Shown here piece by piece: positions 1-64,000 of a stretch of DNA of 64,000 bases. Under the pieces are notes generated by a model, which was given only the letters and a program-made list of their open reading frames with translations, was not told where the DNA came from and searched no databases. Origin of the DNA: an uncultured delta proteobacterium (GTDB taxonomy: Bacteria; Desulfobacterota; BSN033; UBA1163). The translations under genes were made by a program, and so were the position numbers. Positions within the stretch are counted from its first letter, which is position 1, and the number at the start of each line of letters is the position of its first letter. The DNA is taken from contig CAVPSJ010000004.1 in NCBI GenBank assembly GCA_963708295.1, forward strand, positions 320,001 through 384,000, given 5' to 3'.

Positions 1-213
1 ACCACAATAACCCGCTTCATAGACCGAATGGTATTGACCCCCTGGAAAATGACGCTGCAGGTACTGGATCAGCACTTCTGCTTCAGGCGGTTGGCTAAAC
101 GTCTTGTACTCACCGTGTTGCGTAAAAATGCTCACACTCCAGCTCTTTTTGTGTACGTCCAGACCGAGATAAATCGCTTGACCCGAAAAATTAAGTTTGC
201 TACGCTTGTTCAT
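1..213 (-). mobile_element. IS110-family transposase/recombinase, N-terminal part (runs off window start)
   Basis: Manual translation from ATG at 213: MNKRSKLNFSGQAIYLGLDVHKKSWSVSI...HSVYEAGYCG. GLDVHK and YEAG are the first motifs of the DEDD RuvC-like domain; SD GAAAGGAGAG upstream. Not in the ORF track. Confidence 0.88.
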
Positions 214-470
214 GGCAAGTCTCTCCTTTCGGTTGGATTTTGTGGCAACGAAATTATAGCCGAAACTTTGAGACTTGCCTTTCTTTTCTTATGCCTTACC
301 AAAAGGACAGTGCCCGTTCGGGAGTCATCCACAGCCGGATACAGGGCGGAGAGATTTTAGCCCAGCGCCCCCACGTCGCGCAGGGCGGCCCGAAGGGCAA
401 AATCTCGAAGCTCCCCCAATATGTCGTTAACGTCCGGCAACGGTTCATCCTCATATCCTTTCAATCATAA
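214..470 (-). ncRNA. IS110 non-coding left end, candidate bridge RNA
   Basis: Stems GGCAAGTCTC(214-223)/GAGACTTGCC(270-279) and GAGATTTTAGCCC(351-363)/GGGCAAAATCTC(405-416) with internal loops; minus-strand TATGAT at 464-469. Confidence 0.55.
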
Positions 471-645
471 GGTCTAAAGCTTTGGAACCCGTTTGCCTCT
501 CGCCCCAGACGTTCCATTACGACACAACCTCTCTGGGGAGAGGGGAAGGTCGCCGACGCGTCATAGCCGTTTTGGCGACGGCGCGGTGAGGATTGGGGAA
601 CAGAGTATTTCACCAATTCGAAAAAACATGTTAAGATAATTGGTT

Positions 646-1470
646 ATGGATGTTCTCTTTTTCAAAGTGGCTTCCCTTCTTTATCTCTTCGGGACATTGG
701 CCTATCTGGCCTACATTCTCTTCCTTAAAGGAGTCCTCTCAAAAACGGCAGTTGCCATCGTCTCCTTCGGCTTCGCCTTTCATACCCTGGCCATCCTCGC
801 GAGGTATGTTGAGGCGGGCTATACTCCTGTCACCAATCTCTACGAGTCTCTCTCCTTCTTTGCATGGATGATCATTGGCCTTCTGTTGATCGCCAATTTG
901 AAATATAAAGTCAAGGTCCTGGGCTCCCTTCTTACCCCCATTGGTCTTATCCTGATGCTCTTCGCCTTTGCCCTTCCGAAAGAAATTTTGCCCCTGGCTC
1001 CGGTTTTGAAGAGCTTCTGGCATCCTTTCCATGTGATCTTTGCCTTCTTGGGCAATGCCATCTTCACTCTGACCTTCTGCTTCGCAGTGATGTATTTGAT
1101 TCAGGAAAATCAGCTTAAAGCAAAGAAGATGGGGGCAATCGCCAAAAGGCTTCCTTCATTGAGCCTCCTGGACGACCTGAGCTACCTCTCCCTCAAGTTC
1201 GGATTTCCGCTGTTGACCCTGGGGATCATCACAGGGGCCGTCTGGGCGGAATACGCCTGGGGAAGATATTGGAATTGGGATCCCAAAGAAACATGGTCCC
1301 TGATCACGTGGCTTCTCTATGCGGCACTCCTTCATCAGCGACTGACCGTCGGATGGAGGGGACGGAAGGCCGCCATCATGGCTATTGTCGGGTTTCTGGC
1401 AGTCCTCTTTACATTTCTAGGAGTGAACCTCCTTCTCCCGGGACTGCATTCTTACTCCAAATGGCAGTGA
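646..1470 (+). CDS. ccsA: Cytochrome c biogenesis protein CcsA/ResC (HemX-like position before hemA)
   Basis: WWD motif WAEYAWGRYWNWDPKETWSLITW, multiple TM helices, C-terminal GLHSY. Confidence 0.93.
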   Translation: MDVLFFKVASLLYLFGTLAYLAYILFLKGVLSKTAVAIVSFGFAFHTLAILARYVEAGYTPVTNLYESLSFFAWMIIGLLLIANLKYKVKVLGSLLTPIGLILMLFAFALPKEILPLAPVLKSFWHPFHVIFAFLGNAIFTLTFCFAVMYLIQENQLKAKKMGAIAKRLPSLSLLDDLSYLSLKFGFPLLTLGIITGAVWAEYAWGRYWNWDPKETWSLITWLLYAALLHQRLTVGWRGRKAAIMAIVGFLAVLFTFLGVNLLLPGLHSYSKWQ

Positions 1471-1502
1471 GGAAAACAGGGCGAGGGTGAGGTTCTTGTT
1501 CT

Positions 1503-2843
1503 ATGGAACTTCTCGTTATTGGACTGAATCATAATACGGCACCCATTGAGATTCGTGAATGTCTGGCCTTCCCGGAAGACAAATTGGGGGAAGCCCTCTC
1601 CGAGGTGCATGCCCTCTCTTCGGTGAAAGAAGACATGATCGTCTCGACATGCAATCGGGTAGAGGTTTATGCCGCCACGCGAGAGACTGAAAAAGCCATT
1701 CACGATTTGAAGGAATTTCTGTGCCGGTACCATGGAATCTCCTTGAAGGAATTCGAAAAAAGCCTGTACATTCATGTTGGGGAAGAAGCCGTAAGGCATA
1801 TTTTTCGAGTCGCCTCTAGCCTGGATTCGATGGTTTTAGGGGAACCCCAAATTTTGGGCCAAATCAAAGATGCTTACGATGTCTCGCAGCAGGCCAATAC
1901 TTCGGGTCTGATTCTCCATCGACTCCTGCATCGGGCCTTTCATGTCGCAAAAAGGGTAAGAACCGAGACGAAAATTGCCATTAGTGCCGTGTCGGTCAGT
2001 TCTGTGGCGGTTGAGTTGGCTGAAAAAATTTTTGGAACCCTTGAAAAAAAGACCGTTTTGCTCATCGGAGCGGGAGAGATGTGTGAACTGGCTGCCCGGC
2101 ACCTCGTCGGGGGAGGGGTGGAGAGGATGTTGGTGACCAACCGCACTTATGAACGGGCCGTGTCATTGGCGAAGGAATTCAGGGGCGAAGCCATCCCCTT
2201 TGAAGACATGACACTGGGGTTGAAGAAAGCCGATATCGTGATCAGCGCGACCAATTCCCCCCATCACCTCATCGGGCATGACCAGATCACCAAGGTGATG
2301 AAGGATCGAAGGCAGAAACCGATCTTCTTCATTGATATCGCTGACCCCCGAGATATCGAACCCAAAGTCGGCGATATGGAGAATGTTTACCTCTACAATA
2401 TCGATGACCTTCAAAAAGTGGCCAACGAAAACATTAAGGATCGTGAAAAAGAGGCCAAAAAGGCGGAGACCCTCGTCCAGGATGAGGTGGTGCAATTCGT
2501 GAACTGGTATCGATCTCTGGATGTCACTCCCACCCTCGTGGCCTTAAGAAAGAAGTTTGAAGAAATCAGAAAGAAGGAGTTGGAGAAGACCTTTTCCCTT
2601 CATCCCAATCTGTCCGACAAAGAGAAGAAATCCTTGGAAGCCCTCACCTCCGCCATTGTCAATAAGATTCTGCACACGCCGACCGCCTTCCTCAAGCAAA
2701 CCGACGAGGGGGCGACCGCAGACCTTTATCTCGACGCCCTCCAGGCTCTTTTTGGACTGCCGGAAAAATCTTTAGAAACAACCTTGGAAAAATTTGGAGA
2801 AAGGGAAGAAAAGGAGGAAGCCAATCTCGAAGATGCCCTCTGA
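1503..2843 (+). CDS. hemA: Glutamyl-tRNA reductase
   Basis: GLNHNTAP, STCNRVE, SLDSMVLGEPQILGQ, GAGEM motifs. Confidence 0.97.
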   Translation: MELLVIGLNHNTAPIEIRECLAFPEDKLGEALSEVHALSSVKEDMIVSTCNRVEVYAATRETEKAIHDLKEFLCRYHGISLKEFEKSLYIHVGEEAVRHIFRVASSLDSMVLGEPQILGQIKDAYDVSQQANTSGLILHRLLHRAFHVAKRVRTETKIAISAVSVSSVAVELAEKIFGTLEKKTVLLIGAGEMCELAARHLVGGGVERMLVTNRTYERAVSLAKEFRGEAIPFEDMTLGLKKADIVISATNSPHHLIGHDQITKVMKDRRQKPIFFIDIADPRDIEPKVGDMENVYLYNIDDLQKVANENIKDREKEAKKAETLVQDEVVQFVNWYRSLDVTPTLVALRKKFEEIRKKELEKTFSLHPNLSDKEKKSLEALTSAIVNKILHTPTAFLKQTDEGATADLYLDALQALFGLPEKSLETTLEKFGEREEKEEANLEDAL

Positions 2844-3780
2844 GCTCAAAATCGGGACCCGCGGAAGCCAACTCGCCCTCTTTCAGGCGAATTGGGTGAA
2901 GGATCGGCTAAGCGAGGCCCATCCCGGCCTTAACGTCACGCTGATCAAAATCAAAACCACCGGGGATAAAATCCAGGATGTCCCCCTGGCGAAGATCGGG
3001 GGGAAAGGTCTCTTCGTCAAAGAGATTGAGGAATCCCTCCTGCAAAAAAGGATCGACCTCGCCGTCCACAGCATCAAGGATGTCCCCACCGAATTTCCCC
3101 GAGGTCTCCATCTTTCTGTGATCACAAAGAGAGAGGACCCTCGAGATGTCTTCATCTCAAAGGATGGGAGGACATTGAAAGAGCTTCCTCAAGGAGCAAA
3201 GATCGGCACGAGCAGCTTGAGGCGGCAGGCGCAATTGCTCCACTTCAGAAGCGACTTGGAGCTGATCCCTCTGAGAGGAAATTTAGATACCCGGCTGAAG
3301 AAGCTAAAAACCATGAACCTCGACGGAATCGTGCTGGCCCTCGCCGGGGTGAGAAGACTCGGCCTTGAAGAGAGGGTTACGGAAATTATTTCCCCGGACA
3401 TTTCTCTCCCGGCGATCGGGCAGGGGGCATTGGGCATTGAGATAAGAATGGATGACAAAGAAGTGGAGGGACAAATCCGATTCCTCAACGATCGAGACTC
3501 TTCGATCGCCGTGACCGCAGAGAGGGCCTTCCTTAAGAAGTTGGAGGGGGGTTGCCAAGTTCCCCTTGCCGCTTATGCTCGACCCGCGGGGAAGATCCTG
3601 CACGTGGATGGTTTAGTGGGATCGATAGACGGGAAGACGCTGATCAGGCATCATGTGGAGGGGCCCACCGAGAATGCGGAATGGCTCGGGGTGAAACTCG
3701 CTGAGATCCTCTTGAGCAAGGGAGCAAAAGAAATCCTGGATGAGGTCTACCAGAGATCAGGCCCTGTCATTTCGATTTGA
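2833..3780 (+). CDS. hemC: Hydroxymethylbilane synthase (porphobilinogen deaminase)
   Basis: IGTRGSQLAL, GKGLFVKE, GTSSLRR, LEGGCQVP; ATG at 2833 overlaps hemA end. Confidence 0.97.
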   Translation: MPSELKIGTRGSQLALFQANWVKDRLSEAHPGLNVTLIKIKTTGDKIQDVPLAKIGGKGLFVKEIEESLLQKRIDLAVHSIKDVPTEFPRGLHLSVITKREDPRDVFISKDGRTLKELPQGAKIGTSSLRRQAQLLHFRSDLELIPLRGNLDTRLKKLKTMNLDGIVLALAGVRRLGLEERVTEIISPDISLPAIGQGALGIEIRMDDKEVEGQIRFLNDRDSSIAVTAERAFLKKLEGGCQVPLAAYARPAGKILHVDGLVGSIDGKTLIRHHVEGPTENAEWLGVKLAEILLSKGAKEILDEVYQRSGPVISI

Positions 3781-3783
3781 AAA

Positions 3784-4566
3784 ATGAATAGGAAATCCCT
3801 TTCCGGAAAAAGAATTCTGATCACCCGAGCCCTTGGCCAATCGGGGGATTTTGCGACCCGGCTTAAGAAAGGTGGGGCAGAAGTCATCGAGTTTCCCACG
3901 ATTGAGATTGTCCCTCCGCTCCGTTGGGGAGAAGTGGACCGCGCGATTGACCAGCTTAAATCCTACGACTGGATCATTTTTACGAGTGCGAACGGAGTCG
4001 ACTTCTTTTGGCAAAGGATGATGGAACAGGGCAAGAATCTCCGCCTCCCCTCCTCTCTCAAAGTATGTGCCATCGGACCGGCTACGGCCCATCGATTAAA
4101 GAAGAAGAGAGCCTCCGTCCACTATATCCCAAAAGAGTTTATGGCTGAGTCCATCCTTGAAGGATTTGAGAAAATGGCCATCAAGGAAAAAAGAATCCTT
4201 CTGGCTCGGGCAAAGAAGGCACGCGACATTCTTCCAACAGGATTGAAAAAAATGGGCGCAGAGGTGGATGTGGTGGCGGTCTACCGGACGATCAGGCCGA
4301 AGGGGGGATCGAGGAGATTGGAAAAACTCCTGGCCGAAGGAAAGATCGATGTGATCGCTTTCACCTCTTCTTCCACTGTCAATCATTTTGCCGAACTGCT
4401 TAAAAAGGAAGAACTTAAAAAGCCCTTGAGGCGTGTCGCAGTTGCCTGTATCGGACCGATCACTGCAAGGACGGCAAAGGAATGGGGAATGAAAGTCAAG
4501 ATTCAGCCAAGGGAATTTACCATTCCAGGTCTGACCCGAGCGATCGCTGAGTACTACCAAAAATAA
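3784..4566 (+). CDS. hemD: Uroporphyrinogen-III synthase
   Basis: ILITR, WIIFTSANGV, AIGPAT, FTSSSTV motifs; operon context. Confidence 0.93.
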   Translation: MNRKSLSGKRILITRALGQSGDFATRLKKGGAEVIEFPTIEIVPPLRWGEVDRAIDQLKSYDWIIFTSANGVDFFWQRMMEQGKNLRLPSSLKVCAIGPATAHRLKKKRASVHYIPKEFMAESILEGFEKMAIKEKRILLARAKKARDILPTGLKKMGAEVDVVAVYRTIRPKGGSRRLEKLLAEGKIDVIAFTSSSTVNHFAELLKKEELKKPLRRVAVACIGPITARTAKEWGMKVKIQPREFTIPGLTRAIAEYYQK

Positions 4567-4585
4567 GTCCATCTATCAAGGTCCC

Positions 4586-5236
4586 ATGCCCCAGCCCTTT
4601 ATTGAAGTCATCCTCTACGACCTGGGAAATGTCATTCTCCCGTTCAATCATTATCAGATCGCAGAAAAGCTCTCCAGGTTCTGTCAGAAAAAAGAGCTGG
4701 ATGATCCCCAAAAAATATTTTCTTATCTCTTCGATCTAAAAAAAGGGATGATCAATGACTTTGAGGTTGGCAACGTCTCCCCCCAAGAGTTTTTTCAATC
4801 CATAAAAGAACATCTTGGCCTCTCGATCTCCTTCGATGAGTTCATTCCCATCTGGACCGACATCTTTTCAGAAAATGTTGAGGTCTCTCAAATCATCCTT
4901 GCTCAGAAGGGGAGATGGAGGCTTGGCCTTCTCTCGAATACGGATCAGCTCCACTTCCATTACATCCTTTCAAAATTCTCTATTATGAAAGCTTTTGATA
5001 AATGGATTTTGTCCTATGAGGTAGGATTCAAGAAACCAGCCGTCGAGATCTTCCAAAGGGCCATCGCGTGGGCTTCGGTCGAACCCCAAAAGATTCTCTT
5101 TATCGACGACGTGAAAACACATGTTGACGTTGCCATCTCGCTCGGCATACAGGGGATCCACTTCCTTTCCGCGGAGCAATTGAAGAGGGAATTGTCGCCG
5201 AAACTGTATCCCCGGGAAGAACCTGGGAAGAGTTAG
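4586..5236 (+). CDS. HAD-superfamily phosphatase (YihX-like)
   Basis: DLGNV, LSNT, KP and FIDD motifs. Confidence 0.88.
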   Translation: MPQPFIEVILYDLGNVILPFNHYQIAEKLSRFCQKKELDDPQKIFSYLFDLKKGMINDFEVGNVSPQEFFQSIKEHLGLSISFDEFIPIWTDIFSENVEVSQIILAQKGRWRLGLLSNTDQLHFHYILSKFSIMKAFDKWILSYEVGFKKPAVEIFQRAIAWASVEPQKILFIDDVKTHVDVAISLGIQGIHFLSAEQLKRELSPKLYPREEPGKS

Positions 5237-5321
5237 ACCGCCAAAAGCGATCAAACATCGGAACCGCGGCTATGGCTTGGAATGCATCTGTCTTGGAGGG
5301 GTCACGAATTCAGGACGGGTC

Positions 5322-5618
5322 TCATTTCATGTTGATGAAGCGATAGATGGCTTTAGCCATGTCGTCTACTTTCTCCTTCACATCTGCTTCGTCGTGCATG
5401 CTGGGTATCGTGGAGGCACAATCGCGCATGCACCCTTCCATAATGACCATCCCCAGTCTTCGGGCTGCAGAGGAAAGGGCCGAGATCTGAACGAGAATAT
5501 CGGTACAATTGCCGTCCTTCTCCACCATCCCCCGGATCCCACGCGCCTGTCCCTCGATCTTTTTAAGGCGAGAGAGTATCTCCTTTCTCTTTTCTTCTGT
5601 TAAGGATGAGGCCTGCAT
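5322..5618 (-). CDS. CsoR/RcnR-family metal-sensing repressor
   Basis: RLKKIEGQARGIRGMVE..C.DILVQISA signature; SD AAAGGAGG before ATG 5618. Confidence 0.88.
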   Translation of the reverse strand: MQASSLTEEKRKEILSRLKKIEGQARGIRGMVEKDGNCTDILVQISALSSAARRLGMVIMEGCMRDCASTIPSMHDEADVKEKVDDMAKAIYRFINMK

Positions 5619-5753
5619 TTTACTTCCTCCTTTCATGGATGCGATCAGTTATAAACAGGATGGCATCATTCTTACACAATTCTACCCCCCGGATAATCAA
5701 GGCCGGATCGTCCCCGCTCTGTGAAACGAGTAAAGTCTCCTTATATTTCCCAT

Positions 5754-6176
5754 TTATTTGCATACCTCTTTGTACAACGTCTCCGTCATAGAATCGGGGG
5801 CGATAAAATGCCATTCATCGTTATCCATGGGATGGAAAACGTTTCCATTTTTGGAATAAAAGACAATCCGCAGATAGCGCGCGGATCTTTCGACACAGTT
5901 CAGTCCAAGCCCTATGAGACTAAAGTCCAAGTCCTGGAATCCTTTTCCACCCTCTCTCACCCAATGAGAGATGCCTTTCTCTGAATAAGCGGACTGCACC
6001 CAGACCTCGATCAAGTCTTTGGATGACCGGGTCATGCTTTCAGTATCGTAGAAATACGACCCTTCCTCATTTGTGCCATAATACTTCCAATCCACTCCCC
6101 ATCCTTCCGTATGCCCAAAGGCGATCAGTCCGATGATTCCAAGGATGACTCCTCGTCTGCTCCACCCTAATTTCAT
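5754..6176 (-). CDS. Secreted protein resembling surface-adhesin protein E family
   Basis: Signal peptide, W..YG...YFYD..S...IEVW...NC...W..I.PDS..E.LY..VC pattern. Confidence 0.6.
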   Translation of the reverse strand: MKLGWSRRGVILGIIGLIAFGHTEGWGVDWKYYGTNEEGSYFYDTESMTRSSKDLIEVWVQSAYSEKGISHWVREGGKGFQDLDFSLIGLGLNCVERSARYLRIVFYSKNGNVFHPMDNDEWHFIAPDSMTETLYKEVCK

Positions 6177-6196
6177 TTTGGCCCCTTCCATTCTTT

Positions 6197-6415
6197 TTAG
6201 GCTACCGCTTCTGCGAGCTCGACTGAAACAAGGAATTCTGTATATTGGTCATATCCCTTTAGAAAAATATCAAGTTCCTCCTTGTTAAAAAGGTAAACAT
6301 TCATCACAGGATTTTTTCCAAGGGGGATAACCGTGGTTAACCGATACCTGGAGGAGAGATAGATATCAACCTGACTACTCTCAATGGGTTTGGATTCGAT
6401 CAGCACCCCGATCAC
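6197..6415 (-). CDS. Hypothetical protein
   Basis: 72-aa ORF with SD (AAGGAA), co-oriented with neighbour. Confidence 0.45.
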   Translation of the reverse strand: MIGVLIESKPIESSQVDIYLSSRYRLTTVIPLGKNPVMNVYLFNKEELDIFLKGYDQYTEFLVSVELAEAVA

Positions 6416-6665
6416 TTCCTTTCTTTTTTTGTCTTCCTCTCCACTTTAATTAAAACTTCATCTCGAAAAGAACAAGGGGGGGAGGAGATTTTAAGAGATC
6501 GCATCCTGAAGCCGAGGAGCTTGAATCCCGATCCCGGCGGTATCCCCCTCTTACGGGGATTGTGCCGACCCACTTTACACCTCTGTCGAAAAAGTGGTAA
6601 AAAAATGGAAATTCGTTCCATCCCCCTGTACAAAGACGGCGGAGCAGGAAACTATGGAGCGACTT

Positions 6666-6847
6666 ACTAATCAGTCCACCATTGTACGGACACTGGAGAC
6701 AAAAAACTCCTCAACTCCCTCTACAATGGGGAAGAATTACCCCTCTTTGGCAAAGGGTTCGACTTGCTCACCATCCTGAGCTTGTCGAAGGAGAGGGGCG
6801 AGGGGAGATTTTCAGAAACATATCTTTTCTATTATGGACTCCTTAGT
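6666..6847. repeat. MITE-like element with nested REP-like palindromes
   Basis: Terminal IR ACTAATCAGTCCA / TGGACTCCTTAGT (11/13 match); inner CCCCTCT..AGAGGGG and TTCGAC..GTCGAA hairpins. Confidence 0.55.
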
Positions 6848-6865
6848 CACTCACGGAGGCAGGAA

Positions 6866-8266
6866 ATGAAATGTAAAAGTACAAGAGGATTCCGGTTTAC
6901 GGGGACACTCCTGCTGGCTTTCGCTTTTACCGCGGGTTGCGCCCACTATCCGGTCAATCCGCCGATGAAAGAGGTTCACCCTGAGGCAGGTTACAGATCC
7001 ACCTCCATGAAAGCTCCCGAAAATTCAGACAGCCTATTTCTGTTTCTCACTTTTTCAGGCGGAGGGATGCGTGCGGCTGCACTTTCCTATGGGGTTCTCG
7101 AAGAATTGCGAAGGGCTGAAATCGTTCTTGAAGGAAGAAAGCGGCGGCTTCTGGATGAGGTGGATGGCATATCGAGTGTCTCCGGAGGAAGTTTCACGGC
7201 AGGGTATTACGGCCTCTTTGGAAAACGCATCTTCGAGGATTTTGAAAGCACGTTCTTGAAGAAGAACATTCAAAGAGTTCTTGTCTTAAAAGCCCTGCTC
7301 AATGTCACCAATTGGGTACGGCTTTTTTCACCGGCCTTCGCCCGGAGTGATCTGGCTGCTGAATACTATGACAAGCGTATTTTCGAAGGAGGCACCTTTG
7401 GCGACTTGGCAGCCCGAAAAGGCCCCTTTATCCTCATCAACGCGACGGATATGACCCATGGGACCAGGATAGCGTTTACTCAAGAGGTCTTTGATGTGAT
7501 TTGTTCAAACCTTTCTCTTTTCCCCGTAGCAAGGGCTGCCGCTGCCTCGTCAGCCGTTCCTATGGCGCTCACTCCCATCACATTGCGGAACTACGCCGGG
7601 ACCTGCGGTCTTAAGACATCGGAGGAATTCGAGAAGATGCCGGAAGGCCGTGATATTTCAGTGCGACAGTTTTATCTGTTCAATGACTTTACTCCATTCT
7701 TGGATTCCAAAAAGAAGGCCTATATTCATCTGGTCGATGGAGGGGTGGGAGATAATTTGGGTTTAAAGGCCCTTCTTGACCGGGTCATCGCCAGGGGAAG
7801 CGTCTGGGGAGCAATCAAAGGGACTCCGATGGAAAAGGTCCGCAAGGTGGTCTTTATCGTGGTGAACGCTGAGACAGAACCCGATCCGAAGTGGGACAGG
7901 ACAGAGAGGGTTCCTACCTTCGGCGTCATGCTTGCCTCTTACTCCTCCATCGCGGTCGACCGGTACAACGAAGAGACCATCGCTCTCTTGAAAGAAAGCG
8001 TCGGTCCCTGGGCGGATGAGATCAGGGATCAGAGATGCAACGGAGAAGTGGTTTCTGCCTCGCCGGGTTCTTGCGGTGATATTCAATTTTACGTCATCGA
8101 AGTGAAGTTTGATGCGTTGAAGGATGAAACGGAGCGAATGCACTTCAAGAGGTTACCCACTGCCTTGAAGCTAGCTCCTGAGGAAGTGGACCGGTCGCGG
8201 GATGCCGCCCGCCGCATCCTTGCGGAATCCGCGGAATTCCAGCGCCTGCTCAATGACCTGAAGTAG
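6866..8266 (+). CDS. Patatin-like phospholipase, lipoprotein
   Basis: SGGGMRAA, SVSGGS, DGG motifs; lipobox TAGC; ATG 6866 after GGAGG. Confidence 0.88.
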   Translation: MKCKSTRGFRFTGTLLLAFAFTAGCAHYPVNPPMKEVHPEAGYRSTSMKAPENSDSLFLFLTFSGGGMRAAALSYGVLEELRRAEIVLEGRKRRLLDEVDGISSVSGGSFTAGYYGLFGKRIFEDFESTFLKKNIQRVLVLKALLNVTNWVRLFSPAFARSDLAAEYYDKRIFEGGTFGDLAARKGPFILINATDMTHGTRIAFTQEVFDVICSNLSLFPVARAAAASSAVPMALTPITLRNYAGTCGLKTSEEFEKMPEGRDISVRQFYLFNDFTPFLDSKKKAYIHLVDGGVGDNLGLKALLDRVIARGSVWGAIKGTPMEKVRKVVFIVVNAETEPDPKWDRTERVPTFGVMLASYSSIAVDRYNEETIALLKESVGPWADEIRDQRCNGEVVSASPGSCGDIQFYVIEVKFDALKDETERMHFKRLPTALKLAPEEVDRSRDAARRILAESAEFQRLLNDLK

Positions 8267-8286
8267 GAAACCGAGAAGAAGATGGT

Positions 8287-8343
8287 GTGCACTTTTCAAG
8301 TTTAAATCCTAAAAAACGGTGCACTTTTGAAGTTTAAATGACA
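8287..8343 (+). repeat. Orphan IS21-like terminal repeat
   Basis: GTGCACTTTT(C/G)AAGTTTAAAT at 8287-8307 and 8319-8339, ending ...TGACA. Confidence 0.5.
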
Positions 8344-8417
8344 CACCGGAGACACTCACCTGACAATAATCACCTTTCTGATTCTTGTTGGCCTCTTTTT
8401 CTACATTTTGCTCTTGT

Positions 8418-8497
8418 TCACCTGACAAAGCCAAACCCTTCGTGAGGAGGGGACAGAAAGCGGCGTGTCTTTGAAGGAGATGGCCGAGCTGCCGCCT
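8418..8497 (+). ncRNA. c-di-GMP-I (GEMM-I) riboswitch
   Basis: GACAAAGCCAAACCCTTC-GTGA-GGAGGGGACAGAAAGC...TGTCT..AGATGGCCGAGCTGCCG fits GEMM-I: AAACC-stem-GNRA-GGGAC..AAAGC P2, P3 stem, and closing TGCCG. Confidence 0.72.
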
Positions 8498-8659
8498 ATT
8501 TACTCTCATAAATCAAGCGCCTGTAATTGTCAAAAATCGTTCGAATCTCGACAAAAAGTCACTCCTGATGAGTGGTTCTAGGGAATCAACTTTAACCTAT
8601 AATTTGCGCTAAGCATTGAAGATCAAACACTTATGAAATTAATATGTCTAGCATCCGCC

Positions 8660-8676
8660 TGGGCATACTTATTGCT
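8660..8676 (+). promoter_or_regulatory. Candidate sigma-54 promoter
   Basis: TGGGCATACTTATTGCT: GG(8662-63)-N10-GC(8674-75) upstream of ATG 8716. Confidence 0.45.
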
Positions 8677-8715
8677 CTTAAATGGAAGAAACAGGGATTA
8701 AATGGTGACAACCCG

Positions 8716-8928
8716 ATGTCATTAATAGAAAGTGATTTGGTTTTGACAACTGACGAGGCAATTGAATACCTAAAAATCTCGAAGCCCACCTTCTTAAAAT
8801 ACATCCGGCTCGGAAGGATAAGAGCTATCAAAGCGGGGAAAGGGTGGAGAGTTCTGCAATCAGAACTGCATAAATTCTTAAAAGGAAGGACAGACATCGA
8901 GGATATCTCATTGGAGCAAACCGCATGA
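8716..8928 (+). CDS. Excisionase-like (HTH_17) DNA-binding protein
   Basis: LTTDEAIEYLKISKPTFLKYIRLGRIRAIKAGKGWRV pattern. Confidence 0.82.
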   Translation: MSLIESDLVLTTDEAIEYLKISKPTFLKYIRLGRIRAIKAGKGWRVLQSELHKFLKGRTDIEDISLEQTA

Positions 8929-8956
8929 ATGAGACCTTGACGGTTAGGGAATAAAA

Positions 8957-10462
8957 ATGGAAAAGCGATTATGGGTGTTAAGTCTGGTTATCCTGGTATC
9001 CGCAGGTTGTTATGGTAAAAAGATTGATGGGACATACGAGCCTTCTGGAGAAGTCACTGTAGAGAGCCGTTATGAAGCCCCTTTAGACAAACCCCCTGAA
9101 GCGAGATCCAACCCAGAAATATCTTTAACACCCTCAGAGGAAAAATCCCCTGACATTAAAATGATGGACCCCTCTGCTAAAGCAAAAGATGAGAAAGGAA
9201 TCGCAAAAAGAAAAGGGAATCGCGATAAGAAGCAGAACCTTCTTGATACGGCACTTGATTTTTACCAGGCTTCCCAAGAACGCTGGTCGCGTGGTGAGTT
9301 TGAGGAAGCGATCGATGCTCTTGATGAGGCTTACTCATTCATTCTTGATGTGAACAGCCATAGTGACCCTGCCATCATCCAGCAGAAAGAGGATATGAGA
9401 ATCCTGATCTCAAGGAGGTTAATCGAACTATATGCATCAAGATATACTGCGGTCAATGGAAATCATAAGGCGATTCCTTTAACAATGGATGAGCATGTTA
9501 AGTACGAAATCAATCAATTTCAGACAGTTGAAAGAGACTTCTTTATAAACTCCTCTAGACGATCAAGAAGATACATTGATAAGATTGTGAAAGAATTGAA
9601 CGAAGCAGGGCTTCCTCCAGAACTTGCGTGGCTACCCCTTGTTGAGAGTGGGTTTAAAGTAAACGCACTTTCCCCCGCGAGGGCACTTGGTCTATGGCAG
9701 TTTATCCCATCTACAGGATATAAATTTGGGCTTAAGAGGGATGACTGGATTGATGAGAGGCTTGATCCTGAAAAATCAACAAGCGCTGCCATTGCCTATC
9801 TCCAGGAACTCCATCGTATGTTTGGTGATTGGACAACCGTCCTTGCGGCCTACAACAGTGGGGAGGGAAATGTTCTCAGAGTGATCAGGGGACAGAGGAT
9901 AAATTACCTTGATAACTTCTGGGACCTCTATGAAAGGCTACCTCGGGAGACAGCCCGCTATGTGCCAAGATTTCTGGCAACGCTTCATATCCTCAAGGAT
10001 CCGGGACAATATGGCTTTGATTTGAGAGAGACGGAAGAACCTCTTCCCTTTGAAGTGGTAACCATCGAGAAGCAGGTGAGATTAGATGCCATTGCAAAGG
10101 AATTAGGGATTTCAGAGGCTTTACTCTCCGACCTGAACCCCGAACTCCGGCTAAACGTCACACCCCCAACTCCCTATTCTCTCAGGATTCCACCTGCAAT
10201 GTCAGAGGCGCTGCTTGCGAGCCTTCACAGGATACCAGAGTGGTCACATGTCAGGACAAGTCTTGCGAGTTATATCTATCACCACGTTACAAAAGGCGAG
10301 ACCCTGTCCTCCGTCGCGATAAAATACAGGACAACCGTTGCGGCCATATCAAAGGCAAATGACCTTAGGAGTAGTCAGTTCATCAAGATCGGTCAAAGGC
10401 TTAAGATACCTTTAAGTGATGGCAAGGTCTATACCTCAAAATCGGGTAAACAGACACGGTAA
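8957..10462 (+). CDS. MltD-like lytic murein transglycosylase with LysM domain (lipoprotein)
   Basis: LPLVESGF, ALGLWQF, LAAYNSGEG, ETARYVP; C-terminal HVTKGETLSSVA LysM; lipobox SAGC. Confidence 0.9.
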   Translation: MEKRLWVLSLVILVSAGCYGKKIDGTYEPSGEVTVESRYEAPLDKPPEARSNPEISLTPSEEKSPDIKMMDPSAKAKDEKGIAKRKGNRDKKQNLLDTALDFYQASQERWSRGEFEEAIDALDEAYSFILDVNSHSDPAIIQQKEDMRILISRRLIELYASRYTAVNGNHKAIPLTMDEHVKYEINQFQTVERDFFINSSRRSRRYIDKIVKELNEAGLPPELAWLPLVESGFKVNALSPARALGLWQFIPSTGYKFGLKRDDWIDERLDPEKSTSAAIAYLQELHRMFGDWTTVLAAYNSGEGNVLRVIRGQRINYLDNFWDLYERLPRETARYVPRFLATLHILKDPGQYGFDLRETEEPLPFEVVTIEKQVRLDAIAKELGISEALLSDLNPELRLNVTPPTPYSLRIPPAMSEALLASLHRIPEWSHVRTSLASYIYHHVTKGETLSSVAIKYRTTVAAISKANDLRSSQFIKIGQRLKIPLSDGKVYTSKSGKQTR

Positions 10463-10484
10463 AGATCTTCAACTTCCTTCCCGT

Positions 10485-10892
10485 TTATTTGCACACTGCT
10501 TTGCATAGATTCTCATCAATGGATCCTCGGGGAATAGTTTTCCAGGCCGGGGGCCGGTCTTTAACCGAACTGGCGTATAAGATCTTCCCTTCTGCGGAAT
10601 ATTCGGTAATCGACAGAATACGATCCTTTTCTTCTGCGCAACTGATTTCCCATAATTCCAATGAATAACTCACATCTGCATCATATTTTCCAAACCGTCT
10701 TACCATTCCGGTTCTACCTTGCTTTGTGTATTCCAATTTCGTCCAAACATCGATAATGTTCTTTGATGACGGAGTCGTATCTTCCACATCATAGAAACAT
10801 TCGTACAAATCGGTCTCCGCAAACAACTTCGCCCCGGAAGGCTGATCCCAAGATCCTTCCCCACCGACGGTGGGTCCATCTTGGTTTATCAC
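10485..10892 (-). CDS. Second adhesin-E-like protein, signal peptide missing (possibly degenerate)
   Basis: FYD...IIDVWTK...WEISC...W..IPRGSI.E.LC..VCK resembles 5754-6176. Confidence 0.5.
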   Translation of the reverse strand: MINQDGPTVGGEGSWDQPSGAKLFAETDLYECFYDVEDTTPSSKNIIDVWTKLEYTKQGRTGMVRRFGKYDADVSYSLELWEISCAEEKDRILSITEYSAEGKILYASSVKDRPPAWKTIPRGSIDENLCKAVCK

Positions 10893-11128
10893 CCGTCGCC
10901 TTCATTGTGATCAATGTGGATACCTTTGAATGAACTCTTCACCGCTTTGCAGACTGGACAGCACCAGTCATCGGGTAGCTTGTCAAATGGATCCATTTCT
11001 AAATCATCATCATAGCGATAGCTGCAAACGGGACAGATGTAGAGCACTTTGAACCTCCGATCGGTGGAAGATCCGGGGCCCGTAAAGACCCCCCACTTAC
11101 CTCCCCCCGAACCAAAGACTACTTGCAC
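10889..11128 (-). CDS. Rubredoxin (true start uncertain)
   Basis: YICPVCSYRYD...FDKLPDDWCCPVCKAVKSSF. Confidence 0.8.
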   Translation of the reverse strand: MQVVFGSGGGKWGVFTGPGSSTDRRFKVLYICPVCSYRYDDDLEMDPFDKLPDDWCCPVCKAVKSSFKGIHIDHNEGDG

Positions 11129-11239
11129 CCCGGACCTTTAGCCATGGATTTCCACAGTTTCAATTTTCCAAATTGAAGGGTCCGAATGGCCTCCACTTCC
11201 GGTCGGGACTCACAGTCAGAATCTAAATTGAACAATACC

Positions 11240-12454
11240 TCATTTGCTCCAGTCCGGCCTGGGATAGACCAACTTGGTCGTGGCTACTTCTTTCGGCCAC
11301 AACAACCTGTTCGAACCATTGACGGTCTGGACGGTATAGCAGAACGGAGGAGGTAACCCCTTTGAATCGAAGACAATTCCCTTGCCATAAGGTAGATCAA
11401 ACTTCCGTGATCTCAAATAGTCTCTTATCTTCTTGTCGTCAAGACTACGCGTTCCCTCCACCGCCAGCTCAAGCGTCCTCATCCAGCAGTAGCCCTGACC
11501 AAAGTAGTCAGGAGGCTGAGGCATCCTCAATCGTTCCTTGGAAGCCTGGATGATCTTGTCGTTGCCGGCATAAGGCAGATCAGGAGCCCAAAAAGTATTG
11601 CAGAGCACATTGTTACCGTCCTCGCCAAGTTCCTTCATCCATGCAGGTACTTTCGAGGCGACGAGTTCCCATATGATCTTTGGGTTATACCGTATAGACT
11701 TGGCCGCGCGCATGATCAGCACTCCGTCATCAAAAACGCTGATCGAACAGAGTACCTCCGCACCTCTGGCTTTGGCTTTACTCACCAAGGGTGTTGCATC
11801 GCTTAACGGAAGATTATAGGTCTCATCCACGACGACTTTGATCCCTCGTGCCTCAGCAGATTTGATCAAAGGAGCCCGTGCCGAGAGACCCGTTACGGTA
11901 TTCATCGTCAAAACGGCCATCGTTTTGGGTCTCTCCGCTTTTGGGATGAGGTCATCAAAGACACCTTGTAAAGAAAGGTAAGCCCAATCGCTCATCAAAG
12001 GAGGACTTCCAAAACTGTAAGTATACCCCTGTTCAAAGGACTTCATATGTCCCCCCATGCCCACAAAGACCTTCCCATACTTCTCAACGAGGGGCATCAC
12101 GGCGGGATTGGTCGTCCCGGGAATACCGCCAAATACCAGATCGACTTTGTCTACCGTGATCGCCCTCTCATAATAGGTAACTGCTTTGTCCGTGTCACTT
12201 TCATTGTCGTATATAATCATTTCGACGGGGCGTCCCAAAAGGCCTCCCCTCTTGTTGATATCGTCTGCCCAAAACTCGATTCCCCCTTTCACGTACTTTC
12301 CGGCTTCTGACCATCCTCCGGTCAACGATAACGCTCCCCCTATCCTAATTGGAGTTGACGATGGCCCGGATTTCGTTGGTTGGCTAAGAACAGAGGATGC
12401 GAACAATACCATGATCATGGAAACAATAAGAGTCATTAAGGTTCCTTTCCTCAT
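11240..12454 (-). CDS. ABC transporter substrate-binding protein, branched-chain amino-acid (LivK-like) family
   Basis: Signal peptide, PIRIGGALSLTG, INKRGGLLGRPVE..YD; ATG 12454 after AGGAGG. Confidence 0.88.
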   Translation of the reverse strand: MRKGTLMTLIVSMIMVLFASSVLSQPTKSGPSSTPIRIGGALSLTGGWSEAGKYVKGGIEFWADDINKRGGLLGRPVEMIIYDNESDTDKAVTYYERAITVDKVDLVFGGIPGTTNPAVMPLVEKYGKVFVGMGGHMKSFEQGYTYSFGSPPLMSDWAYLSLQGVFDDLIPKAERPKTMAVLTMNTVTGLSARAPLIKSAEARGIKVVVDETYNLPLSDATPLVSKAKARGAEVLCSISVFDDGVLIMRAAKSIRYNPKIIWELVASKVPAWMKELGEDGNNVLCNTFWAPDLPYAGNDKIIQASKERLRMPQPPDYFGQGYCWMRTLELAVEGTRSLDDKKIRDYLRSRKFDLPYGKGIVFDSKGLPPPFCYTVQTVNGSNRLLWPKEVATTKLVYPRPDWSK

Positions 12455-12733
12455 CGATATCTTCCTCCTTTCATAAGGGTTTGATGTACTTTCTCTCACA
12501 ATTTCCCCCAGCCCATATAATGTTTCTGAGAAAGTCAACACATGCATTTTGCTAAGACGACCCAAACAGCCTGGGGAAGCAAGAACTAAAACCTTGAAAA
12601 ACGCTCACCCTGATCTGACGGTCACCCATTCTTCACATACGATATAAATGGAAGATGGTCGTCCTGTCTCCAATGCCTGTATTCGTCGGGCTCATCATCG
12701 CAAAACTTTTCCAAATTTCTTGACGCATCACTT

Positions 12734-14149
12734 TTAAGGAATGATCTTCCAACGTGGTTCGATCTTAATGCCGATCCTTTTCATGACTTCCGAAGAAGCG
12801 CGGTCAACATTTTCTAGGATTTCCCGCTCGTTCACGGTGAGGATATTTCTGTGTCGCATGATGATCTTTCCGTTGATGATCACGGTATCCACACTCTTGC
12901 CGTCTGCAGAATAAACGAGATTGGATATGGGATCCATGAGCGGATGCCATTCGGGATGGGATGTATCAACGATGATCAAGTCTGCATTCTTCCCACTCTC
13001 CAATGACCCGATTTGATCTTCCCAAAGCAGCGCACGGGCGCCATCGATGGTCCCCATTTCCAAAGCTTTGTAAGCACCTATTTCTTCGGGGTTTCCGGTA
13101 GCATCTTTATGCGCCTCTGCTGCCAGGTACATGGTCCGGACCATGTCCAGACAACGGCCTGCCGTCGCTGAATCGTTCCCGAGTGCAACCGTCACCCCGG
13201 CCTTCGTCATCTTCGGAATCATCCTATTGGATATGGCTCCGTTAGCGAAATGCATGCTTCCGCCGGGACAATGGACAACTTTCACGTCATGGCTTCTTAG
13301 CCATCCTATTTCCCGCGCGTTCGGGAATCCCATATGAATCAGCAGAAGATTAGGGCCGAAAAGCCCCAAATTGTAAAATCTTTCAACAGATCGAACCCCC
13401 CACCTTTTCTGGACACCTTCATTCTCCTCTCGCGAACACGCCAAATGAGCGTGAATTCCAACGTTGTATTTGTCAGCTAATGATTTGATGGCCTTCGCTA
13501 GGTCATCACTCACGTTGAAGACAACCCGAAGTGAAAACCAGGCTCGGATTCTGTCATGTTCGGCCCTATTCCATTTTTTTACAAGGTCTTCCGCTTTTGT
13601 CAGTGTCTTTTCACGGTTTTCACGGAGATTGGGTGGAAGTGGGAAGAGGGGGTCTTCAATATCTCTTGTGGATCGGTTGGTAATGCCTCTTATGCCAATC
13701 CGTATCGCTGCCTCTACTGACTTGTCAGGGTAATAACCTCCTGAATCACAGAAGCACGTTGTCCCGCTTTTGATCATTTCAAGAAAATTCCCCATCGCGC
13801 TCCAATAGACATCCTCTTCGGTCAGATAAGTCTCATACGGGAATATCCGTTCATACAAACACTTATAGGCGGGTACATCATCAGCAATCCCTTTTGAAAG
13901 ATATTGGACGACGTGGTTATGAGCGTCTACAAAGCCGGGTAAGACCAAGCAACCCGAGGCGTCGATCTCCTTATCGGCGGTGTGCCTGGCTTTAAGGTCT
14001 TCTGTCTTGCCCACGTCTCTTATGAAGGGACCTTCCACATAAACAGCTCCGCTCTTATAGATTTCTCTATTTTGATTCATTGTTACGACATACCCGTTGT
14101 GTATCAAGATACTCGCCACTTCACTTGGTTCTGGAGGTATCGTTCTCAT
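12734..14149 (-). CDS. Metal-dependent amidohydrolase (MtaD/AtzA-type deaminase)
   Basis: PGFVDAHNH, IHAHL, HCP, ALGND, GSLESGKNAD. Confidence 0.88.
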   Translation of the reverse strand: MRTIPPEPSEVASILIHNGYVVTMNQNREIYKSGAVYVEGPFIRDVGKTEDLKARHTADKEIDASGCLVLPGFVDAHNHVVQYLSKGIADDVPAYKCLYERIFPYETYLTEEDVYWSAMGNFLEMIKSGTTCFCDSGGYYPDKSVEAAIRIGIRGITNRSTRDIEDPLFPLPPNLRENREKTLTKAEDLVKKWNRAEHDRIRAWFSLRVVFNVSDDLAKAIKSLADKYNVGIHAHLACSREENEGVQKRWGVRSVERFYNLGLFGPNLLLIHMGFPNAREIGWLRSHDVKVVHCPGGSMHFANGAISNRMIPKMTKAGVTVALGNDSATAGRCLDMVRTMYLAAEAHKDATGNPEEIGAYKALEMGTIDGARALLWEDQIGSLESGKNADLIIVDTSHPEWHPLMDPISNLVYSADGKSVDTVIINGKIIMRHRNILTVNEREILENVDRASSEVMKRIGIKIEPRWKIIP

Positions 14150-14307
14150 ATCGATTTCCTTTCAAAGTTACATCGTTAAGTTGTAGGAGTCAATCCTTTT
14201 TTAGCCCTTTTTTTAGCTGCCCTTTTTGCTTGACAATCGAAAGGAGGGCTAATAGGATAATGGTCAATTCATCAATGATGTAGAATGCTTTTTCAGGGGG
14301 ATATGGG

Positions 14308-15552
14308 ATGGGACCATTATCTGCACAGGTCGAAAGGCGGATGAAACGGTGGCAGGAACAGCGCTGGATTCTGGACAACGTCATTAAAACAGTTGGGGTC
14401 GAATGGGACCAGAACCGCATCGGGTATACCCTCGGCCCTTGTGGTCCCGAGGCAACATTTGATTTTATGGGTGTCCGGACTCGGGTTCAGAAGTTCACCG
14501 ACATCACCCGAGAGTTCGGGAAAGCGGCATCCCGTCGGGAGGCCATCGCTCGGCAGTTCGAAGACGAAGGGCGGACGGTCGCTGCCCGGGAGAACTTCTT
14601 CATTGCCTCTCTTCTTTATGGGAGCGCGCAGTGGCCGATTTTCGAGAATTCGGAGGATAACATCGCCTTAAATAAGAAGAAGGTCGATTGTTATCTGAAG
14701 TATGCCCAATATGCTGACCATGAGATACGGAAGGTGGAGATTCCTTTCGGCACTCAGTCACTGCCGGGCTACCTTCATTTGCCGAATAAAAGGCCGTCGG
14801 GAAAACTGCCGTGCGTTCTCTCAATCGATGGTATGGACGGTTTCAAGGAGATGATACATTCACTCTATGGAGACCGGTTTTTTGAAAGAGGGATCGCAAG
14901 CCTTGCGATCGACGGTCCCGGGCAGGGCGAATGTTGCATCCGCAATATCCACGTGACCGCCACAAACTTCAAGGATGCGGGTCGTGCAGCCCTGGCATGG
15001 ATGCGGACCCAACCGGAACTCGACCCGGACCGCGTCGCAGTCTCCGCAGTCAGTTTCGGTTCCTTTGTGGGGACCCAGGTGGCCTCTATCGATGATCGAA
15101 TCAAGGGTTGCGCTGTTGCCTTTGTCTGTCACGAACCGGGGTTCAATACAATCTTCAACATGGCTTCGCCGACCTTCAAACTCCGTTTCATGTACATGGC
15201 AGGATATGAAGATGAAGATGAATTTGACAAGTTTGCAAAAACCTTAACCCTGGAGGGGGTTGGCGAGCAGATCAGGTGCCCCTACCTGGTCATCGCCGGC
15301 GAAGACGATGAGTTGAGCCCCATTGAGTATACCTATAAATTGCTCAACAAGATCAAGGCCCCGAAACAACTTGTACTCTATCAGGGTGAGAAGCACGCCC
15401 TCCATTCCACCAGTTCTACCGCCCTGGGGCCTCATTGGGGAGTCTACATAGCGGAATGGATAAAGGATCGCCTGGATGGCAAACCCATGGAATCGAAAAG
15501 TATCATGGTGGATTTGCTAGGACAGACTCATGCCTTTGAGATCCCCCGTTGA
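14308..15552 (+). CDS. Alpha/beta hydrolase (FrsA / 2,6-dihydroxypseudooxynicotine-hydrolase-like)
   Basis: LPGYLHLP, DGMDGFKE, DGPGQGE, nucleophile AVSFG; TTGACA-17-TAGGAT promoter at about 14230. Confidence 0.8.
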   Translation: MGPLSAQVERRMKRWQEQRWILDNVIKTVGVEWDQNRIGYTLGPCGPEATFDFMGVRTRVQKFTDITREFGKAASRREAIARQFEDEGRTVAARENFFIASLLYGSAQWPIFENSEDNIALNKKKVDCYLKYAQYADHEIRKVEIPFGTQSLPGYLHLPNKRPSGKLPCVLSIDGMDGFKEMIHSLYGDRFFERGIASLAIDGPGQGECCIRNIHVTATNFKDAGRAALAWMRTQPELDPDRVAVSAVSFGSFVGTQVASIDDRIKGCAVAFVCHEPGFNTIFNMASPTFKLRFMYMAGYEDEDEFDKFAKTLTLEGVGEQIRCPYLVIAGEDDELSPIEYTYKLLNKIKAPKQLVLYQGEKHALHSTSSTALGPHWGVYIAEWIKDRLDGKPMESKSIMVDLLGQTHAFEIPR

Positions 15553-16022
15553 ACGCCAGGATTGATTCAGCATGATCCGGACTAATGAGAAGACTGTAGC
15601 CAAAAGTACAATTGCGTGGAGGATCCGGACCATGCTGAAAGTGGTCGTGATAAGCATGGGGTCTTTCTCCCATATCACATTTCGCGGAGATGACAATCAT
15701 GAGATGTATGTTTGAGCTGAAGAAATGCCTCCCTCTCCATACCACCCCTACTTCCCTCAAATGAAAACCTTCCTGATAAATCGCCTGATGAATAGATTTA
15801 TCGATGCTCGGCTTCTCGGCTCGGCACCGGGTGGAGCAGGAGGCATGATGGTGATGAGTTTGGAGGCTTCGATGTGAAGGGTATCCAATTTACCCAGAAA
15901 ACTCGGCTTTGTTCCGTTAACACCGATAGAATTGTTGGTTATGTTGGGAATAGTCTTGGGAAAAACCTATTTTGGATAAAAATTGGGAAGAGGATTAGCC
16001 AGGCAAGTCATTGATATGCTTA

Positions 16023-16098
16023 TGGTAGGCGGAACAGGGATTGAACCTGCGACCTCCGGCTTGTAAGGCCGGCGCTCTCCCAACTGAGCTATCCGCCC
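16023..16098 (-). tRNA. tRNA-Val(TAC)
   Basis: GGGCGGATAGCTCAGTTGGGAGAGCGCCGGCCT-TAC-AAGCCGGAGGTCGCAGGTTCAATCCCTGTTCCGCCTACCA; 76 nt, CCA encoded. Confidence 0.97.
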
Positions 16099-16141
16099 TC
16101 TCTTGCGGGGGAAAGGATGGAATCCGGTTCCAAAGCCGAGG

Positions 16142-17392
16142 TCAGGCCACCTCGACTTCTTTCTCATAAAGAAGGATCGGGCTTTCGTTATGGAGGACGA
16201 CCTCTTCGCTGATGATACATTCACGGATGTTGGATTGGGAGGGGATCTCATACATCACATCCAGCATGGTGTTCTCCATGATCGCGCGAAGTCCCCGGGC
16301 GCCGGACTTTCTCTTAATGGCCTCCTTCGCAATCGACATCAACGCCCCCTCGGTGAATCGAAGCTTCACACTTTCAAGCTCGAAGAGTTTTTGGTACTGT
16401 TTCACCAGGGCATTCTTCGGCTTTTTTAGGATATCCACCAATGCATCGACGCTCAGCTCGTCCAGGGTGGCAATCACCGGAAGTCTTCCGATGAACTCAG
16501 GAATCAACCCAAACTTCAAGAGGTCCTCGGGTTGAACCTCCCTGAGCAGCTCTCCCATGTCCCGCTCATACTGGGACTTGATATCCGCCCCAAACCCGAG
16601 AGTCTTCCCTCCGACCCGTTGCTCAACGAGTTTTTCAAGCCCGACGAAAGCTCCGCCGCAGATGAAGAGGATGTTGGTGGTGTCGATCTGAATGAATTCC
16701 TGCTGGGGGTGTTTCCGGCCCCCTTTCGGCGGGATGCTCGCAACGGTTCCTTCGATGATTTTCAGGAGGGCCTGCTGCACACCCTCCCCTGACACATCTC
16801 GCGTAATCGAGGGGCTATCGGATTTTCTCGAGATCTTGTCGATTTCGTCAATGTAAACGATTCCCTTCTGAGTCCGCTCGATATCGTAATCAGCCGACTG
16901 AAGAAGACTCAGAATAATATTCTCCACATCCTCGCCCACATACCCTGCTTCCGTCAGGCAGGTGGCATCCGCAATCGTGAAGGGGACATCGAGGATACGG
17001 GCCAGCGTCTGGGCGAGGAGCGTTTTCCCGGACCCGGTGGGACCGATGAGGATGATATTTGATTTCTGGAGTTCTACCTCTCCGGAGGCCACTCGAGCAT
17101 CGATCCGCTTATAGTGATTGTGGACGGCCACCGACAGGATCTTCTTCGCATGCTCCTGCCCGATCACATACTCATCGAGCTTGGCCTTGATCTCCATGGG
17201 CTTCGGGACCGTCAGTCTTCCCGGGACGAACCGTTCCTCCGTCTCCTCTGCAATGATCTCGTTACAGAGTTCGATGCATTCGTCGCAGATGTAGACCGTG
17301 GGGCCGGCGATGAGCTTTCTTACCTCATCCTGACTCTTCCCGCAGAAGGAACAATGTAAGACGGTCCCGTAATTTCCTCCGTTCGCCTTCAT
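16142..17392 (-). CDS. clpX: ATP-dependent Clp protease ATP-binding subunit
   Basis: CSFCGK zinc finger, [22 protein letters not shown]. Confidence 0.98.
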
Positions 17393-17422
17393 CGTCTTCT
17401 CCTTTCTGTCTCCCTTCAGGAA

Positions 17423-18022
17423 CTACCCTTGAGACCGGACGGGACGCTGGAGAACCACCTCATCGACAATACCGTATTCCCTCGCCTGATGGCCACTCAT
17501 AAAAAAATCTCGATCAGTATCCGCCTGGATTCGTTCCAATGGTTGAGACGTATGTTTGACCATAATCCGATTCAGCTCTTCCCGAAGCCGGAGGATCTCC
17601 TTTGCCTGGATGTCCACATCCGACGCCTGTCCTTGAAACCCCCCCATGGGCTGATGGATGAGAATCCTCGAATGGGGAAGGGCGAATCGTTTCCCCTTTT
17701 CCCCTGCCGCAAGAAGCAAGGCCGCGATACTGGCCCCCTGTCCCATACATAACGTGGAAACCTTGGGTCGAATATACTGCATCGTATCATAAATAGCAAG
17801 CCCGGAGGTCACAACCCCTCCTGGGGAATTGATGTAGAGATGAACGTCCTTATCCGGGTCTTCCGATTCCAGGAAGAGCATCTGGGCAATCACCAGATTG
17901 GCTACATCATCGTCAATCGCCGTCCCCACAAATATGATTCGCTCTTTCAAAAGACGAGAATAAATATCATAGGCTCGTTCGCCTCTCCCGTCCTTTTCGA
18001 TCACAATCGGTATCAGTGTCAT
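17423..18022 (-). CDS. clpP: Clp protease proteolytic subunit
   Basis: [26 protein letters not shown]. Confidence 0.98.
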
Positions 18023-18033
18023 CGCTTTTTCCC

Positions 18034-19317
18034 TCAGACATAGTCGATTTCTGCTTTCTCAAGCAGAAAGCTCAAAGCTCTGTCCCGGAGGATTCCGGCC
18101 TTCACTTCAGGAAGAAGTCCATTCTTTTCGTAGTATTGTTTGACCACTTCGAATTTTTGGTGCGTCCTCTCCGACATCTCTTTCAGGCGATCCTCTGCCT
18201 CCTGATCGGTGACCGCAATCCCCTCCTGGCCCGCAATTTTGTCAAGGATAAGAACAGTCCTGACTTGCTTCTGGGCCATCGCCTTATAATCCTCCTGGAG
18301 CTTCTCCTCCGAGACGCCCAGATTCTTGAAAACCACCCCCTGAGCAGCCAGTTTCAACTTCGTGTCCGAGACCATGGCCTTGGCCTGCTCTTCCACCAAG
18401 CTTTCGGGAACCTCGAAGGGATTTGCCTCAAGCAGTCGATCGACCACCGAATCCTTTAATTGCCGTTCTAATGCGAGCTCTTTCTCCTTTTTGATGTCTT
18501 CCGTCAATTTCGCCTTTAATTCTCCCAAAGACGAATAATCCCCCAGATCTTTCGCAAATTCATCATCCAGCGGAGGGAAGATCTTTTCCTTTATCTCCTT
18601 GATCTTTACCTGGAAGGAGATGGTTTTCCCCGCCCATTTTTGATATCCATAATCCTGAGGGAACGTGACCTCAATCTCCTTCTCTTCCTCCGGTTTCAGT
18701 CCGATGATCTTCTCTTCGAAGGCAGGGATAAATTGTCCGCTTCCCACCTCTACGGTAAAATCAATCGCCTTCCCTCCCTCCAAGGGTTTGCCATTCAAAC
18801 TCGCCTCATAATTGAGGATGACAAAATCTCCTGCCTGGATGGTTCTCGCCTCTGAAACGGTTTTTAAATTGGAATGGAGGTTCTGGAGGGCTTTCAACCG
18901 CTCCTCCACCTCTTCGTCTTTCACCTCTTCTCTCTTCCCTTCGATCTTCAACCCCGTATACCCTTCTAATTTGATCTCGGGTTTGACCTCAATCACAGCG
19001 GAATATTGAAACGGCTTTCCTTGTTCAAATTCTCCAGGATCGACCACGGGCGGAGAGACGGGCTCGAGATGCGTCTCCGTGAGGGCTTTTGGATAGGATT
19101 CTTCTATCAATTTGCGGACGACCTCTACCTTGACATGATCTTTAAAATACCTCTCCAGAATGTTTCTTGGAACCTTTCCGGGCCTAAACCCTTTGATCTT
19201 GGCCGTCCTCCCCAACTCTTTATAGATGGATTCAACTTCCTTGCCGACCTCGTCTTCCGGAATTTCTACGGCTATCTTCTTCTTGATCGGACTGATCTCT
19301 TCAGCACTGGCTCTCAT
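18034..19317 (-). CDS. tig: Trigger factor
   Basis: [15 protein letters not shown]; tig-clpP-clpX order. Confidence 0.97.
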
Positions 19318-19339
19318 GAAATATCCCCTCAAATGTGAA

Positions 19340-19475
19340 AATACGAAATCCGAAATTCTAAATTCGAAACAAATCCTAAATTCAAATGATCAAATTTCTA
19401 AAACTCTTCGTTCCACTTGTTCTATTTCGGTCATTCGAATTTGTTTCGTGCTTCGTATTTCGTGATTCGAATTTG
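19340..19475. repeat. AT-rich heptamer-periodic long inverted repeat
   Basis: AATACGAAATCCGAAATTCTAAATTCGAAACAAAT... mirrored by ...ATTTGTTTCGTGCTTCGTATTTCGTGATTCGAATTT. Confidence 0.6.
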
Positions 19476-19488
19476 CTTGAAATTGACT

Positions 19489-19575
19489 TGGTGCCGAGGG
19501 CGGGACTCGAACCCGCACAGTCTCACGACCACGAGATCCTAAGTCTCGCGCGTATTCCAATTTCGCCACCCCGGC
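19489..19575 (-). tRNA. tRNA-Leu(TAG)
   Basis: GCCGGGGTGGCGAAATTGGAATACGCGCGAGACT-TAG-GATCTCG, long variable arm, GGTTCGAGTCC, CCA end; typical position upstream of tig. Confidence 0.96.
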
Positions 19576-19687
19576 CCGTGACGTTGCTAGCGTCTTCAGG
19601 CGAGACGTCGCCTTATTTGTGCCCGCGCCCTTCCTGCAACCCGCGAATAATCAAGAACTTCTTGTGATAATAATAACTTAATTTAAT

Positions 19688-19716
19688 ACTATAATCCATT
19701 TGGTCCGTGCTGTCAA
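19688..19716 (-). promoter_or_regulatory. Sigma-70 promoter of tRNA-Leu/tig
   Basis: TTGACA-17 bp-TATAGT on minus strand. Confidence 0.75.
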
Positions 19717-19833
19717 TCAAACTACGTTCCCCTCCCCTCTCCCGCTGGAGGAGAGGGGAGGGGGGAGGGAAAAAACTGCTTACAAAAACTTCCATGATAG
19801 TTGATTTTGTTACAATATGTTTTATGATAGAGC

Positions 19834-19905
19834 ATGGATAAGATCATGCAAAGAATGGCCAATTTTTATTATCGGTACTACTTTTTCGTTAGAGGCCTCC
19901 CATAG
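19834..19905 (+). CDS. Tyr/Phe-rich attenuator leader peptide MDKIMQRMANFYYRYYFFVRGLP
   Basis: 7 of 8 consecutive codons are Phe/Tyr; follows TTGATT..TATGAT promoter (19801-19828); stop codon lies within the antiterminator arm. Confidence 0.8.
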   Translation: MDKIMQRMANFYYRYYFFVRGLP

Positions 19906-20000
19906 GTTCTCTTCCCGACGGATGAGAAGCCATGGGTGATGAATGGCCCCATGGCTTTTTTATTTTTTGAAGCCACGGAGCCAGCTCTGTGGCTTTTTTT
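19899..20000 (+). terminator. Attenuator: antiterminator plus two tandem intrinsic terminators
   Basis: CCCATAGGTTCTC(19899-911)/GAGAAGCCATGGG(19924-36); T1 AGCCATGGG/CCCATGGCT+T-run; T2 AAGCCACGGAG/CTCTGTGGCTT+T-run. Confidence 0.8.
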
Positions 20001-20034
20001 GTTCTGAGGATAAGCAAACGATGGAGGAACAGGG

Positions 20035-22197
20035 ATGACAGAGTTCAGATATTCGAATGTCGATCGTGAAATGGAGGTCTACGGCTATGACTCCATGGTC
20101 AAAAGCCATTGCCGGATGTGTCATGGGGGTTGTGGGGTCCTTGTCTACCTCAAAGACGGCAAAGTGGCAAAGATCGCCGGTGATCCCGATTGTCCCATTA
20201 ACCATGGAACGCTCTGCACCAAAGGGCTTGCCTCGGCACAGCTGGCTTATCATCCGGACAGGCTGACCCACCCCGTCAAAAGGGTCGGGCCAAAAGCGAG
20301 CGGTCAATGGGAACGGATTTCATGGGATGAAGCCCTGGACGCCATCGCAAATCGAATCCTCGAATATAAAGAAAAACACGGGCCTGAATCCGTCGTATTC
20401 GGCTACGGGACAGGCCGCGAAAATGAGGCCGTGATCTACCGCATCGCCAACCTCCTCGGGTCCCCAAACGTGCTGACGGCAGGCCATTTCTGTTATGGCC
20501 CGCGGGTGTCGACGGGCATCATCACCTGCGGCACGAATCCTATTGTCGATTATGAGAATTTCCCCAAGTGCGTCATGATGTGGGGAAATAACGTCACGAT
20601 CAGCAATGCCGACGAATATAAAGGCGAGTCCTTCTCCGTCGCTCTCGACCATGGCGCCAAGCTCATCGTGGTTGACCCCAGGCTCACTCGTCCGGCTGCA
20701 CGGGCAAACGTCTGGCTCCAGTTGAGACCCGGCACAGACGCAGCCCTTGCCCTCGGAATGCTCAACGTGATCGTTAACGAAGAGCTTTATGACAAGGAAT
20801 TCGTCGAGCATTATACCCACGGCTGGAATCCTTTTGTCAAAAGGGTGAACGAGTATCCCCTTGAGAAGGTCGAAGAGATCACGTGGGTTCCGAGAGAAAA
20901 GATCAGGGAGGCGGCAAGGCTCTTCGCTACGACCAAACCCGCTGCCATTCAGTGGGGTGTGGCCATCGAGCAGCAAATGAACTGCGCAGACAATGACCGG
21001 CTATTGATGTTCCTCTTAGGGTTGACCGGCAACATCGATGCACCCGGCGGCCAGGTTCTCAACCGGACGCCAAATATCGTTAATGTAGGCCATTTCGGCG
21101 CCCATGGCATGCTTCCCAAGGAACAGTTCGCAAAACGATTGGGCGGGGATCGTTTCCGTCTTGCCTCGCGGTTCGCCATCCTTCAGCCGAAATGTGTCTG
21201 GGATGCCATCCTCGAAGAAACACCCTATCCCGTGAAAATGCTCTTTCTCATCAGTTCCAATCCTGTCATCACCCGTGCCAATGCAAAAGAGGTTTACCGT
21301 GCCCTTGAGAAAGTTGAATTCATGGCGGTGGCCGATTTCTTCCTGACCCCGACCGCGGAACTTGCCGACATTGTGCTCCCCGCTGCAACCTGGCTTGAGA
21401 TGGATTATATCGGCGACTTTTGGAAGCGTCACGGCTATATCCTGCCCCGGCGCAAAGTGATCCAGGTGGGGGAGTGCCGCTCAGACCACGAGATGCTCAA
21501 TGATCTTGCCCACCGGATCGGCCAGGGCCCCTACTGGTGGGACAACTTCGAGCAGGCCCTTGATTATATCCTTCATCCGATGGGTATCGCCTGGGATGAT
21601 TTCAAGAAGATGAATTATATCAGGGGAGAGGTGAAGTATTACAAGTACAAACAGGGAGGATTTTCCACTCCGACCAGAAAGTTTGAGCTCTTCTCCACAG
21701 CCCTCGAAAAGATGGGGTATGATCCTCTTCCCCAGCACAGGGAACCGCCTGAAAGCCCGGTGAGCGCACCGAAGCTTCATCAGGAGTATCCTTATATCCT
21801 CATTACAGGTGCGCGACCGCCCGGTTTTTTCCACACAGAAAACAGACAGGTCCCCCGACTCAGAGAGCTTCACAAGGACCCCATCGTTGAGATCCATCCG
21901 GATGTCGCTCTAAAGGAAGGGATTAAAGAGGGCGATTGGGTCATCATCGAATCCCCGAGAGGGAAAGTGAGACAGCGGGCGAAACTCGCCCTTGGACGGG
22001 ATCCCCGGATCGTAGCGGCCCAGCATGCGTGGTGGTTTCCGGAAAACAGGAATCCCGGTCATGGTTGGGACGAATCCAACATCAACATCCTGACTGACAA
22101 TGCTCTGGAGGGCTGTGACCCGGCAATGGGGGCATCGAATATCAGGACGCTCCTTTGCAGGATACGTCCCGAAAAGAAGGAGGTCAGCCATGAATAA
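20035..22197 (+). CDS. Mo/W-bis-PGD oxidoreductase catalytic subunit, acetylene-hydratase-like clade, cytoplasmic
   Basis: CRMCHGGC..CTKG 4Fe-4S motif, ISWDEALD, LRPGTDAALA, ADIVLPA, VEIHP; 720 aa; no Tat signal. Confidence 0.9.
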   Translation: MTEFRYSNVDREMEVYGYDSMVKSHCRMCHGGCGVLVYLKDGKVAKIAGDPDCPINHGTLCTKGLASAQLAYHPDRLTHPVKRVGPKASGQWERISWDEALDAIANRILEYKEKHGPESVVFGYGTGRENEAVIYRIANLLGSPNVLTAGHFCYGPRVSTGIITCGTNPIVDYENFPKCVMMWGNNVTISNADEYKGESFSVALDHGAKLIVVDPRLTRPAARANVWLQLRPGTDAALALGMLNVIVNEELYDKEFVEHYTHGWNPFVKRVNEYPLEKVEEITWVPREKIREAARLFATTKPAAIQWGVAIEQQMNCADNDRLLMFLLGLTGNIDAPGGQVLNRTPNIVNVGHFGAHGMLPKEQFAKRLGGDRFRLASRFAILQPKCVWDAILEETPYPVKMLFLISSNPVITRANAKEVYRALEKVEFMAVADFFLTPTAELADIVLPAATWLEMDYIGDFWKRHGYILPRRKVIQVGECRSDHEMLNDLAHRIGQGPYWWDNFEQALDYILHPMGIAWDDFKKMNYIRGEVKYYKYKQGGFSTPTRKFELFSTALEKMGYDPLPQHREPPESPVSAPKLHQEYPYILITGARPPGFFHTENRQVPRLRELHKDPIVEIHPDVALKEGIKEGDWVIIESPRGKVRQRAKLALGRDPRIVAAQHAWWFPENRNPGHGWDESNINILTDNALEGCDPAMGASNIRTLLCRIRPEKKEVSHE

Positions 22198-24184
22198 ATA
22201 TGCGCTGATTATCGAAGAGTATGCCTGCTGGGGGTGCAGGACCTGTGAAGTCGCCTGCCAACAGGAATACAATCCGGTCGAGTCGAAAGACGGGGTCAAG
22301 TATCTCTCGGTTTGGCCGGATGGTCCCAAGGTCATGAACGGGAAGCTTGATTTCATATGGCGTGTGAACGTCTGCAAACATTGTGCGGAGCCCCTCTGCG
22401 CCAAGGCCTGTCCCGAAGATGCCATTACGAAAGACCCAAAGACAGGCATTGTCCTCAGCGAAAGAGAGAAGTGCAGCGGCTGTCAGGCAGTCATGGGTGA
22501 GTCCCGAGCTGAAAAGCAGGAAACCTCTCCGTGTAAGATGGAATGTCCGGCGCACAACAATGTTCAGGGATACGTGAATCTTGCTGCCAAGGGGAAGTTT
22601 CAGGAAGCTCTGCAACTGATCAAGGAGACCAGCCCCTTCCCGTCGATCTGCGGGAGGATCTGTCATCACCCCTGTGAAACGGACTGTCACCGGTCTCAAA
22701 TCGACGAATCCGTAGCCGCCCACTCCATTGAGCGCTTCCTGGGCGATTTGGATCTCAATTCAAGCACCCGCTATCAGCCCCGCATAAAAGCCAGGAAAAA
22801 AGAGAAAGTCGCCGTTGTCGGATCCGGCCCTGCCGGATTAACCTGTGCCTACTATCTTGCACGAGAAGGCTACCCGGTAACGATCTTCGAAAAAGCTGAC
22901 CTGCTGGGAGGGATGCTTGCAATGGCCATCCCCTCCTACCGTCTTCCCTCGGAAGTTATCGAGGCTGAAATCCGGCTCATTCGCGATCTGGGTGTGACCA
23001 TGAAAACCGGCGTGGAGGTGGGCAAAGATAAAACCGTTGCTCAATTGCGCCAAGAGGGCTTCAAGGCCTTCTTCATCGCCATCGGAACACAGGAGTGTTC
23101 GCGACTGGGAATTGAAGGCGAGGACCTGAAGGGCGTCTATCAGGGATTGGACTATCTCCGAAGTATCAAGCGTGGAGAATCGTTGGCCCTGGGGAAGGAC
23201 GTCGTCGTCATTGGCGGAGGGAATGCCGCAATGGATGCCGTCAGGTCAGCCCGCAGATCGGGAGCCGAAAACGCCACGATTCTCTATCGCCGGGGTCTGG
23301 AGGAAATGCCTGCAAGACCTGAAGAGATTGAGGAATGCCGGGAAGAAGGGATTTCCATCCAAACCCTGACTCAACCTGCGCGATTCATCGGCAAGAATGG
23401 AGAAGTAAAAGCGATCGAATGCGTAAAAGTGCGCCTGGCGGACCCGGACGGGAGTGGCCGGCGGAGACCCGAGCCCATCCCTGCCTCGGAATTTACGATT
23501 CAAGTCAGCGCCGTCATCACGGCCCTGGGGCAAGAAGCGGACTGGGCCTGCCTGACCCCGGAGTGCTCCTGCACGTTGACCCCATGGGGAACAATGAAGG
23601 TGGACCCTTTGACGCTTCAGAGCGAGGATCCTGACATCTTTGCGGGCGGAGATGCGGTCAGAGGCCCCCAGACCGTTATCGAAGCGATTGCAGACGGGAG
23701 ACGGGCAGCGGTATCGATCGATCGATACATCGAAAGCCGGGGCCTTCGATCGGATGGAGATATTGAATTGAAAGCAATCACGACCCCGCAGAAAGGGAAA
23801 TACGATCCGTCTCCCCGGTCTCAGATGCCCCGTCTGGAGGCTCAAGAGCGAACCAACAATTTCGCGGAGGTTCAAAAAGGCTTCACCAAGGAGACGGCCA
23901 TGCAGGAGGCACAGCGGTGTATCTCCTGCGGCAGTTGCTGCATACAGGCCTGTCCCTATGGCGCCATTGCCTTTGACCCAAAGACCGGAAAGATCCAGAA
24001 GTGCAACCTTTGTCATCACCGGGTGACGAACGGACTCTATCCTGCCTGTGCGGACAACGTCTGCCTCGCCCATTGCATCTACTTCGGCGATCCCGCCGAG
24101 ATTGAACAAAGGATTCTGGAGAAAAGGAAGATCAGAGGAGGCTGGGGAGAAATCCTTCCTAAGGCTTTCATCGGCTCGAGGTGA
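22190..24184 (+). CDS. Fe-S/flavoprotein subunit: DmsB-like ferredoxin with inserted GltD/NfnB-like FAD-NAD(P) module
   Basis: CWGCRTCEVAC, CKHC..PLC...CP, then PCKMECPAH, GRICHHPCE, GSGPAG, GGGNAAMD, FAGGD, then CISCGSC..ACPYGAI, KCNLC. Confidence 0.88.
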   Translation: MNKYALIIEEYACWGCRTCEVACQQEYNPVESKDGVKYLSVWPDGPKVMNGKLDFIWRVNVCKHCAEPLCAKACPEDAITKDPKTGIVLSEREKCSGCQAVMGESRAEKQETSPCKMECPAHNNVQGYVNLAAKGKFQEALQLIKETSPFPSICGRICHHPCETDCHRSQIDESVAAHSIERFLGDLDLNSSTRYQPRIKARKKEKVAVVGSGPAGLTCAYYLAREGYPVTIFEKADLLGGMLAMAIPSYRLPSEVIEAEIRLIRDLGVTMKTGVEVGKDKTVAQLRQEGFKAFFIAIGTQECSRLGIEGEDLKGVYQGLDYLRSIKRGESLALGKDVVVIGGGNAAMDAVRSARRSGAENATILYRRGLEEMPARPEEIEECREEGISIQTLTQPARFIGKNGEVKAIECVKVRLADPDGSGRRRPEPIPASEFTIQVSAVITALGQEADWACLTPECSCTLTPWGTMKVDPLTLQSEDPDIFAGGDAVRGPQTVIEAIADGRRAAVSIDRYIESRGLRSDGDIELKAITTPQKGKYDPSPRSQMPRLEAQERTNNFAEVQKGFTKETAMQEAQRCISCGSCCIQACPYGAIAFDPKTGKIQKCNLCHHRVTNGLYPACADNVCLAHCIYFGDPAEIEQRILEKRKIRGGWGEILPKAFIGSR

Positions 24185-24386
24185 GATTCGGGACAATTTC
24201 TCGAGATATCGAGTCGAATTGAATTTCTAGTCTGTCTTGACGAAACGTCTCATAAAGGTTATCAAATTTGTCAGGTGAGGCTTCTTCTCAGCAAAACTCT
24301 CAGAAGTTTTTCTTGAGAAGGGCGGAGGGATTTGGCCTATGAAAAGGAGTGGGATGGGGGAGACAGGGCCAAAGGAGAAAAACTGA

Positions 24387-25097
24387 ATGGATCATAAGAG
24401 TTGTTTCGGTTCAATCAAGGAGGTCACCCTCAGCAATAGCCAAACCTCTATCCAGTCAAGACCCGAGTGCCGAACCTGCCAGGAAATCCGCGACTGTTTG
24501 CGCCAGACCAGACAGCTTGTGGATGAGCAGAATGAAAAAGACGAGCTGAAGAAACAGAGCTGGATTACTGAAATTATCGACCACTCTTTTGTCGTCTCGA
24601 ATGAACTCGGCTCCTGCTTGCTGAAGTTTCTGAATAAAATTTACAGCTCATCCATCGGGGCAATCCTTTTTAAGAACCTCTTTCTATTTTTTGACGTCCC
24701 GCAGAATACCCTGTCTTCAAACCTGTCCATCTCCATCTCCCGGACGATGATGGGCTTGCTCCGGGGAGAGAAGGAAGAATCAAGCCCTCCTCCCAATCCG
24801 CAAGCTTTCTATCAGCGGCGGGCACCCGATGAAGGATTTATTCTCCGGATCATTCTTTTCCAGAAGTCTTTTCCCAACTCCCAAGAGGCGAACATGGGAA
24901 TGATCGCTTATGAAGCGGCCCGTGCGCTTGCTTCCGACGATCTCGGGATCAAGCAGATTCTTCAGGTTCTCCCCGAGTCTGAAGCCAGCGCATTCAGGAG
25001 AATGGATCCCGAGGCCCGAATAAAATGGCTGATTGGGAAATGGGGTTTTCTGGAAGAGTATGGAGCCTTGAAAAAAATAGTGGCGTTATCGGAGTAA
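24387..25097 (+). CDS. Hypothetical protein with N-terminal Cys cluster
   Basis: 236-aa ORF, SD AAGGAG, SCFG...CRTC....DC. Confidence 0.65.
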   Translation: MDHKSCFGSIKEVTLSNSQTSIQSRPECRTCQEIRDCLRQTRQLVDEQNEKDELKKQSWITEIIDHSFVVSNELGSCLLKFLNKIYSSSIGAILFKNLFLFFDVPQNTLSSNLSISISRTMMGLLRGEKEESSPPPNPQAFYQRRAPDEGFILRIILFQKSFPNSQEANMGMIAYEAARALASDDLGIKQILQVLPESEASAFRRMDPEARIKWLIGKWGFLEEYGALKKIVALSE

Positions 25098-25160
25098 ACC
25101 CCGTAAGAAATTCCAGCCGTTGCGACTCGAAACCGAGCGGGGCATTATTTCTAACGGGGT
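25098..25160. repeat. Small inverted-repeat element
   Basis: ACCCCGTAAGAAAT ... ATTTCTAACGGGGT; related core at 26143-26160. Confidence 0.6.
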
Positions 25161-25217
25161 AATCCCGTCCGTTCCCCGCCTTTAAACCCGTCTTCCACCC
25201 TGTTCATTTCTCCAACA

Positions 25218-25335
25218 AATCGGAACCGGGTGCTGAAACCGGTTCAGCATGACGGTTTAGTTCTGGCCTTTTTGTCATCCCGAACTGGGTTCGGGATCTC
25301 TCTTTGGGTCTAAGAATTTAGGCGCTAAAGCCCTG
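25218..25335. repeat. About 120-bp REP/MITE copy (inverted copy at 33571-33690)
   Basis: Shared TGCTGAA..TTCAGCATGAC and GTCATCCCGAA..TTCGGGATC hairpins and TAAAGCCCT end. Confidence 0.6.
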
Positions 25336-25351
25336 CCCCGGGCGGGGCTGT

Positions 25352-26014
25352 TTATTGTTTTGACAGCCTCCTTCCCTTCAATTCTGGCTTCTTTAAAGCT
25401 GCCCCAAGGAGCGGTGGAGATTTTTTCACAGGGGGAATGTTTTCCGTATTTCTGGCAGGGGTACAGATCAGCACGTTTCTCTCGTCTCTCTCGAAAGCAC
25501 ATTTTTCTTCGAGGACGGTCTTTAGCTTCTTCCGTGCCCTGTGAAGCCTCACTTTGACGTTCTCAATCGTTATTCCAAGAATTTCCGCGCTCTCCTGATG
25601 GCTGAACTCCATCATATCGAAAAGGACAAGCACGGTTCTCAGAGGCTCCGGCAAAAGGTTGATCTGGTTCTGAACACATTCTCCCATTTGACGTTGTTCC
25701 ATTTCTTCTTGAATGCCGAGCCCTTTTTGAATCAGGGCTTCTTTAAGATCTCCCGTTTCTTCCTGGTCTATGCTTTCTTCTTTGCGAGATTTCTTCAACC
25801 CGCGAAAATGGTCCTGGCAGAGGTTATGGGCAATCCGAAATATCCAGGGAGACAACCGGGAGGGATCTCTCAGGCTTTCAACGTTCTGCTGAACTTTCAA
25901 AAACGTTTCCTGGATGATGTCATCCGCCGCCCATTCCTCCTTTACAAGGGCCAGGATGAACTTTCTTACTCTCGAATAGTGCTGATCGTAAATTTCCCAG
26001 AATTCCATCTCCAT
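25352..26014 (-). CDS. ECF RNA polymerase sigma factor (SigZ-like)
   Basis: ADDIIQETFLK, WIFRIAHN, NVKVRLHRARKKLK, C-terminal C.FERDERN..IC. Confidence 0.88.
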   Translation of the reverse strand: MEMEFWEIYDQHYSRVRKFILALVKEEWAADDIIQETFLKVQQNVESLRDPSRLSPWIFRIAHNLCQDHFRGLKKSRKEESIDQEETGDLKEALIQKGLGIQEEMEQRQMGECVQNQINLLPEPLRTVLVLFDMMEFSHQESAEILGITIENVKVRLHRARKKLKTVLEEKCAFERDERNVLICTPARNTENIPPVKKSPPLLGAALKKPELKGRRLSKQ

Positions 26015-26177
26015 TTCACCTTGACCGGAACGTGCCCCGCAAGCCAAGCCTTGGAGGCCGGGTCAAGGGGCAAAATACGAACGAAATTTCCTTTGCTCGC
26101 ATCCTGCTCGCCACTGCGTGCCCGGGAAGCCCCGCCGTGCCTGCCCCGTCCTAACGGGGTGGGCGGGGAGCTTCAAA

Positions 26178-26438
26178 TTAGCCGCAACATGATTTGCTGG
26201 CCTGCTTATCGCAGGGCAAGGCATACTCCTTTTCTTCACCCATGAGGCCATTGATGCAATTCTTGATGGCCATATGGGCCCCTTTCTTCACTTGACTGGC
26301 AAGGTCGACAGACTCCTGAATTTCTTCGGTAGAGAGGCCTACCGTTTTGGCCTTTCCAAAGTAGTACTCAAAGCAGGGGATACAGTTCGCTGCCGTAGCT
26401 GCTCCCAAGCATATCAAAACCCTTGTCTTCTCTTCCAT
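26178..26438 (-). CDS. Carboxymuconolactone decarboxylase/AhpD-like small protein
   Basis: LICLGAATAANCIPC..GLSTEEI; Cys-rich tail; ATG 26438 after AGGAGG. Confidence 0.75.
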   Translation of the reverse strand: MEEKTRVLICLGAATAANCIPCFEYYFGKAKTVGLSTEEIQESVDLASQVKKGAHMAIKNCINGLMGEEKEYALPCDKQASKSCCG

Positions 26439-26563
26439 CGGCCAGTTCCTCCTTTTGTTTTTTATAGATAAGACGGAAAAGGCCTCCGAAAGGTTACATC
26501 TTTTTGCATTCTCCAGGTCGGAGTTGTTGAAACAGAGGGGACAGGACGTCTTTTGCCAATCGC

Positions 26564-26995
26564 TCATGACTTATCCCGATCTTCTACGCTGAGTTCCATA
26601 ACGATGTGTCCCCAGCCACCACATTGCACCCCCACATCAAAGCATCCAGCCCTCCTGAATCGCATCTCATTGGGGTCGATGCCGGCGTAGAATAATTCAT
26701 TCGATGTGAAAATTAAGCTTGCGATCGAGCTTAATGCATAGATGCAAATCTTCTTAGGACAGAGTTTCGTGATGAGGTTGCCTGCCCCATCAAAATAGAA
26801 TTTATCCCCTGCTTTGTGCCCGCTATTGCACCCATGAGAGTCCACCACCGTGGCAACAATGGTTTTATTCATCAGGGCAGATGCTTTGGCCAGGACATCC
26901 GCATTCCTCGGATCTTCTCTGAACTTCTTTATCTCTTCATCGTTGTAACCCAGGCGCTGTTGGACCGTTTTCCATGCTCCTTCATCCATTTTCAT
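26564..26995 (-). CDS. Cys-containing hypothetical protein (TIGR04076-like)
   Basis: VVDSHGCNSGHKAGDKF...CP..IC..A...GC.D pattern. Confidence 0.65.
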   Translation of the reverse strand: MKMDEGAWKTVQQRLGYNDEEIKKFREDPRNADVLAKASALMNKTIVATVVDSHGCNSGHKAGDKFYFDGAGNLITKLCPKKICIYALSSIASLIFTSNELFYAGIDPNEMRFRRAGCFDVGVQCGGWGHIVMELSVEDRDKS

Positions 26996-27069
26996 GTTTG
27001 TCTCCTTTCTCAGGATCTCATTCCTTTTTCGATTCACCCCCCCTCACACCGGGGTTCGTCTCCTGTGTT

Positions 27070-28713
27070 CTATTGGAGGCCATACTCCTCGGTGGCCATC
27101 TCTCTTATCTTGAATTTCTGAACCTTGCCCAGGGGTGTCGTCGGAAATTCCCCGACGAATTTGACATACCGGGGAAAGTGAGAAACGGGGAGTCTCTCTC
27201 TGCAGTATTGACGAATCTCCTCCTCGGTGGCTATCGCCCCTTCTTCCAGTTGAATCCACGCAGCCACCTCCTCTCCCAACCTCTTATCCGGAACTCCAAA
27301 GACCTGAGCGTTCGAGATTTTGGGATGACGAAAGAGCACTTCTTCGATTTCGCTTGGAAAGATCCCCTCCCCTCCCTTGTTGATCACCTCTTTTAGCCTT
27401 CCAGCTGTCCTCACATATCCCTCTCTATCCATACTCCCAAGATCCCCGGTATGGAGCCAACCTCCTGAATCGATCGCGTTGGCTGTGGCAGAAGGCATCT
27501 TATAATAGCCTTTCATATTAAAACCCCGTGCACAGATCTCACCCACAGCACTCCCATCTCTGGGGACTTCATCGCCCGATACCGGGTCTATGATCTTCGC
27601 CTCCACGTGAGGCAGGGGTCTGCCCACCGTTGAAACCCTCAACTCCAGGGCATCATCGGGACGGGTCATCGTGACCCACGAAGACGACTCCGTTTGGCCA
27701 TATCCGATAACGATCTCCCGGACTCCCATCTCGCCCACCACCCTCCTCATCACCTCCATGAGACACTGGGCCCCGCCCATAATCCCTGTCCGAAGAGAGT
27801 TTACAATGGAGGCTCGATATCGCGGGTCCCCCATCAGGGCAATAAAAGCACTGGGAGACCCATAAACGGCCGTGCACCGCTCTTTCTCGATTGCCTCGAG
27901 AATCCTGGGTGGGTCAAAGGTCTCAGAAGGGATGATGAGGGTTGCCCCTTTGATCACCGAAGCCAAGGACACGCAGACACAACCAAACATATGGGACAAA
28001 GGAACGGAGAGGCAAAGCCGGTCTTTTTCAGTTATTCTCTGGTTCTCCGCACTCGCCAACGTTGTGTTAACGATGCCAAAGTGTGTGGACATCACGCCCT
28101 TTGGGGCTCCGGTTGTTCCTGAAGTGTAAAGGATGGTTACGATATGATCTTCACGACAAGTCCCCTGCCGTTCGGCCAACCTCTGATCCGGAACCTCCCT
28201 CCCCATGCCCAGAATCTCCTTCCATTGAAACATGCCACCCGAATTTCGACCTGAGATGAGGATAATATTTCGGAGCTCCGGAAACGCGCTGCTGGTCAAC
28301 TGGCCGGGGATTGCTTCCTTCACTTCCGGGCAAAGCTGACGGATCATGTCGATATATTCAGATCCCTTCATTCCTTCCGCCATGACAAGGGACTTTGAAT
28401 CGGACTGGCGCAGGAAATATTCGAGTTGCTCGATTTTGCAGTTGATATCGATGCTGACGAGGATCACCCCTATCTTTGCCAGCGCGAATTGAGTGATTGT
28501 CCACTCCCAGCGATTTGGACTCCACAGGGCCAGGTGATCTCCTTGCTTGAGGCCGAGCTTCAGAAATCCCTTTGCCGTCTGGTTCACCGTTGCCAAGAAT
28601 TCTGTGTACGAGAACCTCACGCCCTGGGACAGATCCACCAGCGCCTCTTTCTCGGGAAATTTCAAAGCGACTTCATCCAATAGGTCGCCCACGGTCTTTC
28701 TCACCAAGTCCAT
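27070..28713 (-). CDS. AMP-binding acyl-CoA synthetase
   Basis: YTSGTTGAPKG, GYGQTE, WLHTGDLG, GKVQK. Confidence 0.92.
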   Translation of the reverse strand: MDLVRKTVGDLLDEVALKFPEKEALVDLSQGVRFSYTEFLATVNQTAKGFLKLGLKQGDHLALWSPNRWEWTITQFALAKIGVILVSIDINCKIEQLEYFLRQSDSKSLVMAEGMKGSEYIDMIRQLCPEVKEAIPGQLTSSAFPELRNIILISGRNSGGMFQWKEILGMGREVPDQRLAERQGTCREDHIVTILYTSGTTGAPKGVMSTHFGIVNTTLASAENQRITEKDRLCLSVPLSHMFGCVCVSLASVIKGATLIIPSETFDPPRILEAIEKERCTAVYGSPSAFIALMGDPRYRASIVNSLRTGIMGGAQCLMEVMRRVVGEMGVREIVIGYGQTESSSWVTMTRPDDALELRVSTVGRPLPHVEAKIIDPVSGDEVPRDGSAVGEICARGFNMKGYYKMPSATANAIDSGGWLHTGDLGSMDREGYVRTAGRLKEVINKGGEGIFPSEIEEVLFRHPKISNAQVFGVPDKRLGEEVAAWIQLEEGAIATEEEIRQYCRERLPVSHFPRYVKFVGEFPTTPLGKVQKFKIREMATEEYGLQ

Positions 28714-28759
28714 TCTTTGCCTCCATTCTTCTTTCCAATTGTCTTTGTCATGCAATCCT

Positions 28760-28808
28760 CCCCTCACCCTTCCCCTCTCCCCGCCGGGGAGAGGGGAAGG
28801 GTGAGGGG
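28760..28808. repeat. Perfect REP-like palindrome (family copies about 19728-19769, 36890-36934; degenerate at about 496-590, 35195-35230)
   Basis: CCCCTCACCCTTCCCCTCTCCCC-GCC-GGGGAGAGGGGAAGGGTGAGGGG. Confidence 0.8.
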
Positions 28809-28827
28809 AAAATCTCAATATTTCTTA

Positions 28828-29250
28828 CTAGAATTTGTTAAATGCTCCAAACAATACCTTCGTGAAACTCCCGATTTCCTCTTTTGAGTATCCTTCTTTG
28901 ATTTGCTCGTTCAACTTTTTAACGATGGGCAACGCCTTCTTAGCCACCTTATTTCCTTTTTCAGTGAGATGGACTAAGTAAACACGCCTGTCATTCGGAT
29001 GATCGGAGCGTTTGACATAGCCCGATTTCTCCAATCGGTCGATCAAACCTGTGACTGTCGGATTTTCTAACATCAATCCCTGACTGATCTGCGTGAGACT
29101 TAAACCGTCATTTTGCTGAAGAAGGAAGAGGAGCATGACCTGGATCGGGGTCACCTCGACCCCGCTCTCCGAAAACGATTTTTGGAGCTTTGTGATAAGT
29201 TTCTGATATACCTTTGATATTAGAAAGATAAGACGGTCTTCAGCTGGCAT
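28828..29250 (-). CDS. MarR-family regulator
   Basis: TVTGLIDRLEKSGYVKR...DRR...LT.KG. Confidence 0.93.
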   Translation of the reverse strand: MPAEDRLIFLISKVYQKLITKLQKSFSESGVEVTPIQVMLLFLLQQNDGLSLTQISQGLMLENPTVTGLIDRLEKSGYVKRSDHPNDRRVYLVHLTEKGNKVAKKALPIVKKLNEQIKEGYSKEEIGSFTKVLFGAFNKF

Positions 29251-29275
29251 CCATGAGCCTTTTTATAGAGTTTTA

Positions 29276-29311
29276 TATGCTGAAGTTTAGCATACTAAGT
29301 AAATGTGTCAA
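29276..29311 (-). promoter_or_regulatory. marR promoter with overlapping palindromic operator
   Basis: TTGACA-16-TAAACT on minus strand; palindrome TATGCT-N7-AGCATA (29276-29294). Confidence 0.5.
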
Positions 29312-29506
29312 GAAAAAAGTGCCAGGCAGATTAGATATTCGCCCAGTGAGCATAAAAAGGCGCATTTTTTGGAGGGATAAGAGAAGTCTTGAGGACTGCG
29401 GCTGTGAGTTTCTAAGAGAAGGCTCCGACTCCCACACCCACCCCAAGATTTAGCTTCATCCCTTGACTTTCAAAGGTATTTTATTTACCCTTAATACCTA
29501 AGAAAG

Positions 29507-29917
29507 ATGATTGAGGAACCGGATTCTGAACCCTTGAACCCACCCTTTCCTACCAACGAAGCGGGGAGTAAGGTGAAAGCAGGAAACATATCGTCTGGAG
29601 ATCCTCAGGGAAAAACGCCACCGGATGTCCTGCAGAAGTTTGTCGGCATTTTCGAGGAAAAAGGATGGCTTAACCAGACGCTGCGAATCAAACACCGCGA
29701 CAGAAGATATCGGATCTGCTGCACCGAGCGGGAGTTCCTGGCCTACCGGATTAACGATCACTGCAGCGTCTTACCGGGTTTTCCCGGTTGGTCCGTGTGT
29801 ATTGTCACCCCTGATCAAATTGTCGAGGATTCGCACATGTCCGCCTTCCCGTCTTCTGAGCCCAGCGTAAATGAATGGTTGCGTTGTATCGCCGAAGAGG
29901 ATTTCGAACTTATCTGA
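29507..29917 (+). CDS. Hypothetical protein
   Basis: 136-aa ORF directly upstream of the PfkB gene. Confidence 0.5.
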   Translation: MIEEPDSEPLNPPFPTNEAGSKVKAGNISSGDPQGKTPPDVLQKFVGIFEEKGWLNQTLRIKHRDRRYRICCTEREFLAYRINDHCSVLPGFPGWSVCIVTPDQIVEDSHMSAFPSSEPSVNEWLRCIAEEDFELI

Positions 29918-29924
29918 GGAGTCG

Positions 29925-30851
29925 ATGGAGATCATTGTTTCGGGGTCACTGGCATACGATCGGATTATGGATTTTCCGGGACACTTCTCGGACCATATCC
30001 TCCCTGAAAAGATCCATGCCTTGAACGTCTGTTTTCAGGTGGACGGCATGAAGGAAAAATTCGGCGGGACGGCGGGAAATATTGCCTACGCACTCACCCT
30101 CATGGGGGAAAAGCCTGCCATCTCCGCTACGATCGGCCGCGATTATCATCAATATTTTAAATGGCTGGAGCAAAATGGGATCTCCCATGAAGGCATCAAA
30201 ATCGTCAAAGACGAATTCACTGCAAGCGCCTACATCACCACCGACAAAGCAGACAACCAGATCACGGGGTTTAACCCGGGCGCTATGAAATACTCCTCCT
30301 CCCTGGATTTCGAGAGACTCAATCCAAGGGAAACCCTGATGATCATCTCTCCCGGAAACCTTGAAGACATGGTAAAATACCCGCGCCTTTGCAAGGCCCG
30401 TGGGATCAACTATATCTTTGACCCGGGCCAATCCCTGCCTATGCTGGCTGCGCAGGATTTGATCCAAGCCATCGAAGGGTGCCTGATTCTAATCTCGAAC
30501 GATTATGAACTGGATCTGATCACGAGCAAGACGGGTCTCAGCAAAGAGACCTTGCGCCGGCGGGCCACAACAATCATTGTCACCCTGGGGGAGCTGGGTT
30601 CGAGGGTGCTCGCGCCGGAGGGTGAAATATGCGTTTCTGCCGTTAAGCCGTTGAAGGTAGAAGATCCAACAGGCGCCGGAGACTCCTACAGGGGCGGGCT
30701 GATCAGCGGTCTGCTCCGGGGAAAAGACATTGAACAGTGCGCCAGGATGGGGAGTGTATGCGCTTCCTTTGCGGTGGAGTGTTACGGCACTCAGGAGTAC
30801 AGGTTTAGCCCCGAGGAATTCAATGAGAGGCTCAAGAGGTGCTCCGGGTAG
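29925..30851 (+). CDS. PfkB-family carbohydrate/nucleoside kinase (adenosine-kinase-like)
   Basis: GSLAYD, GGTAGNIAY, DPTGAGDSYRGG. Confidence 0.9.
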   Translation: MEIIVSGSLAYDRIMDFPGHFSDHILPEKIHALNVCFQVDGMKEKFGGTAGNIAYALTLMGEKPAISATIGRDYHQYFKWLEQNGISHEGIKIVKDEFTASAYITTDKADNQITGFNPGAMKYSSSLDFERLNPRETLMIISPGNLEDMVKYPRLCKARGINYIFDPGQSLPMLAAQDLIQAIEGCLILISNDYELDLITSKTGLSKETLRRRATTIIVTLGELGSRVLAPEGEICVSAVKPLKVEDPTGAGDSYRGGLISGLLRGKDIEQCARMGSVCASFAVECYGTQEYRFSPEEFNERLKRCSG

Positions 30852-30982
30852 TCTCGGCTGAAAGCTTTTCCGTCTGTCCCAGCCCTCCTGTCATCCTTCG
30901 AACAAATTCCCTGTATGCTTTGAACCTCAGTCGGTAATGAGGCATCCCATCATCGTCCCTTCCACGTTACAACAGAACAACT

Positions 30983-31495
30983 TCATCCCTTTAAGGTAAA
31001 TCTCCACTTGCAAAACATGTCCTTGGGATGAGGGTCTGGGGGAGCAAAAAGACACTCTGTTTGGATTCGCGGGTCAATCTCCCGGGCATAACTCTCAAAC
31101 TCGCCCTTGTGCATCTCTTTGCACACAAACTCTCCCAACCCCCTTTTAAGGCGTGCCTCCTGGGTAGGGCAGCTGGGAACGGTGATAATCACCTCGTTCT
31201 CCTTTTCCTCGAACTGATAGCCCACCAGGATGGTCCAGGGAAAGTATTTCAAGGCTTTTACAAAACCCTTAAGGCCTTTCTCTTTGACTCCGAAACGCTG
31301 GATCAGATCTTTTGCAGCCATCCCTCCCACACGGCCCCATACCTGCTCATTGAGCCTTTCGGCAGTGGGTTGATCGAACATTTTAGCCACGGACAGAAAC
31401 CAGAAGGCGTCCATGAGTCGGTAATGCCAGAGTAAAAATTGAACATAATTCTTAAGCTCAGCGGCATCCATCTTCTCAAAAATGTTGAGATCCAT
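30983..31495 (-). CDS. DUF6125-like protein
   Basis: [30 protein letters not shown]....CKWRF. Confidence 0.7.
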
Positions 31496-31558
31496 ATCTT
31501 CTCCTATTTTAAAATTTCGAATGAAACGAATGACAGCGAATGGGGCGAATAAAACTCC

Positions 31559-32842
31559 TTATCTCCCCATCTCCTTATCTCCCCATCTTTTGTTAGAATG
31601 AGCGAGTCTCTCAATTCGTTCGACCAAAGGAGGATGAGAGTAGTAGAACCATGCGTAGAGAGGATGAGGGGTCAGATTGGCCAGGTTGTCCGAAGCCAGC
31701 CGCTTCAGTGCGGTGGTCATGGGCTCCGCCGTCCCGATGAGCTGCAATGCAAAATCATCCGCCTCGCGTTCGAATTTTCTTGAGATGGCCGATTCCAGTG
31801 GCCCGGCAAAAAAACCAAGCAGGCTGATGAATGTTCCGATGAGAAACAGTCCGACATAGGCATGCAATTCTTGAAAGCCAAACGTCCGATAGATTAACGG
31901 CCAGTTCAACAATCTGGCCACGGCATAAAACGAGACCAAAGAGAGTATCTCCAAAGGAACGAGCATCCGGAGGATATGTTTCTTCTTCCAGTGCCCTGCC
32001 TCATGGGCCAGTACGGCGAGCATCTCTTCCTCGGTGTGAGAGGCCAAAAGGGTGTCAAAGAGAACAATCCGTTTTGTCCTCCCCACACCGATGAAGAAAG
32101 CATTGGTATGCTTGCTTCGCTTGCTCGCATCCATCTTGAAGATTCCCTTAGCCCGGAGGCCGACTTTTTCCATCAATGCCCGGATCCGGTTCTCCAATCC
32201 TGTGTTTTCAATCGGATCAAATTTGTTGAACAGAGGGAGAATGACCACCGGGTACAACCAGAGCAAAAGCAACTCAAACCCGCCGACCAAAATCCACGCC
32301 CATACCCACCAGACGTTCCCTCCATAAAGGACCAGGACCAGGAGAAGGCCAAGAAGCAGCCCTCCCATGATGGCTCCAATCACGATGCTTTTAAACAGAT
32401 CCGAAATCCACACCTTGAAACTCATGACGTTAAACCCGTAACGCTCCTCAATCACAAACGCCTCATAAAGGCTGAAAGGGATCCGAAGCAGATTGCTAAA
32501 TATCGAGAGCGCAGCAAAGAAAATCAAACCACTCACAACCTGTCCGTATTCCCACAGGGTGATGGTCTTTGCCAACCAGGGCAAGAACCCGGAGAGCAAA
32601 ATAACCAGGAAAAGTCCCTGGTTGGCGAGGGTGACAACCGTGCTGAAATTCTCAGAATCCACCGTATAAGCAGAAATTTTCCCCAGCCTCTCCGGGTCAA
32701 TGCTATCCTGGAACATTTCCGGAACAGTTGTTCCGTGCTGGCGGAGGTAGGAAATATTAAGCCAGCTCAGATAGACCTGGATCCCGGACCGCAATAAAAA
32801 CACGGCAAGAAAAATTTGAAGCAAAAGATTAAAATGAATCAT
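31559..32842 (-). CDS. M48 family (Ste24-like) membrane metalloprotease
   Basis: NAFF.G....KRIVLFDTL, HEAGH, EREAD, SHPP...R. Confidence 0.93.
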   Translation of the reverse strand: MIHFNLLLQIFLAVFLLRSGIQVYLSWLNISYLRQHGTTVPEMFQDSIDPERLGKISAYTVDSENFSTVVTLANQGLFLVILLSGFLPWLAKTITLWEYGQVVSGLIFFAALSIFSNLLRIPFSLYEAFVIEERYGFNVMSFKVWISDLFKSIVIGAIMGGLLLGLLLVLVLYGGNVWWVWAWILVGGFELLLLWLYPVVILPLFNKFDPIENTGLENRIRALMEKVGLRAKGIFKMDASKRSKHTNAFFIGVGRTKRIVLFDTLLASHTEEEMLAVLAHEAGHWKKKHILRMLVPLEILSLVSFYAVARLLNWPLIYRTFGFQELHAYVGLFLIGTFISLLGFFAGPLESAISRKFEREADDFALQLIGTAEPMTTALKRLASDNLANLTPHPLYAWFYYSHPPLVERIERLAHSNKRWGDKEMGR

Positions 32843-32854
32843 GAGACGGGGATG

Positions 32855-33364
32855 CTATTGACGCGATCTCTTCTTCTTCCCTCTCCGCTTGGAACGGGAG
32901 GGACGGACGGGTTGCGTCACCCTGCCTGCACCCTTCTTTTCAACGAGGTTCCTGACCTCACGGCGGCCGAGTTTTCGAAGAGCCACTATCACGGCCTTCT
33001 TCTTCTCGCTTGGCTTAAACTGTCCGCTTTCCCACAGGTGTACTGCGCCAACGGTAACCCCCGTCAGAATGGCCAGCTCTTTCTGGGTGATGCCCAGATG
33101 CCCGCGAAGGCTTCGAATCAGGCGGGGAGAGAATCTCGACACCTTCACCTCTTCCGGGGCCGCCTCCAATGGCATCTCTCCCTTTTCCAGCTGTTTTTGC
33201 TGCTGGGCGGTGATCCGCTGAAGCGTTAAAACGGCTTTGCGAAGCTGCGAGACCGTACTCTTCAATGACCGGACATCCCGCCCCAGGGGAACAGATATTT
33301 TCCGCACTTCCCTTTTTGCCAAACGTACGATTTCAGATTTGATGATCCCTTCGAACTTGCCCAT
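32855..33364 (-). CDS. XRE-family HTH protein with coiled coil
   Basis: LRGHLGITQKELA.LTGVT...V..WESG..KP. Confidence 0.82.
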   Translation of the reverse strand: MGKFEGIIKSEIVRLAKREVRKISVPLGRDVRSLKSTVSQLRKAVLTLQRITAQQQKQLEKGEMPLEAAPEEVKVSRFSPRLIRSLRGHLGITQKELAILTGVTVGAVHLWESGQFKPSEKKKAVIVALRKLGRREVRNLVEKKGAGRVTQPVRPSRSKRRGKKKRSRQ

Positions 33365-33397
33365 AGGTCCCTCCTCCTAAGATGAATTAAACTCTGA

Positions 33398-33522
33398 CAG
33401 GCTTCTGAAAAATGCCCATCTGCTGCGTTTCCCTCATCCTTCGTCCTTGCGGAGTACGTCAAAGTACGCCTCACTCCTCAGGATATCGGGTGCCTTGCAT
33501 CTAGACATTTTTGAGCAGCCTG
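33398..33522. mobile_element. MITE with IS5/IS1182-type ends
   Basis: CAGGCTTCTGAAAAATG ... CATTTTTGAGCAGCCTG terminal IRs, no ORF. Confidence 0.6.
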
Positions 33523-33804
33523 GAAAATGTTACTTCTTCACCAACCTTCCAAATCCCAAGTCACAAATAAAGGGCTTTAAAACCTAAACCCTAAAACCCA
33601 AAACCGGGATCCCGAAAGAAGTTCGGGATGACCAAGAGACTAGAACCGAATCGGGATGTCATGTTGAGCTTGTTTCAGCATCTGATTTATTTTTTCTGCT
33701 TCCAGAAAACGTACGTTTGACCTCCATCCATCCCGTCAAGAGGGGATAGACATCACGGGTTTTCAGATGCGGTCTAAATAAAACACGATTTTACGTTGAT
33801 GCGG

Positions 33805-35190
33805 TCAGTCAAATATTTTGCCCGGGTTCATGATTCCATTGGGGTCGAGGAGCTTTTTGATCTGTTTCATCAACAGGAGGCTCTCGCCGTGCTCTTTCTG
33901 CATGAACTTCTTCTTTCCGATCCCAATGCCATGCTCTCCGGTCGCTGTTCCGCCGCATTCCAGGGCGAAATAGACAATTTCCTCCTCTGCTTCCCCAACC
34001 TTCTGCCATTGTGCCTTTTCCTCGGGAATCCCCATGATCTCCATATGGAGGTTGCCGCTTCCCGCATGGCCAAAGGCATATCCCTTTAAACCCTTCTTTT
34101 CAATCGTCTTCTGACCCCATTCCACCATATCCGAATATTTCGAGATGGGTACAGCCGTATCGATCACCAGAGGGTGAAAACCAGGATTGTTTGCCTTGAT
34201 GGATTCGCGGACTCCATACCGCGCCTCCCAGAGGCGGTTTCGTTCTTCCCTCCCAATTCCTGAATCGAACTGAAGGGATTGGTGCTCGCCGCAAATCCCT
34301 TTCACGATCTCCAGCTCTTCTTTCAATCCCGCTGCGCTTGCGCCGTGAAACTCGATGAAAAGAGTGGGTCTTTCTTCCAGGGAGAGTTTTTTGAACTGGT
34401 TAACGACCCTGACCGTCGGACCATCCAGGAATTCCAGAGCTGCGGGATACAGGCCCGATCGCATAATCTGAACAACCGTATCGGTGGCATCACGAATGCG
34501 GCTGAATTGCACGACAGCAGCCATGAATTCCGCCGGGAGACCAATCAAGCGAAGGGTGACCTCAGAGACGACACCCAGTGTCCCTTCCGACCCAACAAAG
34601 AGACGGCAAAGATCGTAGCCCGATGAGCTTTTGATCGCATTCGTTCCAACCCGGATCACCTCCCCGGAAGGCAAAATGATCACCATGCTGAGGACATAAT
34701 CTTTCGTAGCCCCGTACTTAACCGTCCTGACCCCGCTGGCATTATTTCCCACCATCCCCCCAAGGGTAGCCGCGGCTCCGGGGTCCGGCGGGAAGAATAA
34801 GCCAAAACGGGAAAGGGATTGATTCAACTCTTTATAAATGACTCCTGCTTCCACACGGACCTGAAGATCGTCTGTCCTCAATTCCAAGATGTGGTTCATT
34901 TGCTGAAGATTCAAAACGATCCCCCCCTCTGACGGGATGGGATTGCCTTCGAGACTCGTCCCGGCTCCCCAGGGAGTAACGGGAATCCGTTTCTCATTGG
35001 CCATTTTGAGAATCTGGCTGATCTCCTCTGTGCGGAGCGGCCAAACGACCACGTCGGGTTTTCGCCTCTGATGAAAAGATTCATCCTTACTGTGGAGTTC
35101 GAGAACGGATTCACCCGCGGACACCCTCTCCGAACCAACGAGAGACTGGATGAACTCTATTTCTTTGTGCGTCACCTTCGTGTATTTCAC
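33805..35190 (-). CDS. FAD-linked oxidase (D-lactate/glycolate dehydrogenase GlcD-like)
   Basis: PWGAGTSLEG, FPPDPG, GSEGTLG, GHAGSGNLH, GEHGIG, MNPGKIF. Confidence 0.92.
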   Translation of the reverse strand: MKYTKVTHKEIEFIQSLVGSERVSAGESVLELHSKDESFHQRRKPDVVVWPLRTEEISQILKMANEKRIPVTPWGAGTSLEGNPIPSEGGIVLNLQQMNHILELRTDDLQVRVEAGVIYKELNQSLSRFGLFFPPDPGAAATLGGMVGNNASGVRTVKYGATKDYVLSMVIILPSGEVIRVGTNAIKSSSGYDLCRLFVGSEGTLGVVSEVTLRLIGLPAEFMAAVVQFSRIRDATDTVVQIMRSGLYPAALEFLDGPTVRVVNQFKKLSLEERPTLFIEFHGASAAGLKEELEIVKGICGEHQSLQFDSGIGREERNRLWEARYGVRESIKANNPGFHPLVIDTAVPISKYSDMVEWGQKTIEKKGLKGYAFGHAGSGNLHMEIMGIPEEKAQWQKVGEAEEEIVYFALECGGTATGEHGIGIGKKKFMQKEHGESLLLMKQIKKLLDPNGIMNPGKIFD

Positions 35191-35253
35191 TGATCACCCC
35201 ATCCGCCCCAGCGGGGAGAGAGGACAGGTCAAGGGTATTCCATTCAAAGAGTA

Positions 35254-36768
35254 TTAGGTGGGGGAAAATAACTTTTTCTCCATGGTGGAAATCAATGCCC
35301 TTGCCTTCTCGATCCCCTTTCGCTTATGGATGAGCCAATTCTTGTCGGCCTGAACCCTCTTCTGAAGGGATGCGATATTTTCTTTTACCCTTCTTTCTGA
35401 AGGCGCCCCCACCGATAGAGCCTGTGCCAATATTCTCTCCGGGTTCTGCATTTTCTCAACATCTTTTTCTCTAATCAAAATATCAACCTTCATCTCCGCC
35501 AGGGCCTTCTTTAAGCTCTGATAGGAGACCTTTCCTCTCCCTTCTTTCTCTGAATATTTCACGGCTTTCTCCATCACCATCTTTGCCTTCCGCATGGGAA
35601 GAGATCCGTGACGGACCAACCCCTCCATCAAGGCGGTCGCTCCGAGAAACTCCTCCTGAGCTTGCTCGGACATCTGGGCCTGATTGACCTGGAGGAGCCG
35701 AAGGACATCGGTCATGACGGATAGGGCAGGTTTCGATTCGTCGACCAAGTCCATGATCCAATACTTTGTCCACTGCGTATCCCGGTTATACCCGATAAAG
35801 AGAGCCTTGCCGACAGAGAGAAGGCTGACGACCATGCCATGGACGAAGGACGTCTTTGCCTTGATCACTTCCAAGGAACAGGGGTTTCGTTTCTGAGGCA
35901 TGATCGAGCTGCCTGAGCAATGGCGATCATTCAATCGCACCATATTGAATTCACGAGTCGATAAAAGGATCAGAGTCTGGGCCATGGTAGAGAGATGATC
36001 CATCATCATGGCCGCATCATAGGCGAGCTCTGCCTCAGGTTCCCATCGCTGGGTGATGGGATCGGTCACATTTTCTGTCGGCCCGTCAAACCCCAAGAGC
36101 CTTGACGTCAGCCGCCGGTCCAGATTGAAAGTAGTCCCGTACCCGGCTGCTGCGCCAAGAGGGTTCTTGTTGAAGAGATCAAACCAGTGCGTAAATCTCT
36201 GGACATCCCGCTCGAGGGCTTCGGCAAAAGAAAGGAGGAGGTGACCGAAGGTGGTGGGTACGGCATGCTGGTGGTGGGTATAGCCCGGCATGACCGTCGA
36301 ACGATGTTCCTCAGCCTTTTGGAGAAGTGTCACGATGAGAAAGATTAATCCTTCAACAAACTCCAAAACCTGATCCCTAAGATAAAGACGCATGTCGAGG
36401 ACAATCTGGTCATTCCGACTTCGACCCGTATGGACTTTTCCTCCGGATTCGATTCCTACTCGTTCAATGAGGTAACTCTCAATGTTCGAGTGGACGTCTT
36501 CCTTCGATGCATCCAATCGAAATCTCCCTTTTGGGTGGAGTTTTTCTATTTCCTTTAATCCCTTCAGGATCCTTTTCCCATCCCGTTTCGACAGGATGCC
36601 CTGACGGCAGAGCATGAGAATATGAGCGCGGTCTCCCCAAAGATCATAAGGGATCAGCCGTTCATCGCACGGAGGAATCCCTCTGACATCTCTCCCCGAA
36701 AGAAATTCGACCATTTCCCGGGAGGGCAGGTCTTCAAACCGACCTCCCCATAACTTTTCAATCTTCAT
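35254..36768 (-). CDS. argH: Argininosuccinate lyase
   Basis: LWGGRF, HTGRSRNDQ, MPGYTH, GSSIMPQKRNP. Confidence 0.95.
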   Translation of the reverse strand: MKIEKLWGGRFEDLPSREMVEFLSGRDVRGIPPCDERLIPYDLWGDRAHILMLCRQGILSKRDGKRILKGLKEIEKLHPKGRFRLDASKEDVHSNIESYLIERVGIESGGKVHTGRSRNDQIVLDMRLYLRDQVLEFVEGLIFLIVTLLQKAEEHRSTVMPGYTHHQHAVPTTFGHLLLSFAEALERDVQRFTHWFDLFNKNPLGAAAGYGTTFNLDRRLTSRLLGFDGPTENVTDPITQRWEPEAELAYDAAMMMDHLSTMAQTLILLSTREFNMVRLNDRHCSGSSIMPQKRNPCSLEVIKAKTSFVHGMVVSLLSVGKALFIGYNRDTQWTKYWIMDLVDESKPALSVMTDVLRLLQVNQAQMSEQAQEEFLGATALMEGLVRHGSLPMRKAKMVMEKAVKYSEKEGRGKVSYQSLKKALAEMKVDILIREKDVEKMQNPERILAQALSVGAPSERRVKENIASLQKRVQADKNWLIHKRKGIEKARALISTMEKKLFSPT

Positions 36769-37022
36769 CGCCTATCCCCTAATCCATCAGAATTAGAAAT
36801 GGACCGTCATTAATATTTCCGAACCTTTCCAGATTCCGAATTACAATTTCCAAATCCCAAATAAATCCAAGCTCCAATTTCCAATGACTGCCCCTCACCC
36901 TCCCCTCTCTCCGGCCGGGGAGAGGGTGAGGGGGAAACGCGCTTTGGATTTTGTGCTTACCCCAAATATGCACAAGTACAGTAAACAATGTCTCGATATA
37001 AACCAATCTAACTCATAAGATC

Positions 37023-38253
37023 CTACTTCATTCTCCGCTTGGCTAAAATCTCGAAGGGGAGCCCCCGGATAAAAGCGGCATCCGCGCAGCGCCTCTGGTC
37101 AAAACCCGTGGCTTTAATCGAACGGATCTCCGGCGAGAAGAGACTCGTTTTCGATTCTCGCTGGACGATCTCGATATTTCCTTTGTAGAGTTTGACTTTG
37201 TATTTCCCGCTGACCACTTTCTGAGATGTCTGGATAAAGGCCTCCAGATCATATCTCAGAGGATGGTAGGCCATCCCATGATAAATCAAATAGGCCCACT
37301 TCTGATCGATCTCTTTCTTAAACTGGACCTCGTCCTTGGTCAGGCAGAACTGCTCCAGGTCTCTGTGGAGCTTGAGAATGATCGTCGCCGCAGGCGCTTC
37401 ATAGATCTCCCTGCTCTTGAGATCCATGATCCCGTCCTCAAACATATCGATCCTTCCGATGGAGTGCGCTCCTCCGAGAGTGTTCAGCTCGGGGATCATC
37501 TCCCCCAGGGGCTTTTTTCTTCCATTCAGACTGACCGGGATGCCGTTCTCAAACCCCAACGTGAATAAGGCGGCTCGTTCGGGGGCTTTCTCCGGCGGCT
37601 GATACCACATCCAGATATTATCGGGGAGGGGCTGATTCAAGTCGATTGCCCCACTGGCGATCGAACGGCACCACATCGTCTTGTCATCGCCCCCGGTAAC
37701 GATCTCGGTTACCGGAACACCCCATGCCTTGCACAGTTCCTCTTCTTCCAGCCGGGTCAGATCGAAATCCCGCACCGGGACGAGTATCTTCAATTTTGGC
37801 GCAAACAGTTTGAAGACATTGTGCATGCGGTATTGATCATTCCCTTTTCCGCTCGACCCCTCGAGAATAGCATCACACCCATGGGCCAGAGCAATTTCTG
37901 CAACCTTCTTCGCCACAACCTGCCTCGTCATGGAAGTAGAAACAGGGTAACCCAGGTAGTCGGAATTCGCCTGAATGGCCCGTGCGATCCAGTACCTCTG
38001 TGAACTCTTTTCGGAGGTCAAAGAAGAGAGGCTTGATTTTCAGGGCTCTTGCTTTCCTTTTCCCCTCTAACACTTCTTCTTCTCCCTGGCCGACATCAAT
38101 CGTGATGGGAAGAATCTTTTTCGCCTTATACTTTCTTCTGAGCAATTCGATGGCGAGTGAAGAATCCAAGCCTCCAGAGTAGGCGACAGCAACTTTGTCG
38201 ACTCTTGGGGTTTCGGTTTTTTGAATTTTTTTCAATATCTTCCGCATGTCCAT
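37023..38253 (-). CDS. argG: Argininosuccinate synthase, one frameshift near 37997
   Basis: AYSGGLDSS in one frame; GKGNDQ and KSREIYEAP in the other; the frames join as DLRKEFTE|YWIARAIQAN. Confidence 0.92.
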
Positions 38254-38520
38254 AAGACGCATACCTCCTTGGAATTTAGTTAGGGATGTTAGCATAAATC
38301 GGCCGTTTAAACAATGTTTTAAACTATAGTCTCCCGACGAGATTGCGGATGGGGCGGGAAGTGAGAGAAGGATTGAGAAACGGATGTGAAGATAGCTCTG
38401 AAGGGTTCTGAAATGGTTTTGTCTCTGCAGAGAGCAGAAGAAAGCGGGGTCGCGGTCAACCGCGGCCCCATTTTCTTCAACACACACGAAGAAAGGACTC
38501 GAAAGGGAGATGAACCTTAA

Positions 38521-40643
38521 TTAAAACTTGTAGGTCACACCTCCAAATACCAAATGAGCCTTATAGGACTGGTCTTTATAAGCCCCGGTCAGATAGCCAG
38601 CGTTTCCGCCCGTAACAGGGCCACCGGCGGGATTGACAAACAGGTAGTTGTCCAACTGGACATCATTATACTTAAATCTTTCATAGACATAGCCTGCCGA
38701 TACGATAACGGATTTTGTGAAATGATAAGCTGCCTTGAATTTGAAAGGCATATTTCGTATAGTCATCCAAGTTGGTGATATCAATATTATCATTGTTCGC
38801 TCCGGATGCAGGACCAAGTCCAGTTCCAGCAACAAACAATGAAGGATCAAGGGTAAAGTCAACGTTTCCATTCGATTTCACATAGTCAAATTGGAACATG
38901 AATGTCAGCTTCTGAGGGATCGCATAGATTTCAGTCCCGATGCCATACCCGTAGGTTCTTTCCTTCTGATCCTCACTAAAAGCACCAAGGGGAGACGAAT
39001 TTTGCACGTCCTGAATGAACTTAATCCATTCGAGAGTTAAAAAATCCATACAACTTTGCGATCTTTCCTATCAGGTAGTCTGCACTTGTTTCAAATTCGT
39101 GCCTCTTATCCTTCTTGAGCCCAAAAATTTCGTCGTAATCTGTTCTTTTGTACAGGTACCCAAAACCGAGATTGAGGTTCTCTATCGGGTATAAATCAAC
39201 CGATGTCCTGAAGGTATCACGATCGAACGATGCGTAGGCAGATCTCCTGTTAAACGGGACAAAGGAGTCGGTGAAATCCGCACTTTCTATCCAATCTTTC
39301 GTATCCTGCCTTGAAAGCCATAAAATCGAGTCCGGTCCACCTTAAATCGGCCGAATAGATATTGTCCTTCGTATCCGGTGGGATTTACTCTGCTTCTGTC
39401 GCATCGGTGATCTCAGTGGGTTCTACCCCTTTTAGTCTTTCTATCTGTCTTGATATATTTATAGCCACCGCTGAGATACAGATTTGCAGGAAGTTTTAAT
39501 CCGAGGTCTATCCCGGCTGCGTTCTTTTTGTAATCAAAAGGCTTGTTGAACTCGATTGTCCCTACGGTTGCTGATCCTGGAATATCACATCGTTTTTGTT
39601 CTCTCGTTTGTAAAAGCTGTAAAAGATCTTACCGTCGAGAAAACGCAGAGGATTCGAAGTTAAGACAAAGGAATAGTTTTGGGTGTTGATTTTCCCATCA
39701 AAGTCTGATTTGCTCAGGGTGATGGGGTTAATCGCCCCGGTATCGACAAACGAGTTCAAGAGGTCTGCATCCGATCTTGCACTCGAATATCCAGCGTTAA
39801 CATTAAATTTACTGTTCAGGGGGAGTTTCACAGCGCCTTTAAAATAGCCTTTATAATATCTGTTATCAGGAGGAAGGGTGAGTGTATCCATCGGGAAGGG
39901 GGTGACCGGATGGGTGAAATTCAGCTTGTCATTGTTGTCATTAAAGTCGCTGTAAATGAACCCCACGGACAAGAAGAGAGGATTCTTGGCATATCCCCCT
40001 TCAACCTTCAGGTTGTTCGTCGTGTAATCAACCGGTTCAGGAAGCTCAAGAACAATGCCACCGGGGCTTCCCGGCGCTATCCCTGCCGGCTTTATCCCAT
40101 CCCTGTCCTCCCTTTGGAATGAGACATCGAAAAAGAAGGGCTTAATCAAGTGCAGCTTTAAAGCCTCCTCCATATTGTCGTCTCTCGATGGAATAGTCAA
40201 ACGTATTCCAAGTGCTAAAATTTGTATTTGGGGTACCAATCAGGGTATGGTGGCCTGCTCCCGAAGAGAAAGGTTCTGGCATCAAAGGTAAGGTTATGAG
40301 GGATTTCATCGTAAAATAGGTCAAACTTGAATTTTCCCCACATGCCCCCGTCGAGCCTGTAACTCTGGGTATCATAACCCATGTCGCTTGCCCTGAACTT
40401 CAGGAAGTATTTTTCCGAATCCAATCTCAGGCTCGACCTTTCCGAAAACGCTGACGCCTTGCTCGAGATCTCTGTATTCGGTAAATTTTGCTCTACCTCC
40501 TTCTCCTCCCTGTCACGCCGGCATAAACTCCTTTGACACCAACTTCACCTTCAAGCTGAACCTCCTCGGAAAAGGCATTGGAAAACGCGCATGAGGCCTA
40601 TCATCAACAAAGATATGAAAACATGGATCATCCTTGATTTCAT
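38521..40643 (-). CDS. MtrB/PioB-family outer-membrane beta-barrel, several frameshifts
   Basis: AKFTEYRD, ELPEPVDYTT, LPPDN segments, terminal aromatic YKF; lies directly after a decaheme gene. Confidence 0.85.
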
Positions 40644-40656
40644 GATTTCACACCTC

Positions 40657-41642
40657 CTATCGTAAGAAAGCTTCTCCTCTTTCACCAGGACCGTTGCTTC
40701 CATGAATATTTGTATGGCAGTTCAGACATGAGCGCGCGAAAAACTTGTTTTTGTTAGCCGTAGCAGAACCTGTGAAATGAATGGAGATTAGTGTATGGCC
40801 TTCTGGGATGACTTCCTTGCACGCTATGGCAATTCTGACAAAGGAGAGGTACCCTACTTGTTAGAAGCTTCCCATGGTTGCTCCCATGGGCCTCATGGCA
40901 GATCAAGCAGCTCTCATCCACCGGGGGATGCTGCCACATAAAAGGCCCTCTTTTTTCGGCGTGGCATTTGTAACAAAGGTCGTTGACAGAATCAGCCTTT
41001 ATCATCTTATCCGTGCCGGACCTGCGGGAACCGCTAAAACTGACTACAGGCTCGGTGCTAAAACTGCCCATCGTATCGTGGCAGCTGGAGCACTTGAGCG
41101 CCTGTCTTCCGACAAACGCTTCCTTTATCGGATGATGGGACTGTTTATTTACCTGAGCCCTGATATTCCGATGACAGTTGAAGCAAAGGTCCGGCTCGGA
41201 GGCCACCAACAGCTTTTCCACTCCCTTGTGGATGGAATGGCAGCTATCACAAGAATTGCCCGCAAACTTGTGCCGGTTCATATTCCAGAATGCCAAAACC
41301 TTCGATTCTTCGTGGCAGGCCATGCATTTTGCAGACTTTTCCTGTGGGTCTCATTCTTTCTGCCAAAGGCAATAGATGGCAACGCCTCTGCCTCCGCCTT
41401 TTTCAACGTGCTGAGCACCGGGACCATGACAGGATTCACACCCTTCCCTATTCGCGGGATTCCCGGGAACTGCCTTTCTTGCCATGAACGGATTTGACAA
41501 ACTTGTTGTAATAGGCCTCATGGCAATCCTTGCAGGCTTCAGAGCCGGCATACTCTGAATCCCCTCTTACAATGTTCCAAGTCATGAGGATGAGTGAAAA
41601 AGTGACTCCCATAAACAAAAGAACAAAGGTTCCCTTCTTCAT
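40657..41642 (-). CDS. DmsE/MtrA-family decaheme c-type cytochrome, frameshifted
   Basis: Signal peptide plus 10 CxxCH across frames (CKDCH, CESCH, CMACH, CDSCH, CFNCH, CSSCH, CYKCH, CLICH, CQNCH, CLNCH), with CHAEKRGPF and IHGSN. Confidence 0.9.
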
Positions 41643-41937
41643 AATATGTTCACCTCCTGTTTTTTTGTTCTAACAGAAATCTCACCTTTATCGTCGTCTG
41701 CCTACAAATCCGCCCTTTCCATTGATTAGAGATAGAGTCGGTGAAGCGAAATAGGATTTCTCTCCTAAATTCCAGCTTCAGGCCACGTACGAATGGAGAG
41801 CTTGCGATTTCTGGCTGAAACAAATTTCTCTGTAAAATAGATCGAGCGAAGAGGGAAAGTGAATGGGGTGAGTACTGTATTTTAATGGAAAAAAGACTGT
41901 ATATTTGGAAAGGCTGGCACGACAGGCTTATTCTGAA

Positions 41938-42952
41938 TCAATCCTTGAGGGTCCAACAATGGGGGTCTTCTCCAAACAAATCGCCCGTCAAAGAAAAAGC
42001 TAAGCTTCGGCATCCGCGGCATTCTCTCATCTCGCAAGTTCCACATTTTCCCTTGAGGTTCTTCTTTTTTCTCAGCTTCTCCAATAGGTCTGATTCTTCC
42101 CATATCTGTTTCAAGGGAGTTTCCAGAAGATTCCCTATTGAAATGGGAAGCCTTCGGCAAGGAAAAACGTTTCCCTCCGGCATGATGCAAAGACCGTCCA
42201 CTCCGATGACACAGGGAGCCCCCAATAGTTCGGGCTCCTCTCCAGAAAAACTGATCTGAAAGGCTTGATAGGGGAGGACCGAATGATCTTCCCCTTCGAT
42301 TGAGAAAAAACGGGTGAGCATTCCTATCATTTCGCTTCCATTCTTCCTTGTGGAGGACCTCGTTCATGACTCCTTTTCCCTTGCCCAAAGGGATGAACCG
42401 TTCGATGATCAATCCGTTGATGCCGCTGTCCTGGCACAGTTTAAACAGGGAGGGAAGGTTTCTTAAATTCTTTTTCATCACCGTAAACATCACGATGATT
42501 TCAAATCGCTTCTCCTTTCTTGCCAATGAAATATTCTGCATGACCTTCTCAAAAACCCCTTTTGAGCGAATGGCATCATTCGTCTCTGCGTCGGCTCCGT
42601 CCAGAGAGATCTTTATCTTCTTCAATTTTGAAAAATCGGATAATCTTCTCATCTTCTCTCGATCCACGAGAAGACCGTTGGTAATGATTCCCAATTCTTC
42701 GACGACGGATTGCTGGTCCAGATGATCCAGGAGGGGAAGTAGCTCAGGTTTTAATAAAGGCTCGCCGCCAGTGACATGGATACAGGCTTTTTGATCCCAT
42801 TCCTTAATCGTATTGAGGAGGTTATCAGATACTTTCCTCAGTCCCGACCAATCCAGATCTCTCTTCGTCGAAAAATCGTCTTGATAGCAGTGCTCGCAAT
42901 GAAGATTGCAGAGGTTGGTAATATGCCATTGGAAATGGAACGGATCTTTCAT
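41938..42952 (-). CDS. Radical SAM protein with SPASM domain, frameshift near 42330
   Basis: CNLHCEHC, TGGEP; C-terminal C..G...GNVFPC...C..C....CRGCR...DPHC. Confidence 0.88.
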
Positions 42953-43031
42953 CGAACCCGGTAAACAGGTAAAAGAGGTGATGGAAATATTTTAAAATTA
43001 TTTTAGGAGGAAAGCCAGACGGCTCTCGGCC

Positions 43032-44174
43032 TCATTCAATCCCCTTTAGCCGTAAGGCATCGTGAAGCAACGAATTTCCGTCGCATCGGTAGCAATGATT
43101 TTCTGTTCCCGAAGGGACATGCGCCCTGTGGACGATCTCCGAAGCCTCGAGAATCGTCTCAACGAACCATTGGCTCGTAGGAGCTCGGTGGCCCTCAAGT
43201 TTTGACCCCGGATTAGGCGACCAGACAAAGGGAACGACATTTGCTCCCAGGGCTGTCATTTCCTTGACCCCTTCCAGGAATGTCTTTTTAGGTTCCAATC
43301 CCATCACAAAAACCCCGTAGACGTTTCCTTCCCCAAAGATTTTAGCCGCAGTCCGTATGGAACGAATAAAGTTCCCATGACTGACATTCTTCGATTTTCC
43401 CGGGCAGATTGCCTCGTATAATTTCTCGTCCCATATTTCCATACTGAACCCAATGGCCTTTATCCCGGTATCGTAATATCTCTTTATTTCATCCTCCTCT
43501 CTTGCCGGCGAGGGAAGAATCGTCCCAGGAACACGGTCCAGGCCCGTTTGTTCCCGCATGGACTTTAGAATGTCGGCTACCCGTTCAATCTCTTTTTGAT
43601 GATTGAAGCATCCTCCGGTCAGAAGGACATGCTTCACCCTGCCCTCGGCGAAAGCGGCCTTCGCCACCTCACCGATATCTTCGGTCTCCTTCTTTTTTAA
43701 GACCGAGTCATAGGTTTTTGAAGTAGACACGAGATTGCAGAAGAGACATTCCTCTTTCTTAGAAAAATGACTGCAATAATTCTGATAACAGAAAAAGAGA
43801 CAATCCTCTCCTCCGATCTGTCCGATCTTCACCATGGGATGGTGGTTAACCGTCTCTTCCGTGTAATAGGCCGGCCTGGGAATCCATTCGACCTTGCATA
43901 TTCCTTCCTTGCCGTCGGATAACATCAGGTCGTTTTCTTCCACCGTCACCTGATAGGGTGAACGGCTATTCTTCCTGAACTGGACCACGGTTCCATCCGG
44001 AAGAAGGAAATCATCCGGCAGGGGTATCCCGGCATGATCCTCAAAATCCCAGCCAAAGAGACCGTGATTCTGCTCCTTATACTTCTTCCCTATCCCTTTA
44101 AGGGCCTTTGGAGTCGCCTGAATTCCCTCGACCAGCAGTTCTGCCTTGAGTTTTAGGAATCGGAGATCTGTCAT
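43032..44174 (-). CDS. Radical SAM protein with Cx8CxxC motif
   Basis: YCSHFSKKEECLFC, LTGG, ICPGK, C-terminal CYRC. Confidence 0.82.
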   Translation of the reverse strand: MTDLRFLKLKAELLVEGIQATPKALKGIGKKYKEQNHGLFGWDFEDHAGIPLPDDFLLPDGTVVQFRKNSRSPYQVTVEENDLMLSDGKEGICKVEWIPRPAYYTEETVNHHPMVKIGQIGGEDCLFFCYQNYCSHFSKKEECLFCNLVSTSKTYDSVLKKKETEDIGEVAKAAFAEGRVKHVLLTGGCFNHQKEIERVADILKSMREQTGLDRVPGTILPSPAREEDEIKRYYDTGIKAIGFSMEIWDEKLYEAICPGKSKNVSHGNFIRSIRTAAKIFGEGNVYGVFVMGLEPKKTFLEGVKEMTALGANVVPFVWSPNPGSKLEGHRAPTSQWFVETILEASEIVHRAHVPSGTENHCYRCDGNSLLHDALRLKGIE

Positions 44175-44192
44175 GCTTTCACCTCCCTCTTC

Positions 44193-44807
44193 TTATGAGT
44201 CTTTGTCATGGGCCTCTCTGTTGGAAATGAGAAATATCCCTGTCAAACCGAAAAGGTTGGGGAGTATTCTTATCCTCCTCTTTTTACCAGCAAAGGCGGC
44301 CCTTTCTATCTTGATTTTTCTCTGATGACAATATCCGATGAAGTCTGAAATACTTAGGAAATGGAGGTTGGGGGTATCTTGCCATTCATAAGGCAAAGAC
44401 GGCGTAACCGGAGTCCTTCCCCTGAAAAATATCTGCAGACGTGCCTGATAGTGCGCAAAATTAGGGAATCCAACGATAACTTCACTTCCTACTCTCAACG
44501 CTTCCCTTAAAACAATATCGGGTTTCTTGACCTGCTGAAAACTTTGATTGAGTATCACGTAATCAAAGGACTGATCAGCGTAATCGGATAATCCATTGTC
44601 AATATCCTCATGGAATACACTTAACCCTTTAGCCACACATTGATAGATGGCCTGCTCATCAATCTCGATACCTTGGGCCTTCACGTGCCTTTCCCGGACG
44701 AGTAATGCCAACAATTCTCCATCGCCGCAACCAAGGTCTAAAACGGATGCACCTTCATGAATCCATTCAAGAATAGCCTTGTGGTCCAAGGAAGGGTTAG
44801 ATTGCAT
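44193..44807 (-). CDS. metW: Methionine biosynthesis protein MetW
   Basis: VLDLGCGDGELL, FPNFAH, LPYEW.DTPNLH. Confidence 0.93.
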   Translation of the reverse strand: MQSNPSLDHKAILEWIHEGASVLDLGCGDGELLALLVRERHVKAQGIEIDEQAIYQCVAKGLSVFHEDIDNGLSDYADQSFDYVILNQSFQQVKKPDIVLREALRVGSEVIVGFPNFAHYQARLQIFFRGRTPVTPSLPYEWQDTPNLHFLSISDFIGYCHQRKIKIERAAFAGKKRRIRILPNLFGLTGIFLISNREAHDKDS

Positions 44808-46065
44808 ACTCTGTTATCCTGCTTTCACCCGTCACTCCGTTTTCAAGGGTTACCTTTTGTAAGAAGTGCTTAACCATGTGTGTTTCCTCCTCAACCTCGA
44901 GGAGAAAGGCATCGTGGCCATAGGTCGAATCGATTTCGCAATAGGTCGTATCTACCCCTGCCCATTTGCATGCCTTTACAATTTCTTTAGATTGGGAAGC
45001 CGGATAGAGCCAATCCGATTTGAATGCCAGAACCAGGACTTTGGCTTTTGTCTCCTTAAATACCTCATGAAGATTTTTCCCCTTCGAAGCATCGAAAGAA
45101 TCGATCGCCCGGGTGATATAGAGATAGGAATTGGCATCAAATCGCTTCACGAAATGATCTCCTCGGTTGTGAAGGTATTCTTCCACCTCAAAATCAATGC
45201 TAAATTTGCGGGGGCTCCCGTTGTGACTCAAACGTCTTCCGAATTTCTCAGCCATCGAGATTTCGCTCATATAGGTGATATGGCCGATCATACGAGCGAC
45301 GGCGAGCCCCTTGGCCGGGGAATGCCCGCCGTAGTAGTGACCGTTTTTCCAAAGGGGATCCGCCATAATGGCTTGCCGTCCGACCTCATGAAATGCAATC
45401 TGCTGGGGCGAATGCTTTGTCGCCGTGGCAATAACGATGGCACTATTCAGCCGCTCCGGATGAGCGGTCAGCCACTCTAAGGCTTGCATGCCACCCATCG
45501 AGCCGCCTGCAACCGAAAGCAGGCGGTCAATTTCCAGATGATCGATCAAGTGCTTTTGCACATTGACCATATCCGGGATACTGATGATCGGGAAATCGAG
45601 GCCATAGGGCTTTCCTGTCCCTGGGTTGACGGAAGATGGACCGGTTGTGCCCCTGCAACCCCCGAGTACATTTGAGCAGATCACGAAGTACTTATCCGTA
45701 TCAAAGGCTTTACCCGGCCCGATCATATCGTCCCACCACCCCGGTTTTTCATCTCCTTTGTGAAGGCCTGCGGCATGGGCGTCTCCGGTAAGGGCATGAA
45801 GGATTAAAACAGCGTTGGACCGCTGTTGATTCAGCTGACCATAAGTTTCATAGGCGATGGTAATGGGCCCGAGCTTTTCGCCGTTTTCCAGGATAAGTTC
45901 GTTAGGGGGAAATGCCAATTGAAAATAGTTTGTTTTCACCACCCCCGCGCAATGATTCTTTTCTAAAACGAAAATCTGCTCGGGAATATCGGCACTTCGA
46001 TTGAATGGTTGTCCGGCTCTTTTGACTCGCTTGGCAATGAGATTAACCTCTGGCATTTTTTTCAC
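44797..46065 (-). CDS. metX: Homoserine O-acetyltransferase (true start may be slightly downstream)
   Basis: HALTGDAH, GGSMGGM, RFDANSY, GHDAFL. Confidence 0.95.
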   Translation of the reverse strand: MKKMPEVNLIAKRVKRAGQPFNRSADIPEQIFVLEKNHCAGVVKTNYFQLAFPPNELILENGEKLGPITIAYETYGQLNQQRSNAVLILHALTGDAHAAGLHKGDEKPGWWDDMIGPGKAFDTDKYFVICSNVLGGCRGTTGPSSVNPGTGKPYGLDFPIISIPDMVNVQKHLIDHLEIDRLLSVAGGSMGGMQALEWLTAHPERLNSAIVIATATKHSPQQIAFHEVGRQAIMADPLWKNGHYYGGHSPAKGLAVARMIGHITYMSEISMAEKFGRRLSHNGSPRKFSIDFEVEEYLHNRGDHFVKRFDANSYLYITRAIDSFDASKGKNLHEVFKETKAKVLVLAFKSDWLYPASQSKEIVKACKWAGVDTTYCEIDSTYGHDAFLLEVEEETHMVKHFLQKVTLENGVTGESRITEYAI

Positions 46066-46153
46066 CTCATCGGGTTTCTCTGGTCCTTCTTTCCTAATCG
46101 CCCGGTACTCAGGAAAGAAGGCTTTTATTTTAATGGGCCCTTTGATGAGAAAA

Positions 46154-47491
<1,338 letters not shown>

Positions 47492-47496
47492 TCATT

Positions 47497-47544
47497 ACAA
47501 AAAACAAAAAAGCCCACTGCCAGTCTCTCTCTTGGCAGCGGGCC
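47497..47544 (-). terminator. Intrinsic terminator in the met leader (attenuator)
   Basis: Minus strand GCCCGCTGCCA-AGAGAGAGAC-TGGCAGTGGGC-TTTTTTGTTTTTT, about 45 nt before metY ATG. Confidence 0.88.
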
Positions 47545-47575
47545 TTTGGGTGCCGTAATATTTATCCGATGGTGC

Positions 47576-47689
47576 TTACATGGGCGCCCCTCCCCTGTCA
47601 AGATGACGACACATGGACATGCAGCACATCATCATTGATTTGCCATCTCTTCGCTCGGAATATGCGATCTTCGACAGTCTGCCCATCAT
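47576..47689 (-). CDS. Met/Cys-rich attenuator leader peptide MMGRLSKIAYSERRDGKSMMMCCMSMCRHLDRGGAPM
   Basis: ATG ATG ATG TGC TGC ATG TCC ATG TGT control run, located between the promoter and the terminator. Confidence 0.85.
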   Translation of the reverse strand: MMGRLSKIAYSERRDGKSMMMCCMSMCRHLDRGGAPM

Positions 47690-47725
47690 TCTCACTTTTC
47701 CCAAAAAAGTCAGTCTAATTAACTC

Positions 47726-47768
47726 CCACATTGTGGTACTAATTTAACATATGAATAAATTTTGTCAA
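47726..47768 (-). promoter_or_regulatory. met operon promoter with palindromic site near +1
   Basis: TTGACA(47768-63)-16-TAAATT, followed by CCACAATGTGG (47726-47736). Confidence 0.65.
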
Positions 47769-47908
47769 GTCTTTTTTCAAAAAAATTTTGATCCCTTTCA
47801 GATGGTAAACTAAAAAACCGCATTCAAATACTCACGACACCCTGCATCCACGGGGAAAAGTTTTCCAGGTCTTCAGTTTAGAACCCCGAAGCCCACCCGT
47901 CTGGAGTA

Positions 47909-50566
47909 CTACCCCTTCTCCCTTTTGAGCCTCTTGATCTTCACTTTGGGGCTCAGCTCAATCGTGCCGCTCAGGGGATCCACGCCTACGTTGTCCTTTG
48001 CAGTAATCAATGCATTGTAATTTATCCCCTTTTTCGAAACGGGGTCCATGTGGATCGTGCCTTTTCCATAGCACGCTGGAATCCCGACTACCTCCGGGTG
48101 AATGAGTTCGGTCAACTTCACTCTCCCCCTCGACTTCCCATACCGTGATTCCACCTCTATCCAGTCCCCGTCCCTGATCCCTTTCTTTTTCGCCGTCTCC
48201 TTGTTGATATGGATGAACATCTCATAGGCGTCCCTCTCGCGAAGCTCTGCTAACCAAGGATTTTCCTGAGTTCCCCCTGTGGCAAAGGGCATGAGGGAGG
48301 TCTTCCAGTTGACCACCCAGAGATCGAATTCAGGAGGAGCGTTAAGCTCATTGTTTGGAATCCAGTGGGGGATAGGTTTGAAGTAGGCAAAGAAGTCTTC
48401 CGTCTCGTCTTTCCTCCATCCCGGAATCTTTACGTTATCTTTCTTTAGGTTTTCCCGAAGCGTGTCTCCCGTTTTTTTTGTTTGTTCAAAATAAATGGGA
48501 TGCCGGGTCTTATTGTCAGGCCAATAGTAGTAGTTATAGCCTTCCTTCCCTGTCTTGGAGTATTTATAGATAAGGCCTTTTTTGAGGCCTTCTTCAAAGC
48601 TGTGTTCATCTCCGAAGATCTGTTTGATTCTGCGGTCGATGATCTCATCCAGTGTATACCTCTCGCCGAGGTCGAGCTTCCGATGATCTGTCAGCATGAA
48701 GGTCCGGTTGATGACGTCATTCAACCCTCCCTTTCCTTTGAGGAATCCCGCCCGGTCGGCCAGCTCGAGCATGATATCATCGATCTGCATCGTATTGAAC
48801 ATGGGCTTGACAGGGTTTCGGCAGAGGGCCATCTCCAGACCGCGCACATCGTCTGCAATGGACTGATGGACGACCAGATAAAATCGGCAGAACTTTCTTT
48901 CAAGGAAATAGGATTCCGGAAGAACGATGTCGGCCATCATTGTTGTTTCATCAAATTGTGTGGAGACGGTCACAATGAAGGGAACCTTCTTAAAGGCCTC
49001 GATGAAGATCTCCCGGTCGGTGATGGCCCGGATAGGGTTCCCGCCGCAGATTAAAAAAGCCTCTATCGGAAAATCGAGATAATACTCTTTCGGATCGACA
49101 ATGGCCCTGACGGCCAGATGGGGCGCCGTATGTTTTGTCGGATAGAACTCCGCCATATCGACATGGTCAGGCGGAAACTTCCAGGGGACGCCGATGGCTT
49201 CGAGGATGGGCGTCACGATCCCGTCCTCATTAGGCATGAGGGTTTCGGCACAGGGGCCAGGATTTCGATTCCCGGTAGCCCCACCCGGAACCTCCATCGC
49301 TCCCACCAGCATGTTGATGATCTTCGTGGCCAGGTCGAAGTACATGCCGCCTTTGTGTGAAACAGCCCCCCGCCCGGAGCCCGCAATCTGTGCGGGTCTG
49401 TATGGAAAAGTGAACCCGTCGATCACAATCGTAGAGCCGATCATAGCGTGGTCAATAAATTCTCTCGTCGTGAGACGAATGATCTCAGGCGGGACGGAAG
49501 TGATCTTCTCAGACCATTCCGGCGTATACTCTTTCACTCGTTCTTTGATCAGCTGAAATGCGGGCTTAGTCCGGACACCTCCGACTTCGTATTCTCCTTC
49601 CAGGACATAGTCGCTGATCGAGGGGTCGTCAAAGGTTTTCGCCTTCCCTTCTACGGAGTCCCAAAGAAGGGGCTTCCTTGACTTCGGATCTCGCACGTAG
49701 TAGCCATCCGGTCCGATCAGATAGGGACCATTCGTCCGGTTCTTCACAAACCACTCATCGAACTTGCCGATCTCATAAAGGATCGTGTGGATCATCGACA
49801 ACGCAAAGGCCAGTTCGGTCCCCGGACGGATGGGAATCCATCGGTACCCCTTGGAAGTCTCCACAGAAGAGCGCGGATCAAGGGTTACCAACTTCATCCC
49901 CCTTCCAATGGCTTCGAGGAACCGCCGGGTCGATCCGGGAGTCGCAACGTTGGGCCCTACGGTCCTTCCGGGAGCGATGAGATAATTGCAGTACTGAAGG
50001 TCTGAAATGTATTCGGGGTTCTGGCCATGGACCAGGTTAGACGCATAATGGATGGAGCAGAGGGGGCCGTGGGAGCCCACCACATTGGGCGTCCCGAAGG
50101 CGTCTGCGAAGATCTGTCCCGGCACCTTGTAGTTCGTCGCCTTCTCCACCTCCTTGGGCGTAATAAAGAGGCTCTCAGCGCACCCCCAGCCTTCCCAGAC
50201 GAGAAGTTTTCGGGGGTCTTCCTCGCGAATCTTTTTGAATTTTTCTGCAACCGTGTTCAATGCCTCTTCCCACGGTATTTCCACCCAGCCGGGGTCGATA
50301 TCCGGTCCCTTCTCCGGGTTTGTCCGCTTCAGAGGACCTTTGACGCGGTACGGGTTATACAATCCCATGATCGAAGAGATGGAGCGAATACAGATCTTAC
50401 CCCGATTGGTGGGGCAGTCAGGGTTACCCACGATATTGGTAATGACGCCATCTTCAACATGAACAAGCGTGCCGTCATCGGCCTGCATGCACATCATACA
50501 AAAACTGGGGATCCACCGATCCTCGGACTCCCTCGGGGCCTCTTGAATTAGATTTGGCAAGCTCAA
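47909..50566 (-). CDS. Mo-bis-PGD oxidoreductase catalytic subunit (PadB/arsenate-reductase-related, orphan)
   Basis: CMMC..., PLKRTNPEKG..DPGWVEIPWEEAL, IRPGTE, ADIVLPES; 885 aa; no Tat signal. Confidence 0.87.
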   Translation of the reverse strand: MSLPNLIQEAPRESEDRWIPSFCMMCMQADDGTLVHVEDGVITNIVGNPDCPTNRGKICIRSISSIMGLYNPYRVKGPLKRTNPEKGPDIDPGWVEIPWEEALNTVAEKFKKIREEDPRKLLVWEGWGCAESLFITPKEVEKATNYKVPGQIFADAFGTPNVVGSHGPLCSIHYASNLVHGQNPEYISDLQYCNYLIAPGRTVGPNVATPGSTRRFLEAIGRGMKLVTLDPRSSVETSKGYRWIPIRPGTELAFALSMIHTILYEIGKFDEWFVKNRTNGPYLIGPDGYYVRDPKSRKPLLWDSVEGKAKTFDDPSISDYVLEGEYEVGGVRTKPAFQLIKERVKEYTPEWSEKITSVPPEIIRLTTREFIDHAMIGSTIVIDGFTFPYRPAQIAGSGRGAVSHKGGMYFDLATKIINMLVGAMEVPGGATGNRNPGPCAETLMPNEDGIVTPILEAIGVPWKFPPDHVDMAEFYPTKHTAPHLAVRAIVDPKEYYLDFPIEAFLICGGNPIRAITDREIFIEAFKKVPFIVTVSTQFDETTMMADIVLPESYFLERKFCRFYLVVHQSIADDVRGLEMALCRNPVKPMFNTMQIDDIMLELADRAGFLKGKGGLNDVINRTFMLTDHRKLDLGERYTLDEIIDRRIKQIFGDEHSFEEGLKKGLIYKYSKTGKEGYNYYYWPDNKTRHPIYFEQTKKTGDTLRENLKKDNVKIPGWRKDETEDFFAYFKPIPHWIPNNELNAPPEFDLWVVNWKTSLMPFATGGTQENPWLAELRERDAYEMFIHINKETAKKKGIRDGDWIEVESRYGKSRGRVKLTELIHPEVVGIPACYGKGTIHMDPVSKKGINYNALITAKDNVGVDPLSGTIELSPKVKIKRLKREKG

Positions 50567-50665
50567 TCCTCCTCCTAAGCATCGCTTGTGTTGGTCAGCT
50601 AAGAATCGCCCGTGTCCGGTCGGATATGGAATACTTCACAGAAACCACCTCCAGCGGAGAGAAAG

Positions 50666-51082
50666 TTAAGCATCCCTTCGCTTGGAAATCCTTCTTAAGG
50701 CAGTCGTGCCAAAATTCTTTGTAAAGACTTCACACTTCCGGCAGACCTTCATCTTATGGCCCCAGTTATTTTGAGGTTTTCCGAGGCAAATGGTCCCGTT
50801 GATAAACCAGCAAAGGCTGCCCGCATTGAATTCCCATGCCGGACAACCTTGACGAGCCTGTACGGAACAGTTCTGAATTTCCCAGCAGGGCCGGGCATCT
50901 TTCGCTTTTCCTTTTTTCATATTCAGCAAGAAAAACATTTGACGTTCGATGTGTACAGGAACCTTCCGCCATCCCTGTTCAAAACTCTGAACGGTCTTGA
51001 GAGAAGTCCCCAGAAGTTCCGCCATCTGTTTCTGCGTCTTCTGGAGCTCCTGGCGAAACATGGAGAACTCTTGATTGTCCAT
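50666..51082 (-). CDS. XRE HTH regulator fused to a Cys-rich (CW..C/CPA/CW/C..C) domain
   Basis: TQKQMAELLGTSLKTVQSFEQG; CWEIQNC..CPAW..CWFINGTIC..CRKC. Confidence 0.82.
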   Translation of the reverse strand: MDNQEFSMFRQELQKTQKQMAELLGTSLKTVQSFEQGWRKVPVHIERQMFFLLNMKKGKAKDARPCWEIQNCSVQARQGCPAWEFNAGSLCWFINGTICLGKPQNNWGHKMKVCRKCEVFTKNFGTTALRRISKRRDA

Positions 51083-51844
51083 GGGCCTATCCTCCTTGTC
51101 GAAAAGAAAAAAATAATTCTAATACAATATACCACATACCACATTGTGGCATATGCCGTCAATAGTTCTGAGTCTGCCGGGGAGTCTTATTCATCGCAAA
51201 AAGATCAGAAGATGGGAGGAAAAGATGAATGCTTATTTGGGCAGAGCAACCAAGCGTCAAAACGCCGCGGAACAAGCGGAGGGAGTGATAGAGAGAAGAA
51301 GATCCAGATCGATAGAGGGTTAACTTTGAAAGGAAAAGTCCGCCCTTTTACAGGTTTCTCGAAACCACGCTTACCTTGAAAGAAATGAAAATAGATGAAA
51401 GCCCGAATGGATCTCTTCAATAGGAAATTCCAATATTGCAGCGGGCGATTATTGAAAATTCCAATTTGACATGTAGAAGCTCTTGATATAGTTTGGTTAT
51501 ACTTGATTTTATGAGGAACAGCGAGGGGCAAGAGGCGGTGGACATTCGTTCCATGTTTCGCTATCGCCCATGATCTGTCTCTTGGGATGCCCCTCGGTTT
51601 GGGCTGCGATCGTTTACGGGACGGATTGAGCCCGATTGGATTTGAAGGAGGCTCCCTTTCCATAGAAAGAAAGGTCTTCCCGAACTTCCTTCACAAGTCG
51701 ATTTCATCCCTTTTTGCTAGGGTGTGACAGTCGCGTGAAATTCTTAAAACGAAAACCGTTGCCGAACGATGACACGGGCGGCCTTGCAGTTACCGCTGGA
51801 CGAATGGACTGAACCTATTTTTTATGTAAATGCCCAGGGGCAAA

Positions 51845-52897
51845 ATGTGGGATTTTTTCAAAAAGAGAACATTAACCGGGCTCTCCCGCACCTGTGGCTG
51901 AGCGGCGAAAATTGGTCCGACGGATCTGTCGGACGCACTCAAGGCACTGCATTCCTCGCACGATCCCAACCTATTGGTAGGTTTTGAAACCTGCGATGAT
52001 GCAGCTGTTTATCGCCTGTCGGATAATATTGCCTTTATCAGCACAGTGGACTTCATCACACCCCCGATGGATGACCCTTACTGGTTTGGACAGATCGCCG
52101 CTGCCAATGCATTATCGGATGTCTATGCCATGGGAGGCAAACCTCTCACAGCTCTGAATCTTGTTATGTTTCCGACGAAGAAACTCGATTCGAGTCTTCT
52201 TAAGGAGATACTGCGGGGAGGATGCGATAAGGTATCCGAGGCAGGGGCTTCTATCGCAGGCGGACATTCGGTAGATGACAATGAACCGAAGTATGGTCTG
52301 GCGGTAACAGGAGTGGTTCATCCGGACCGCATCCTGACGAATTGCGACGCGAGAGAAGGCGACGTATTGATCCTGACCAAACCTATTGGTACAGGTGTCT
52401 TGTTTAATGCCTGCCGATCTAAGAAACTACCCTGGCATGATTTAGAAGTGATTCTCCCCGAGGTGGCTTCTCTCAATAAGAAAGCGATAGAAATCGGCTT
52501 GAACTTTGAAGTCCATGCCTGCACCGATATCACGGGTTTTGGGATCCTTGGACATTCTCTGGAGATGGCAAAAGGGAGTGGAGTCCAAATCAATCTTTTC
52601 TATGACAAGCTTCCGCTCTATCCAAATGCCCTTCAGATGTATCGCAAGGGCCAGACAACGGGAAGCAATAAGGCCAACAGAAGATTGGCTGAAGGGCTCT
52701 TTAAGAAAAAAAGAGAGCTTTCCGAAGAAGAAGAGGAATTACTCTTTGATCCTCAGACTTCCGGGGGACTTCTGCTTTCTGTTCCTTCAACCGAGGCGGA
52801 CCGGCTCGTCACTGAATTGAAAAGAGCCGGTATAGAGGCTGCTGCCCGGGTCGGTGAAGTGGTTTCGGGCCCACCGCCGTGCATTTGCATTATTTGA
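51845..52897 (+). CDS. selD: Selenide,water dikinase, selenocysteine-containing (UGA at 51899-51901)
   Basis: MWDFFKKRTLTGLSRTCG-U-AAKIGP in frame with DDAAV, DVYAMGG, TDITGFG, DPQTSGGLL. Confidence 0.95.
51914..51933 (+). promoter_or_regulatory. Bacterial SECIS hairpin
   Basis: GTCCGAC-GGATCT-GTCGGAC about 12 nt after the UGA, with G in the apical loop. Confidence 0.7.
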
Positions 52898-53062
52898 GAG
52901 GACTTGGCCTCCCTAGGTGTTGGCTCTTCGCAACGGCTAGCTGAATAATATAACACTGCCCCGCAAAAAATACAGGATTCACCTTATTTACTTTTGAACA
53001 GAGATTCGATATGCTAGGCAAAAAGGGAGTTTTGAAATTCTTGAACGTGAGGAGGCAGATCC

Positions 53063-53338
53063 ATGGGAGGAAAAATCAAAACGAAGAAGGTTTCATTTGA
53101 ATTCGTGGCACCGGACGCACAGAAAGTCTACCTGGCGGGTGACTTCAATAACTGGGATCCCAAGACGAACCCGATGAAGAAGGACAAGAAAGGGGTATGG
53201 AAGGCAACCGTATCCTTGAAGCCAGGCAGATATGAATACCGTTTTCTCAAGGACGGCAGCTGGGAAAATGACCCTTTTTGTTGCGACTGCGTCCCCAACG
53301 AATTCGGAAGCCAGAATTGTGTGAGAATTGTTGAGTGA
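53063..53338 (+). CDS. Stand-alone glycogen-binding CBM48/AMPK-beta-like domain protein
   Basis: AQKVYLAGDFNNW...MKK...GVW....L.PGRYEYRF..DG.W..DP. Confidence 0.88.
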   Translation: MGGKIKTKKVSFEFVAPDAQKVYLAGDFNNWDPKTNPMKKDKKGVWKATVSLKPGRYEYRFLKDGSWENDPFCCDCVPNEFGSQNCVRIVE

Positions 53339-53390
53339 TTGTTAGGGGCCAGTGTTTTTCTTCAATTGAAGCTATACCTTCACGGAACAG

Positions 53391-54491
53391 TTACTTGCTC
53401 CTCGGTCTTTCGCTGAGGGTCACTTTCACGTCTACAAAAACATCCTTTCGAAACACCTTGAGAAGAATCGTATCTCCCGGCTTCTTCTCACGAATATAAC
53501 GGATCAACTCATCATTTGTTTTAACGTCATGTTGGTCCGCCTTCACCACAATATCTCCACCCACGAGCACAATCATATTGCCAACCTGAACCCTTTGATT
53601 ACCCCCTTTCAAACCCGCCTTATCCGCGGGGCCACCCTTTACCACCTCTGCAATCATTGCTCCTCGTTCTATTTTAAGTTTGCGATACTTTGCTATTTCA
53701 GGGATGAGCGATTGAATGGTTGCACCGATCCAGGGATAGGTCACATACCCTTTGGTGAGGAGTTCCGGGACGACTCGCTTTGCCGTATTAACGGGAATGG
53801 CAAAGCCAATCCCCACATTTCCACCAGACGGACTGATGATGGCACTATTGATTCCGATGATCTCTCCATCAGAATTGAGGAGTGGCCCGCCGGAATTTCC
53901 CGGATTAATGGCAGCATCCGTCTGAATCACATCTTCGATTAATGTCCCAGCCCCAGACCGGATGGTTCTGCCGAGAGAGCTGATGATTCCCGTTGTCAAT
54001 GTTCTTTGCAGACCGAAAGGATTCCCGATAGCCAGAACTTTCTGCCCGATCTTTAAATTCTTTGAATCCCCCATGGAAATGACTTTCAACCGATCCCTCG
54101 GGGCCTCAATTTTGATCACTGCCAGATCGTTATCCGGATCTGACCCCGCTAATGTAGCAGGCCACTTGGATCCGTCTCCCAAGGTCACCTCTAATTTTTG
54201 GGCCTCCGCCACGACATGATGGTTGGTCAGGATATGGCCCTTTGTATCGATGACAGACCCGGACCCGGATCCCTGGGTCGGAAAGGCGTTGAAGAAAAAG
54301 TCTAATTGCATGGCCGTACTGGTAACGTTAACAACCCCTTCTGCAACCTTCTCGTAAACCGCAATATTATTTCTCTCGTCTTCTGTCAAAGCAGCAGAAA
54401 AAACCTGCTCGGTGACGAAAAGAGCGAGGAACAAAATAAGAACTGAAATGAAAATGCTCCCGGACATCAATTTTTTTCCCAAAACCATCAT
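53391..54491 (-). CDS. HtrA/DegS-like serine protease with one PDZ domain
   Basis: GSGS, TNHHVV, DLAVIK, TDAAINPGNSGGPL. Confidence 0.93.
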   Translation of the reverse strand: MMVLGKKLMSGSIFISVLILFLALFVTEQVFSAALTEDERNNIAVYEKVAEGVVNVTSTAMQLDFFFNAFPTQGSGSGSVIDTKGHILTNHHVVAEAQKLEVTLGDGSKWPATLAGSDPDNDLAVIKIEAPRDRLKVISMGDSKNLKIGQKVLAIGNPFGLQRTLTTGIISSLGRTIRSGAGTLIEDVIQTDAAINPGNSGGPLLNSDGEIIGINSAIISPSGGNVGIGFAIPVNTAKRVVPELLTKGYVTYPWIGATIQSLIPEIAKYRKLKIERGAMIAEVVKGGPADKAGLKGGNQRVQVGNMIVLVGGDIVVKADQHDVKTNDELIRYIREKKPGDTILLKVFRKDVFVDVKVTLSERPRSK

Positions 54492-54524
54492 CCTTCCCCC
54501 TAACTCTTAATCAAACATGACTCA

Positions 54525-54686
54525 ACTGTAGTGAATCTGACACTTCTTCACAGTGATCTGAAAGGTGTCATTCCGGCCCCGATTTCAATCGGGATAAACT
54601 CCGGCGGGAATCCAGGTAGAAAGACTGGATTCCGGATCAAGTCCGGAATGACAAAACGTGTGAAGTGATTTTTGAAGCACTACAGT
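54525..54686. repeat. Composite REP/MITE; related REP at 61250-61316
   Basis: Outer IR ACTGTAGTG/CACTACAGT; inner TGTCATTCCGG...GGAATCCAG..CTGGATTCCGG..CCGGAATGACA. Confidence 0.7.
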
Positions 54687-54710
54687 GATTATTGTATCTT
54701 CAGATTTCTC

Positions 54711-54930
54711 CTACAGGCCTTTAGAGACTTTGTCGATAACTCTTTTCAACTTTTCCGTAACTTCCTCGGCTATTTTCCTCAGCTCCTCCTTCTTGATCAC
54801 TTCTAAGGCAGAAACTGGATTGATGGCAGAAATATAGGCCTTTTTGTCATCCGTTTCATAGGCAATCACATCGCACGGAAGGAGAAGCCCCACATCGAGA
54901 TCGGCCTGAAGGGTACGGTGGGCTACCGGG
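54711..54930 (-). pseudogene. DUF302-family gene, 5'-truncated
   Basis: PVAHRTLQADLDVGLLLPCDVIAYE..ISAINP is the C-terminal half only; no room for the N-terminal half before cysK. Confidence 0.65.
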
Positions 54931-54976
54931 CTAACCTCCTCGTGCCAAAAAGCCCAAGACTTGCCGAGATGTTACT

Positions 54977-55954
54977 CTATATCTTCGGAAGGCCGGCATC
55001 GTCGAAAACTCCTTCGAAAAGCGGTCCCGTCAGATATCGCTCTCCCGCGTCGGGCAGGATGGCCACAATCGTTTTCCCTTCGAATTCTTTTGCGTTCGCA
55101 AGCCTTAGCGCTACAGCGATCGCAGCACCACAGCTGACCCCGGAAAGTATCCCTTCTTCACGAGCCAACCTTCTCGCGTGCTCGATCGCCTCTCCACTCG
55201 TGACCTGCTCCACTCGGTCCACCATCGACAGGTCAAGTGTGTCCGGAATGAATCCGGCACCGATCCCCTGAATCTTGTGGGGCCCGGGCTTAAGCTCCTG
55301 CCCTGCAAGCCGCTGCGTGATCACCGGACTCTCTGCGGGTTCCACTGCCACGCTGATAATCTTTTTCTTCTTCTCTCCCTTAATATACCGTGACACACCC
55401 GTAATCGTCCCCCCCGTCCCCACCCCCGAGACAAGGACATCGATCCCGCCCTTCGTCTGCTCCCAGATCTCAGGCCCGGTCGTCTTGAAATGAATCTCCG
55501 GGTTGGCAGGATTCTTAAACTGCTGGGGCATATAGTAATTGGGACTCGATCCCGCAATCTTTTCTGCTTCTTCAATCGCCCCCTTCATTCCCTTAGCTCC
55601 TGGTGTCAGGAGGATGTTTGCGCCGAGGATGGCCAGCACCTTCCGCCGTTCCATCGACATCGTCTCAGGCATCGTGACGTTCAGTTTATACCCTCTCGCT
55701 GCAGCCACAAAGGCCAACGCAATGCCCGTATTTCCGCTTGTCGGCTCAATGATCTCCATCCCGGGTTTGAGCAGTCCTTGCTTCTCTGCCGCCCAGATCA
55801 TATTCGCCCCTATCCGACACTTCACCGAATACGAAGGGTTACGACCCTCGATCTTGCCAAGGATCGTCGCTTTGAGCCCCTGAGCCATCCGATTGATCCG
55901 AACCATCGGAGTACTGCCGATGGACAATGAATTGTCATCAAAAAATTGAACCAT
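54977..55954 (-). CDS. cysK: Cysteine synthase A
   Basis: [33 protein letters not shown]. Confidence 0.96.
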
Positions 55955-56033
55955 GTTATTCTCCTTTCCAACATCTAAATTTAGGAATTTAGGGATTGAG
56001 GAATTCCAAGCTTCTTAATTCGCAATGACTTAA

Positions 56034-58502
56034 TTACAAAGGAGGTTTGAACCCCCGAAGTCGTAGGGCGTTTGAGACGACGGTGACCGATGAAATCGCC
56101 ATGGCCCCAGCGGCGAAAATAGGGTTTAGCAGGATACCGAAAAATGGGAAAAGAACGCCCGCAGCCACGGGGATGAGAACCGTATTATATGCAAAAGCCC
56201 AAAAGAGGTTCTGTTTGATATTCCGAATCGTTGCCTTGCTTAAGGCAATGGCTGTCACGACCCCTCTCAAATCTCCACCAATTAAAGTGATATCCGAGGA
56301 CTCCATCGCCACGTCGGTTCCTGTTCCGATCGCAATCCCCACATCGGCTTGAGCTAAGGCAGGGGCATCATTGATACCATCCCCCACCATTCCTACTTTT
56401 TTGCCTTCCGACTGAAGCCGCCGGACCTCTTCTGCCTTCATCTCAGGAAGAACTTCTGCCAGGACCCGGTCGACTCCAATCTGATTCGCAATGGCTTTGG
56501 CGGTTCGCTGGTTATCACCCGTAAGCATTACTACTTCCAATCCCATCCGGTGAAAGGCTTCTACAGCTTTCTTTGAATTCTCCTTTAAGGTATCTGCGAC
56601 GGCAATGATCCCGGCCACTTCTCCTTCTACTGCCAAAAACATAGGGGTCTTTCCTTCATTGGAAAGCTGTTCCGCCTTTTCTAACAATCCATTGAGAAAT
56701 ACTTTTCGCTCTTCCATCAATCTCAAATTTCCAAGGAGGATTCTTTTTGAATCAAGCGCTGCCTCAATCCCTTGACCCGCAATGGCCTCAAAGTCCTTCG
56801 CAACTAAAAGATTTAAACCCTCCTCTCTTGCCTTTTTCACGATTGCCTCGCCCAAAGGATGCTCTGATCCTTTTTCAGCGGAGGCAGCGAAAGTCAAGAT
56901 CTCTTTCTTAGTAAACTTGCCAGATTCAATGACATCCGTTACGGATGGTTCTCCCTTGGTTAAGGTTCCTGTCTTATCCAAAACAATCGTATTCAATTGA
57001 TGCGCTATCTCCAGGGCCTCTGCTCCTCGAATTAGAATTCCATTTTCTGCGCCCTTCCCCGTTCCCACCATGATAGAGGTGGGGGTCGCCAATCCCAACG
57101 CGCAAGGGCAGGCGATGATCAGAACCGCCACGAAGTTGAGAAAGGCATAAGTAAGTGCTGGATGAGGGCCGAACAAATACCAGACGATGAATGTGACGAT
57201 CGCGATAGAGATGACGACCGGAACAAAATAGCTTGCAATGACATCCACCATTCGGGCAATCGGGGGTTTCGATCCCTGAGCCTCCTGAACCAGCCGGACA
57301 ATCTGGGCAAGCACCGTATCCTTTCCAACCTTGGTTGCCTCGAATTTAAACGTCCCGGTCTTATTCATCGTTGCACCGATCACCGGATCCCCTGTCTTCT
57401 TCTCAACGGGCAGGGATTCTCCCGTCACCATGGATTCATCGACAAAGGAGTAACCTTCTTTGACAACCCCGTCTACAGGGATTTTCTCCCCCGGACGAAC
57501 GAGTATCCTATCTCCCGAGACAACTTCTTCTATCGGAATATCGGCTTCGTTTCCGTTCCGGAGAACCCTCGCCGTCTTGGGTTGAAGGCCGATCAGCTTC
57601 TTAATCGCCTCGGAGGTCTTTCCCTTTGCCCGCGCCTCCAAAAATCTTCCAAGAAGAATGAGGACGATGATCGCTGCAGAGGTATCAAAATAGACATCCA
57701 TCATCAGGCCTTTGACCATAATCCGGTGAGGAACAAAAGTCACGATGAGACTATAGAGGTAAGCTGCAGAGGTCCCGACGGCGATCAGTGTGTTCATATC
57801 GCTGGTCTTATGTTTCGTTGCCTTCCAGAACCCCACATAAAACTGCCATCCGGCCCAGAACTGGACAGGGGTCGCCAGCAAGAATTGAAGGAAAAAATTA
57901 ACCCCCTGTGGCAATCCAAGCCATCTTTCTAGGTAGGGGGCACCATACATGAGCAATAGAATCGGAGCGAGTAGGATTGCCCCTAAGATGAACTTCAGCT
58001 TTAATCGAGAGAGTTCGGCCTCCCTGGCAAGCCTTTCCTTCTCAACAATGTCTTCCTCTCTCACCTCGAGAACCTGGTAGCCTGCTTCTTCAACGGCCTT
58101 CTTAAGGTCCCTGATCGTCACCTCTGCAGGAATATACTCAACCGATGCCCTTTCTGTGGCGAAGTTAACGTCTGCGTGAACTACCCCTTTGACAGCGTTG
58201 AGAGCCTTCTGGACTTTGTTCACACAGGAGGCACAGGTCATTCCCTGAATGGGCAAAAGAACTTTCTCCGACCGGGCGTCGTAACCCAGGTCTTTTACTT
58301 TATCGATGAGATGGGAAAGACCGGTTTGCTCAGGATGAAAGACAACCGTGGCCTTCTCTGCGGCAAAGTTAACGGTCGCTTTGGAAACTCCTTCTACGCT
58401 CGCCAACCCTTTTTCAATCTTTAACGCGCAGCTGGCACACGACATTCCCGCGATGGGAAGATCAATGCGCTGTAACCCTTCATTGGGATTTTTTGATTCC
58501 AT
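56034..58502 (-). CDS. copA: Cu(I)-translocating P1B ATPase
   Basis: Two GMxCASC HMA domains, CPC, DKTGT, SEHP, GDGIND, YN and MxxSS. Confidence 0.95.
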
Positions 58503-58598
58503 GACAATCCTTGATGCGGAGAAATCCTTGCTCTTCCATTAAAAAGAAGGATCCGATTTGATTCCCTCCCTTTATCAATCGGAAGAAAAGCGAATGAA

Positions 58599-59078
58599 TT
58601 ATTTTACATCATAATAGATACCGGCAGTTATTTTTTTCTCTCCACTCTTTGCGAGAATCATGACCTGATACTTTCCCTTCTCCGGAAGATTAAAATAGGC
58701 ATCATAGCTTTTCATCTCACCATCATATTTTAGGGGTTTGATCTGATCTTTCCCTTTGGGATCAACCACTTTCATGCTGATCTGAGCATTGGTCATCTCT
58801 TTTTGAGTCTTTTCATCTTTCAGCGTCACCGTGATGTTGTGAGTCGTTCCAGGCTCGATATCCTCTTTCATCTTCATGTCCTTCAGCATCTTCTGATGCT
58901 CATCATTGGCCATCATCTGAAATGTGACCTTTACTCCTTCAACAAGAACTTCCTTCGTGTCCATCTTCATCGGTGTTCCCATCGACATTCCCCCGTGTGA
59001 ATGCTGGGCCACAGGGGCCGATACAAATGCAAACAAACAAAGAACAAATACACTCGTAACCGAAATCACCCTTTTCAT
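58599..59078 (-). CDS. Periplasmic Met/His-rich putative copper-binding protein
   Basis: Signal peptide, QHSHGGMSMG, MKDMKM; upstream of copA. Confidence 0.65.
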   Translation of the reverse strand: MKRVISVTSVFVLCLFAFVSAPVAQHSHGGMSMGTPMKMDTKEVLVEGVKVTFQMMANDEHQKMLKDMKMKEDIEPGTTHNITVTLKDEKTQKEMTNAQISMKVVDPKGKDQIKPLKYDGEMKSYDAYFNLPEKGKYQVMILAKSGEKKITAGIYYDVK

Positions 59079-59111
59079 CGCATAAACCTCCTTTAAAGAA
59101 TGTTCACAAAC

Positions 59112-59651
59112 CTAATCAAGCCAGGCGGGATCCGCCTTTGTCTCTTTTGCCTCCTTGGAAAGTTTTTCTAACATTTCATTCGCCTCAGAGATTTGGGCCT
59201 GATACTTCTCCTTCTCTTCTCTCAATTTATCCAACTCAATAATATTCATTTATCTGAGTCGGCTTCGCGAAGTCTTCTCCGGCTCAACTCATCAGATTTT
59301 TTCGTATACCTCTTCTCTGGCAGCCTCATATTTTTCAGTCGCTTCCCTTAATTGTTCCTTCCATGGACGCACCTTTTCCCGCCACCAGGTCTCATCGCGG
59401 CCATAAAGATCTGTCTTGATCTCCTCAGGTTCGTTCTCACGAGTTGCTGCCTGGGGAGATCGTGGAATCACGTTTTCTTTGACATCCTTTCTTTCTTCCT
59501 TCTCAACCCGATCGCGATAGGAAGGAGGAACTTTACTCAGGTCATCCGTAAAGTTCACTACCCCGTCTTTATCGACCCATTTGTAAACAGTAGCTGAGTA
59601 TGCCGGTAGAGAAAACATTAACAGAATCAGAAAGATAGACAAAATCTTCAT
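59112..59651 (-). CDS. DUF4124-domain secreted protein, frameshifted near 59290
   Basis: VYKWVDKDGVVNFTD; coiled-coil C-terminus ending ..ADPAWLD in another frame. Confidence 0.7.
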
Positions 59652-59868
59652 CCCACATACCTCCTTGCTTTAATAGGCATAATTACACACCCCTAATATG
59701 ATCACGAAAATCCGTAATTCAAGGGATTCGGACAGGAAAATGGGTCCTCCTCTCCGGATAGAAGGCTTTTATGGCTTGATCGGATTTTCCTTGCTCTAAG
59801 ATTTCGGCGATTCACTTTCAGCAAATTCCCTCCCTGAATTCCCTTTACTTAAGAGGGACTGAGCAGGA

Positions 59869-61165
59869 TCATTCCTTTATTGAGACCAAACGATGCCTTG
59901 GATCGCTCCCGTTAAATGAGGGCGCACCATCCAGTTCCTTTTTGTTCAGCCGGGTAGAAACCATCCCCATCAAGAAGGGTGAGACCATGGTCAACCCGGC
60001 TCCCACGAGGACCGCAATGCTAAAGAACTGAGGAGTCAACACACCGCGCGAAAATAGGTACGCAGCAATCACGATCCCCATTTCGCCTTGAGCCAAAACT
60101 CCAAACAGGATGAAGACCCGCTCGCGCGATGATGAATACTCTTTATTTGCAGCTATCCGGCATCCGATCAGTTTTGTACCAATGACAACGATTAGTAGAA
60201 CTATCAAAAAAAGGGTGAAACCTTGGATCGCTTTGACATTCACCTCCAGGCCAATGACCACGAGCAGAATTGCCACTGGGATCGAAGCCAGAACGGATTC
60301 AAATCCCTTGGCAAGTTTTTCTTTTGCCCCCGGGTTTGACGCTCCAAGCAGCCCTCCTCCCAGGGAGGCAACTCCCACAGCAGCAAAACTTCCAAAATGC
60401 ATCGCTGCCCATGCATACAACGAAGCGACCAACAAGAGATATCCAATGAGTATTTGTCTGGGTCTTTTTTGAAAACCAGATTTCGAAGATAGTTTCAGAA
60501 ATCGTGAAGTCAGAAAGTATGCGACAGCAAAAAACATAATGAGCTTCGCTAAGAACCATGACACAGCGATGGTCATCTTAAATGGTCCATAGGTCACAGC
60601 ATAATTCGTCGCCTGGCTGGCAATCATCAACAGAATTGCCAACAAGCCACTCGAAGATGGCCGCTCCCGATACGAGGACCGCAGCCCGCGAACCAAGGAT
60701 CTTCATCTCACTGAAGTAATAAATTGAAATTCCAAAACTTGAGGCTGATAGGATCGCGCTCATTGCCAGGGCTTCTGACCAGCGATCCACAAACAGTCGT
60801 GTGAGGATCGCAACACTCACCGCAGTCAAACCAAATTCCCAAGCACCCACGGAAAAAGAAAGTTTCAGTATTTTTTTCAGCTCACGCCAATCCACCTCCA
60901 GACCGGCCAGAAACATCAGTTGAATCAGCCCAATCTCGGCAAGGATTTTCAAAGCGCTATGGAGCGGACCGGAAGAAGGGCTTCCCCAGGTCCCAAGAAC
61001 CATGGGAACTCCTAAAACATTAAACACAGAGGGGCCGAGAAGAATCCCGATCAGGAGTTGAATACTGATGCTGGACAGGCCAAATCGCCTTGCCAGGATG
61101 GCTGCTATCCTTGCTACCACGATGACGACAATCAAAATAATGATCCACAGGGGAAATGCTTCCAT
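59869..61165 (-). CDS. Cation:proton antiporter (CPA2/Kef-like), frameshift near 60655
   Basis: GILLGPS, LAEIGLIQLMFLAGLEVD, K..GC, QGEMG across two frames. Confidence 0.8.
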
Positions 61166-61347
61166 AGCTTTAGACTTCTCCGTCCCCAACCGCGCCGTCG
61201 CCAAAGCGCCTATCTGCATCAAGCGCTTCGGCCAAGTCAGGTTGTGGCTGTTTCATTCCGGTGAAGCGGGAATCCAGTTCAGGAACACTGGATTCCGGGT
61301 CAAGCCCGGAATGACAAACAAAGCAACGGGACTCGTTACGCACCAAG

Positions 61348-64000
61348 CTATGTTGGGCTGCCAGCTGCTCGATCTAATTGTTTCTTCAATCCAAAGTTCC
61401 ATTTCCAGATGGCGTAGATGGCAGGATAAACACATAATTCCATAATGAACGATGTGAAGATTCCGCCGATCATCGGCGCGGCAATACGCTTCATGGTATC
61501 GGCGCCGCTGCCCACTGACCACATGATCGGAACGAGACCCATGAACATCACACCCACGGTCATCACCTTAGGCCGAAGTCGCTTCACCGCACCTTCGACA
61601 ATCGCCTCCCGGAGATCATTCCAATTCCTCATCTTCCCTTTCGCTCGGGCCTCGTCGAAGGCGAGATCAAGGTAGAGGAGCATGAACATTCCGGTTTCTG
61701 CATCGACACCCATTAAAGCGATCAGACCCACCCAGACGGCAATACTCGTGTTGTATCCGAGCCAATAGAGAAACCAGATCGCCCCGACGGCTGAGAAGGG
61801 AACAGCCAGGAAGATGATAATCGTTTTAGTGATCGACCGGGTATTGAAATAGAGAAGCAGAAAGATTAGGAAAATGGTGATAGGAACAACAACCATGAGA
61901 CGCTCATTGACGCGCTCCATCAACTCAAATTGGCCGCTCCAGATCAGTTCGTAGCCGGGTGGAACCTGTAAATTCGCTCTGACCACTTTTTTGGCATCTG
62001 CCACGTAGCTGCCAACATCGCGTTTCGAGGTGTCGAGATCAATCCTTACATAACCTGAAAGTCGCCCATTCTCGTCGCGGATCATACCAGGGCCTGTCTT
62101 CATAGAGATTTCAGCGATCTCTGTAATGGGCACATGGGCCACCCCTGGGCCGGCTGTTCCTCCTGCCCCTCCCATCCCACCGCTTATGCCTCCTGATGGA
62201 CTTGGACCACCCGGCCGGATAGGGACAAGAACCCTTCTGAGCTTTTCTATATCATCCCGAAGCCCCCTGAAATACCGAACATTGACCGGATACCGTTCTC
62301 GTGCCTTCGATCGTGGTCGTGACGTTTTCACCCCCTATCGCCGACATCACAATGCTGTTGGCTTGGTCGATGGTTAGACCATAGCGAGCCAGTTCCGGGC
62401 GTTTGAGCGTAAAGTCGAGGAAGTAGCCGCCGGCAGTCCGTTCAGCAAAAACACTTTTTGTACCCGGCACATCTTTCAATAACATCTCAATGTGCTCACC
62501 CAACTGCTGGATTTTCTCTAAATCCGCTCCCATAATTTTGATCCCAACCGCCGTTGGAATCCCTGTTGAAAGCATGTCAATGCGGGCTTTGATGGGATAC
62601 GTCCAGCTGTTGGTGACCCCTGGAAATCTCATCTTTTCGTCGAGACCCCCTGGACCATAAATCAATTCGTCGGGAGTCTTGCGATCTCGCCAGAACCTGC
62701 CAAGGATTTTCTTCAGCCATTCGGGCGCCCAAGAAGAATACCATCGAGCCTTGATTGGCCATTTCGATTCGGGCTTGAGAAGGATCACCGTTTCCATCAT
62801 CGAAAAGGGAGCTGGATCGGTCGCTGTTTCTGCGCGCCCCGCCTTCCCAAAAACAAGATCGACTTCGGGAAACGTCTTTAATACCTTATCCTGAACCTGG
62901 AGCAATTTTTGTGCTTCGGTGACAGAGATGCCGGGGAGTGTCATCGGCATGTAAAGCAAGTCACCCTCGAAGAGGGGAGGCATAAATTCCTTACCGAGCT
63001 TTTTATAGATTGGATAGGTGGCGATCACGATGAGCACCGCAATAATCACTGTGACCCATCTGAATTTGAGCACAAACTCGCAAACGGGATGGTAGACCTT
63101 CATCAACGGCCGGCTGATGGGATGGGTCTCTTCGCTGTGGATCTTCCCGACTAAGAAGGCATTGACGATCCGGCACAGGAAGTTGGGCTTAAACTTGTAA
63201 GGGTCCATATGGGTAAAGAGCAATCGGATCGCCGGGTCGAGCGTAATCGCCAGAACGGCAGCGATGGCCATGGAGAAATTCTTCGTAAAAGCCAGGGGCT
63301 TGAAGAGACGACCCTCCTGCCCTGCCAGGGTGAAGACTGGCATGAATGAGACGGCAATGACCAGAAGGGCAAAAAAGCTCGGTCCACCTACTTCTTTGAC
63401 TGCGTTGATCACCACATCTTTGTAACTGCCCGGTCTGCCGGCTGCGTCCCAGTGTTCCAGTTTCTTATGGGTTTGCTCGACGACGACAATGGCTGCATCA
63501 ACCATGGCGCCGATCGCAATAGCAATGCCGCCGAGGCTCATGATGTTGGCCGTCAGTCCCATCAAATACATCGGGACGAAGGCGATGATGATCGTAATCG
63601 GGATGGTGATAATGGGAACAAGGGCAGAGGGGATGTGCCAGAGGAAGATCATGATCACGATGCTGACAATTATGAGTTCTTCAAGCAGAGTATCTTTGAG
63701 TGTCTCAATCGCACGCTCGATCAACGAGGCGCGATCATAGGTGGTAACGATTTCGACCCCGGGAGGAAGCGATGTCTTCATCTCTTCAAGTTTTTCTCGG
63801 ACTCGTTCAATGACCTTGAGCGCGTTCTCTCCAAAACGCATGATGACGATGCCACCAACAACCTCCCCTTCTCCATTGAGGTCAGCAACCCCCCGCCTGA
63901 TGTCAGGGCCCAACCCAACCATTCCGAGGTCCTTCACGAGTATCGGAGTACCGCCCGTTCGACTGGTGCCCACGACGATGTTTTCGACATCGGAAACCTT
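61348..64000 (-). CDS. cusA: CusA/CzcA heavy-metal RND efflux pump, 5'-partial, frameshift near 62305
   Basis: ANIMSLGGIAIAIGAMVDAA, EGRLFKPLAFTK, GKAGRAETATDPAP, RIDMLSTG, RLRPKVMT. Confidence 0.94.

What the first reader, a model, noticed from the sequence alone, without database searches (positions are those of the whole stretch)
19801..20034. Tyr/Phe leader-peptide attenuator controlling a molybdoenzyme operon
Seen: promoter TTGATT..TATGAT, with ATG 19834 only 5 nt later (possibly leaderless; alternative ATGs at 19846 and 19855). The ORF is MDKIMQRMAN-FYYRYYFF-VRGLP*. Its stop lies in CCCATAGGTTCTC, which can pair with GAGAAGCCATGGG, the 5' arm of a terminator. Known: this geometry gives read-through when ribosomes stall on hungry codons, and Phe leaders are known for pheA and pheST. 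Inference: the operon is induced by Tyr/Phe shortage, so the uncharacterised Mo/W enzyme may help supply aromatic amino acids, for example by salvaging aryl acids. I know of no described attenuator on such genes.
Basis: partly seen in the sequence, partly recalled or inferred. Interest (0 to 1): 0.9.

Follow-up and report, generated by a model that had tools for sequence, protein, structure and literature searches.

The report
Tyrosine/phenylalanine leader-peptide attenuator before molybdoenzyme
A short tyrosine- and phenylalanine-rich reading frame followed by two terminators sits in front of a molybdenum/tungsten enzyme operon; it is a copy of a switch that related bacteria use on aromatic amino-acid genes, which ties an enzyme of unknown function to tyrosine/phenylalanine supply.

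Summary
Window 19846-19905 encodes a 19-residue leader with the aromatic run FYYRYYFF. Two intrinsic terminators follow (T1 19927-19957, T2 19970-19995), then a 720-aa Mo/W-bisPGD gene (20035-22197) and a ferredoxin/NAD(P)H-flavoprotein partner (22190-24184).

The element is a paralogue of an attenuator not found in Rfam 15. A covariance model hit 53 of 55 genomes of the same bacterial family and 46 of 151 sampled from the phylum. The usual target is a PLP aminotransferase gene. Sister leaders with YYYY, F/Y/W or WWW runs precede other aromatic-pathway operons, including trpD/E/G.

The molybdoenzyme-linked copy occurs in three species-level genomes whose enzymes form one clade. Within its aromatic run, three variable codon columns change only synonymously and one alternates Arg/Tyr. 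An environmental relative deletes exactly one codon.

Folding with a ribosome placed on aromatic codons gave the antiterminator in 27 of 30 leaders. A ribosome at the stop codon gave both terminators in 30 of 30.

The mechanism is inferred from sequence only. The window's own copy is the weakest switch in silico. The enzyme's role is unknown; its closest solved relative is acetylene hydratase, but the Asp recalled as catalytic there is His here. Verdict: new variant of a known kind.

The parts
19801..19828 (+). Sigma-70-like promoter: TTGATT, 16-nt spacer, TATGAT
   Evidence: 9 of 12 matches. The same arrangement is present in G034 (L032).
19846..19905 (+). Leader ORF of 19 codons plus TAG (MQRMANFYYRYYFFVRGLP). 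A non-conserved alternative start lies at 19834.
   Evidence: The start at 19846 and the frame are shared with L032 and L033.
19864..19887 (+). Regulatory codon run: TTT TAT TAT CGG TAC TAC TTT TTC (4 Tyr, 3 Phe, 1 Arg)
   Evidence: The CGG codon is Tyr in both orthologues and is deleted in frame in a metagenomic relative.
19885..19913 (+). Hairpin 1:2 (an anti-antiterminator or pause hairpin). The end of the ORF pairs with GGTTCTCT just after the stop.
   Evidence: It is part of the RNAfold MFE of the free leader and of states with the ribosome far upstream.
19899..19936 (+). Antiterminator (2:3). CCCAT plus TTCTC pairs with GAGAA plus ATGGG and encloses a small hairpin at 19912-19921.
   Evidence: (about -12 kcal/mol for a slightly truncated piece). 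The homologous helix is paired in 94.7% of cells across the 30 leaders of A1.
19927..19968 (+). Terminator T1: 10-bp core stem 19927-19936 with 19948-19957, then a U-tract
   Evidence: 100% of cells paired in 30 sequences.
19945..19982 (+). Possible second antiterminator (4:5): the T1 3' arm pairs with the T2 5' arm. In the window this is 11 bp with 2 mismatches.
   Evidence: Paired in 95.8% of cells across the family. It is the MFE in 13 of 30 leaders when a ribosome stalls, but not in the window's own copy.
19969..20001 (+). Terminator T2: 12-bp stem, 4-nt loop, U-tract
   Evidence: (-18.8 kcal/mol, z -4.9).
20035..22197 (+). Mo/W-bisPGD (MopB) catalytic subunit, 720 aa, with an N-terminal 4Fe-4S motif. 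No twin-arginine signal is seen by eye.
22190..24184 (+). Partner subunit, 664 aa: a ferredoxin-like protein with a GltD-like FAD/NAD(P)H module inserted in its middle
   Evidence: start at 22190 behind AAGGAGG, overlapping the MopB stop.
24387..25097 (+). 236-aa protein with no family match, conserved next to MopB clusters. Whether it belongs to the operon is uncertain (200-nt gap).

Best explanation
The element is a ribosome-mediated (leader-peptide) transcription attenuator of the trp/pheA type that reads the supply of charged tRNA-Tyr and tRNA-Phe. Transcription starts at about 19835. A ribosome translates the 19-codon leader. If it runs through to the stop at 19903, it covers the segment 19899-19913. 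The 5' arm of T1 then pairs with its 3' arm, and T1 and T2 both form and stop transcription before the gene. If the ribosome stalls on the Tyr/Phe codons at 19864-19887, it masks the upstream partner (region 1) but leaves 19899-19913 free. That segment pairs with 19924-19936, T1 cannot form, and RNA polymerase reads into the Mo/W enzyme operon. In most family members the freed 3' arm of T1 can also capture the 5' arm of T2, so both terminators are disabled by one chained event. The copy in the window arose by duplication of the family's aminotransferase leader. It was recruited once, in the common ancestor of three genomes, to an enzyme operon that relatives lacking this leader must control in some other way. 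Shown: sequence anatomy, homology, codon-level conservation and folding behaviour. Inferred: the in vivo response, the preference for Tyr over Phe, and that the enzyme serves aromatic amino-acid supply.
For: Anatomy. Orthologous leaders with the same frame, stop position and both terminators are present in G034 and G002.

Codon pattern. Across the last 16 codons plus stop of the three leaders, 4 variable codon columns are synonymous only, 3 of them inside the aromatic run. Six columns change residue, 5 of them outside the run. A DNA contig of a relative has an in-frame 3-nt deletion that removes exactly the CGG codon.

Homology. The DNA query hit 52 of 55 family genomes and the covariance model R1 hit 53 of 55. 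Of 30 loci read, 27 precede a PLP aminotransferase and 3 precede MopB. Of 56 exact-pattern loci in genome contigs, 47 precede the aminotransferase and 2 precede MopB.

Sister leaders. An F/Y/W run precedes a DeoC/LacD-family aldolase gene and the DHQS (PF01959) gene. WWW precedes trpD/E/G. YYYY precedes DUF362, biotin carboxylase and BCCP.

Structure. T1 plus T2 are paired in 99.4% of 627 cells, with 4 pairs changed on both sides. The antiterminators are paired in 95.3% of 657 cells, against 26-44% when slid.

Folding with a ribosome mask. The antiterminator is the MFE for at least one aromatic A-site position in 27 of 30 leaders. T1 plus T2 are the MFE with the stop codon in the A site in 30 of 30.

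The three MopB proteins behind the leader form one clade.
Against: There is no experimental or read-level evidence for termination or read-through. The RNA-run contigs cover only 20050-21481 of a relative.

The antiterminator helices show no covariation above shuffles, because the sequences are too conserved.

In the window's own copy the antiterminator is the MFE for only one ribosome position (A site at 19882). T2 still forms in that state, and the 4:5 pairing has two mismatches. This copy is therefore the weakest switch in silico and must rely on co-transcriptional kinetics.

The shift towards Tyr relative to the aminotransferase leaders (Y:F 14:10 against 84:135) is not significant (Fisher p 0.079), and the sequences are kin.

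The Shine-Dalgarno sequence before 19846 is weak in the window (GGATAAG) compared with G034.

Nine of 12 orthologous MopB loci lack the leader, so the enzyme is not intrinsically tied to it.
Confidence: 0.8

Rival explanations
1. The element is a decaying, non-functional relic of a duplicated aminotransferase leader that happens to lie upstream of the enzyme genes. At most it acts as a constitutive partial terminator.
For: The window's antiterminator helix has lost 2 of the 10 family-consensus pairs. The 4:5 pairing has 2 mismatches. The MFE favours the terminators at nearly all ribosome positions. One aromatic codon is Arg in the window.
Against: Promoter, start, frame, stop position and both terminators are kept in three species-level genomes and in metagenomic relatives. 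Changes in the aromatic run are synonymous, and the one indel is a whole codon. A compensating extension (TTCTC with GAGAA) restores an 11-of-13 antiterminator.
Confidence: 0.08
2. The terminators are controlled by something other than leader translation, such as a protein, a tRNA (T-box-like) or a small-molecule riboswitch like the Moco riboswitch. On this view the small ORF is incidental.
For: Molybdoenzyme operons are often under cofactor riboswitches (recalled, not from a call). No direct evidence for translation exists here.
Against: No Rfam family other than the neighbouring tRNA matches at E up to 10 in the window region or E up to 0.1 in five related loci. The roughly 160-nt leader has no room for a T-box. 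The codon-level conservation of the ORF and the fixed distance of its stop to T1 need translation to explain them; that distance is 10-14 nt in 28 of the 29 loci where picked the leader ORF.
Confidence: 0.05
3. The main product is a trans-acting small RNA or peptide released by termination at T1/T2, as described for rnTrpL/peTrpL of Sinorhizobium. Control of the downstream genes would be secondary.
For: Attenuator RNAs and leader peptides with trans functions are described in the abstracts listed (PMC6614838, PMC7298713). The terminator sequences are unusually conserved: 41 invariant columns in A1.
Against: The strong conservation is explained by each arm taking part in two alternative helices. 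The leader peptides vary in length and in their non-aromatic residues. No target was sought here.
Confidence: 0.04

Closest known systems
pheA and pheST leader-peptide attenuators (pheL, pheM) of gamma-proteobacteria
   Same: A short ORF with a run of aromatic (Phe) codons, a stop codon next to an antiterminator segment, and an intrinsic terminator before the gene. Ribosome position selects between the alternative helices. This description is recalled knowledge; I saw the abstract of PMC3082878 in the listing.
   Different: Here Tyr codons dominate (4-5 Tyr and 3-4 Phe). There are two tandem terminators with a possible chained second antiterminator. The target is a Mo/W oxidoreductase operon, not a biosynthetic or tRNA-synthetase gene. 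The host is an uncultivated Thermodesulfobacteriota lineage. The Rfam 15 scans returned no family match other than tRNA, so no Phe-leader model matched.
trp operon attenuator (trpL) with the 1:2, 2:3, 3:4 scheme
   Same: The window copy has all four regions: 1:2 hairpin 19885-19913, 2:3 antiterminator and 3:4 terminator. A true WWW leader of the same tandem-terminator architecture precedes trpD/E/G in a relative.
   Different: A different amino acid is sensed, and there is a second terminator. In most family members region 2 overlaps the last codons and the stop itself.
The family's own aminotransferase leader (for example G000:C8, about 88735-88890, minus strand)
   Same: Same promoter type, ORF layout, P hairpin and near-identical T1/T2 arms. 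R1 scores are 102-137 bits for these and 103-116 bits for the three MopB-linked copies.
   Different: The aminotransferase leaders are Phe-dominated (Y fraction 0.25-0.50 in 26 of 27). They end in His-Pro and use a 10-bp helix A. The MopB-linked copies have a Y fraction of 0.56-0.62 and, in the window and G034, a re-registered antiterminator.
Acetylene hydratase (PDB 2e7z) and the related catechol dehydroxylases
   Same: The MopB subunit's best solved relative is acetylene hydratase (E 5e-118). The Cys that aligns with the metal ligand is kept. [quoted passage not shown]
   Different: The residue after the second cluster cysteine is His here and Asp in 2e7z. That this Asp is catalytic is recalled, not from a call. 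The enzyme also has a dedicated electron-transfer partner, so a redox reaction is likely. No catechol dehydroxylase sequence was compared.

Membership tests
Leader-peptide (ribosome-mediated) transcription attenuator | Short translatable ORF in the 5' leader, behind a promoter | tested here: met
   Promoter-like site and ATG at 19846; the frame is shared by 3 of 3 orthologous leaders. The SD is weak in the window.
Leader-peptide (ribosome-mediated) transcription attenuator | Cluster of codons for the sensed amino acid(s), conserved as codons rather than as base composition | tested here: met
   Seven of 8 codons are aromatic. TAT/TAC and TTT/TTC interchange while flanking codons change residue. 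A whole-codon deletion occurs in a relative.
Leader-peptide (ribosome-mediated) transcription attenuator | Intrinsic terminator between the leader ORF and the gene | tested here: met
   There are two, T1 and T2; 99.4% of cells are paired across 30 homologues.
Leader-peptide (ribosome-mediated) transcription attenuator | Mutually exclusive antiterminator whose 5' strand is covered by a ribosome at the stop codon and free when the ribosome stalls upstream | tested here: met
   Masked folding gives the antiterminator in 27 of 30 leaders and the terminators at the stop in 30 of 30. In the window it holds for only one A-site position. No covariation was found.
Leader-peptide (ribosome-mediated) transcription attenuator | Read-through rises on starvation for the amino acid and depends on leader translation | not testable with these tools
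   Needs reporter assays, Term-seq or Ribo-seq. The RNA contigs give no information on the leader.
Leader-peptide (ribosome-mediated) transcription attenuator | The controlled genes serve supply of the sensed amino acid | tested here: inconclusive
   This holds for the sister leaders (aminotransferase, aro and trp genes). For MopB there is only neighbourhood to the aromatic gene cluster in G006, G009 and G012.
Rfam leader, riboswitch and T-box families (including any Phe-leader or Moco-riboswitch model in Rfam 15) | Match to the family covariance model | tested here: not met
   No family other than tRNA matched at E up to 10 over 18500-21000 or at E up to 0.1 in five related loci.
Acetylene hydratase (for the MopB subunit) | MopB fold with N-terminal 4Fe-4S motif and a Cys metal ligand | tested here: met
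   Pfam PF04879, PF00384 and PF01568. Alignment to 2e7z shows the Cys column conserved. The role of that Cys is recalled.
Acetylene hydratase (for the MopB subunit) | Asp next to the second cluster cysteine, and no redox partner (a non-redox hydratase) | tested here: not met
   His stands in place of Asp. A co-translated ferredoxin/GltD-like partner is present. The roles of these features in acetylene hydratase are recalled.
Catechol dehydroxylase (bis-MGD) | Membership of the dehydroxylase clade; activity on catechols | not tested
   I only read passages stating that this clade is sister to acetylene hydratase. No member sequence was at hand.

The most novel reading that the evidence does not exclude
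The acetylene-hydratase-like Mo/W enzyme and its NAD(P)H module form an oxygen-independent salvage step that feeds a 4-hydroxyphenyl precursor into tyrosine synthesis. One possible reaction is reductive dehydroxylation of a catechol-type or other oxidised aromatic compound. The host family almost entirely lacks a recognisable prephenate dehydrogenase. If so, the tandem-terminator leader family defines an aromatic amino-acid regulon that points to further missing enzymes, such as the DUF362, MBL-fold and CoA-transferase genes.
Probability: 0.15. Interest if true: 0.85.

Novelty: new variant of a known kind. Interest (0 to 1): 0.62.

Why it matters
Classical attenuators are textbook for Trp, His, Leu, Thr, Ile/Val and Phe in proteobacteria. 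A passage in a 2005 comparative paper still lists tyrosine as controlled by T-boxes rather than attenuators (PMC1262725). My five searches found no Tyr-codon leader, no leader-peptide attenuator with tandem terminators, and none on a molybdoenzyme.

This element belongs to an attenuator family absent from Rfam 15. The family spans an uncultivated Thermodesulfobacteriota family and part of its phylum, and its paralogues are tuned to Phe, Tyr, Trp or mixtures. That makes it a readable regulon marker in organisms known only as metagenome bins. It assigns an uncharacterised Mo/W enzyme and several proteins of unknown function to aromatic amino-acid economy, in a lineage where PF02153 (prephenate dehydrogenase) passes its cut-off in only 2 of 55 genomes. 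It also shows a regulatory module being copied and retuned to capture a new operon.

Tried and rejected
Rfam scans found nothing but the tRNA.

The idea that the enzyme is the family's general TyrA replacement is rejected. Many family genomes have no close homologue: best identities are 36-48% in G001, G005, G015, G019, G020, G022, G024, G025, G028 and G030, and G004 has none at E 1e-100.

The weak PF02153 hit in G000 (25 bits) is a 2-hydroxy-3-oxopropionate reductase, not TyrA.

I could not settle whether G000 truly lacks the aro genes. No chorismate synthase or DHQS-II was found. The flanks of the G034 aro cluster map to two different G000 contigs, and the assembly is 91% complete.

Run X4 is on record as RNA, and X20 as 'RNA? 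(probably DNA)'. Their contigs gave no cover of 19634-20035 and so say nothing about the leader. Logan contigs cannot show RNA ends.

The Tyr enrichment relative to the aminotransferase leaders did not reach significance.

A leader tree was not built. I did not compare with catechol dehydroxylase sequences because none was available from a tool. Supplementary files of papers are closed; supplementary files 2c and 3b-c of PMC7028382 might bear on the enzyme's clade.

Full report
**What is in the window.** TTGATT (19801-19806) and TATGAT (19823-19828) lie 16 nt apart and score 9 of 12 in the promoter scan. ATGs lie at 19834, 19846 and 19855, in one frame that ends with TAG at 19903-19905.

From 19846 the peptide is MQRMANFYYRYYFFVRGLP. 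The codons at 19864-19887 are TTT TAT TAT CGG TAC TAC TTT TTC.

Two hairpins with U-tracts follow. T1 pairs 19927-19936 with 19948-19957 (about -15.8 kcal/mol). T2 spans 19970-19995 (-18.8 kcal/mol, z -4.9). A GGAGGAA ribosome-binding site precedes the ATG at 20035.

The genes upstream are all on the other strand: tRNA-Leu (19489-19575), trigger factor, clpP and clpX. The terminators therefore cannot serve an upstream plus-strand gene. Rfam finds only the tRNA.

**The controlled genes.**
- 20035-22197 encodes a 720-aa Mo/W-bisPGD subunit (PF04879, PF00384, PF01568). It is below every NCBIfam cut-off.
- Its best solved relative is acetylene hydratase 2e7z (E 5e-118). The cysteine that aligns with the metal ligand is kept, but the residue after the second cluster cysteine is His where 2e7z has Asp. 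The roles of these residues are recalled, not from a call.
- 22190-24184 encodes a 664-aa partner that overlaps the MopB stop. It is a ferredoxin-like protein with a roughly 465-aa GltD-like FAD/NAD(P)H module inserted in its middle. In relatives a 181-aa protein aligns to residues 1-101 and 567-661 of it.
- A 236-aa protein without a family match follows after a 200-nt gap.

**Orthologous leaders.** A protein search of 61 related genomes found MopB orthologues of 84-95% identity in 12 genomes besides G000. I read the 450 nt upstream of 12 orthologue loci, L001-L011 and L025.

Three of these have the leader: the window, G034 (L002/L032) and G002 (L009/L033). Nine do not.

In the two relatives the frame starts at the ATG equivalent to 19846. 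Its aromatic run is FYYYYYFF, it stops at the same distance from T1, and the same two terminators follow.

Across the last 16 codons plus stop of the three leaders, 4 variable codon columns are synonymous only. These are TAC/TAT twice, TTC/TTT once and one Gly. Six columns change residue, and 5 of those lie outside the aromatic run. The sixth is the Arg/Tyr column.

A 1795-nt DNA contig of a relative in a public sediment metagenome (run X1) lacks exactly the three letters of the CGG codon.

In a maximum-likelihood tree of 24 MopB proteins, G000 and G034 pair (100/97). G002 joins them (83/66). The leaderless G033 is the sister of that trio (100/98). One recruitment event is the simplest reading.

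**A family-wide paralogue.** Searching the family's genomes with 19801-20034 hit 52 of 55. Nearly all hits covered only query positions about 120-200, which are the two terminators.

Of the 30 loci fetched, 27 carry the same module in front of a 397-aa PLP aminotransferase. That enzyme matches NF005305 at 561-568 bits against a cut-off of 376. The module comprises a TTGACA promoter, an SD, an ATG, an alternating F/Y run, a variable hairpin, T1 and T2.

G000's own copy lies on contig 8 at about 88735-88890.

A covariance model of the 3' two-thirds (R1) hit 53 of 55 family genomes. It hit 46 of 151 genomes sampled from the phylum, which is 41 of 146 outside the family. Of 7 such outside loci read, 6 precede the aminotransferase orthologue and 1 precedes a periplasmic binding protein.

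An exact-pattern scan of 185,579 species genomes returned 56 loci:
- 47 before the aminotransferase;
- 2 before MopB (G034 and G002; the window's own record is left out by the tool);
- 4 before an MBL-fold protein;
- 1 unresolved;
- 2 in Bacillus infantis, which look unrelated.

The record titles are metagenome bins named Thermodesulfobacteriota, Deltaproteobacteria, Syntrophaceae or Syntrophorhabdus.

**Sister leaders validate the logic.** Weaker R1 hits have the same two-terminator layout with other leader peptides:
- An F/Y/W-rich leader precedes a DeoC/LacD-family aldolase gene and the DHQS (PF01959) gene, followed in some genomes by chorismate mutase-prephenate dehydratase. By recall, this aldolase/DHQS pair is the archaeal-type entry into the shikimate pathway.
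- A WWW leader precedes trpD, trpE and trpG.
- A leader whose only aromatic residues are three or four consecutive Tyr precedes DUF362, biotin carboxylase and BCCP in five genomes.
- Phe-rich leaders precede an MBL-fold protein. In G000 contig 10, one precedes a family III CoA-transferase.

The match between leader codons and pathway (Trp codons on trp genes, all three aromatic residues on the common pathway) is what the attenuation model predicts.

**Structure and mechanism.** On the 30-sequence alignment A1:
- T1 and T2 are paired in 99.4% of 627 cells, with 4 pairs changed on both sides.
- Helix A pairs the last leader codons plus stop with the 3' half of the T1 5' arm.
- A second helix pairs the T1 3' arm with the T2 5' arm.
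- Together these two are paired in 95.3% of 657 cells, against 26-44% when one strand is slid.
- They show no covariation above shuffles, because the arms are almost invariant.

That invariance fits arms that each serve two alternative helices.

I folded each leader with the 5' part masked up to 12 nt past the A-site codon. The antiterminator was the minimum-energy state for at least one aromatic A-site position in 27 of 30 leaders. T1 plus T2 were the minimum-energy state with the stop codon in the A site in 30 of 30. In 13 of 30 the T2 5' arm was captured by the T1 3' arm in the stalled state.

In the window copy, helix A has two mismatches. This pairing forms in the nascent transcript.

A 1:2 hairpin (19885-19913) competes with it when no ribosome covers 19889-19897. 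The antiterminator is the equilibrium optimum only with the A site at 19882, and T2 persists in that state. The window copy must therefore depend on folding order during transcription. It is the weakest of the three by this crude measure.

**Which amino acid?** The three MopB-linked leaders have 14 Tyr and 10 Phe in their last 16 codons. The 27 aminotransferase leaders have 84 Tyr and 135 Phe. The three rank 27th to 30th of 30 by Tyr fraction, with L045 tied at the top. The difference is not significant (p 0.079), and the sequences are related. Tyr as the main signal is a reasonable inference, not a result.

**Is the enzyme linked to aromatic amino acids in any other way?**

Some evidence says yes:
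- In G012 the MopB orthologue is divergently adjacent to a long cluster. That cluster runs from the YYYY leader through DUF362, biotin carboxylase, BCCP, the F/Y/W leader, the aldolase and DHQS genes, pheA and the WWW leader to trpD/E/G.
- In G009 and G006 a 58% paralogue with an IclR regulator and a GltD-type partner sits directly beside the same cluster.

Other evidence says no:
- Nine of 12 orthologues lack the leader.
- Many family genomes lack any close homologue.

So the enzyme is an accessory function, not a core biosynthetic step.

The family is unusual in its terminal steps:
- PF02153 (prephenate dehydrogenase) passes its cut-off in 2 of 55 genomes, against 14 of 14 controls.
- PF00800 (prephenate dehydratase) is found in 26 of 55, and not in G000 or G034.
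- Indolepyruvate:ferredoxin oxidoreductase alpha passes its cut-off in 5 of 5 genomes tested.
- G000 also shows no chorismate synthase or DHQS-II. It is 91% complete and synteny did not resolve the question.

A role in salvaging an external aromatic compound into the Tyr/Phe pool fits these facts, but it is unproven. Passages of PMC7028382 place the catechol dehydroxylases next to acetylene hydratase. That is the basis for the boldest reading.

**Expression.** One metatranscriptome run (X4, contigs only) holds pieces of a relative's MopB gene over 20050-21481, 90-99% alike to the window. The tool warns that DNA can be present in such libraries and that contigs show no RNA ends. Nothing can be said about the leader.

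**Literature.** Five full-text searches returned no paper on any of these:
- a leader peptide with tyrosine codons;
- a leader-peptide attenuator with tandem terminators;
- an attenuator on a molybdoenzyme;
- aromatic attenuators in delta-proteobacteria.

For three papers I ran term searches only. PMC545781 had no hit for 'leader peptide', 'aromatic', 'tyrosine', 'tryptophan' or 'phenylalanine'. PMC4833913 and PMC2965389 had none of my terms.

For two papers I read passages: PMC1262725 and PMC7028382.

Subscription papers are not in the library. These include the 2004 FEMS survey of attenuators in proteobacteria, which I know only from reference lists. Prior description there cannot be excluded.

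**Limits.** Everything on mechanism is inferred from sequence, comparison and equilibrium folding. The ribosome footprint used (12 nt past the A-site codon) is an assumption. Counts across genomes involve related organisms and are not independent.

Noticed in passing
window 19726-19775: A near-perfect G+C-rich inverted repeat (C/T-rich arm, 13-nt loop, G/A-rich arm) lies between the tRNA-Leu promoter region and the leader promoter. In the DNA contig of a relative (run X1), 41 nt here are replaced by 71 other letters. Rfam gives only chance-level hits.
   Followed up: partly
window 25224-25354 and 33572-33695 (G000:C4:345224-345354 and 353572-353695): These are copies of a repeat of about 220 nt. 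A stretch of G034 (L181:6347-6563) matches it at 12 places in G000 with 75-88% identity. It may be a small mobile or REP-like element.
   Followed up: no
L095:13561-13677 (-), L098:7881-7999, L096:11997-12115 (-), L101:139-257, L063:14844-14962: A leader whose only aromatic residues are three or four consecutive Tyr, with two terminators, precedes DUF362 in five genomes. Biotin carboxylase and BCCP follow where the contig continues. This is a Tyr-specific attenuator on genes with no known role in tyrosine synthesis.
   Followed up: partly
L114:2728-2801 and 7493-7637; L095:9984-10060 (-): An F/Y/W-rich leader precedes the DeoC/LacD-family aldolase and DHQS (PF01959) genes. A WWW leader precedes trpD/E/G. 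Both have the same tandem-terminator layout.
   Followed up: partly
G000:C10:16479-16611 (-), L185: At the very end of contig 10 a Phe-rich leader, cut by the contig end, plus two terminators precede a family III CoA-transferase gene. That gene appears split into 135- and 307-aa frames.
   Followed up: partly
L097:254-387, L100, L102, and L151/L155/L159/L178: Phe-rich leaders with two terminators precede a 307-aa metallo-beta-lactamase-fold protein.
   Followed up: partly
family f1, 55 genomes: PF02153 (prephenate dehydrogenase) passes its cut-off in only 2 of 55 genomes and PF00800 (prephenate dehydratase) is found in 26 of 55, although all 14 control genomes have both. How these organisms make Tyr is open. 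A 525-aa protein with only a weak GNAT match follows pheA in the aro operon.
   Followed up: partly
window 22190-24184 versus L003, L004, L005, L007, L008, L010, L011: The electron-transfer partner exists in two forms. One is a 181-aa ferredoxin-like protein. The other is the same protein with a GltD-like NAD(P)H/FAD module of about 465 aa inserted between residues 101 and 567. The long form is seen with G000, G034, G033 and G008.
   Followed up: partly
L103:123-230 (G028:C361): G028 has a second aminotransferase paralogue behind a Tyr-rich leader, besides the usual copy behind a Phe-rich leader (L034).
   Followed up: no
G000 whole genome: No chorismate synthase (PF01264) or DHQS-II (PF01959) was found in G000, whereas G034, G002, G010 and G003 have both. 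G000 is 91% complete, so either an assembly gap or a real loss could explain this.
   Followed up: partly
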